A stretch of 36,290 bases of DNA from a virus. Lineage: Duplodnaviria; Caudoviricetes. The notes beneath the pieces are model-generated. The model was not told where the DNA came from. It was given only the letters and a program-made list of their open reading frames with translations, and did no database searches. Within the stretch, counting starts at the first letter, position 1. The number at the start of each line of letters is the position of its first letter. Below, one piece after another: positions 1 to 36,290 of the stretch. The stretch is from positions 1 through 36,290 of IMG/VR virus record IMGVR_UViG_3300017747_000923; one strand, given 5' to 3'. Made by a program: the position numbers and the translations under genes.

Positions 1-1767
1 GGCAACCTAACTGGTTGTACTCGTGGGTACAGTTCTACTACAGCAGCAGCTCATGCTTACGGCGATCCTGTCTATATTCCTGTCACTGCTACTTCTGGCG
101 ATGCAGGGGCTGTAACTACGTTGAACGGTGCGATTACGACCACCAGCGGTACCGGCCCTATTACGTTGACCAGTGTTACGGGGTTTGATGCATCAGGTGT
201 GGTGCTTATTGACAGCGAGCTAATCTCGTATACGTCGATTGTTGGTAGCACCCTGGACGGTACGATTACTCGAGGCGTGGGCGGAACTACTGGCGCAACC
301 CATACCAACGGGTCAACCGTCACACAGGTACGAGGCGGCAGCTCAACGGTGGCTGCTTATCAAATTGCCTCGGGATCAGAGGTGCAAACTTCAACTTCAG
401 GCTGGGGTGCTGGATCTTGGGGTAGCGGGTCGTGGGGCACTGGCGCTGCGGGTACTTTGCCACTGCGGATCTGGTCCCAGGCTAACTTTGGCGAGGATCT
501 GGTTTTTGGCCCAGTCGGTGGCGGTATGTACTACTGGGATGCAAGCGGTACTGTGGCCGCTCGAGCTGTGCTGCTATCGTCATTAAGCGGGGCCTCGGAC
601 GTTCCAACGATCCAGAACTGGATTCTGGTATCAGATATCTACCGTTTTGTCTTTGCCTTGGGTTGTAACAACGCCTCAGACCCGACGACTCAGAACCCGA
701 TGCAGATCCGCTGGACAGACCAGGAAAGCGCGATCAATTGGACGCCGTCAATCACCAATCAGGCAGGTGGTCTGCTGTTATCGCACGGGTCTAAAATCAT
801 CACCGGGATGCAGGCACGGCAGGAAATTCTGGTGTGGACTGATACATCGATCTACTCGTTGCAGTACATCAGCCCTCAAGACCCATGGTTTGCCCAACTG
901 GTTGGCGACAACATTTCGTTGACGGGGCCTAATGCCGTGGCATATGCCAACGGTACAGCTTATTGGATGGGCACCGACAAGTTCTATCAGTACAACGGTA
1001 AGACTCAAACCTTGATCTGTGACCTGCGTCAGTACATCTACGGTGACATCAACCTTGAGCAGAGCTATCAGTTTGTAGCTGGTACTAATGAAGGCTTTAA
1101 CGAAATCTGGTTTTTCTACTGTTCAATCAGTGGGCCAGATGGAACGGGCACAAGCGCCAGCCCAAACACGGTGTTAGATCGGTATGTTGTGTATAACTAC
1201 GCTGAAAGCGACGGCAAAGGCGGTACCGGAATTTGGTACTACGGCAATCTGGGCCGGACTGCTTGGCTAGACTCGGCGCTGCAGGGTTTCCCCTTGGGGG
1301 CAACGTACAACTACAACATCGTCCAGCATGAGAATGGCACGGACGACAACACGACTTCATCCACGGAGCCGATTGTTGCCAGCATTACCTCTGCTGAGTT
1401 TGACCTGGATGATGGTGACAAGTTTATGTTTGTCAGGAGGGTGCTGCCGGATCTGACGTTCCGGGGGTCTACGGCAGAGTCTCCTTCCGGGGTACTAACT
1501 TTGCAGCCGCTCAAAAACTCAGGCTCTGGGTTTACTTCTCCGTCTTCTGTTGGCGGAAGTGGTAATGCATCGGTAACTCAGACTGTCCCCGGTACGTCTT
1601 ACACCATTGATGAGTTTACGGGGCAGGTGTATATTCGGATGCGCGGTCGCCAAATGTCCATGAAGTGGGAATCGACCGGCACTGGAGTGGCGTGGCAACT
1701 AGGTTCGATGCGTCTAGATGTACAGCCTGATGGTCGCGCCTCAGGTTCTGGGGTATCGGGGGGATAA
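1..1767 (+). CDS. Phage tail tubular/stabilization-type virion protein (5'-truncated by window edge)
   Basis: Frame is open from base 1 (GNLTGCTRGYSSTTAAAH...), so the start lies upstream. Beta-rich body with motifs typical of podovirus tail-tube/stabilization proteins (IRWTDQE..NW, EILVWTD, FNEIWFFY, DRYVVYNY, R.RGRQM). First gene of the structural block. Confidence 0.7.
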   Translation, partial: GNLTGCTRGYSSTTAAAHAYGDPVYIPVTATSGDAGAVTTLNGAITTTSGTGPITLTSVTGFDASGVVLIDSELISYTSIVGSTLDGTITRGVGGTTGATHTNGSTVTQVRGGSSTVAAYQIASGSEVQTSTSGWGAGSWGSGSWGTGAAGTLPLRIWSQANFGEDLVFGPVGGGMYYWDASGTVAARAVLLSSLSGASDVPTIQNWILVSDIYRFVFALGCNNASDPTTQNPMQIRWTDQESAINWTPSITNQAGGLLLSHGSKIITGMQARQEILVWTDTSIYSLQYISPQDPWFAQLVGDNISLTGPNAVAYANGTAYWMGTDKFYQYNGKTQTLICDLRQYIYGDINLEQSYQFVAGTNEGFNEIWFFYCSISGPDGTGTSASPNTVLDRYVVYNYAESDGKGGTGIWYYGNLGRTAWLDSALQGFPLGATYNYNIVQHENGTDDNTTSSTEPIVASITSAEFDLDDGDKFMFVRRVLPDLTFRGSTAESPSGVLTLQPLKNSGSGFTSPSSVGGSGNASVTQTVPGTSYTIDEFTGQVYIRMRGRQMSMKWESTGTGVAWQLGSMRLDVQPDGRASGSGVSGG

Positions 1768-3140
1768 TGCTTACCACTGTTACCTATAGCACCCGTGCGC
1801 CCGCCCTGCCGTATGCACCAGATGGCTACGACAAACGGTATGTTGACCAGTTCAACAACATCCTTCGCATCTACTTTAACCAGCTGGATGCGGCGATAAG
1901 GAATCTTGTGGCAACTACAGACAGCGCAATCCCGGTATCAATTGGCGGCACTAACGTCGATGCGTTTGGCCGTTTGCGGGTCAGCAACCCTCTGACTCTG
2001 TTTGACTCCTCCCACCGCTACGCGGACAACAACCTGTGGGTCAACAGCATCACCGGCACCGCAGCAGCCACGTTCAGCGCGGATGAGGGCTTGATCAACA
2101 TGACTGTTGGCTCCGCCAGCGGCGATCAGATCATCCGCGAGACCATCAAAGTCTTTGCGTATCAACCGGGCAAGAGCCTGTTGGTTATGAGCACCTTTGT
2201 GTTTGGTACGGCCAAGGCGAACCTGCGTCAGCGTGTCGGTTACTATGGCGCTGCCAACGGCATTTACTTTGAGCGCGACGGGACGACCAACTACATGGTC
2301 GAGCGCAGCAGCGTGACGGGCTCTGTGGTCAATACGCGAATTGCCCAGGCCGATTGGAACCAGGACCCCTTGAACGGCACTGGGCCCTCGGGCTTGACGC
2401 TGGATTCTTCCAAGGCGCAGATTCTGTACATGGACGTCGAGTGGCTGGGCCTTGGCACAGTTCGCACGGGCTTCATCATCAACGGGGAGTTCATCCCTGT
2501 GCACAACTTTGATCACGCCAACCTTGTCACCACTACTTACATCACCACCGCCTCCCTGCCGTTGCGGTATGAGATGACCAACACTGCGGCCACCTCCGGG
2601 GCCAGTACTCTTAAGCAGGTCTGCTCCACCGTGATCTCCGAGGGCGGCTATGAACTGCGTGGGGCGCAGCTATCCGCCGGTAATACCATTACAAGCCCCA
2701 CCACGCTGACCACCGCCGGGACGCTCTACCCCATCGTGTCGATCCGCTTGAAGACAGCGCGGCTAGACGCAATTGCCATTCTGACCGCCATATCAATCTT
2801 AGGTGTTACCAACAACGCAAATTACAAGTGGTCGGTGATTGCCTCTGGCACTACGACCGGCGGCACTTGGGTAAGTGCGGGCACAAATTCGGGGGTGGAG
2901 TACAACATCACCGGCACGGCGTTTACTACCGGCACTGGGCGCATCTTGGCAACGGGCTATTTCCAAGGCTCCAACCAAGGAGCGGCCAGCGTGGACATTT
3001 TGAAGGCGGCGCTATTTACCACCCAGCTTGAGCGTGACCCGTTTACCCCGACTGCTTATGAGCTAACGCTGACCTGCGCGGCAGCATCCAACGGGGATCA
3101 GGTGCTTGGCTCTTTGGACTGGGAAGAGATCAGCAGGTAA
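1767..3140 (+). CDS. Phage virion/tail-associated protein, 457 aa
   Basis: TAATG overlap with the upstream gene. N-terminal APALPYAP..YD...DQFNNILRIYFNQLD segment followed by a DAFGRLRVSNP beta-rich domain seen in phage structural proteins. Confidence 0.6.
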   Translation: MLTTVTYSTRAPALPYAPDGYDKRYVDQFNNILRIYFNQLDAAIRNLVATTDSAIPVSIGGTNVDAFGRLRVSNPLTLFDSSHRYADNNLWVNSITGTAAATFSADEGLINMTVGSASGDQIIRETIKVFAYQPGKSLLVMSTFVFGTAKANLRQRVGYYGAANGIYFERDGTTNYMVERSSVTGSVVNTRIAQADWNQDPLNGTGPSGLTLDSSKAQILYMDVEWLGLGTVRTGFIINGEFIPVHNFDHANLVTTTYITTASLPLRYEMTNTAATSGASTLKQVCSTVISEGGYELRGAQLSAGNTITSPTTLTTAGTLYPIVSIRLKTARLDAIAILTAISILGVTNNANYKWSVIASGTTTGGTWVSAGTNSGVEYNITGTAFTTGTGRILATGYFQGSNQGAASVDILKAALFTTQLERDPFTPTAYELTLTCAAASNGDQVLGSLDWEEISR

Positions 3141-3150
3141 TCGGGGGTTA

Positions 3151-5106
3151 ATGATGGCTGATGCGAAATCACAGTACAACGAACTGGTCAGTATCTGGGA
3201 CAACCCGGATAAGTATAAGTCTTGGTTTGATAGCCAAGGTCTGGTTACGTTCCCCGGTGGCTACGACGAAAACGGATATACGCCAGAGTCTTATGCTCGA
3301 GTAGTTGGCACCGAAACCAAGTACATGGTGAATGATGAGGGGGGTATCTCACCTTATCAGGCACCAAAGTACGAAATGGTTGCTGACCCCAAGCAAACCC
3401 TGATGCAGCAAATCAATACGCTTGCCCCCCAGGTTGGTGAGCGCCCGTTTGTTTCTACCAGCGCCGACAGCAAAACCAACAAGATTGCCGCAGAGATTGC
3501 CGATCAGCGAGCGCAGTACGGTACCGAGAGTAGATGGCAGGGTGGTGCTCGAGCTGCTTTTGGCGGGGCGACTGGGCTTGATGTGCAGATGGCGCAGGAT
3601 CTGGCCTCGCGTGGCATCACCAGCTTGTCTCAGATCAAGCAAAAGGAAGTACCGGAAACAGCTCCGTCCTATGATGCTAACTCTGGGGAATGGGTCGAAA
3701 AACCGACAGGGCGCACCACGACTGTAGCTTGGAATTCTGCAGCTGATGAGCCTCTTGCTCGTCAAGGCTACCAACATGAGCGGGCGGGTTCTGGCAACGT
3801 GTGGAGCGGCACCTATGCTGGCTCTGGCAACACGATGTACAACGTGGACTTTGATCCGCAGGGCAATCCAATCTTTTCGACCAGCGGGGCGTCAAGTGAA
3901 GACGCCATGCAATACGTCACGCCTGCCCTGATGTTTGCCGCTATCGCAGCAGGCGGCGGAGCGTTTGCGCCTGAGTTGCTCGGGGCTGGCGAAGCGGCTA
4001 CTGTTGCAGGATTGACCGGGGAAGCTGGTGCTCTGGCTGCTAATGCTGGGTTAGGCGCTGGTGCCGCTGGGGCTGCTGGTGCGGAGCTTGGTGGTTTGGC
4101 TGCTGGCTATGGCGCAGAACAGATTGGTGGTATTACGGCAGCGGATCTTGGGCAGGCAGGGCTGAGTGCTGGCCTGGACGAAGTTACCATGGGAGAACTG
4201 GTAAAAGATATGCCGGGAGTCGCGGAAGCCGCGCCAGTTCCTGGGCGTCCTGATCTAGGTATGACTCCGCTGTCTGACCCCCCCTCGCTCTATAACCCGC
4301 TAGACATTGGTACATCGGATGTCGGCGGGCTGGACTCGCTTTCTACTGCAGACTTGACGCAGGAGCTTGGCTACGATGCAGTAGAAAGTGCGGGGACAGA
4401 AGGCGTATTGCCTACGGACACCGAGACAGCGCAAGCAGCATTAGACCAGGACATTACGCCACTTATGGATTCGCCCGCAGGTGGTGGTCCAGCCCCAGGA
4501 GATTATTTTTCTGCCAACACTCCGGTTACTGCTGCTGATGCAGCGGCTAATGCTGCAGGTGCTGTTACGACTACAGCTGGGTTACCTGCACTAAAAGATC
4601 TGATTCCGCTTGCTCCGTCTTTAACTCGTTTACTAACAGAAGATGGTGGGGGAGGCGGCATTAGTAGTGTGGGCGGCTGGAGTGGCACCGTGCCGAAATA
4701 TCGGGCGGTGCAAGAACGTATTCAGTATGACGATACCAACCGCCGTCCTGGTTCTGCGGGCCGTAGATACTTCACGCCACTGCGGTATGAACCGATTACT
4801 GACACGACTGCACCGGTTACCTTCGCGGGTGGTGGTCTGGCGGGGCTTGCTCGAGGTCGCTATTTAGGCGGGCCGACAGATGGTATGGCAGATGAGATTC
4901 CTGCTAACATTGAGGGCAAGCAGCCTGCTGCTCTCAGCCACGGGGAATTTGTAATCCCTGCCGACGTAGTCAGCCATCTGGGTAACGGTAATTCAGACGC
5001 CGGAGCGCAACGCCTGTACGCCATGATGGACAAAATCCGCAAAGCCCGCACCGGAACGACTAAGCAGGGCAAGCAAATCAACCCCGACAAATACCTTCCC
5101 GTGTGA
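3151..5106 (+). CDS. Putative internal virion/ejection protein (~650 aa)
   Basis: ATG at 3151/3154 after GGGGT, used instead of the ORF-track start at 3106. Central Ala/Gly-rich hydrophobic stretch; C-terminal GPTDGMADEIPA...LSHGEFVIPADVVSHLGNG motif common in phage internal/tape-measure-like proteins. Confidence 0.65.
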   Translation: MMADAKSQYNELVSIWDNPDKYKSWFDSQGLVTFPGGYDENGYTPESYARVVGTETKYMVNDEGGISPYQAPKYEMVADPKQTLMQQINTLAPQVGERPFVSTSADSKTNKIAAEIADQRAQYGTESRWQGGARAAFGGATGLDVQMAQDLASRGITSLSQIKQKEVPETAPSYDANSGEWVEKPTGRTTTVAWNSAADEPLARQGYQHERAGSGNVWSGTYAGSGNTMYNVDFDPQGNPIFSTSGASSEDAMQYVTPALMFAAIAAGGGAFAPELLGAGEAATVAGLTGEAGALAANAGLGAGAAGAAGAELGGLAAGYGAEQIGGITAADLGQAGLSAGLDEVTMGELVKDMPGVAEAAPVPGRPDLGMTPLSDPPSLYNPLDIGTSDVGGLDSLSTADLTQELGYDAVESAGTEGVLPTDTETAQAALDQDITPLMDSPAGGGPAPGDYFSANTPVTAADAAANAAGAVTTTAGLPALKDLIPLAPSLTRLLTEDGGGGGISSVGGWSGTVPKYRAVQERIQYDDTNRRPGSAGRRYFTPLRYEPITDTTAPVTFAGGGLAGLARGRYLGGPTDGMADEIPANIEGKQPAALSHGEFVIPADVVSHLGNGNSDAGAQRLYAMMDKIRKARTGTTKQGKQINPDKYLPV

Positions 5107-5113
5107 GGTTACT

Positions 5114-5971
5114 ATGGCTACTTCCAATAGCCCCGGCGTGAATCTCCCCCCTGATCCGACTGCAGGGCAAGAACTTTCCTCGTCCAGCACCTTGTCTTCG
5201 TGGGCTGCTCCTGCGGTAACAGACTTGGTGGCACGGGCGGAAGCTTACTCCAAGACGCCTTATGAAGCCTATACCGGTCCGTTAAGCGCCGGGGAGTCTG
5301 ATTTACAGAAACAGGCATTCCAGGGGCTAAGTAATCTCACCATCCCCACGGATATGATGAAGGCGTATACGCCTCGGTCGTTCACGGATGAGGGTATTGC
5401 CACCAAGTACATGAATCCGTTTTTGGAGCAAGTACTTGAGCCGCAGCGGGCAGAGGCAGAACGTGCGGCTGGTATTAAACGACTGGAAACCTTGGGTCGG
5501 TTCACCCGTCCTGGCGGGGCGTCTGCATTTGGTGGGGATCGTCAAGCCATCATGGAAGCAGAAGGTGAGCGCAATCTTGCCACGCTGCTCGACAAGATTA
5601 CCGGTGAAGGTTACAAGAACGCTTACGATGTCGCGGCCAAATTGTTTGGCACTGAGGAAGATCGGGCGTTGCTTGCGAACAGGCAGGCTCAAGACTATGG
5701 GTTGGCGGCGCTGAAACAGCAGGCAGCTGCGGGTGAAACCCAGCGGGCCATTGAATCGGAAGGCATCAAAGCTGACATTGCGCAGTTTGAGAAAGAGCTT
5801 CAAGACCCGCAGAAGAAAATGGAGTTCATAAGCGGTATCTTGAAGACGCTGCCGATTAGCACGACTAATAAAACGTACCAAGACGCAAGCGATGTTTCCC
5901 AAATCCTGGGCGACCTTGGTGCTGGGCTTGTGCTGGCTGAGTACTACAAGAAACTCTTCCCTGAGGGTTAA
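5114..5971 (+). CDS. Putative internal virion/DNA-ejection protein, 285 aa
   Basis: GAGG RBS; YMNPF..QV and AFGGDRQAI motifs; helical Q/A-rich body with hydrophobic C-terminus; position in the structural operon. Confidence 0.6.
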   Translation: MATSNSPGVNLPPDPTAGQELSSSSTLSSWAAPAVTDLVARAEAYSKTPYEAYTGPLSAGESDLQKQAFQGLSNLTIPTDMMKAYTPRSFTDEGIATKYMNPFLEQVLEPQRAEAERAAGIKRLETLGRFTRPGGASAFGGDRQAIMEAEGERNLATLLDKITGEGYKNAYDVAAKLFGTEEDRALLANRQAQDYGLAALKQQAAAGETQRAIESEGIKADIAQFEKELQDPQKKMEFISGILKTLPISTTNKTYQDASDVSQILGDLGAGLVLAEYYKKLFPEG

Positions 5972-5973
5972 TC

Positions 5974-8010
5974 ATGATGCCTTCCAATGTCTCCTCGGTG
6001 GTCGATGCGTATCGCGGGCGTGAGCCTGAGTTGATGCAGCGGTATCAGAACAGTCAGGAACTCATCTACCTGCTGGCCCTGCAGAAGCTCAAGTCCGAGA
6101 AAGAAGCAGCGATGCGGGACATCCAGATGAAGATGAAACCGCGGGGTGAGCCGCCCACGATTGCCCAGCAACGGGAAGACGAGGTGCGCGATCTCAGCAT
6201 GAAAGAGTTTGCCACTCAGGTCAGCGGGGCTATGCAGCAAAAGCAGGCCCAGCTGCAGGATGCGCAGCGTAATCTATTGGCTCAAGGTCTGGCTGCAGCG
6301 CCTGGAGCTAATACGGCTATGACGCCCAAAGCTATGGCCGCGGGTGGGATCGTAGCGTTTTCTGGAACAACTGGGTCACAAGTACCGGAGGTTGATCCTA
6401 TTTCGGAACCTGAAACTACGGTTGTTCCTTCTGGTGTACGGCAGCTTAGTTCTTCCCAAGGCGCTGGAATCTTGGATGCGGAACTACAAAGAATTACTGA
6501 CGAACGCAACAAAGCTCGTGATACTTTGGAAGGGTATACGTTTAGACGACAAGGGCAAGATCCTACTGGGTTTGCAGAAGCTAAACGACAATATGAAGTT
6601 TTGACGGAACGCCAACTACAACTTCAAAAACAACAATTCCAACAAAATCGCCCAGAAGTTGCTTTCCCTGGTCGTTCAACTGTTCGTAATGCTCCATCCC
6701 CAGTATCAACTGTTACGCCGCCCACTGCTGAAGCTGGTTTGCCGCGCGGGTATACCGCATATCCCACGTCGCAAGCATCGGGGATTGCTAGCCGTACCCC
6801 GCCCGCTGCGCCCAGCGCCCAGCCCGAGGGAAGCGCAGAAGCTCCTAATGTTGCCGGCGGTCTTAACGTGCCTGAATTACAGCGCAGCATTATGGCACGC
6901 TTAAATCAGGGGGTTATGTCTCCGCATCCATCTATTATCAATGCCGTTAGTGGATTGGGAGGATATCAACCAGGGCAAGGCGATACGCTTGCTGCTATTA
7001 AAGCAGAGCTTGCCAAAATGCCGCAAGGTAACGAACGGCAACAAGAATTGCTAGATGCGCTCAAAGCATCTATTGCTGCTAATACTATGCATGGTCAAAT
7101 GTATCCGGGCATGAGTCCGGAGAACCTCAGGGCCCGTCAACAGGCAATTGAGCAGATTCGGGCAGAGGCTGGCCAGGAGTTTGACCCCAAGAAACAGGCG
7201 CTGGCTGGGCTGGCGCGGTTCCTGTTGGGTGCTGCTGGGCGTACTCGAGGCAATGAGTTTGCGGGTGCTGGTGCTGCGGGGCTTAACTATCTTGAGCAAC
7301 AAGCTGCTGCTGAGAAAGCCAGTAAAGCGCAGATTCGCGGAGAAGAAGAGAGTCTCCGTAAGATGCAAGAGGCTGAAGCAGTGGCTAAGTACGGCGCCAA
7401 AGGCAAAGCTTTGGAGGCTGCAATTCAAGGCCAGGGTGTTGTGGCCAAGTTGCTTACTGATATGTCAGAAGGTGATGCAACCCGTGGCAACTATCTTGCT
7501 CGGACGGCGCTGGAGCTGGCAAGCCGTAAGGACATTAACGACAATGAGCTTCGTGCCAAGCTAAGAATCGCTGCTGCAGATCTTGGTGTGAAGCTGGCAG
7601 AAGGTCAGCTGGATCGGGTTGTCAAAGCCGCGGGCGTGGAAGCAGAACTGGTCCGAGCTGCGGTTGTGCAGGAAGATACTATGGGTCAACGCCGTAGCGA
7701 AGAAATCTCACGATTGACGGGGCAATTAGTCCAGCAGTCGCGTGAGGCCGCTGAAGACTATGACAAGCGGAAACCTATTGGCTTGGCAAACTTGAACCGT
7801 GGCGATCCCAATTTGAAGCCTGACCAAATCACGGCTTTGGACAACTGGGAACGTGATAAAAAGCTGGAAATCCAGCGACTGACTAAACCTTTACGAGAGC
7901 GTTTGGCGGCATTACAAGGTGGCAGGCCAAACTATTCTTTGACAGAGCCTGACTATAGGTCTGCTGCTGAACAAAATGTTAGAGTTACGGGTGTTAATGC
8001 TCCCCGCTAA
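5974..8010 (+). CDS. Putative internal virion protein, 678 aa
   Basis: Long coiled-coil Q/A/E-rich ORF containing MAAGGIVAF; lies between the ejection-like genes and the giant gene. Confidence 0.6.
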   Translation: MMPSNVSSVVDAYRGREPELMQRYQNSQELIYLLALQKLKSEKEAAMRDIQMKMKPRGEPPTIAQQREDEVRDLSMKEFATQVSGAMQQKQAQLQDAQRNLLAQGLAAAPGANTAMTPKAMAAGGIVAFSGTTGSQVPEVDPISEPETTVVPSGVRQLSSSQGAGILDAELQRITDERNKARDTLEGYTFRRQGQDPTGFAEAKRQYEVLTERQLQLQKQQFQQNRPEVAFPGRSTVRNAPSPVSTVTPPTAEAGLPRGYTAYPTSQASGIASRTPPAAPSAQPEGSAEAPNVAGGLNVPELQRSIMARLNQGVMSPHPSIINAVSGLGGYQPGQGDTLAAIKAELAKMPQGNERQQELLDALKASIAANTMHGQMYPGMSPENLRARQQAIEQIRAEAGQEFDPKKQALAGLARFLLGAAGRTRGNEFAGAGAAGLNYLEQQAAAEKASKAQIRGEEESLRKMQEAEAVAKYGAKGKALEAAIQGQGVVAKLLTDMSEGDATRGNYLARTALELASRKDINDNELRAKLRIAAADLGVKLAEGQLDRVVKAAGVEAELVRAAVVQEDTMGQRRSEEISRLTGQLVQQSREAAEDYDKRKPIGLANLNRGDPNLKPDQITALDNWERDKKLEIQRLTKPLRERLAALQGGRPNYSLTEPDYRSAAEQNVRVTGVNAPR

Positions 8011-8021
8011 TAAGGTCAATT

Positions 8022-11000
8022 ATGCCGATCTTCAAAGTACAGGGTCCGGACGGATACACCTACTCTGTTGAAGCACCGGAGGGCACGTCCCCGGCTTTGT
8101 TGCAACAGGCAATCCAAGAACAGGGATCGGCAGCAAAGCAGCAAGCTCGCAATCGATCGTATACCGAGGCGCTAGTTACTGATCCTGCCGCCTCGATTGT
8201 CAAGGGGCTGGGCAGTCTGGCTCAGTTTCCGGCACAGCTATACGGGTTGGCGACCGGCGACATGGATACGGCCCTGAACAGGGCTGGTGCGGCAGTCAAG
8301 AAGTATGGCGAGGAGATGCAATCTCCCGGCCTGCAGATGCGCGAAGCTCAACGCGCTGCCGCAGTACAGGAAGCAGAGAAGCGCGGCCAGCTGTCGGCGT
8401 TTGGTACTGCGTTTGGCGAGACGGTCAAAGATCCTGCTTTGATCAGTTCGTTTCTGTTGGAACAGGTTCCCCAACTATTAGTTCCGTTTGGTGGGGCCAA
8501 GGTTGCTCAGGGTGCTAGTTTGGCCCGTTCTGCTATGGCCGGTGTCCCGGTTGCGGCTGGTGCTCAGGCAGCTCAAACCGCGGCATACCGTACTGCGCTA
8601 GGTCTGGGCGCTCTGCAACAAGGCGCTGATGTCGGGGCGGAATCTTACGAAGAGCTGTACAAGGAACTAATCAAACAGCAGATTGATCCGGCCACTGCCA
8701 AGCAGATGGCGTTGGATCGGGCTCGAGCTGTTGGCGCGTCAGCGTCTACCATTTCGTTGCTGGCTCAGAAGCTTCCTGGTGCTAAGACTATTGAAGAAGC
8801 AATGGCTAATGTGCCGTTGCGCAAAACAGTTTCACAAACGATTCAGACCCCCGGAGGCACTAGCACAGCCACCAAGTTTGGCGAAACCCGTCTGGGCTCA
8901 GGTATCAAAGGTCTGCTTGGTGAGTCGGCTAGTGAAGTCGCTGAAGAGGTGGGTGGCAAATTTGCCAGTAACGTGGCAATGCAGAACATCAACCCTGAGG
9001 CTTCGCTGGCTTCTGGCCTGGGCGCGACTGCTGCCATGGCGGCTATTGGCGGCGGCACGATGGGTGGTGTGCTCGGTCTGCTGCGCAAACCTGAAGCAGA
9101 AGCGCCGCCTGCAGCCGCTCAAAGTGGAAATATTTCCACTCCTGCTCCGGGTCAACAAGGGCAACTCCCTGCTGGTCAACCCCCTGCGGGGCAATTGCCT
9201 CCTGGTCAGCCTCCTGCGGCGCCTCCGCCTGTTGACGCGATTCAAAAGTTTGTGGATTCGCAGACGGAAGAACAGCAGAAACAGATGTTGGCTGCGCTCG
9301 AGGCCAAGGCTAAAGGTACGCCCGATACACAAGTTGTTGATTCAGATGGCAAGCTCATCACTATCCCTGGTACGCCGCCAGAACTTTTACAACCGGTAGA
9401 GCGTATTGTTTATCAGTTGCTCCGGGATAAGTTTGCCGCGCCGGCAGCACCTACTGCGCCTACGACTACACCGCCTACTGGGGCCGCTCCGACTGCGCCT
9501 ACGGGTGCAGCTCCGACTCCTCCTGGAGAAGCGCCGCCTACTGAACCTACTGGAGAAGCTCCGGTTCCGACTGGCGCAGCGCCGACTCCGCCGACTGAAC
9601 CACCTGCTGAACCGCCCACGACACCTCCTGTAGATACGACTACTCCGCCTACGCAGTTTCCTGTTCCTCCCACACCGGAGCCACCGCCCAGCAATTATTT
9701 GGCTACGCAGCCGCTTGCCGAAAACACCGAGGCGCGGATGTGGCAAGCCAAATCAGGAATGTATGGCGTTGGGCTTTGGGATAACGATGGCAAAGAGTTT
9801 GTTGGCGGTATAACTTTTTGGCCCAATCAACAGAATGCTCGAACAAAATTTGACGAGCTTGTTAGTAAGTCGTTGCCGGCCGCTCCTACTGGAGAAGCAC
9901 CTGCTGTTCAGCCTACGCCTTCTAGATATGAAGTCAAACAACAGTACAAAGATCAAAATGGGGTAGATGTTCCGGCTGGTTGGCAGCTCTTAGAAGATGG
10001 TAATTGGGCGCAAACATTTGCTACTAAAAAAGAAGCTGATAATGTCAAACGCGCTTTAGATGAAAAAGATAATCTAGAAGCACAAATTGCCAAGCTTCGT
10101 CAAAGCCAAGATCCTGGGGTTGGCAATCAGATTGAATCTCTGTTTGCCCGTAAACAGAGGTTAGAAGATTGGTTGTCAGCGCCCCCTTTTAATACTTACC
10201 CGTCAGAATCTGCATTGTCGGGAGGGAAAGAATATCGACCTAAAGTTTCAAGCGCGCCTGCGCCGACCGCTCCTAGCCAACCACCTGTAACGCCTCCTAC
10301 TGGTGCAGCGCCTACTCAGCCGTCTACTACGCCTGCGCAACCATTGACGCCGAACACAATTAGCTCGCGACAACAACGGGCGATTGAAGAGTTTCTTAAT
10401 AATTTAAGAAATGATGGAGGAAGTCGCCTTTGGGGGGCATTGCGTAGCAATCATCCGTTGATTCTAAACAATCGTGTCGCACAACTTCGCAAAGTAACAG
10501 ATGCGTTGGCAAGCGGCATAGATAAATCTGGCAACATTGTTAAATTAACTCCTGATCTAAAAATCGTTTCATCTCCCCCTAATGTTAAAACTCCTGCGGG
10601 TAAGCCTACTGCTCCTACGGCTACCAAGCCGCCTGTCACGCCGCCTGCCGGTGAAGCGCCTGCTGGCAAACCAGCTGTGGAGCCAGGGCCTAATAAGATC
10701 TTTACTGATGATGCCGCGGCCAAAGCGCGTGAGCTTCTACGTCGCAAACTGGGTGGCACTCTTTATTCTGGTGGCCTTGATCCAGAAATTATTCAGGCTG
10801 GTATTACGCTAGCCGGTTATCACATTGAAAAAGGTGCCCGTACTTTTGCGGCTTATGTACGCGCCATGTTTGCTGACCTTGGCGATATTGCCAAGCCGTA
10901 CCTTAAATCATGGTACATGGGCGTCAAGTTTGATCCTCGTGCTGCAGACCTGGAAGGATTAGATTCCAGCGCGGCAGTGGAAGCAGCAGACGTTGATGCC

Positions 11001-14000
11001 ATCCTGGCAGAAGAGCCGGCAGAAGAAACGCCCACTGAAGAAGCTCCCCCGGCGGATGAAAACACTGAACGTGTAAGACTTGCTAACAAGTTCCTCGAGA
11101 CGTTCCAAGCTGGGCAAGGATACAAAACTATTGTCCAGGCTCGTATCGCTGCAGCTGAAGTATTGGGCCGTCCTATTGAGGCTGGTACTGCCGACGCCAA
11201 GCTTGTTGATGAAGCGGTAGAACTTGCTGGTGTTTTGTATGGGCGGGATGTGTTTAACGGCCCTGGTGGAATACTCGATAAATACAACGCTCTGCAGCAG
11301 TTCCAGCAAAATCAAATGCCGTCGCTCAATGTGCGCGATAGCACCAGCATTATCAATCAAGCGTATAGCACTCCATTGCCATTAGCGTTTGCCGCAATTG
11401 AATTGGGCATGGGAGTGAATTCAAATTATCGCAAGTCAGCTACAGTGCTTGAGCCTACTGCTGGGCAAGGCGCTTTGCTTATTGGCACTGACCCTAAAAA
11501 AGCTACGGTCAATGAAATCAATCCTGACCGTGTTGCGGCGTTGCAATCGCAAGGATTTACTGTCACGCAGGAAGATGCGGGCTCGGCGCAATTCAAGCCT
11601 AAGTCAGTTGATGTTGTGCTGGCTAACCCGCCTTATGGCACAAGCGATAAGTCATACACGATTGATGGCTACACGACTACGCATCGTGATCATGCGATCT
11701 CGTTGAATGCGCTTCAAGCTATGAAGGATGATGGTAGCGCTGTGTTGTTGATTGGCGGGCCGAATAAGCTGGATGATGATTCTCGGCAGAAATCCTATCG
11801 TGCTGCATCCAAGCGGTCATTCTTCCACAAGCTGTACAACGAATATAACGTGGTAGATCACTTTACTGTTGCGGGTGATCTATATGCCAAGCAAGGCACG
11901 ACTTATCCCGTTGATGTGATTGTGATTGATGGGCGTCGAGCCAATGCGACCAGACGCAACATGCCGGCTGCTGCGCTGCCCAGGATCATTGAAACTTGGG
12001 ATCAGCTTGAAGGAGTATTGGATGGCTCGAACATTGACATGGGCCCCTTCGGGGGAAGCGAGGCAGCTCCTGGGGGCGATACAGGGACCACCGGGACTGG
12101 CTCTGAACCACAAGGTGTACCTACTCCACCTAGCGGCGAGGGTGCAGGATCTGGCGGAGGAGGCGGACGAAGCGGAGCTAAAACAAGTGGAGAGTCTGCT
12201 GCACCAAGCGGGCCTGCTGGAGGTGCCGCTGGACCGGGAGGAAGCGGGGCTGCTCCTGGTGCAGGAGAACCCATCGATCAAGGAGATATTGAAACAACGG
12301 CAGGTGCCGGGGCTGGGACTGCCAAAGGTGCTGGAGAAGAACAACCCGGAGGCGGCGCAGGTGTACCAGGAGGCGGGACTGCTCCAGTGGGTGGAGCCGC
12401 TGTTGCGGGGGCGCCTCGAGCACGACTGACGGAAGAGCAAACGCAGAAGCTTCAGGTTCCGTATAACAATTTTTCATCCAATAAATCTGTTAAGACATTA
12501 GTTGCGACTAATCATTTAACGCCTATTCAAGAAGCGTTTGCCAATTTGCAGGAAAAGGTTGGCAACATTGATACGTTTGTTCAAACCAAACTGCAATACA
12601 AACCGGAAGAGTTTGCCAAAGCGTTTTCAGCTGAACAGGTCGAAGCCTTAGCGTTGGCGATTTATAACATTGAAGCCAACCGCGGGTTCATCATTGGTGA
12701 TCAGACTGGTATTGGTAAAGGCCGTGTGGTTGCCGGCATGATCCGTTATGCCATGTTGCACAACAAGATCCCGGTGTTTGTCACCCAGATGCCGGATCTG
12801 TATGGCGACATCATGCGGGATTTGAATGACATTGGGATGCCTAATGTCCGCCCGTTGATGACTGACAACAAAGCGTCGGTCCCTTTGGATGCTGAAGCTT
12901 TGCAGTGGTATGGAGAAAAGCAGGAAATCGAAGCTGACATTCTGGAATTGCGCAACAACGCTGATGACTTTGCTGTGGTGGAGTTGGGCGACAAGTTTGC
13001 TGGATTGGAAGGAGATCCCAGAGAGAAAGCTCTTAATGACTTTTTGAGGACTTCTACTAACTCAAATGTCGTAGCGTTGCGCGAACAGATTGCCGAGTTG
13101 AAAGCATCAATCCCTGAGCGTCGTGGCAAGTTTCTGGATACGCCAGACAACAAGCGGCATGAAGCGGCATTAGCTCAGATGATGCAGAACAACTCTTTGG
13201 GTAACTATGACGCCATCTTTACGACTTACAGGCAGATGGACCCCAAGAGTTCCGGTAAAACCAAACGTGACAAGCAACATTTCAAGGTTACTACGCCACC
13301 AGAGTTGTATTTCCGCCATCAGTTTTTAGATCAGTTTATCAATGAGAACACCATGCTAATCATGGATGAGTCTCACAACATTGGTAAAAAATCGCCGCCG
13401 CAACAAAGCACTGGCCGCGGCAACATTGTCCGAGGTTACATTAACAAAGCTGGTGGAGTTTTCTACTCGTCTGCCACTTTTGCCAAAAATGTTGACGTGC
13501 TGGATGCGTACAACAAGACCGACATTGGTATGGCATTCCCTGGTGATCCGCAACGGCTGATTGATTCGTTGTCTTCTATCCCGATGCAACAAGCTGTGTC
13601 GGCTATGTTGGTTGAGGCAACGCAGTATCTCAGACGTGAAAGATCGTATGAAGGTATTTCATATACGAATGAAACCGTCGAAGTAGATCAAGCCGCGGCA
13701 GAAGATCTGTCAACTGCCATGCGTTTGATTGTACAGTTTGACCAAGTTAAGGCTCAGTCGGTTCGCTTTCTACAAGCAGACTTGGACCTGCAAGGTGAAG
13801 TAATGGAGGACGGCTCTATTGCTGTCCCTGAAGTTGAATCCATCAACTTTACTAGCGTTATGCATAACGTACTTGGTACGTTCTTGCTATCGTTGAAGGC
13901 GCGGGAAACTGGCGATCTGGCAATTGCAGCGATAAGGCGTGGTGAGAAACCGGTGATCACGGTTTCAAACACCATGGAAAGCTTTATCATGGAGTATGCA

Positions 14001-17000
14001 GAAGCCAACAACACCAAGATTGGTAATGTGCTTGATGCATCGTTTGCTGATGTGTTGATGCGTTACTTGGAAAAAGTTCGCACCGTTAAGATTGAGTACC
14101 CGAATGGTCAGAAGCTTCCGCATTATTTAACTGATGAAGAGCTGGGGCCTGAAGCACTGAATGCTTATGAAGAAGTGTGGGATTTTATTCGCGCCATGGG
14201 ACGGGACTTGGAGATTCCCATCTCCCCGATTGATGCAATCAAAGAACGTATTGAAGAAGCGGGCTATTCAATAGGTGAGATCACGGGCCGGCAAGCTGTT
14301 GTGTCTACGCAAAACGGCGTGTCGCGTCTTGAGCCGCGCAAAAAATCAGAGCTTAAAACTGCTGGCAAAAAGAATACGATTGCCAAGTTCAACGATGGGG
14401 CTATTGATGCGTTGATCATCAATCGGTCGGGATCAACTGGTTTGTCTATGCATTCGTCTGTGACGTTTGCGGATCAGCGCCGACGCATGATGATCATTGC
14501 CCAGGCTGAAGCAGATATCAACAACCACGTCCAGATGCTAGGTAGGATTAACCGTACTGGTCAAGTCACAGAAGATGGTAAAGCGCCTGATGGAATGCCT
14601 GCCGTCTTTGGTTTGCCGTACTACATCCAGCTTTCAGCGGATGTGCCTATTGAGTTGCGTCCTGCTGCTGTGCTTGCCAACAAAATGGCGGCACTAAGTG
14701 CTAATACTACGGCAGGTAGAAAGACCGCAGCACAGGACGTGAAGACTCCTGACTTTATGAACAAGTACGGGGATCGCGTGGCTGCTGAGTTGGTTGGCAA
14801 CAATGATGAACTTAATGAATTGTTGGGCCGTCCTATCCGAGTTGATGAAGATGGCGATATCAACCCCGTCAATGCCATGGCAAAGGTTACTGGCCGTATT
14901 GGCTTGTTGCCGCTAAAACAACAGAATGAATTGTATGGTCAGCTTGTGGCTGGTTACAACGAACTGTTGAACTTGATGGAGTCGTTAGGCCAAAACGACC
15001 TGGAAGCTAAAGCCAAGCAACTTGATGCCAAGTTGTTAGAGACGGTCGAGTTGCAGCCTGCTGATCAAGGCTCGTCTAGTCCGTTTGCTGCTGCAGTTGT
15101 GTTGCATAAGGTTGATGCCAAGCGATTGACCAAGCCTTTGACCCGTGCCCAAGTGCGAGACTTGATCGACAAAGCTTTGAATGGCAGGACCAAGACGCAG
15201 CGGTTGGAAGAGCAACGCACTGAATTTTTTGTCGGCACTACTCAACAAATTGAAGATTTGACCAAAGCGTTTAATGAGCTAGAAGAAGTAACAGATGCTA
15301 AACGTGCAGCATTTAACAGTCAGATACAAGCTATTCGCGAAGCTCAAAGCATCTTTAAGAATCGGTTGCCGCCAATTGGCGAAACGGTTTCTTTGAATAA
15401 CAACGGCGCCATTTTGTATGGTGTTGTCGTTGATGTTCAGAAAAAGAATCGCGTCAAGAATGCTTCATCGTTAAGTGATTGGGAAGTGAAGTTTGCCGTG
15501 TTGGGCGGGGCAACTAACATTCTTCCGTTGCGCCTTAGCCAAATTGCAAACAATGCTGAAAATCCAGCACTGCAAGAAGACAAAATAGTTTGGAGTTTTG
15601 AACAAACTACTCCGGCCATTACGGAAGATGGGTCGGGTATTGAACAGATCCCGATCGTTGATGCATTTGATCGAGCGCAAAACCGTGCTCGAGAAACGCG
15701 CTACATCATTACCGGCAACTTGCTACGCGGCAAACAAGCTGCAGGCGGTGGCAATCTGGTCAGCTATACGGACGATCAAGGCAATCTGCTGCAAGGCTTC
15801 TTGATGCCTGTTGGGTTTGATGCTGCCAAGCTGATTGCACAGCAAGCCGGCGCTATTATGTCCCCGCAAGCTGCCATGGAGTTGGCCGATCTAGATGGTG
15901 AGGTAGTGGACAAACTCACCATGGGGAATGTGATTAAATTCAAGAAATATGGGTCACAGTATCAGCTTGAGTTTACACAAAGCGGAGTAGGCAGAAGTAT
16001 TGTTAAAGACTTCAAGTCAACATACTTTGCCAGTGTCGGACAAAAGATGCGTGGTGTTCTTAGCCCAGAAACGGCTACAGAAATCTTAACCAAGATTCTT
16101 AGTGGCAATGGGTACGGAATTAATCTGGTCGCCAATATCAATGATGCACACACTAAACGTCTGATTGATGCCCGCGGTAAACCAGCTACCGTGCGGACAT
16201 TGTCGGTGGTTCCGATTGAGCCTGTCACTCAACGAGTCAGGCCGCAGACTAAGCGACGCATCAAGTTCCTGAATCAGCAGCATGATGATGGAGTTATTGG
16301 TGACACTGCCTTCATTGAAGGGGTCAAGACCGCGCTAGACAGGGATGCAACAGCCCAGGAAGAGAAGGAACCTAAAGAGCGGGTCCGCGGGGCTGATTAC
16401 ATCCGTGAGCGTTTACTTCGGGCACGGCGTCAAGGTTTGCTATCAGATGATGGCGTTGAACTGGCGTTGTGGTTCATTGGTCAGAATCCGTCCCTGGTAG
16501 ACCGGCTGGGTATCAGCATTCGGGAAAGCAAGGAAGAGGGTGTTGCTGGCGAATACAACAGCATCTCCGAGATCATGCGCTTGGTTCCGCAAGCAGCCAA
16601 TGATTTCACTGTAGTCCACGAGATATTGCATCACCTGGAACGGATGATGCCGCCGGATATTCAAAAGGCTATCCGTAATGAATGGGTGATGCAGTTCACT
16701 GCGGCTAAACGTCGGGCTGCTACGTCTAATCAAGAAAAGTTCTTTGATCTTTTAAGTCAGTACCACTTTGGCGATCCCATGTTGGCTGGGGAACATATGC
16801 TGAAGATGGCTAAGGAGATGATCCAGAACGGTGATGTGCCGCTAGAGTTCTATCAATACTTCAATCCCTCTGAGTTCTGGGCCGTTAACGGTTCGAGGAT
16901 TGTGGGCAACCGGTTTGTCAACGGTGAGTCGTTGATTGCCAGGATGAAGCAGTGGCTTAAAGAGTTTATGCAGAAGATCAAGTCGCTGTTTAACTTGCCT

Positions 17001-19922
17001 TCTGATGCGTCGCTCATCCGAGCCCTGGACAGTCTGGCAAAAGGTGATGGGCAATTCAACACGCCGCTGATGCTTTTCCAGGGGTCTTTTGCCCAAAGCG
17101 TTGTGCCGACTCGTGAAGCGGTGATCGATGCGGCTCAGAAGTTCCTGCAGAAACGTAAGCCATTGAACCCTGCAGACTTTGATGGCGTCACTGATGAGTT
17201 TATGCAGAAGGCGCAGCCAATCTATGCGCCGCAACGTGCCACGGTCATCGACAAAGTGGCGCAGATGAAGGATGGGTTCTGGCGGCGACTGGCGCAGGGT
17301 ATTGCGGATCAGTACCGGACTATCAAGGACTACAGCGAACATGCCTACATGCTGGCTCGGATGTCCCGTACTGTAGACGGGGCGCTCGAGGGACTGCTGT
17401 TCCATGGTCAAGTGTTCTTGAATGACGGGGCTTTGGACATCCGTGAAAACAGCAAGGGTCTGTTTGAAGTTCTGCAGCCGGTTGGTGCCGAGGTGGATCG
17501 GTTCCTGATGTGGATGGCACTGAATCGTGAAGCGCAATTGCTGAGGACCGGGCGGCAATCCAAGATGGATGACATGCCGTTCCTAATCAAAAACCGCGAT
17601 GAGTTGGTTGCCGGGGACTTGGACGGTGAGCCCAGGTTGGCGTTGTATACCAAGGTGCGCAATGAGCTGAACAAGCTCAACCGGTCAGTCCTGCAGGTAG
17701 CTCTGGCCCAAGGGCTCATCACCTCGACGGAACGGGAGATTGCCAATACCTGGAGTCGTACTGATCTGTCAGATGAGCAGAAAGCTGCTCGAGTCCTGGA
17801 CCTGGAGCAGAACCCGATTGGCTATGAGCGGTTTGCCAATGACATCTGGTACGTCCCGTTCTATCGCGAGATGGAAGACGGCATGTTGTCTGCAGCCATG
17901 GATTCTTCCGGCCTGCCTAACCAGTACTTCTCGCACAAGATTGAAGGTGGCGACAGTCCGTTTGGCGATTTGTTGGAGAACATCGTCAAGAACTGGAATC
18001 ACATTCTGTCGGCGTCGATGAAGGATCGCGCAGCGTTTGAAGTAGTTAAAGCCGGCATGGATAAGAACGCTGTGATACCTAGCCTGAAGCCTCAGTACGT
18101 TATGCGGAACAACAAGATCTATCTGCGTTCCAATGATGAGCTAGTTGGAGATGGGTCGTTGAAAGGCTGGATGACTACTCGCCGTGATGGTGATGTCGCA
18201 TCTGTCAAGATAATGATTGAGGGCATCCCGGCTTACGTCCAGGTGGTAGATCCCATGTTGTTTGAGGCCATCTCATCGATTGGCTACATGGGGCCCAAGT
18301 CCAAGTTTGTTAGCGCCATGCGGGACTTTAAGAACCTGCTGCAGTACGGCGTGACGATTGGCCCGCCTTTCAAAGTACGCAACTTGTTTCGCGATTCGAT
18401 CCATGCGACTGCCATCTCCGGTGGCGGCTTAAGTTTTAACCCATGGACTAACGTGATCCAGGGTTGGAAAGCTTCTGATAAGTCCAACCCGCGGTTTATC
18501 TCTGCTCTCGCCGGCGGCGCAGTCTTTAACTTTGGCTCGATGTATGAAGGCGATCAGGCCAAGCTGGTCAAGCGTCTGGTGAAACAAGGTGTACCGGAAG
18601 ACAGCATTCTGAACACCACAGATCGGGTAAAGAATGGCCTGATGACGGCGTGGCAGAAGTACCAGGATTGGGGCAACAAGTCGGAAGCCGCCAACCGGAT
18701 GGCGTTGTATAACCAGCTGCGCGATAAAGGTTACAACCATCTTGAAGCGTCGTTTATGGCGCGTGACCTGCTGGATTTCTCCATGCAAGGGTCATGGGGT
18801 GCCATGCGGTTCCTGACGCAGACCGTCCCGTTCCTGAATGCTCGTGTCCAGGGTCTGTATAAGCTTGGTCGTGATGGCATCAGCCCAACTGTTCGGGTGT
18901 TCTATAACACGATGACAGGCCAGCCGAGTGAACAATCGGACAAAGAAAAGGCTACGTCATTTACCACGGTTACGTCTGCGGTTGTTCTCGCCTCCTTGGC
19001 TCTGTACTTTGCCTTCAAGGATGACGAGAAGTTCAAGAAACGTGATGCCTGGGACCGTGACAACTTCTGGTGGTTCAAGCTTCCTGGCATGGAGTACGCG
19101 CTGAGGATTCCCAAGCCGTTTGAGATCGGAGCGTTTGGTACCCTGGCCGAGCGTGTTGCTGAACAGATCTTTGATCAGGGCGCAGAAGGTAAACAGTTTG
19201 AGGATACCCTGCGTCGGATGCTATCTGATACGTTTGCCTTGAACCCCACGCCTCAGATGTTCAAGCCGCTGGTTGATCTGTACTCCAATAAGGATAGCTT
19301 TACTGGTGCCCCGGTTGAGTCGGCCGGCATGGAGCGGTTGTCTAAGGAAGAGCGCAAGACGGACAACACCAGTCCTCTGGCTATCGCGGTGAGCGGGATT
19401 GCCAATCTGTTCCTGCCGACCAAAGCGGAGATGTCACCGGTGCAAGCAGAGTACGCGATCAAAGCTTACTTTGGCTGGCTGGGCGGGACGATCGCCTGGG
19501 CATCTAAACATGCCATGTCTCCCTTCCAGGAAGGTGCCTACCCGTCGGAGAAGTGGATGGACATTGCCAGCGTCGGGTTCATCAAGTCGCTGCCGTCTAC
19601 TCAGTCCGAGTACGTCACGTCCTTCTACGAGAACGCAAAGGGTATCAGCGAAGCGTATGCGGATATGCGTCACTACGCGGCGATCGGCGATAGCAGCAAG
19701 GTGCAGGCTATCCTGGAAGACAAGGGTGACAAGGTTGCGCTGGCTAAGATGTACGATCAAACGTCTAAGCAGATGGCAAAGGTTCGCCAATACATCCGGG
19801 TTGTGACTGAGGATACGTCGATGAGCGCAGAAGACAAGCGCGAGAACATCGACCGCTCCAAGCTGCTGATCATCGAGCTGGCGCGGCAGGCAGAAGAAGT
19901 CCGCAAGTCTATGAAGAAGTAA
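8022..19922 (+). CDS. Giant polyvalent DarB-like virion protein (3966 aa): N6-adenine DNA methyltransferase, Strawberry-notch SF2 helicase, HExxH metallopeptidase, LPD38-like C-terminus
   Basis: MTase motif I VLEPTAGQG (~11445-11471) and motif IV NPPY (11625-11636). Helicase motifs GDQTGIGKGR (~12696), MDESHN, SSATF, SGSTGLSMH, QMLGRINRTGQ. VHEILHH (~16614-16634) plus SEFWA. PKPFEIG (~19110) in the C-terminal region. Confidence 0.85.
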   Translation: MPIFKVQGPDGYTYSVEAPEGTSPALLQQAIQEQGSAAKQQARNRSYTEALVTDPAASIVKGLGSLAQFPAQLYGLATGDMDTALNRAGAAVKKYGEEMQSPGLQMREAQRAAAVQEAEKRGQLSAFGTAFGETVKDPALISSFLLEQVPQLLVPFGGAKVAQGASLARSAMAGVPVAAGAQAAQTAAYRTALGLGALQQGADVGAESYEELYKELIKQQIDPATAKQMALDRARAVGASASTISLLAQKLPGAKTIEEAMANVPLRKTVSQTIQTPGGTSTATKFGETRLGSGIKGLLGESASEVAEEVGGKFASNVAMQNINPEASLASGLGATAAMAAIGGGTMGGVLGLLRKPEAEAPPAAAQSGNISTPAPGQQGQLPAGQPPAGQLPPGQPPAAPPPVDAIQKFVDSQTEEQQKQMLAALEAKAKGTPDTQVVDSDGKLITIPGTPPELLQPVERIVYQLLRDKFAAPAAPTAPTTTPPTGAAPTAPTGAAPTPPGEAPPTEPTGEAPVPTGAAPTPPTEPPAEPPTTPPVDTTTPPTQFPVPPTPEPPPSNYLATQPLAENTEARMWQAKSGMYGVGLWDNDGKEFVGGITFWPNQQNARTKFDELVSKSLPAAPTGEAPAVQPTPSRYEVKQQYKDQNGVDVPAGWQLLEDGNWAQTFATKKEADNVKRALDEKDNLEAQIAKLRQSQDPGVGNQIESLFARKQRLEDWLSAPPFNTYPSESALSGGKEYRPKVSSAPAPTAPSQPPVTPPTGAAPTQPSTTPAQPLTPNTISSRQQRAIEEFLNNLRNDGGSRLWGALRSNHPLILNNRVAQLRKVTDALASGIDKSGNIVKLTPDLKIVSSPPNVKTPAGKPTAPTATKPPVTPPAGEAPAGKPAVEPGPNKIFTDDAAAKARELLRRKLGGTLYSGGLDPEIIQAGITLAGYHIEKGARTFAAYVRAMFADLGDIAKPYLKSWYMGVKFDPRAADLEGLDSSAAVEAADVDAILAEEPAEETPTEEAPPADENTERVRLANKFLETFQAGQGYKTIVQARIAAAEVLGRPIEAGTADAKLVDEAVELAGVLYGRDVFNGPGGILDKYNALQQFQQNQMPSLNVRDSTSIINQAYSTPLPLAFAAIELGMGVNSNYRKSATVLEPTAGQGALLIGTDPKKATVNEINPDRVAALQSQGFTVTQEDAGSAQFKPKSVDVVLANPPYGTSDKSYTIDGYTTTHRDHAISLNALQAMKDDGSAVLLIGGPNKLDDDSRQKSYRAASKRSFFHKLYNEYNVVDHFTVAGDLYAKQGTTYPVDVIVIDGRRANATRRNMPAAALPRIIETWDQLEGVLDGSNIDMGPFGGSEAAPGGDTGTTGTGSEPQGVPTPPSGEGAGSGGGGGRSGAKTSGESAAPSGPAGGAAGPGGSGAAPGAGEPIDQGDIETTAGAGAGTAKGAGEEQPGGGAGVPGGGTAPVGGAAVAGAPRARLTEEQTQKLQVPYNNFSSNKSVKTLVATNHLTPIQEAFANLQEKVGNIDTFVQTKLQYKPEEFAKAFSAEQVEALALAIYNIEANRGFIIGDQTGIGKGRVVAGMIRYAMLHNKIPVFVTQMPDLYGDIMRDLNDIGMPNVRPLMTDNKASVPLDAEALQWYGEKQEIEADILELRNNADDFAVVELGDKFAGLEGDPREKALNDFLRTSTNSNVVALREQIAELKASIPERRGKFLDTPDNKRHEAALAQMMQNNSLGNYDAIFTTYRQMDPKSSGKTKRDKQHFKVTTPPELYFRHQFLDQFINENTMLIMDESHNIGKKSPPQQSTGRGNIVRGYINKAGGVFYSSATFAKNVDVLDAYNKTDIGMAFPGDPQRLIDSLSSIPMQQAVSAMLVEATQYLRRERSYEGISYTNETVEVDQAAAEDLSTAMRLIVQFDQVKAQSVRFLQADLDLQGEVMEDGSIAVPEVESINFTSVMHNVLGTFLLSLKARETGDLAIAAIRRGEKPVITVSNTMESFIMEYAEANNTKIGNVLDASFADVLMRYLEKVRTVKIEYPNGQKLPHYLTDEELGPEALNAYEEVWDFIRAMGRDLEIPISPIDAIKERIEEAGYSIGEITGRQAVVSTQNGVSRLEPRKKSELKTAGKKNTIAKFNDGAIDALIINRSGSTGLSMHSSVTFADQRRRMMIIAQAEADINNHVQMLGRINRTGQVTEDGKAPDGMPAVFGLPYYIQLSADVPIELRPAAVLANKMAALSANTTAGRKTAAQDVKTPDFMNKYGDRVAAELVGNNDELNELLGRPIRVDEDGDINPVNAMAKVTGRIGLLPLKQQNELYGQLVAGYNELLNLMESLGQNDLEAKAKQLDAKLLETVELQPADQGSSSPFAAAVVLHKVDAKRLTKPLTRAQVRDLIDKALNGRTKTQRLEEQRTEFFVGTTQQIEDLTKAFNELEEVTDAKRAAFNSQIQAIREAQSIFKNRLPPIGETVSLNNNGAILYGVVVDVQKKNRVKNASSLSDWEVKFAVLGGATNILPLRLSQIANNAENPALQEDKIVWSFEQTTPAITEDGSGIEQIPIVDAFDRAQNRARETRYIITGNLLRGKQAAGGGNLVSYTDDQGNLLQGFLMPVGFDAAKLIAQQAGAIMSPQAAMELADLDGEVVDKLTMGNVIKFKKYGSQYQLEFTQSGVGRSIVKDFKSTYFASVGQKMRGVLSPETATEILTKILSGNGYGINLVANINDAHTKRLIDARGKPATVRTLSVVPIEPVTQRVRPQTKRRIKFLNQQHDDGVIGDTAFIEGVKTALDRDATAQEEKEPKERVRGADYIRERLLRARRQGLLSDDGVELALWFIGQNPSLVDRLGISIRESKEEGVAGEYNSISEIMRLVPQAANDFTVVHEILHHLERMMPPDIQKAIRNEWVMQFTAAKRRAATSNQEKFFDLLSQYHFGDPMLAGEHMLKMAKEMIQNGDVPLEFYQYFNPSEFWAVNGSRIVGNRFVNGESLIARMKQWLKEFMQKIKSLFNLPSDASLIRALDSLAKGDGQFNTPLMLFQGSFAQSVVPTREAVIDAAQKFLQKRKPLNPADFDGVTDEFMQKAQPIYAPQRATVIDKVAQMKDGFWRRLAQGIADQYRTIKDYSEHAYMLARMSRTVDGALEGLLFHGQVFLNDGALDIRENSKGLFEVLQPVGAEVDRFLMWMALNREAQLLRTGRQSKMDDMPFLIKNRDELVAGDLDGEPRLALYTKVRNELNKLNRSVLQVALAQGLITSTEREIANTWSRTDLSDEQKAARVLDLEQNPIGYERFANDIWYVPFYREMEDGMLSAAMDSSGLPNQYFSHKIEGGDSPFGDLLENIVKNWNHILSASMKDRAAFEVVKAGMDKNAVIPSLKPQYVMRNNKIYLRSNDELVGDGSLKGWMTTRRDGDVASVKIMIEGIPAYVQVVDPMLFEAISSIGYMGPKSKFVSAMRDFKNLLQYGVTIGPPFKVRNLFRDSIHATAISGGGLSFNPWTNVIQGWKASDKSNPRFISALAGGAVFNFGSMYEGDQAKLVKRLVKQGVPEDSILNTTDRVKNGLMTAWQKYQDWGNKSEAANRMALYNQLRDKGYNHLEASFMARDLLDFSMQGSWGAMRFLTQTVPFLNARVQGLYKLGRDGISPTVRVFYNTMTGQPSEQSDKEKATSFTTVTSAVVLASLALYFAFKDDEKFKKRDAWDRDNFWWFKLPGMEYALRIPKPFEIGAFGTLAERVAEQIFDQGAEGKQFEDTLRRMLSDTFALNPTPQMFKPLVDLYSNKDSFTGAPVESAGMERLSKEERKTDNTSPLAIAVSGIANLFLPTKAEMSPVQAEYAIKAYFGWLGGTIAWASKHAMSPFQEGAYPSEKWMDIASVGFIKSLPSTQSEYVTSFYENAKGISEAYADMRHYAAIGDSSKVQAILEDKGDKVALAKMYDQTSKQMAKVRQYIRVVTEDTSMSAEDKRENIDRSKLLIIELARQAEEVRKSMKK
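9123..9140. repeat. Perfect 18-bp palindrome AGTGGAAATATTTCCACT, copy 1 (intragenic)
   Basis: Self-complementary; 22-bp identity AAAGTGGAAATATTTCCACTCC (9121-9142) with 29426-29447. Confidence 0.95.
9440..10670 (+). repeat. Pro/Thr-rich PTG(A/E)AP linker repeats within the giant protein
   Basis: Repeated PTGAAP/PTGEAP peptides; CCTACTGGAGAAGC occurs at both 9546-9559 and 9885-9898. Confidence 0.8.
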
Positions 19923-20183
19923 TCAACTGTTCTGGAGGCGTTCGATAGTGACATCGAGCGCATCCAGTTCATCCATCTTCGTGATTGCCCACATACGTTT
20001 CTGACCGTGCCATCCCATGACTGGGCCTTGGTGACAGTCTTTGCATAACGCTACCACGGTGTACTGCCGGTGCTGTTTGATGTGGTGGGCATCGCTCGGC
20101 CCAGGCGCGTCACACACCGAGCAGGGCAGTTCTTTGACCCGCTGGATGTGTGCGCGTTGCTTGGATGTGAATTTGTTATTCAT
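19923..20183 (-). CDS. Ref/DUF968-like HNH zinc-binding nuclease
   Basis: LPCSVC...AHHI...VALCKDCH...GWHG pattern of the Ref (recombination enhancement function)/DUF968 family. Confidence 0.7.
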   Translation of the reverse strand: MNNKFTSKQRAHIQRVKELPCSVCDAPGPSDAHHIKQHRQYTVVALCKDCHQGPVMGWHGQKRMWAITKMDELDALDVTIERLQNS

Positions 20184-20473
20184 CAGTAGCTAGAGTTGAA
20201 CTCTTGCAGCTTCGCTATGTAATGACGGCACTTGTCGGCATCGGGCGAATCTTTCCTACCCTGGCGCATCCCGTACTTGATGATACATCCCTTCAGGTAG
20301 CCCATGAACTCTTCTTCTGTTAGCACATGCTGCATAACAGTCCAGGGTTCTACGCCCATGGCTTTGTAGTGTGTGCCGCCTTCCTGGTAGTCGTCTGCCT
20401 TCTGATCTGTTTCCATAATGTTGTTGATCTCCATTCGATCATTGATGATGTCAGCGAGTGTTTTAACGGCCAT
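20183..20473 (-). CDS. DUF3310 (SaV-like / T7 gp1.7-like) protein
   Basis: QEGGTHYK..VEPW...GYLKGCIIKY..R.GRK motif. Confidence 0.8.
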   Translation of the reverse strand: MAVKTLADIINDRMEINNIMETDQKADDYQEGGTHYKAMGVEPWTVMQHVLTEEEFMGYLKGCIIKYGMRQGRKDSPDADKCRHYIAKLQEFNSSY

Positions 20474-20487
20474 TTTTCACCTTTGGG

Positions 20488-20796
20488 TTAGTCGTCGTAG
20501 CCTCGGATGTTGGGGTAGCTTGTTGGCGCCTTAAACGGCGTTCCGCAAGAAACTGGAGCGCGTTGAGGTTGTAATTTGGCAATAGGCTTGTGGGCCACGT
20601 CCATTCTGTAGTTCCAATTCCAGACGTACTTGCCTCTGCTTGTTGTGTCTTTTTGGACTTTCGCGGCATCTTCCAACTCCTTCATGCATCGGTTGATGGT
20701 GCTGGTGGCAACCATGAAATATGCGGCTAGTGTAGCGGTGTCTACACTACGTTTGCGATCCCGCATGAACTTCTCGAGCTTTTCTTTTACTGTCAT
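20488..20796 (-). CDS. Winged-HTH DNA-binding protein
   Basis: VDTATLAAYFMVATSTINRCMKELE..KV HTH-wing pattern; ATG at 20796. Confidence 0.6.
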   Translation of the reverse strand: MTVKEKLEKFMRDRKRSVDTATLAAYFMVATSTINRCMKELEDAAKVQKDTTSRGKYVWNWNYRMDVAHKPIAKLQPQRAPVSCGTPFKAPTSYPNIRGYDD

Positions 20797-20989
20797 TTTT
20801 TCTATCACGTTGATGTTGATTGTATCTGTCTCTGTTGGCGAGTCTCCACTCTTTCGCCCGAGCTTGATGGCATTGTTTGCAGACTGACCTGAGCCTCCTG
20901 TTGCTGTTAAGAAAAAAGTTGCTATCCGGGAATCCCGTCTTACACACAGTGCATGTGCGCTGTGCCTTGATCACAACCGGCCAGATCAT
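20747..20989 (-). CDS. Small zinc-finger protein (CxxC...CxxC, basic tail)
   Basis: CTVC...F......RSVCKQC resembles the zinc finger preceding phage HNH domains; ATGA coupling with the upstream ORF. Confidence 0.55.
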   Translation of the reverse strand: MIWPVVIKAQRTCTVCKTGFPDSNFFLNSNRRLRSVCKQCHQARAKEWRLANRDRYNQHQRDRKNDSKRKAREVHAGSQT

Positions 20990-21105
20990 AGTGGCGCTTC
21001 TCCCACCTCGTCCATCAGTTCATCAAACCTGGGCGGCTTGTCCACGATTGGCGGCTCTGATTGATCAAGCGGGGGCAGACTGATCGGGAACGGCCACTCT
21101 GTCAT
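20986..21105 (-). CDS. Small hypothetical protein, 39 aa (MTEWPFPISLPP...; not in ORF track)
   Basis: Translated by hand; GGAG RBS and ATGA overlaps at both ends. Confidence 0.6.
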   Translation of the reverse strand: MTEWPFPISLPPLDQSEPPIVDKPPRFDELMDEVGEAPL

Positions 21106-21278
21106 TTCTCCCCCCAAGTGTTCAAACGATTGACGAACTTGTGCTTCTGCTCGGCTTCCATCTCACGGATGTCCATCGCGGCATCAGCAACGCCGTGCCA
21201 GTCGCCGCGTGCAACCATTACTTGCAGATACTCTTGCACGATTCGAACTTGCGTTTCGTAGTCTTTGTAATCAATCAT
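21102..21278 (-). CDS. Small hypothetical phage protein, 58 aa (...GDWHGVADAAMDIRE...; not in ORF track)
   Basis: Translated by hand; AGGAGG RBS and ATGA overlaps at both ends. Confidence 0.65.
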   Translation of the reverse strand: MIDYKDYETQVRIVQEYLQVMVARGDWHGVADAAMDIREMEAEQKHKFVNRLNTWGEK

Positions 21279-21496
21279 TTCATTCCCTCCTTACACTTGT
21301 CGATGACTTCATCACGTGCTTTCCAGATCGGTGCAGCACATTCGTTGCACAGCTCCATAGCACTACCAAGCTGATATGTGTACCTGCTCATCGGCCTCGG
21401 AAAAGAAGCGTGTATCAGGTTTGTGCAGTCGTAGGTTTCTGTGTCGATATTCTTTTGACACAGATCGCATATATGTGTGTAGGTCAGTCGGATCAT
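21275..21496 (-). CDS. Small zinc-binding protein (CDLC...CNEC)
   Basis: ATG at 21496 with GAGG RBS; two CxxC pairs. Confidence 0.6.
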   Translation of the reverse strand: MIRLTYTHICDLCQKNIDTETYDCTNLIHASFPRPMSRYTYQLGSAMELCNECAAPIWKARDEVIDKCKEGMK

Positions 21497-21503
21497 TTTT
21501 CCC

Positions 21504-21713
21504 TCATAGCCAGTTGTTTTCTTCGTTCGCGGCGTTGAACCCGGCATTCCACGCCTTGTCCCACGCCACGCACCACAGCTCGTAAGACCCGTCGAGTGGG
21601 AACTTGAAGTCGGACTTACCCTTCATAAACGCTTTAACGTCTTTGCGTTTAATAAACGCTTCCCATGCTTTGTCTCGGTCGGGGTTACTGATTGGTATGT
21701 TGTCTAGTTTCAT
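21504..21713 (-). CDS. Hypothetical protein
   Basis: ATG at 21713 in ATGA overlap with the upstream gene; GGAG RBS. Confidence 0.6.
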   Translation of the reverse strand: MKLDNIPISNPDRDKAWEAFIKRKDVKAFMKGKSDFKFPLDGSYELWCVAWDKAWNAGFNAANEENNWL

Positions 21714-21937
21714 TTCTCTCCCCTCGCTCGGATGGCTGCGGCGCACTCGGCTGGTTGCATACCAACGTCACGCGCATGAAACCTGTCGCAGATCGACGCA
21801 CACGCCTCACGCTCGGCTGCGGCAACAAGGGCGGCGAAGCGTTCAAGCGACTGCTCGTCGCATTCCATGTGCGGGTATTCCATGCTGTCTCGAATCCCGG
21901 CTTCCAGCGCCATGCGGAGGATGTCATCGCGGTTCAT
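21710..21937 (-). CDS. Conserved phage hypothetical protein (MNRDDI.RMA.EAG...EREACA...AIRARG family)
   Basis: Recognisable small phage protein pattern; coupled start and stop. Confidence 0.75.
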   Translation of the reverse strand: MNRDDILRMALEAGIRDSMEYPHMECDEQSLERFAALVAAAEREACASICDRFHARDVGMQPAECAAAIRARGEK

Positions 21938-22128
21938 GTCTTCTCCGATAAGTAGTCAACCTCCAGCACCATGCACCCACTGTCCGGATCACAGTAATAA
22001 CTCAGTATCTCCATCTCCCCCTTCGGGCCGAACACTTTGCATTGTGCTTGCATGGCTTCGGCTACCCGGAATACGGGCATGTTGGGCTGTGAGTCACCGC
22101 TATAAACAACAAAGTCAATCGGGGTCAT
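21934..22128 (-). CDS. Hypothetical protein
   Basis: AGGAG RBS; ATGA overlaps. Confidence 0.6.
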   Translation of the reverse strand: MTPIDFVVYSGDSQPNMPVFRVAEAMQAQCKVFGPKGEMEILSYYCDPDSGCMVLEVDYLSEKT

Positions 22129-22466
22129 GTGTTCTTCTCCTTTAGCTTTGCTTCGATGTCGCGTTCATACCCCCAGTCGCCTGATATGCACTCACCGAAT
22201 TGGTTGTGGTGTTGTACATAGATCGCGTTAATCTCCTCCGCCGTCAGCCCGACCCATTGGCGCGGTGCGGTGTATAGTGGCGTCCAAGTTCCGTCTGCCC
22301 GATCTGGGTCACTTGTCGTGGTTCCGTCGCTCCACATCCACGCCACCGGCTCCTGCTTGTTTGCCTGCTCGATGGCAGCGCGGAGGGCGGTTGCCGCCCG
22401 TAGTTGAATATCCGGGCTATCGGAATCCAGCGCCTCAAGCGCCATCTTCATGGCTTCGATGCTCAT
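22125..22466 (-). CDS. Conserved phage hypothetical protein (QEPVAW...PLYTAP...WVGLT)
   Basis: Motif series typical of proteobacterial phage early proteins; ATGA overlaps. Confidence 0.75.
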   Translation of the reverse strand: MSIEAMKMALEALDSDSPDIQLRAATALRAAIEQANKQEPVAWMWSDGTTTSDPDRADGTWTPLYTAPRQWVGLTAEEINAIYVQHHNQFGECISGDWGYERDIEAKLKEKNT

Positions 22467-22690
22467 GGTGCATACCCATCCGCAATAACTTTTACTTTGG
22501 CTTCCTCAAGAGCACCAATCAACATCAGTCGATCAGGAATCATTGACGTTTTGATTTTGAATTGCCCACGGTCTTTCCAGAACGACAGAATAATCACCGT
22601 GTCTGGGTTCTCGTCCAGCACATCTTGCAGCGCCTCTTGTGCGGATTCTTTGTATTGGTTTGGAATGTCTACGGGTTTCAGTGCCGTCAT
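22463..22690 (-). CDS. Hypothetical protein
   Basis: 75-aa ORF, coupled to the downstream gene. Confidence 0.6.
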   Translation of the reverse strand: MTALKPVDIPNQYKESAQEALQDVLDENPDTVIILSFWKDRGQFKIKTSMIPDRLMLIGALEEAKVKVIADGYAP

Positions 22691-22781
22691 GTTTAACCGG
22701 GGCCAAAGCCCCGTCCTGTTTTAGTATTTCCAAGTGGCAGCTTTCACCGCCCACATCTTCATAGAAGTCGTTCGATGAAAT

Positions 22782-23009
22782 TTATTTCTTCTCCTTCAGT
22801 TGGTTTAACACTTCCCGCCCCAAGTCAGTCAATCTGTCCACTGCCACGATGTTTCCTGCCCGGTGTACGGTTTTGCCGGGGCCGATCAGTTTGCGTGAAC
22901 GCAGTGACCAATACGTCATCCAACTACCCCGGCGAGAGTTAAACATCTTGAAACCCCAGCCCTTCTCGAACATCCGCAGCATGAATATCTGATGGGGCGA
23001 TAGCTTCAT
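22782..23009 (-). CDS. Hypothetical protein (possible winged helix)
   Basis: ATG at 23009 in ATGA overlap; MKLSPHQ...RLTDLGREVL pattern. Confidence 0.55.
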   Translation of the reverse strand: MKLSPHQIFMLRMFEKGWGFKMFNSRRGSWMTYWSLRSRKLIGPGKTVHRAGNIVAVDRLTDLGREVLNQLKEKK

Positions 23010-23224
23010 TTTCTTGCTCTGATTGCAGCGGCAGCAGCCAGCGTACCCATGCCATTTATCCCGGCTTGTTCGACAACTACCGCACACGCCTCGCGCTCAT
23101 CATCTATCGCCAACCGCACTAGCCAATACATAAACGCTGGGCTGTTTAAGCCATACTCCCCGTCCTTTGCGGCCATTCGTACAGCGCGTGATTTCAGTGA
23201 TCTAAGCTCGTCTGTACTAAGCAT
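23006..23224 (-). CDS. Hypothetical protein, EREACA...AAAIRAR family
   Basis: AGGAG RBS; shares its C-terminal motif with 21710-21937. Confidence 0.65.
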   Translation of the reverse strand: MLSTDELRSLKSRAVRMAAKDGEYGLNSPAFMYWLVRLAIDDEREACAVVVEQAGINGMGTLAAAAAIRARK

Positions 23225-23225
23225 C

Positions 23226-23423
23226 TCACTCTCCTATCCTGCTTAGACAAACCCCGTTCTCAAACCGGGGAGGCCATGTGTAAACCACCCGGGCGGTTGG
23301 CGGATCTAGGGCAATCTGCAATCTACGTTTACACGATTGACATGGTGGCAGTGGCTTACCTGCCTTCTCATTGTTTAGCGTTTGTCCGTGGCAGCGGGCG
23401 ATGTCATAAGCCAGCATATTCAT
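23226..23423 (-). CDS. Small Cys-rich hypothetical protein (DIARCHG...CQSCKR)
   Basis: ATG at 23423 in ATGA overlap with the Rap1a-like gene. Confidence 0.6.
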   Translation of the reverse strand: MNMLAYDIARCHGQTLNNEKAGKPLPPCQSCKRRLQIALDPPTARVVYTWPPRFENGVCLSRIGE

Positions 23424-23749
23424 GTTGGATTCCCCCGGGATTTCTGGCAGGGCCACACCATCTTCATCACCTTATTCACTAAGACATCAGCGGTCTGATG
23501 TCTCTCGGCAGGAGTGTTGGTCAAGTAGTTCTTCACCATATCCAACAGTTGCCCAGCTCTTACGTTCGGTGGGGGGCAGTGGACTACCCCCATGCCCATG
23601 TCTGATACCCCGGTGATGTAACCCAGAGCAACACCCCGGCTGAAAGAATCCTGAGCGTTGATGTCACTCAGCAGGTCATTACCATCCTTGAACTCGGCAT
23701 GTGCGGTAAGGCACAGGCTCAATGTTGTGATACCGATTAAGCGTTTCAT
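23420..23749 (-). CDS. Rap1a/Tai-family (T6SS amidase immunity-like) secreted protein
   Basis: Signal peptide ending AHA; GNDLL...GYITGVSD...CPP..V..GQL.D.V..YL...P..RH..A..LV......WPC matches the Rap1a pattern. Confidence 0.8.
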   Translation of the reverse strand: MKRLIGITTLSLCLTAHAEFKDGNDLLSDINAQDSFSRGVALGYITGVSDMGMGVVHCPPPNVRAGQLLDMVKNYLTNTPAERHQTADVLVNKVMKMVWPCQKSRGNPT

Positions 23750-23769
23750 CTCGTCCCTTGGTTGTGATG

Positions 23770-24120
23770 TTAAAAGCTGAAGCGCCGCCGATGTTTGTAC
23801 CCAAGCTTGATGGCTGTTGGGATGTATCCGACTATGCCTCGGTCACTCATTTTCATCAGAAGACTTGACCACTCATCAAGGGCATCTGCCGGTATTTCTT
23901 TTTTGTCCGGCTCTTCGTACAGCTTGAACTTGACCCATGGGTGGTCGCACCGATTGTTAGCAATCATCATCTGCTGATAATCAGGAGTGCAGTCGGTGCA
24001 GAACCCAGCCTCCCCAGGCGGGCTCTTCCGTGCAGCATCCCGCCATTCATCGTAGGTCGGGGCATCTGTACACATGGGCGTCCGTTCAAACCGGATCACT
24101 TTGAACTCTGGGTCATACAT
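23770..24120 (-). CDS. Hypothetical Cys-containing protein (FCTDCTP.YQ..M....RC)
   Basis: ATG at 24120 overlapping the upstream gene end. Confidence 0.6.
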   Translation of the reverse strand: MYDPEFKVIRFERTPMCTDAPTYDEWRDAARKSPPGEAGFCTDCTPDYQQMMIANNRCDHPWVKFKLYEEPDKKEIPADALDEWSSLLMKMSDRGIVGYIPTAIKLGYKHRRRFSF

Positions 24121-24352
24121 TTTTCTTCGCCTTCTGTAATTTCTCCGGCAGATCCACGGTGGGATCAGCCAGCGGGTGGGTTCCTTCCTTAGCGCCAAGC
24201 AAGGTCAGCTGCTCTCGAGACCAGTAGCGCACGTCATGTTTGCCATACCCTGGCCCAACAAACGCATCCTTGATAGTCAGGTGCGGCACAAACATCAGCC
24301 CTTTCCACCAGAACACCGGCTGCGGGATTCGTTCAACAATCTTTTCCTTCAT
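24113..24352 (-). CDS. Hypothetical protein
   Basis: 79-aa ORF with ATGA coupling. Confidence 0.6.
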   Translation of the reverse strand: MKEKIVERIPQPVFWWKGLMFVPHLTIKDAFVGPGYGKHDVRYWSREQLTLLGAKEGTHPLADPTVDLPEKLQKAKKNV

Positions 24353-24531
24353 TGCGCGTGTCCTGTCTCAGTAGGGAACTGCTTCACAATCTGCTCGTCC
24401 AGCTGACTGGCAATCACCCGGATATCAGCCAGTGCGATCCTGGCCGCGGTCGGGTCATTGGCCAGCATGTGGTGGTAGACCTTGTAGATTAGGTCTTTGA
24501 TCTTCAGGATGCCTTCACTGTAGTCAATCAT
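24349..24531 (-). CDS. Hypothetical protein
   Basis: 60-aa ORF with ATGA coupling. Confidence 0.6.
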   Translation of the reverse strand: MIDYSEGILKIKDLIYKVYHHMLANDPTAARIALADIRVIASQLDEQIVKQFPTETGHAQ

Positions 24532-24710
24532 TTCATTCGTTCCTTACGTTCTTTCACCATCTGTTCGGCGTAGTCATACGCTGCTGCCGCGGTAACGTGG
24601 CCGTTCATCGAGACAAACGCTGCGAAGAAGTCCAGCAGGGTCATGTCATCGATTGGCGGTACGTCCACCGCGATGAGCGCGTCAAGTCCTTCGGGCTTTT
24701 TTCTGGACAT
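24528..24710 (-). CDS. Conserved phage protein (MTLRDYFAA-like family)
   Basis: MTLLDFFAA...AAAYDYAEQM.KER motif; AAGGA RBS. Confidence 0.7.
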   Translation of the reverse strand: MSRKKPEGLDALIAVDVPPIDDMTLLDFFAAFVSMNGHVTAAAAYDYAEQMVKERKERMK

Positions 24711-24996
24711 GAATAGGTTCCTTAAACAAAGTAGTCAGGGCAGCGCACACCAGCTCGCTGATTGGCAAACCGTTGACCGAGATACTGTTGGCTGACTGGT
24801 TGGCTTTGACAATCTTGATCGCATCGCTGACCCCTTTGTTGTAGCCAGCGTCAAACTTGTCTGATCCCTGGAAGTACATCGTGATTGCATCCCGTACTAC
24901 GGACGCGGCCTTCCTGTCCTGGGCTGCTTCCTTGATCTGGTTAAAGATCGGCTCAGGCAGGTGGACCGAGTACGGGATCAGGCGTTTTGATTCCAT
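24682..24996 (-). CDS. Ribbon-helix-helix DNA-binding protein
   Basis: YSVHLPEPIFNQIKEAA...ASVVRDAITMY pattern. Confidence 0.6.
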   Translation of the reverse strand: MESKRLIPYSVHLPEPIFNQIKEAAQDRKAASVVRDAITMYFQGSDKFDAGYNKGVSDAIKIVKANQSANSISVNGLPISELVCAALTTLFKEPIHVQKKARRT

Positions 24997-25385
24997 GATT
25001 GAAAGTCCTGATTGATTTGTAGCAGTCGTTTAATGGCGTCTTTGTTGTGCTCCAATTCTTTGCGTGACTTCACACCAAGCTCTGCTCGCATCCACTCAGT
25101 GGCCTCCTTTTCATCCTCGTCGAAGATGTGCCCAAGCGATACCAGGAACTTGTAGAACTGCTGGTTCTTGCACAACATCCCGGCGAGCTGGACATAGTTG
25201 GGTTCACGTTTGAGCGGCTGGTCATCAGAATCGAGACGCACCATTACCACCTGATATCTCGCCCCGACAAAGTCTCGAAGGATCTCCTCCGGCACTTCGT
25301 CAGGGTGGATACGCAAGGTCAGTACATAGCCGGTTGCGTCCTGCTTCATGGCAACTTTGACAGCTTCATACTGAGAGGTTTGCAT
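24978..25385 (-). CDS. Conserved phage hypothetical protein
   Basis: 135-aa ORF coupled (TGATG) to ssb. Confidence 0.7.
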   Translation of the reverse strand: MQTSQYEAVKVAMKQDATGYVLTLRIHPDEVPEEILRDFVGARYQVVMVRLDSDDQPLKREPNYVQLAGMLCKNQQFYKFLVSLGHIFDEDEKEATEWMRAELGVKSRKELEHNKDAIKRLLQINQDFQSWNQNA

Positions 25386-25753
25386 CAGAATGGGATCTCT
25401 TCAGATTCACTAACCGCCTGCTTGGCTTCCGCCTTGCTGATCGCGTGGATCTCGTTTGCCACAATCTCCGTGACGTTCTGCTCCACCCCTTCCTTGTTGG
25501 TGTACTTCCGGTAGTTCAGCCGGCCGTCAACGAAGACCATCTGACCCTTGGACATACTGCCAACAGCTGCAGCCTGCTTGTCATACGCCACCACACGGTG
25601 CCACTGCGTCTCGCTGACCCACTCGTCGCCCTGCTTCTTGCTGACGGACGTGCCAATACTGAGCGATGCTGCAGCTTTCCCGTTGTTTAACGTGCGAATC
25701 TCAGGGTCACGGCCCAGATTCCCCAACAAGGTAACTCGATTGATGCTAGCCAT
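25385..25753 (-). CDS. ssb: Single-stranded DNA-binding protein
   Basis: INRVTLLGNLGRDPE, TQWHRVV, acidic EEIPF tail. Confidence 0.95.
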   Translation of the reverse strand: MASINRVTLLGNLGRDPEIRTLNNGKAAASLSIGTSVSKKQGDEWVSETQWHRVVAYDKQAAAVGSMSKGQMVFVDGRLNYRKYTNKEGVEQNVTEIVANEIHAISKAEAKQAVSESEEIPF

Positions 25754-25755
25754 GC

Positions 25756-26448
25756 TTACTCCTCTGCGAACCGGTTCTTGGCGTCCCGGAACATGTTCAT
25801 CACTTGGGTATACGACTCTTCGCTAACCTGCTTGAGGTTGTCGTAGATCGCACGGTTAACCTTGAAGATCTCCCGCACATCCGTCGCGTTGTTCGCCATC
25901 TCGAGCGTGACGCTCGTCATGTCGGTCAATGCAGCAACCCAGCTGTCCGCATCACCGTCATCGTTCAAGCCGATCTTCATCTGCCATCCCCCAGGCTTAC
26001 CCTCAACCTGCTTAGGGGGCTTGGCTGGTTCTTTCTTAGCCGGCTTCGGCGCTTCGGGTGCCGCGGGTTGTGCGCCGACAGTGGCATCCAGCTGATCGTG
26101 CTCGACGATCTCCATGGCGGTCATCCACAGGTACCTGCGCTGGTATGTCTGAATTGCGCCCATGTTTTGAATGGGGTGCGTCCCCTTCAGGACCAGCTCC
26201 GCCATGGGTGACGTGATGATGATGGGATCGCTGGGCTTCTCCACATCATAGATCCGCAGCGAGGCGTAGTCTGTGGCGTATGACACCACACCGCAGAGAC
26301 CCACCTCGTTGAAGATGGACTGAATCTCAGGCAGGAAGTCGCCGAGTTCAAAGTAGCTGAACCCCGCAAACTTGTTCTGACCAGACTTCTTCAGCTGGAT
26401 TCCCTGCAGCTTGACTCGAGCCTGCATCAGCTTCTTGTGAACACTCAT
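25756..26448 (-). CDS. erf: ERF-family single-strand annealing protein
   Basis: KKSG.NKF..FSYFELGDF; IQNMGAIQTYQRRYL ERF signature. Confidence 0.9.
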   Translation of the reverse strand: MSVHKKLMQARVKLQGIQLKKSGQNKFAGFSYFELGDFLPEIQSIFNEVGLCGVVSYATDYASLRIYDVEKPSDPIIITSPMAELVLKGTHPIQNMGAIQTYQRRYLWMTAMEIVEHDQLDATVGAQPAAPEAPKPAKKEPAKPPKQVEGKPGGWQMKIGLNDDGDADSWVAALTDMTSVTLEMANNATDVREIFKVNRAIYDNLKQVSEESYTQVMNMFRDAKNRFAEE

Positions 26449-26702
26449 TTAGACACTCCAGTTTTCTTGGCAGGACGCCCCTTGGCTTTGTTCTTCACAC
26501 CCTTGGGACGGCCAGGACCACGCTTGGTGGTGAGGGTTGCTTCCGTAGGCGTGGGCGAGATCTCCACTTGCCCGACCGGAGGCCGCTTGTTGATCTGCGC
26601 ATCAATCTGGCTAGTCACGCTATCGAGCAAACGATTAGCACGGTTGTTGATGGCGGCGAGCACAAACGGCAGGTCTTCAGGATGCAGTTGAATCGTGATC
26701 AT
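26445..26702 (-). CDS. Small basic AT-hook protein
   Basis: KRGPGRPKG and KGRPAKK at the C-terminus; GAGG RBS. Confidence 0.65.
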   Translation of the reverse strand: MITIQLHPEDLPFVLAAINNRANRLLDSVTSQIDAQINKRPPVGQVEISPTPTEATLTTKRGPGRPKGVKNKAKGRPAKKTGVSK

Positions 26703-27564
26703 TTTGGTTCCTCAAATAGGTTTGATACTGGTCACAGAATTCGCTGACCTGACAATAGTTGGCGCAGCGAACACGTTCTCCCTGACGTACTTCGATGATG
26801 TGGCCGGGTGTCAGGGCTTCCTCGGCTTCCTCCTTGGTTGCAAATACCTTCTTGGCTTTGAGCCCTCCTTCTTTCTTCAGTGCGTACATAGTCGGACGTT
26901 CCCACATGTCCGCGGGCGAACACTCGGGCAGCTGGTCACCCATGGACTGAGCAAACATGGCGTCTGAGTGCATCGAGATACGGTCTTCGACAAACTCTTG
27001 CCGCGTATCAAACGGCCAGATAGCGATATCGATCACCACCACCGGAGCCTGGGGATACTCAGGCTTAACCTTCGCCTCTCGAGCAGCCCAATCCCGGACG
27101 ATCGCTACGATCTGCAGCTTCTTCACGTTCTGGCGCTTGACCTTCTCCACCAGCCACGCATAGATGTTCAACTGACGGTGCCAGTCTTCCTTCTCATTCA
27201 TCACCGTCCAGGCGCTGGTCACCTTGTAGTCGCTGATGATGACGCCGTCTTCTTCCACTTCCTGCAGGTCGATAGCACCCGATACAGACCAGCCGCTGAC
27301 CTCGGCATGAAGACGCTGCTCGACAACGTGGTGCTCATCCCGGCCATGCTCGAGCACGTTATGCACGGCAGACCCAAACAAGGACCACACCATCTCCGCG
27401 GCATCCTGCTCCAGCTTGTCCCAGTGCTCACGCTTGAGCTGCACAATCCGAGGCGCAGTCAACAACTCGGTTGCAGAGATGTTGGCTTTGCCCTTAGAGT
27501 ACGTCGGACGATGCAGCACATTGACAATCGTCTGCGGAAGGTTGTGTTTGTTGGTGATCTTCAA
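26677..27564 (-). CDS. PD-(D/E)XK Cas4-like exonuclease
   Basis: G.AVH..LE, SGAIDL, ISDYKVT, QLNIY, C-terminal RCANYCQVSEFC. TTG start at 27564 with AAGGAG RBS. Confidence 0.85.
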   Translation of the reverse strand: MKITNKHNLPQTIVNVLHRPTYSKGKANISATELLTAPRIVQLKREHWDKLEQDAAEMVWSLFGSAVHNVLEHGRDEHHVVEQRLHAEVSGWSVSGAIDLQEVEEDGVIISDYKVTSAWTVMNEKEDWHRQLNIYAWLVEKVKRQNVKKLQIVAIVRDWAAREAKVKPEYPQAPVVVIDIAIWPFDTRQEFVEDRISMHSDAMFAQSMGDQLPECSPADMWERPTMYALKKEGGLKAKKVFATKEEAEEALTPGHIIEVRQGERVRCANYCQVSEFCDQYQTYLRNQNDHDSTAS

Positions 27565-27797
27565 TGTGTCTGCTCCTTCTCTGCGTCCTTGTATAGTTGC
27601 CACAAGCGCCTCAACATTTCATGCAATCTTTCTTCTTCAATTTCGCAGATAGAACATAACGTGATCAACAACATCTGGGCGGCAACCACTGCCGTCCGCG
27701 GACCTTCTGTACACTCTTGCAGCGTTCTCAGAAGTGCGGTGCAAACCTCTGCACAACGCTCCCATTCGTCTGCCAAGTCCTGAAAATCTTCTCGCAA
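27561..27797 (-). CDS. Hypothetical protein, first gene of the leftward operon
   Basis: TAGGAG RBS, TTG start, TTGA overlap with the exonuclease. Confidence 0.6.
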   Translation of the reverse strand: MREDFQDLADEWERCAEVCTALLRTLQECTEGPRTAVVAAQMLLITLCSICEIEEERLHEMLRRLWQLYKDAEKEQTH

Positions 27798-27828
27798 GAT
27801 AGTTCTCCTATCCGATAAATGGGATGCG

Positions 27829-27858
27829 AATGTAACAGGTAGGTTGGCAGGCAGTCAA
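27829..27858 (-). promoter_or_regulatory. Sigma70-type promoter for the leftward recombination operon
   Basis: On the minus strand: TTGACT, 18-nt spacer ending TGT, then TACATT. Confidence 0.6.
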
Positions 27859-27901
27859 TACACCATGATGCAAAATTGCAAAAAACGGAACGGAGGTTGA
27901 T

Positions 27902-28192
27902 GTGCGTCGAGCTGCACGGGTTGACAATAACGCGCATGAGATTGTGGATGCGCTGCGTAAGGCCGGGGCGTATGTCCGGGTGATCTCTCAGGGGGAGGGG
28001 TTGCCGGATCTGTTGGTGGGATACCGCGGCTGCACCCTTCTGATTGAGATCAAGGACGGGGCGAAACCCCCATCCCAGCAGCGGCTTACCGAGGCAGAGC
28101 AGAAGTTCTTTGACGAGTGGACGGGTGGTCCCTTGTTGAAGGCTAACTCGGTAGACGCAGCGATAGAAGCCCTGAGGAATGTGGTACGATGA
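27902..28192 (+). CDS. VRR-NUC / PD-(D/E)XK endonuclease (resolvase-like)
   Basis: RAARVD.N..EIV.ALR..GA.V, GLPDLLVGY.G...LIEIKDG; GGAGG RBS. Confidence 0.85.
   Translation: MRRAARVDNNAHEIVDALRKAGAYVRVISQGEGLPDLLVGYRGCTLLIEIKDGAKPPSQQRLTEAEQKFFDEWTGGPLLKANSVDAAIEALRNVVR
28180..28190 (+). promoter_or_regulatory. Extended -10 promoter for a putative small RNA
   Basis: TGTG-G-TACGAT at the 3' end of the VRR-NUC gene; no clear -35. Confidence 0.45.
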
Positions 28193-28195
28193 AGT

Positions 28196-28252
28196 CTGTT
28201 CCTCCTCCCTTGGTTGTTGCCTTACAGGGCTCTGTGCAGCCCTGTTTTTTTT
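28196..28252 (+). ncRNA. Putative ~55-nt sRNA with anti-Shine-Dalgarno seed
   Basis: C/U-rich TTCCTCCTCCCTTGGTTGTTG between an extended -10 and an intrinsic terminator; seed is complementary to phage RBSs at 23754-23765 and 36035-36044. Confidence 0.5.
28224..28252 (+). terminator. Rho-independent terminator
   Basis: ACAGGGCT-ctgtgc-AGCCCTGT followed by 7 more T. Confidence 0.85.
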
Positions 28253-28265
28253 GGGTAGAGAACTA

Positions 28266-28553
28266 ATGAAGCGACTGGCTGAACCCGAGATGGATGCCGC
28301 GATCCTTGGCCCTGCGATGATCTGGCGCGGCAATCAGATGGTCAGAGTGCTGGTATATGACGCCAGCCGTATCGTAGAGATCCTGATGGACCGTGATGGC
28401 ATGGACCACGACGAAGCCTGGGAGTACTTTGATTTCAACATCGAGTGTGCCTGGGTGGGGGTGGATACCCCGGTGTACGTCTACACAAATACAGACTGGC
28501 AGGAATGGGATGACGATCCCGAGCCGGTTGACATTCAAAAATCAGACGAGTAG
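28266..28553 (+). CDS. Conserved phage hypothetical protein
   Basis: DAAILG...LVYD...IVEILM.RDGM..DEA.EYFDFNI..AWVG..TP family pattern; ATG at 28266. Confidence 0.75.
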   Translation: MKRLAEPEMDAAILGPAMIWRGNQMVRVLVYDASRIVEILMDRDGMDHDEAWEYFDFNIECAWVGVDTPVYVYTNTDWQEWDDDPEPVDIQKSDE

Positions 28554-28556
28554 ACT
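28528..28556 (+). promoter_or_regulatory. Near-consensus sigma70 promoter for the replication operon leader
   Basis: TTGACA, 17-nt spacer, TAGACT. Confidence 0.8.
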
Positions 28557-28563
28557 TCGATCT

Positions 28564-28660
28564 GTTGGCGTGAGAACCGACGATTGCAAGGCCGCTTACT
28601 CATGCTCCCGCCCGTCGAAAGATGGGTTCTCACCGGGGGCAGCAGTAAGCGGCTTTTTCG
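28564..28660 (+). ncRNA. c4/CI-like antisense RNA with upstream target hairpin
   Basis: Outer stem 28588-28600/28644-28656 ending in a U-run; inner stem 28603-28610/28634-28641; GAAA hairpin 28611-28626; unpaired TTCTCAC (28627-28633) complementary to loop GTGAGAA (28570-28576). Confidence 0.7.
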
Positions 28661-28980
28661 TTTCCACGCCTTCCGTACTCCGCACGTTAGTAAGGGCCTG
28701 AATGGGCTGCGCGGAAGGAAACACACGGCACCGATCACCCCCGGTAGTCCGTACTGACCTGTCAGCGAGGGATCAGTGTAGTCCTGGGTAACAAGGGTGG
28801 TAGACAAGGCCCAGGATGAATAGAATCGCTGCCTCGAGGGAAGCCTGGGGCGCTAGGAGTAGGGATCTAGCCGCCTGGGGCGGGGGAAGGAGAAGGCTCC
28901 ACCCCTTGGGCGACTCAGAAACATGTATGCTGGCAGGTAGGTTGGTCTGGGATATAACAGGTAACTTAAAAGGAAAAACG

Positions 28981-29775
28981 ATGTTCGTAAACCTCAAAGA
29001 CGTGGTTGTGGATCAGAAGTACCAAAGCCGGACGGCGATGGATGACAAGATGGTTGAAGCGTATGCGGAGCTGATGCGGGATGGGGTCAAGTTTCCTCCG
29101 GTTCGGATTGTGCATGTGGAGGATCAGTATGTTTTGGTGGACGGGTTCCACAGGTTCCGCGCCACGGAAGAGATTGGGGAATACGAGATCGAGGCGGATG
29201 TTACAGAGGGAGACTGGCGTGATGTGAGGATGCTGAAGTGGCAGTCCAACACTACGCACGGCAAGCCTCTGGCTCGAGACGAGAAGCGTCGGATGATCCG
29301 CGAGATGCTGGCGGACGAGGAGTGCAGCCTCTGGAGTAATCGCAAGATCGGGAAGTTCGTCGGCGTCAGTCACACCCTGGTCAACTCGGTGCGGGTTGAG
29401 AAGTCCGCCCATGCTGAGAAGGCCAAAAGTGGAAATATTTCCACTCCGGCCCCCAAAGCCAAGGCTCAATCGGTTGAGCCCCAAGCGGCTGATGCTGAAG
29501 AGGATGACGAGGAACCAGATGATCGGCAGGTGATGATCGAGACGTTGATTGACGAGAATGACAAGCTGACCAAGCAGCTGGCCGTCTCGGTGCTGCCAGA
29601 GGAAGAGAAGGTCATGGCAGGTCAGCTGATCGATGATCTGCGCAATGAGATCAGGGTGCTGAACGTCGAGCTGGAGTCGGTCAAGGCTAGCCGGGATCGG
29701 TACCAGTGGGAGAACGCGGAGCTGAAGAAGCAGGTGGCTGCGCAACAGAAGCAATTAAAGAAGCTTCAGGGGTAA
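28981..29775 (+). CDS. ParB N-terminal-domain protein with HTH and coiled coil
   Basis: FPPV.I......LVDGFHR.RA ParB/Srx motif; WSNRKIGKFVGVSHTLVNSVR HTH; C-terminal coiled coil; AAGGA RBS before ATG 28981. Confidence 0.85.
   Translation: MFVNLKDVVVDQKYQSRTAMDDKMVEAYAELMRDGVKFPPVRIVHVEDQYVLVDGFHRFRATEEIGEYEIEADVTEGDWRDVRMLKWQSNTTHGKPLARDEKRRMIREMLADEECSLWSNRKIGKFVGVSHTLVNSVRVEKSAHAEKAKSGNISTPAPKAKAQSVEPQAADAEEDDEEPDDRQVMIETLIDENDKLTKQLAVSVLPEEEKVMAGQLIDDLRNEIRVLNVELESVKASRDRYQWENAELKKQVAAQQKQLKKLQG
29428..29445. repeat. Perfect 18-bp palindrome AGTGGAAATATTTCCACT, copy 2 (inside the parB-like gene)
   Basis: Identical to 9123-9140; lies just 3' of the HTH-coding segment. Confidence 0.95.
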
Positions 29776-29778
29776 ACC

Positions 29779-31248
29779 ATGCTGGCCTTGCGGGACTATC
29801 AGAACAAGACGCTCGATGCCTTGCGCGATGGATTTCTGGCTGGGTCTCGAGCGCAAGTGTTGTACGCCCCTACGGGGGCGGGCAAAACCGAGATGGCGAT
29901 TGCTCTTTTGCAGGCAACAAAGCAGAAGGGCAATCGGGCTGCGATGTTGTTGGATAGGATCATCTTGTGTGACCAAACCAGCCAACGGTTGCAGCGGTAT
30001 CAGATTGACCATGGAGTGCTTCAGTCGGGGCACTGGCGATACCGGCCGGCTGAACACATTCAAGTGTGCTCGGCCCAGACGCTTGAGAAACGTGGCTCAT
30101 TCCCTGGCTTGAACCTGCTGATCGTGGACGAGTGCCACGCTATGCGCGAGCAGACGGTCGAGTTCATCAAGTCGAACCCAGACATCAAAGTCATCGGCCT
30201 GTCCGCCACCCCGTTCACCAAAGGATTGGGTCGGGTGTATGACCGTGTGATCTCAACTGTCACAACGTCGCAGCTGGTAGAGCAGAAGGTGCTGGTCCCG
30301 CTGCGGGTGTTCATTGCCAAAGAGATCGACATGACCGGGGCCAAGAAGGTTGCCGGCGAATGGTCCCAGGCAGAAGCCTCGAGCCGCGGGCAGAAGATCA
30401 CCGGTGACATCGTCCAGGAGTGGGTATCCAAGACCACCGCAATCTTTGGCGGGCCTCGCAAGACGATTGTGTTCTGTGCAGGCGTGAACCATGGGGCTGA
30501 TCTCGCGAGAAAGTTTGCCGAGCAGGGCTACAACTTTGTGGCGATCAGCTACAAGGATGACGATCAGTACAAGCGCGACGTGATTGAGGAGTTCAGCAAG
30601 CCTGACACGACAATGCACGGGCTGATCGCTACTGACATCTTGACCAAGGGCTTCGATGTCCCGGACGTGATGATCGGGATATCCGCGCGGCCATTCTCAA
30701 AGTCCTTGTCTTCGCACATCCAACAGATGGGCAGGGTAATGCGTGGGCATCCTGGCAAAGAGTTCGCCCTGTGGCTAGACCACTCGGGCAACTACCTGCG
30801 GTTCCGGGAAGACTGGGAAGAGGTGTACGGCAGCGGCGTCCACGGTTTGGATGATGGCAAGGAGAAGGCGAAGAAGGAACCGACTGACAAGGAGAAGGCT
30901 GAGGCCAAGTGTCCGGCCTGCGGAGCGTTGTGGTCCTCTGGTACGGACATCTGCTCCCACTGTGGCTATGTTAGGCCGCGAAAGAGTCTGGTTCAGGAAG
31001 TTCCGGGTGAGATGGAGGAGCTCAAGCCCCGCAACGTCAACGCCATGACCAAGCAGCAGTGGTGGTCGATGATCTACTACAACACGTTGCACAAGGGTTG
31101 GAGCCGCGGGCGGGCGTCGCATACGTTCCGAGAAAAGTTTGGGCACTGGCCGAATGGGTTGAAAGATTTGCCGGTTATGCCTAATCGCGAGGTTGAAGGG
31201 TACATCCGTAGCCGGATGATAGCCTACATAAAAGGGAGGAGACGATGA
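29779..31248 (+). CDS. SF2 DExH helicase (RadD/YejH-like) with C-terminal zinc finger
   Basis: LRDYQ, APTGAGKT, DECH, SAT, LTKGFD, QQMGRVMR, CPAC...CSHC. Confidence 0.92.
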   Translation: MLALRDYQNKTLDALRDGFLAGSRAQVLYAPTGAGKTEMAIALLQATKQKGNRAAMLLDRIILCDQTSQRLQRYQIDHGVLQSGHWRYRPAEHIQVCSAQTLEKRGSFPGLNLLIVDECHAMREQTVEFIKSNPDIKVIGLSATPFTKGLGRVYDRVISTVTTSQLVEQKVLVPLRVFIAKEIDMTGAKKVAGEWSQAEASSRGQKITGDIVQEWVSKTTAIFGGPRKTIVFCAGVNHGADLARKFAEQGYNFVAISYKDDDQYKRDVIEEFSKPDTTMHGLIATDILTKGFDVPDVMIGISARPFSKSLSSHIQQMGRVMRGHPGKEFALWLDHSGNYLRFREDWEEVYGSGVHGLDDGKEKAKKEPTDKEKAEAKCPACGALWSSGTDICSHCGYVRPRKSLVQEVPGEMEELKPRNVNAMTKQQWWSMIYYNTLHKGWSRGRASHTFREKFGHWPNGLKDLPVMPNREVEGYIRSRMIAYIKGRRR

Positions 31249-32072
31249 CATTTCTGGATTTCTGCCGGCTGCATGGGCTGATGATTGACTACCTCCCCCC
31301 CCCTGGGGTGTGGCGTAGGTACCCCACCGAGGACCATCCTCGCAAGCGTAACGGTGCTGCGAAATACATGGGCGATCATGGTTTTGTGCAGAACCATGCG
31401 ACCGAAACTGCGGTATCGGTATGGAAGTCAGATCGTCCGGCTGATATCGAAACGCAGGTAAAACGTAGGCAAAACGCAGGCAAAACGCAGGCAGCGCAGG
31501 AAGAGGCTGCGCGAAAAGCAGCCTGGATCATCAGCAAGTCGGTGCCCTTCGAGCATGACTACCTGTTCAACAAGGGATTTTCTGGGATGAAGGGGTTGTC
31601 CTGGCAGACGGATGATGCCGTGCTGCTGGTCATCCCTATGAAGGTAGGCGACCGGCTGGTCGGATGCCAGCTAATCTCGCCGGATGGTACGAAGAAGTTC
31701 CTGACAGGGCAGCGCACCAGCGGGGCTACGTTCACCATGAATGCTCGAGGCCCGCACATCCTCGTGGAGGGCTACGCCACTGGCTTATCTGTCCGGCTGA
31801 TCTGTGAGTCGCTGAAGATGCCTTACACGATCCATGTCTGCTTCTCCGCAGGCAACCTCGCGAAGGTGGCTGCGACGTTGCCGGCTGGTCTCGTCATTGC
31901 GGACAACGATGCGTCGGGCACCGGGGAGCGTGTGGCGCGGGAGACCGGCTGGCCGTATTGGATGAGCGACGTGGTGGGCGAGGATGCCAACGATGCATGG
32001 CGGCGCCTGGGTACCTTCCGGATGTCGCAGGATCTGCGGTTATTGCTGAGTCAGTTCCGACACCGTGCCTGA
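31245..32072 (+). CDS. Toprim-domain DNA primase (TraC/phage type)
   Basis: LVIPM...CQLI..DG.KKFL.G, VEGYATG, FSAGNL, IADND, DAND; ATGA overlap with the helicase. Confidence 0.88.
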   Translation: MTFLDFCRLHGLMIDYLPPPGVWRRYPTEDHPRKRNGAAKYMGDHGFVQNHATETAVSVWKSDRPADIETQVKRRQNAGKTQAAQEEAARKAAWIISKSVPFEHDYLFNKGFSGMKGLSWQTDDAVLLVIPMKVGDRLVGCQLISPDGTKKFLTGQRTSGATFTMNARGPHILVEGYATGLSVRLICESLKMPYTIHVCFSAGNLAKVAATLPAGLVIADNDASGTGERVARETGWPYWMSDVVGEDANDAWRRLGTFRMSQDLRLLLSQFRHRA

Positions 32073-32249
32073 CAATTCGTAGGCGTTGCGCAGGGAGGCC
32101 ATGATCGAGCACCCGAGCACGAAAGCTTCTCCGTCTCGGGCGCCCGTATGGTAGGCGTGGACTGCTAGATGCCCGTCATGTTCCGTCAGACAGATCACAA
32201 ACTCCGTGATCGGAGAGCTGCCGGATGTTGAGGATTTCGGTGCGCTCAT
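32040..32249 (-). CDS. Hypothetical protein (start uncertain)
   Basis: Last ORF of the leftward early block; overlaps the primase 3' end. Confidence 0.4.
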   Translation of the reverse strand: MSAPKSSTSGSSPITEFVICLTEHDGHLAVHAYHTGARDGEAFVLGCSIMASLRNAYELSGTVSELTQQ

Positions 32250-32373
32250 GGTCCCGATCATCATACGCTAACGTGCGCGTCGTGAGCTTGCGCAAGGCGT
32301 CGGATTGATCCTGACCTGCGATCGTAACGTCAAACGCTACGGTTCGTCTGATCGTCACTTTGAATTGCGGCAT
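32176..32373 (-). CDS. Hypothetical protein
   Basis: GGAG RBS; FKVTIRRTVAFDVTIAG..QSDA beta-beta-alpha pattern common in small phage proteins. Confidence 0.55.
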   Translation of the reverse strand: MPQFKVTIRRTVAFDVTIAGQDQSDALRKLTTRTLAYDDRDHERTEILNIRQLSDHGVCDLSDGT

Positions 32374-32515
32374 CGCAGTCTCCCAAGGTTCCGAGGGTTT
32401 GGTAAAACTTCCATTTGGCTACGATCGCAGGGTTCTGCGAGGGGCTCACCCAGCCATGTTCGCGCCACGTTTCTTGAACGTCGGTGTGCTTTTTGTATCG
32501 GATGATCGGGTCCAT
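32330..32515 (-). CDS. Conserved phage hypothetical protein (TDVQETWR..GW..PS)
   Basis: AAGGAG RBS; 61 aa. Confidence 0.65.
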   Translation of the reverse strand: MDPIIRYKKHTDVQETWREHGWVSPSQNPAIVAKWKFYQTLGTLGDCDAAIQSDDQTNRSV

Positions 32516-32527
32516 GGTATTGCTCCT

Positions 32528-32875
32528 TCAGTAGTTGTATGCGACGTTGGTGTGAATGATCAGATCGCGCCGGCTGATGGACTTGACCGTCGCGTAGTGC
32601 ATGGCGCACCCGCAGCAGTCGTGCTCGTGCTGGCACGAATTCCCGCTAACCGTGTGCTGAATGGCTCTGATGATCTCGGCCTTCCGTTTCCGGGTGGTGC
32701 CGGCCGGCAGGCGAGCGTACTGCACCCAGCTGCCGCCATCGTCGTAGTCGCGGGGCTCCCGCACCTGCACCGCGGGGGTGAGCCGGACGGTCTGGATGAA
32801 GGTCCAGTCATCCTGGCCTGCCCAGCCGTCGCGGTACTTCCAAGTGTTGCGAACGTATGCGTGTAAGTCGTACAT
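32528..32875 (-). CDS. Hypothetical protein with CxHxHDCCGC motif
   Basis: GAGGAG RBS before ATG 32875. Confidence 0.7.
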   Translation of the reverse strand: MYDLHAYVRNTWKYRDGWAGQDDWTFIQTVRLTPAVQVREPRDYDDGGSWVQYARLPAGTTRKRKAEIIRAIQHTVSGNSCQHEHDCCGCAMHYATVKSISRRDLIIHTNVAYNY

Positions 32876-32885
32876 GGTTCTCTCC

Positions 32886-33164
32886 TCAGTTGCAGCAGCC
32901 GCAGCAGGGTGCATCCTCGCAGCGGCCTTTATGGTTTTGGTACCAATCCCGGTTCAAGGCATCCTTGTGCGCGGCTGATACCCATTTCCGTTTCCGCGCG
33001 TACAGATACGCATGGGCATGATCGTCGGCCTCGGTCTCCTCCGTAACAGGCCGGACGATCAGTTCGGCGCGGCCTGTGCCCCAGTAGATGATCGGGTCTC
33101 CGGGGTTGATCGGCCGGCCGGTAGCGATACAAGTTCCGGGGTATCGAGCGGTCATCTCTTTCAT
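32886..33164 (-). CDS. Conserved phage protein ending GRCEDAPCCGCC
   Basis: ARYPGTC..TG..I.PGD.I N-terminus; Cys-rich C-terminus; AAGGAG RBS. Confidence 0.75.
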   Translation of the reverse strand: MKEMTARYPGTCIATGRPINPGDPIIYWGTGRAELIVRPVTEETEADDHAHAYLYARKRKWVSAAHKDALNRDWYQNHKGRCEDAPCCGCCN

Positions 33165-33176
33165 AAGGAGCTCCTT

Positions 33177-33194
33177 GGGGCCCCGAAGGGCCCC
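33177..33194 (-). repeat. Intergenic GC hairpin GGGGCCC-TTCG-GGGCCCC
   Basis: cUUCGg hairpin directly 5' of an RBS; related copies at 35062 and 35626. Confidence 0.85.
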
Positions 33195-33201
33195 GGCTGA
33201 G

Positions 33202-33447
33202 TTACTTGCGTTTGAATTCCACTACCTGCAGGACGCAGGCTCCTTCAACCTGCGGCCGGTACCACCGGATGTTGTAGGGCTCGGTCTCCTCGCAGGGGAC
33301 ATACCAGATTGCGTAGGTCAGGCGCTGCTTGTCCATCTCCTTCATCATGGTGCGCAGATCCTTGCCCGTGCGCCATTCTCCGACGTTGCTCACGTAGAAG
33401 TGAAAGACCGGCTCGGGGATCTTCATCAGGGTGTCTGTCATGGTCAT
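33202..33447 (-). CDS. Hypothetical protein
   Basis: 81 aa; GGAG RBS; ATGA overlap. Confidence 0.65.
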   Translation of the reverse strand: MTMTDTLMKIPEPVFHFYVSNVGEWRTGKDLRTMMKEMDKQRLTYAIWYVPCEETEPYNIRWYRPQVEGACVLQVVEFKRK

Positions 33448-34151
33448 GCTCCGAAATGTCTGGCCATCAGGCCGTGGACGATGATTGCCATCGATGCGCG
33501 GCCCGGACGGTCGGCACCGTCACAGGCGAGGCAGTCGATGCATTGCTTGCGTGAGCCGGACTCCTTGGATGCGGGGCACGGCGCCTCACGCGGAGCGAGC
33601 GGCTCGGATGGTCTACGCACGCGGAACGTCCTCCACCCGAGGGACTGCGCCATCTCGAGCTCGGCGAGGGAATCGGCCGATGCCATCGCGTAGGCGCGCA
33701 GCCATTGTGCGTTGGCACGGCGCCACTGGTGCGTGTACCCCGTCCACCCGTCGGCAGCGTCTACCCATGCCCATGCTGACCGGCGGATAGCATAGGGGTC
33801 TCCGTAGGCACCCATGCGCACCTTGCGGCCTGTCACGCGAGCACGGGCCTCGGCGGGGCTGACCAGAGGATAGGCGCCTCGGGTCCATGCCGCCCAGACC
33901 TGCGCAACAGACTTGCCGACATCGACGTAGCACAGGCGGGGCTCGTCAGCTGATCCCCTGAGCTCGCAGTCTCCGCAGATCGAGCGATCGGCGCCCGTGC
34001 GCAGCGCCTCGATGGGGTGCTCGTCGGCACGAAGAATGAACGTCTGGACCATGTCTCCAGTCTTACCGTTGCGGCTTTCCATTGTCGCGATGCCGACGAT
34101 CGGGGCGCCGTCGATTGACGAGGGTCCATCGTAGAAAACGAATCCGGTCAT
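33444..34151 (-). CDS. Cys-rich Gp88-like (degenerate radical-SAM-like) phage protein
   Basis: N.KTGDM.QT.IL, SICGDC...CYV, RMGAYGDP, TGYTHQW, GWRTFRV, CPAS...CIDCLAC. Confidence 0.65.
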   Translation of the reverse strand: MTGFVFYDGPSSIDGAPIVGIATMESRNGKTGDMVQTFILRADEHPIEALRTGADRSICGDCELRGSADEPRLCYVDVGKSVAQVWAAWTRGAYPLVSPAEARARVTGRKVRMGAYGDPYAIRRSAWAWVDAADGWTGYTHQWRRANAQWLRAYAMASADSLAELEMAQSLGWRTFRVRRPSEPLAPREAPCPASKESGSRKQCIDCLACDGADRPGRASMAIIVHGLMARHFGA

Positions 34152-34330
34152 TTTGATTCTCCTTCGGCGTAGTCAGCCACGCCAGCGTCGTAGCCGCGCC
34201 GGTACAGATGCGTCAACAGTTCATTGGCATCCGTGTACGGGAATTTTTCGTAGTACGGATTGCGATCGACACCATCAGCCCTACCGTGGTAGTAGCCCAG
34301 CGCAAACGAGCGCAGTTGATCGTCGGTCAT
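34148..34330 (-). CDS. Hypothetical protein (GYYHGRADG...YRRGYDAG)
   Basis: GGAG RBS; ATGA overlaps at both ends. Confidence 0.65.
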   Translation of the reverse strand: MTDDQLRSFALGYYHGRADGVDRNPYYEKFPYTDANELLTHLYRRGYDAGVADYAEGESK

Positions 34331-34527
34331 TGTTTGCTCCATGTTTTGATGCCGCCGTCGATGTGCGGCTGGATTGCATCCGCAGCGGCGCGGATGATGT
34401 TCGAGGCAGCTCGGGCGCGGACCCATCCGAGGCGGGTCCGGCGCTCTAGCCATGGGGCCCCGGAACCCACCGCCCGGAGTCGGTAGTCCCCGGACCTGAT
34501 CAGGTCGATCAGCATCGAGGCCGTCAC
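34327..34527 (-). CDS. Hypothetical protein
   Basis: GTGA overlap with the upstream gene; AAGGA RBS. Confidence 0.5.
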   Translation of the reverse strand: MTASMLIDLIRSGDYRLRAVGSGAPWLERRTRLGWVRARAASNIIRAAADAIQPHIDGGIKTWSKQ

Positions 34528-34814
34528 AGCATTTCCTTCGGAACGATCAGGCCGTAGGCGCGGATGATCGTCGCGGCCTGCGCCGGCAACGACATGATGC
34601 CGTCGTAGTCGGTCAGGGCCCCGGCATCGTCGAACCACAGGCCGATCTCTTCTGTCGTGTCGAGGTCCGGAATGTCCCATTCGATGCAGCCCCTGCGCCG
34701 ATCGTCGGCAAGGTAGAGGTCCATCCTGCTCGGGTGCTGCCCGAGCTCGTGTGATCCCCAGCTGCCGTGCCGCAGCAGCGAGGCCGTGAAGCGTATGGTG
34801 CCGACGTGTTCCAT
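34524..34814 (-). CDS. Conserved phage hypothetical protein (IGLWFD...LTDYDG..SLP)
   Basis: GGAG RBS before ATG 34814. Confidence 0.7.
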   Translation of the reverse strand: MEHVGTIRFTASLLRHGSWGSHELGQHPSRMDLYLADDRRRGCIEWDIPDLDTTEEIGLWFDDAGALTDYDGIMSLPAQAATIIRAYGLIVPKEML

Positions 34815-34832
34815 GGTGGTCTCCGTGGTTGT

Positions 34833-34853
34833 CCTGGCGGGAGCTCCGCCAGG
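34833..34853 (-). repeat. Intergenic GC hairpin (8-bp stem)
   Basis: CCTGGCGG-5 nt-CCGCCAGG directly 5' of the ACAACCACGGAG leader. Confidence 0.75.
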
Positions 34854-34860
34854 GTGATGG

Positions 34861-35049
34861 TCAACGTGCCGCGACGATGCGGCCCGAGCGGGTTGTGATG
34901 GTGATCCTTGCCGCAGCGGGGTAGCAGCGAGCCCAGTCGAGGGCATCCTCGACCGTCCACGCTCGGTGCTCCCAGCGGCTCCAGATGCCGAGAGACCCGT
35001 CGATCGCGATGACGCGGTAGGGTTGCAGCAGGGCCTTGATTCGTTTCAT
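34861..35049 (-). CDS. Hypothetical protein
   Basis: GGAG RBS before ATG 35049. Confidence 0.6.
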   Translation of the reverse strand: MKRIKALLQPYRVIAIDGSLGIWSRWEHRAWTVEDALDWARCYPAAARITITTRSGRIVAAR

Positions 35050-35061
35050 GGTGTGCTCCAT

Positions 35062-35079
35062 GGGGCCCCGCAGGGCCCC
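35062..35079 (-). repeat. Intergenic GC hairpin GGGGCCC-TGCG-GGGCCCC
   Basis: Differs by one base from the 33177 copy. Confidence 0.85.
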
Positions 35080-35086
35080 GGTAGGG

Positions 35087-35608
35087 TTAGGGTTTGACGA
35101 TCGTGATGCGGGTGCCGTAGTCAGAGACATCCGAGGTGCCATGCAGCGGCCTGCCCAGCATCCGCTCTGCGTAGGCCTCGGCCTCGGTCTCGGTCTCGAA
35201 TTGATGGACGTGGAGCCCGTCTACGTCATGCACACGCACCGCGTACGCGGCCCTTTCGGCCGGGATTCCCAGCGCGGCTCCGATCGCCTGCCATACGTCT
35301 TGGAATGTGCTGTCCGGGCAAATGTATGCAGCGATGTCGTCGTCGGTCCACGCCTCGGCCACCATGTCCCAGCCCATCGAGTACCACATCGCTTCGTCGG
35401 CGCGGTCCCGGACCCATGCGATGATCGTGTCAACGTGCTCGCGATGGTACTCGGCGTAGCGTTCGAAAAGGTCGGCGAAGGCCGTGGTCAATCGGGCCTT
35501 GTTGCCAGCGTCGGCGCGGTAGTACGCGCGAGCGATCGCCTCGGCGAAGCTTCCGCCCAGTCGCTCCATGCTGTGGGCAGCTGCCAGCATTTTGTCGTTG
35601 TGGTCCAT
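35087..35608 (-). CDS. Hypothetical multi-module phage protein (GGSF...AD..N..RL..AF; GWD.V.E)
   Basis: AAGGAG RBS before ATG 35608. Confidence 0.7.
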   Translation of the reverse strand: MDHNDKMLAAAHSMERLGGSFAEAIARAYYRADAGNKARLTTAFADLFERYAEYHREHVDTIIAWVRDRADEAMWYSMGWDMVAEAWTDDDIAAYICPDSTFQDVWQAIGAALGIPAERAAYAVRVHDVDGLHVHQFETETEAEAYAERMLGRPLHGTSDVSDYGTRITIVKP

Positions 35609-35625
35609 GTTTCTCTCCTTGGTGT

Positions 35626-35641
35626 GGGGCCCGAGGGCCCC
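35626..35641 (-). repeat. Intergenic GC hairpin GGGGCC-CTCG-GGCCCC
   Basis: Third copy, 5' of an RBS. Confidence 0.8.
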
Positions 35642-35649
35642 GTGGGTTG

Positions 35650-36024
35650 TCAGAGGGTGATCTTGGCGGTCAGCAGGCAATTTTTAACGGCCTCCTGCAC
35701 TTGCTCGGTCAGGTCAACGTCTCTCATGAGTCTCTCCCCGTCGAGGTAGTCATGCAGATCCTCGTTGCCCATCCAATCCTCGATGCGTGAGCCGACCAGG
35801 TCATCAAGCGTTGCGCCAAGCTGCTTGGCGATCTCCTCTCGAGCCTTGCGCTCGATCAGATCCTCCAGCGCGAACCCGTTGAGCTCCTCGAGCTGCGCTA
35901 CACGTGTCACTAGGACGCCATTGATCCCCTCGAGCTTCGCGATGCGCTCCTCCAGCGGCTTGACGGCCTCGGTTACAGCTGCGGTCAGCGCGTCGGTCAG
36001 GATCTTGTTCAGGTCGATGTTCAT
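35650..36024 (-). CDS. Acidic coiled-coil hypothetical protein, first early gene
   Basis: ACAACCAAGGAGAG leader; 124 aa. Confidence 0.75.
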   Translation of the reverse strand: MNIDLNKILTDALTAAVTEAVKPLEERIAKLEGINGVLVTRVAQLEELNGFALEDLIERKAREEIAKQLGATLDDLVGSRIEDWMGNEDLHDYLDGERLMRDVDLTEQVQEAVKNCLLTAKITL

Positions 36025-36083
36025 GCTGTGCTCTCCTTGGTTGTGTCTGTCTGTCGAAAACTGCGGTCCTACACCCCTCTATG

Positions 36084-36100
36084 TGAAAGAATCGTGCCAG
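36084..36100 (-). promoter_or_regulatory. Sigma54-like (-24/-12) promoter
   Basis: CTGGCACGATTCTTTCA versus consensus YTGGCACGRNNNTTGCW; one mismatch, in the -12 GC. Confidence 0.55.
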
Positions 36101-36105
36101 CACCC

Positions 36106-36132
36106 AAAAAAGCCTTATAAATCAACGGCTAG
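36106..36132 (+). promoter_or_regulatory. IHF-like binding site
   Basis: A-tract followed by AATCAA-CGGC-TAG versus WATCAANNNNTTR. Confidence 0.45.
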
Positions 36133-36145
36133 GGATTTCCCTATG

Positions 36146-36161
36146 CTGGATATCTGTACAG
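36146..36161. promoter_or_regulatory. LexA (SOS) box-like site
   Basis: tgCTGGATATCTGTACAGta fits CTG-N10-CAG with an AT-rich core. Confidence 0.55.
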
Positions 36162-36187
36162 TAGTCGGCAAGCCTGCGGCTATCTAC

Positions 36188-36217
36188 TGGACAGGGGCGA
36201 TAGCTTAGGGCTATGAT
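36188..36217 (+). promoter_or_regulatory. Possible rightward sigma70 promoter
   Basis: TGGACA, 18-nt spacer, TATGAT. Confidence 0.4.
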
Positions 36218-36290
36218 GTACTCCACCCCTCTCCTCGGCCCCGAAGGGCATCAGACAATGAAGAGATCAGACATCACCCAGGCACTAGAC

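Follow-up and report, generated by a model that had tools for sequence, protein, structure and literature searches.

Does the end of a small phage nuclease gene double as the gene of a regulatory RNA that holds a mirror image of a translation start? The question arises from the complete virus record IMGVR_UViG_3300017747_000923, a stretch of 36,290 bases (hereafter the window) that represents a genome fragment with a completeness of 55%. Where the nuclease gene ends, an extended -10 element, a pyrimidine-rich run and an intrinsic terminator follow one another closely, and the original prediction, made from the letters of the window, took them for a small RNA (sRNA) of about 55 nt that would block the Shine-Dalgarno (SD) sequences of the phage's own leftward genes. 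Our analysis leads us to a modified version of this idea, to which we give a probability of about 0.6: the unit would be the gene of a trans-acting sRNA of about 55 nt whose main targets are the phage's own non-structural mRNAs and whose effect is to damp their translation. That a discrete RNA of some kind is made from the unit we regard as highly probable from its sequence features.

The unit and its predicted targets in the window

The window phage is tailed and carries its structural genes on the plus strand. A leftward block contains exonuclease, Erf and SSB genes; the nuclease gene diverges from this block and is followed by ParB-like, helicase and primase genes and then by a second leftward block. 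The same layout recurs, within each fragment's reach, in 26 related records that were fetched whole. The earlier label of VRR-NUC for the nuclease found no confirmation, as the protein matches a PHROG endonuclease family (phrog_93, E=1e-5) and, weakly, Pfam Hjc, a weak match that is seen in 7 of 25 members of the nuclease family. No close phage or prophage match to the nuclease came with a named host, and a search with the Erf homologue named none; a betaproteobacterial host is our guess, made from the unit's likeness to RNAs of that group. Elsewhere in the window, the plus-strand gene at 8022-19922 encodes a 3966-aa protein with DarB-like, endolysin-like and methyltransferase-like matches.

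Every coordinate and every match in the original prediction is correct in the sequence, and the pyrimidine-rich run, the hairpin and the T-run all lie where it had placed them (Table 1). The extended -10 is likewise in its claimed position, but it is embedded in the final codons of the nuclease gene, stop included, and lacks a good -35. A consensus promoter scan of the window did not list the hexamer at 28185-90, which is weak by itself, since 10.7% of other TGA gene ends score equally well. The unit had also been described as free of ORFs, which is not strictly true: a 25-codon plus-strand ORF (28189-28266) crosses it, as does a 124-codon in-frame extension of the next gene.

Table 1. Features of the window that bear on the predicted sRNA and its candidate targets
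Feature	Position	Strand	Basis or remark
RBS of Rap1a-domain gene 23420-23749 (predicted target)	23754..23765	-	12-nt exact complement; -25.6 kcal/mol, best of 48 leaders
Leftward promoter (27858-27829) and leader of first leftward gene (27561-27797)	27798..27858	-	promoter scan; duplex with window seed -13.6 kcal/mol
Small PD-(D/E)XK-type nuclease gene (VRR-NUC/Hjc-like)	27902..28192	+	phrog_93; predicted sRNA promoter in its 3' end
Extended -10 element, predicted sRNA promoter	28182..28190 (TG 28182-83, hexamer 28185-90)	+	overlaps nuclease gene end and stop
Predicted sRNA of about 55 nt	28197..28252	+	inferred start 28197-28198
Single-stranded seed with two overlapping anti-SD cores	28199..28217	+	predicted unpaired, p=0.99 at core; exact complements
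Intrinsic terminator, 8-bp stem and U-tract	28224..28252 (hairpin 28224-28245, T-run 28246-28252)	+ only	fold z=-2.8
RBS of primase gene starting 31245 (predicted target)	31232..31241	+	10-nt exact complement; -24.6 kcal/mol
Leader of gene 34524-34814 (weaker predicted target)	34821..34832	-	-21.3 kcal/mol
Leader before ATG 35608 (weaker predicted target)	35609..35623	-	7-nt exact core; -22.3 kcal/mol
Leader of gene 35650-36024, second leftward block (predicted target)	36035..36044	-	10-nt exact complement; -22.2 kcal/mol

The best partners of the window's seed are the Rap1a, primase, 32875, 35608, 36024 and 34814 leaders, with the qualification that duplex energies ignore accessibility and that gene starts come from our own SD-weighted caller. 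As had been claimed, positions 28206-28217 are the exact complement of the Rap1a RBS at -5 to -16 of its gene. This complement is beyond chance, in that shuffling that left the anti-SD core in place produced one of at least 12 nt to a leftward leader 5 times in 2000, and full shuffling did so 9 times in 2000. The match between 28208-28217 and the leader of gene 35650-36024 holds as well, whereas the description of that gene as the first early gene is only plausible in a fragment of this completeness. Weaker matches that had been reported are also real, comprising 7 nt at 35617, 6 nt at 33173 and, for the leader near 34821, a predicted duplex. The primase RBS, which had gone unnamed, is a rightward target, so the predicted targets are not leftward only. 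Two further observations concern this part of the genome. The gene at 23420-23749 (minus strand) encodes a Rap1a immunity domain (Pfam Rap1a, E=3.5e-15) within the phage non-structural block, and a homologue is found in the related genome G024 (phrog_3870). A split 8+9-nt complement of the seed, which may be due to chance or may be a coding-region site, falls within the coding region of the exonuclease gene at 26827-26840 (minus strand), some 130 nt short of the following start.

A conserved family of related loci

Relatives of the nuclease were collected from viral and metagenome collections (the best 80 of 521 and the best 80 of 367), and of 208 loci, with 8 too short and duplicates dropped, 124 were distinct. 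For further counts we used a 122-locus set, in which three mis-centred seeds were kept and from which two loci without the unit, L240 and L254, were left out; these two are close nuclease relatives (63-68% identity) and constitute natural negatives. A -10 hexamer of the form TAnnnT is present at the nuclease stop in 120 of the 124 distinct loci, a terminator lies 3' of the hexamer in 119, and an anti-SD core stands between the two in 110. The base 7 nt downstream of the -10 is a purine in 102 of 120 loci, and the units range in length from 47 to 99 nt.

Promoter strength was scored with weights from the E. coli sigma70 consensus against about 2000 other gene ends with matched stop codons. Of 43 distinct loci scored in this way, 40 rank within the highest 5%, and in most of them a -35 is present at 17 bp; L022, L048 and the window itself (10.7%) rank lower. 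Because the loci are related and partly constrained by codons, these scores lend support to a promoter and are not proof of one. The terminator stem covaries among 42 sequences: each of its 8 pairs has changed at both partners, and 94% of the cells hold paired bases. A covariance model built from 42 copies (R1) recognises the unit in 81 of another 100 loci, some of them close to training rows; in 32 loci whose nucleases are distant, taken from the 39 loci L049-L087, it has no match at E<=0.1. A search of viral contigs for the 19-base seed pattern in its exact form returned nothing, and the family is therefore recognised by position and anatomy and not by seed identity. In predicted folds, the core of the seed is at least half unpaired in only 67 of the 122 loci, and a 5' hairpin, absent from the window copy, appears in 25 of the 122. 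On the strength of these sequence comparisons, the unit is a real and conserved element of a large family that spans uncultured phages.

What the seeds have in common is their form. In 54 of 122 copies, the anti-SD is preceded at a distance of 3-14 nt by an anti-AUG, compared with a mean of 10.7 and a maximum of 22 in shuffles. The seed can be described as the reverse complement of a translation start, with an A-rich leader, an SD, a spacer and often an AUG.

The surroundings of the unit hold additional features. In the window, a sigma70-like promoter (10 of 12) in the plus-strand region 28528-28980 is followed by about 420 nt without a called gene, up to the ParB-like gene, and an Rfam search of this region returned no match; in the relatives, one recurring motif lies 3' of the terminator in 31 of 122 loci and another in 41 of 122. 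The region 3' of the terminator is possibly a second conserved non-coding RNA. A 12-base motif within the leftward promoter (27836-27847) is repeated, together with a shorter copy, upstream of the ParB-like gene (28934-28965), and a role as operator is possible. Among the relatives, a GroES-like co-chaperonin gene (L091:7834-8196, in genome G001) adjoins the portal gene.

Seeds and leaders vary together

Covariation of seed and leaders in related phages had been proposed as a check on the original prediction, and we found it. Duplex energies between seeds and leaders were double-centred, and own and foreign pairs were compared by cluster across 27 genomes. For the five best leftward leaders, the phage's own RNA is favoured in 18 of 18 clusters (permutation p=5e-5). 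The aim is not strictly leftward, as had been supposed, given that adjacent rightward genes favour their own RNA in 11 of 13 clusters; for the other rightward leaders, which belong to structural or late genes, the count is 8 of 17 (p=0.38). By class, most of the signal comes from the first leftward gene (-3.9 kcal/mol, 14 of 17 clusters), with some own-pair signal at leaders that follow intergenic gaps and none at long structural genes.

A larger set comprised the 85 loci with a callable first gene (37 of the 122 have none), in 57 rows and 31 clusters. Here, the first leftward gene prefers its own RNA in 25 of the 31 clusters, by -3.7 kcal/mol. Among 39 disjoint nearest-neighbour pairs, the own combination is better in 27 and worse in 10 (p=2e-4); for pairs with at least 80% identity the corresponding counts are 14 and 6 (p=0.03), and for very close sisters, with nuclease DNA at least 90% identical, they are 6 and 3 of 10, which is not significant. 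A large part of the pairing is generic, as an ungapped match score of at least 7 is reached by 50 of 85 own pairs and also by 2944 of 6464 foreign pairs. When whole-body duplexes are considered, only 5 of 27 genomes show a difference in medians between leftward and rightward leaders at p<0.05.

The main partner in the family is the first leftward gene beside the nuclease. The original prediction had not named this gene, and the window's own seed pairs with it weakly, ranking 33 of 57. Several unrelated gene families occupy the first leftward position across loci, including a family of three-helix proteins of about 75 aa in 38 of 85 loci, and a relative yields a confident three-helix structure model (pLDDT 89). 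For the first leftward protein, a PHROG search returned no family and a Foldseek viral search no match at E<=0.001; a feature score of 0.84 and a best Z of 5.9 hint weakly at dimers of the YejL/DUF1414 type, a link that is not established.

Explanations that do without a separate pairing RNA account for part of these observations. The unit begins directly 3' of the nuclease stop, whose codon often provides the TA of the -10, a -35 can arise from Leu/Ile-Glu/Ala codons, and the window's promoter is weak, all of which would suit a unit that is no more than the 3' UTR of the nuclease mRNA with its terminator and acts at most as a cis brake between the 5' and 3' UTRs of that mRNA. Yet in 40 of 43 loci the promoter outscores gene ends that share its stop codon, the -10 shifts its position where the stop is TGA, and the purine at +7 recurs in 102 of 120. 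The brake itself was rejected because the seed does not covary with the nuclease's own leader (own RNA favoured in 13 of 31 clusters, p=0.43, and in 9 of 17 in the smaller set), and we consider this explanation quite unlikely. A different possibility is that the seed is the RBS of a minus-strand gene, relic or live, or a direct repeat of a leftward leader that recombination maintains in the DNA, without any pairing of RNA. In 54 of 122 copies, the minus strand does show an SD, a spacer and an ATG in this order, several leaders in the window are also preceded by hairpins, and G-U pairs outnumber A-C pairs by 18 to 11 in a ratio that is the same in foreign pairs, so wobble counts do not separate RNA pairing from a DNA repeat. 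However, the ORFs that start from these ATGs are spread over three frames (25, 16 and 13), span 3-119 codons and are missing from the 68 of 122 copies without an ATG, which led us to reject a minus-strand gene. The relic RBS of a lost gene, which the original prediction had named among the outcomes that would count against it, likewise finds no conserved opposite-strand ORF in the family. The U-tract and promoter face the plus strand only, and a relic would not keep its frame of promoter and terminator across nucleases that are 57-85% identical; taken as a whole, this possibility is improbable. The least probable reading is a gene for a 25-residue peptide at 28189-28266, translationally coupled to both neighbours through an ATGA overlap with the nuclease stop and a TAATG overlap with the next start. 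We rejected this candidate on finding an ATG ORF of at least 20 codons starting at this place in only 26 of 122 loci, and the terminator would cut the ORF before its stop.

It could also be that the sRNA is real and aimed mainly at host mRNAs, as an RNA that imitates or descends from NmsR and the double-hairpin 'toxic' sRNAs of Betaproteobacteria, with the fit to phage leaders reflecting no more than the SD style of the host. A model built from phage copies only has matches in 14 of 121 genomes of Cupriavidus's order (including G077, an unpublished genome) against 2 of 121 in Luteibacter's order, the control. Of nine matches examined, six are RF02278, four of them above its cut-off. In the opposite direction, RF02278 gives matches below its cut-off at the unit in 6 of 37 phage records (best 30.2 bits against a cut-off of 50), none of at least 50 bits in the 37 and none at all in the window. 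The window's core resembles these host cores in a by-eye comparison, and overexpression of Burkholderia RNAs of the RF02278 type slows growth (excerpts of PMC5688073). A host SD style should touch all phage genes, however, and the restriction of the fit to non-structural leaders, mostly at the one gene position and with none at long structural genes, therefore counts against this explanation, which we judge unlikely.

A proposed mechanism and its relation to known RNAs

In the reading that we favour, an sRNA directed mainly at the phage's own non-structural mRNAs, host sigma70 polymerase would transcribe a short, stable RNA from the promoter in the nuclease gene end. The RNA would accumulate after infection, probably stabilised by Hfq through its U-tail, a mode of binding that is established for such sRNAs (excerpts of PMC5362039). 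Its unpaired seed would occlude the SD and AUG of non-structural leaders and lower their translation, such that a burst from the constitutive-type leftward promoter would become a pulse of early expression. In most relatives, the main target would be the leading cistron of the recombination operon, which encodes a small helical protein, exonuclease, Erf and SSB; in the window phage, it would be the leaders of the Rap1a gene, the primase gene and the second block. The RNA would, as a likely by-product, also pair with numerous host mRNAs.

The original prediction also cast the RNA as a substitute for a protein repressor. Searches that covered 75 of the 81 called proteins of G001, the closest relative (99% complete), and 56 of the 97 proteins of G024 gave no integrase, CI or antirepressor; two weak 'transcriptional regulator' matches occur in G024. 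With no repressor found, a role in lysogenic immunity is unsupported. A more speculative extension, which we think rather doubtful, is that the RNA would fit the leader of the first leftward gene as a key fits a lock, with both evolving rapidly, and once accumulated would silence the recombination and early operon of the phage itself and of co-infecting close kin, defining RNA-coded superinfection exclusion groups in phages without a protein repressor, and that the RNA was taken from a host Betaproteobacterial anti-SD sRNA family and re-aimed.

Phage sRNAs with a known mechanism are few. Where phage RNA acts on phage genes, the examples described are for the most part cis-antisense RNAs, directed at one regulator of a temperate phage (excerpts of PMC12197685). 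More than 120 natural seed-leader pairs with covariation in the family make it directly testable whether apparently non-integrating phages time their early programme, or exclude their kin, by one RNA that mirrors a translation start. The family also ties phage regulation to the poorly understood 'toxic' sRNAs of Betaproteobacteria.

At gathering score, Rfam has no match in the window, and its best weak matches there are ncS16 (RF02866; E=0.082, 20.6 bits against a cut-off of 48) and SorX. The P1/P7 c4 RNA acts in trans near an RBS, and C4 RNA controls an antirepressor within a temperate immunity circuit; C4 antisense RNA (RF01695) has no match in the window at gathering score and none at E<=10 in 28050-28400. 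In the literature that we searched by title and abstract opening, no description of this phage sRNA element was found. The main text of PMC10690425 does not mention it and the searchable supplements do not contain the motif, and the element may be among the 10,006 candidates of that study.

Several characterised RNAs are comparable in part. P22 sar, lambda OOP, aQ and 24B_1 of Stx phage are phage RNAs that pair with and block the phage's own genes, each of them directed at one regulator in a temperate phage and mostly in cis (excerpts of PMC12197685, which also describe VpdS and PreS as phage RNAs). In contrast, the RNA described here is encoded in trans, has more than one predicted target and mirrors a translation start in full, and in the phages that carry it no integrase or CI has been detected. 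Burkholderia ncS16 resembles the predicted unit in that it is transcribed from a separate start site within a gene's 3' UTR (excerpts of PMC5688073), but it is chromosomal and lies behind ompA. The Neisseria NmsRA/B RNAs repress several mRNAs at the SD through UC-rich anti-SD seeds, as reporter fusions and seed mutants have shown (excerpts of PMC5362039). Those excerpts present NmsRA/B as host metabolic regulators, tandem siblings with three stem-loops and invariant seeds, in which an anti-AUG that covaries with targets does not feature. As with NmsR-type RNAs, a promoter and a terminator of its own frame the non-coding phage unit, judging by conservation, although the window's promoter is weak.

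The closest likeness is to the Betaproteobacteria toxic sRNAs of RF02278 and the Burkholderia double-hairpin RNAs, which are 57-92 nt long and combine a CU-rich unpaired anti-RBS stretch with an intrinsic terminator (excerpts of PMC5688073 and PMC4603805); one RNA from Burkholderia, ncS27, represses through an anti-SD-type seed (excerpts of PMC5688073). Covariance models of RF02278 and of the phage family detect each other in both directions. The two nevertheless differ, in that the RF02278 RNAs are chromosomal with predicted metabolic and transport targets (excerpts of PMC5688073 and PMC4603805), while the seeds of the phage copies diverge fast and track phage leaders, and the window copy has no 5' hairpin. 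Our analysis thus points to a phage unit that is a member of this group neither by score nor by form, and that by its predicted features works like the anti-SD sRNAs of Betaproteobacteria.
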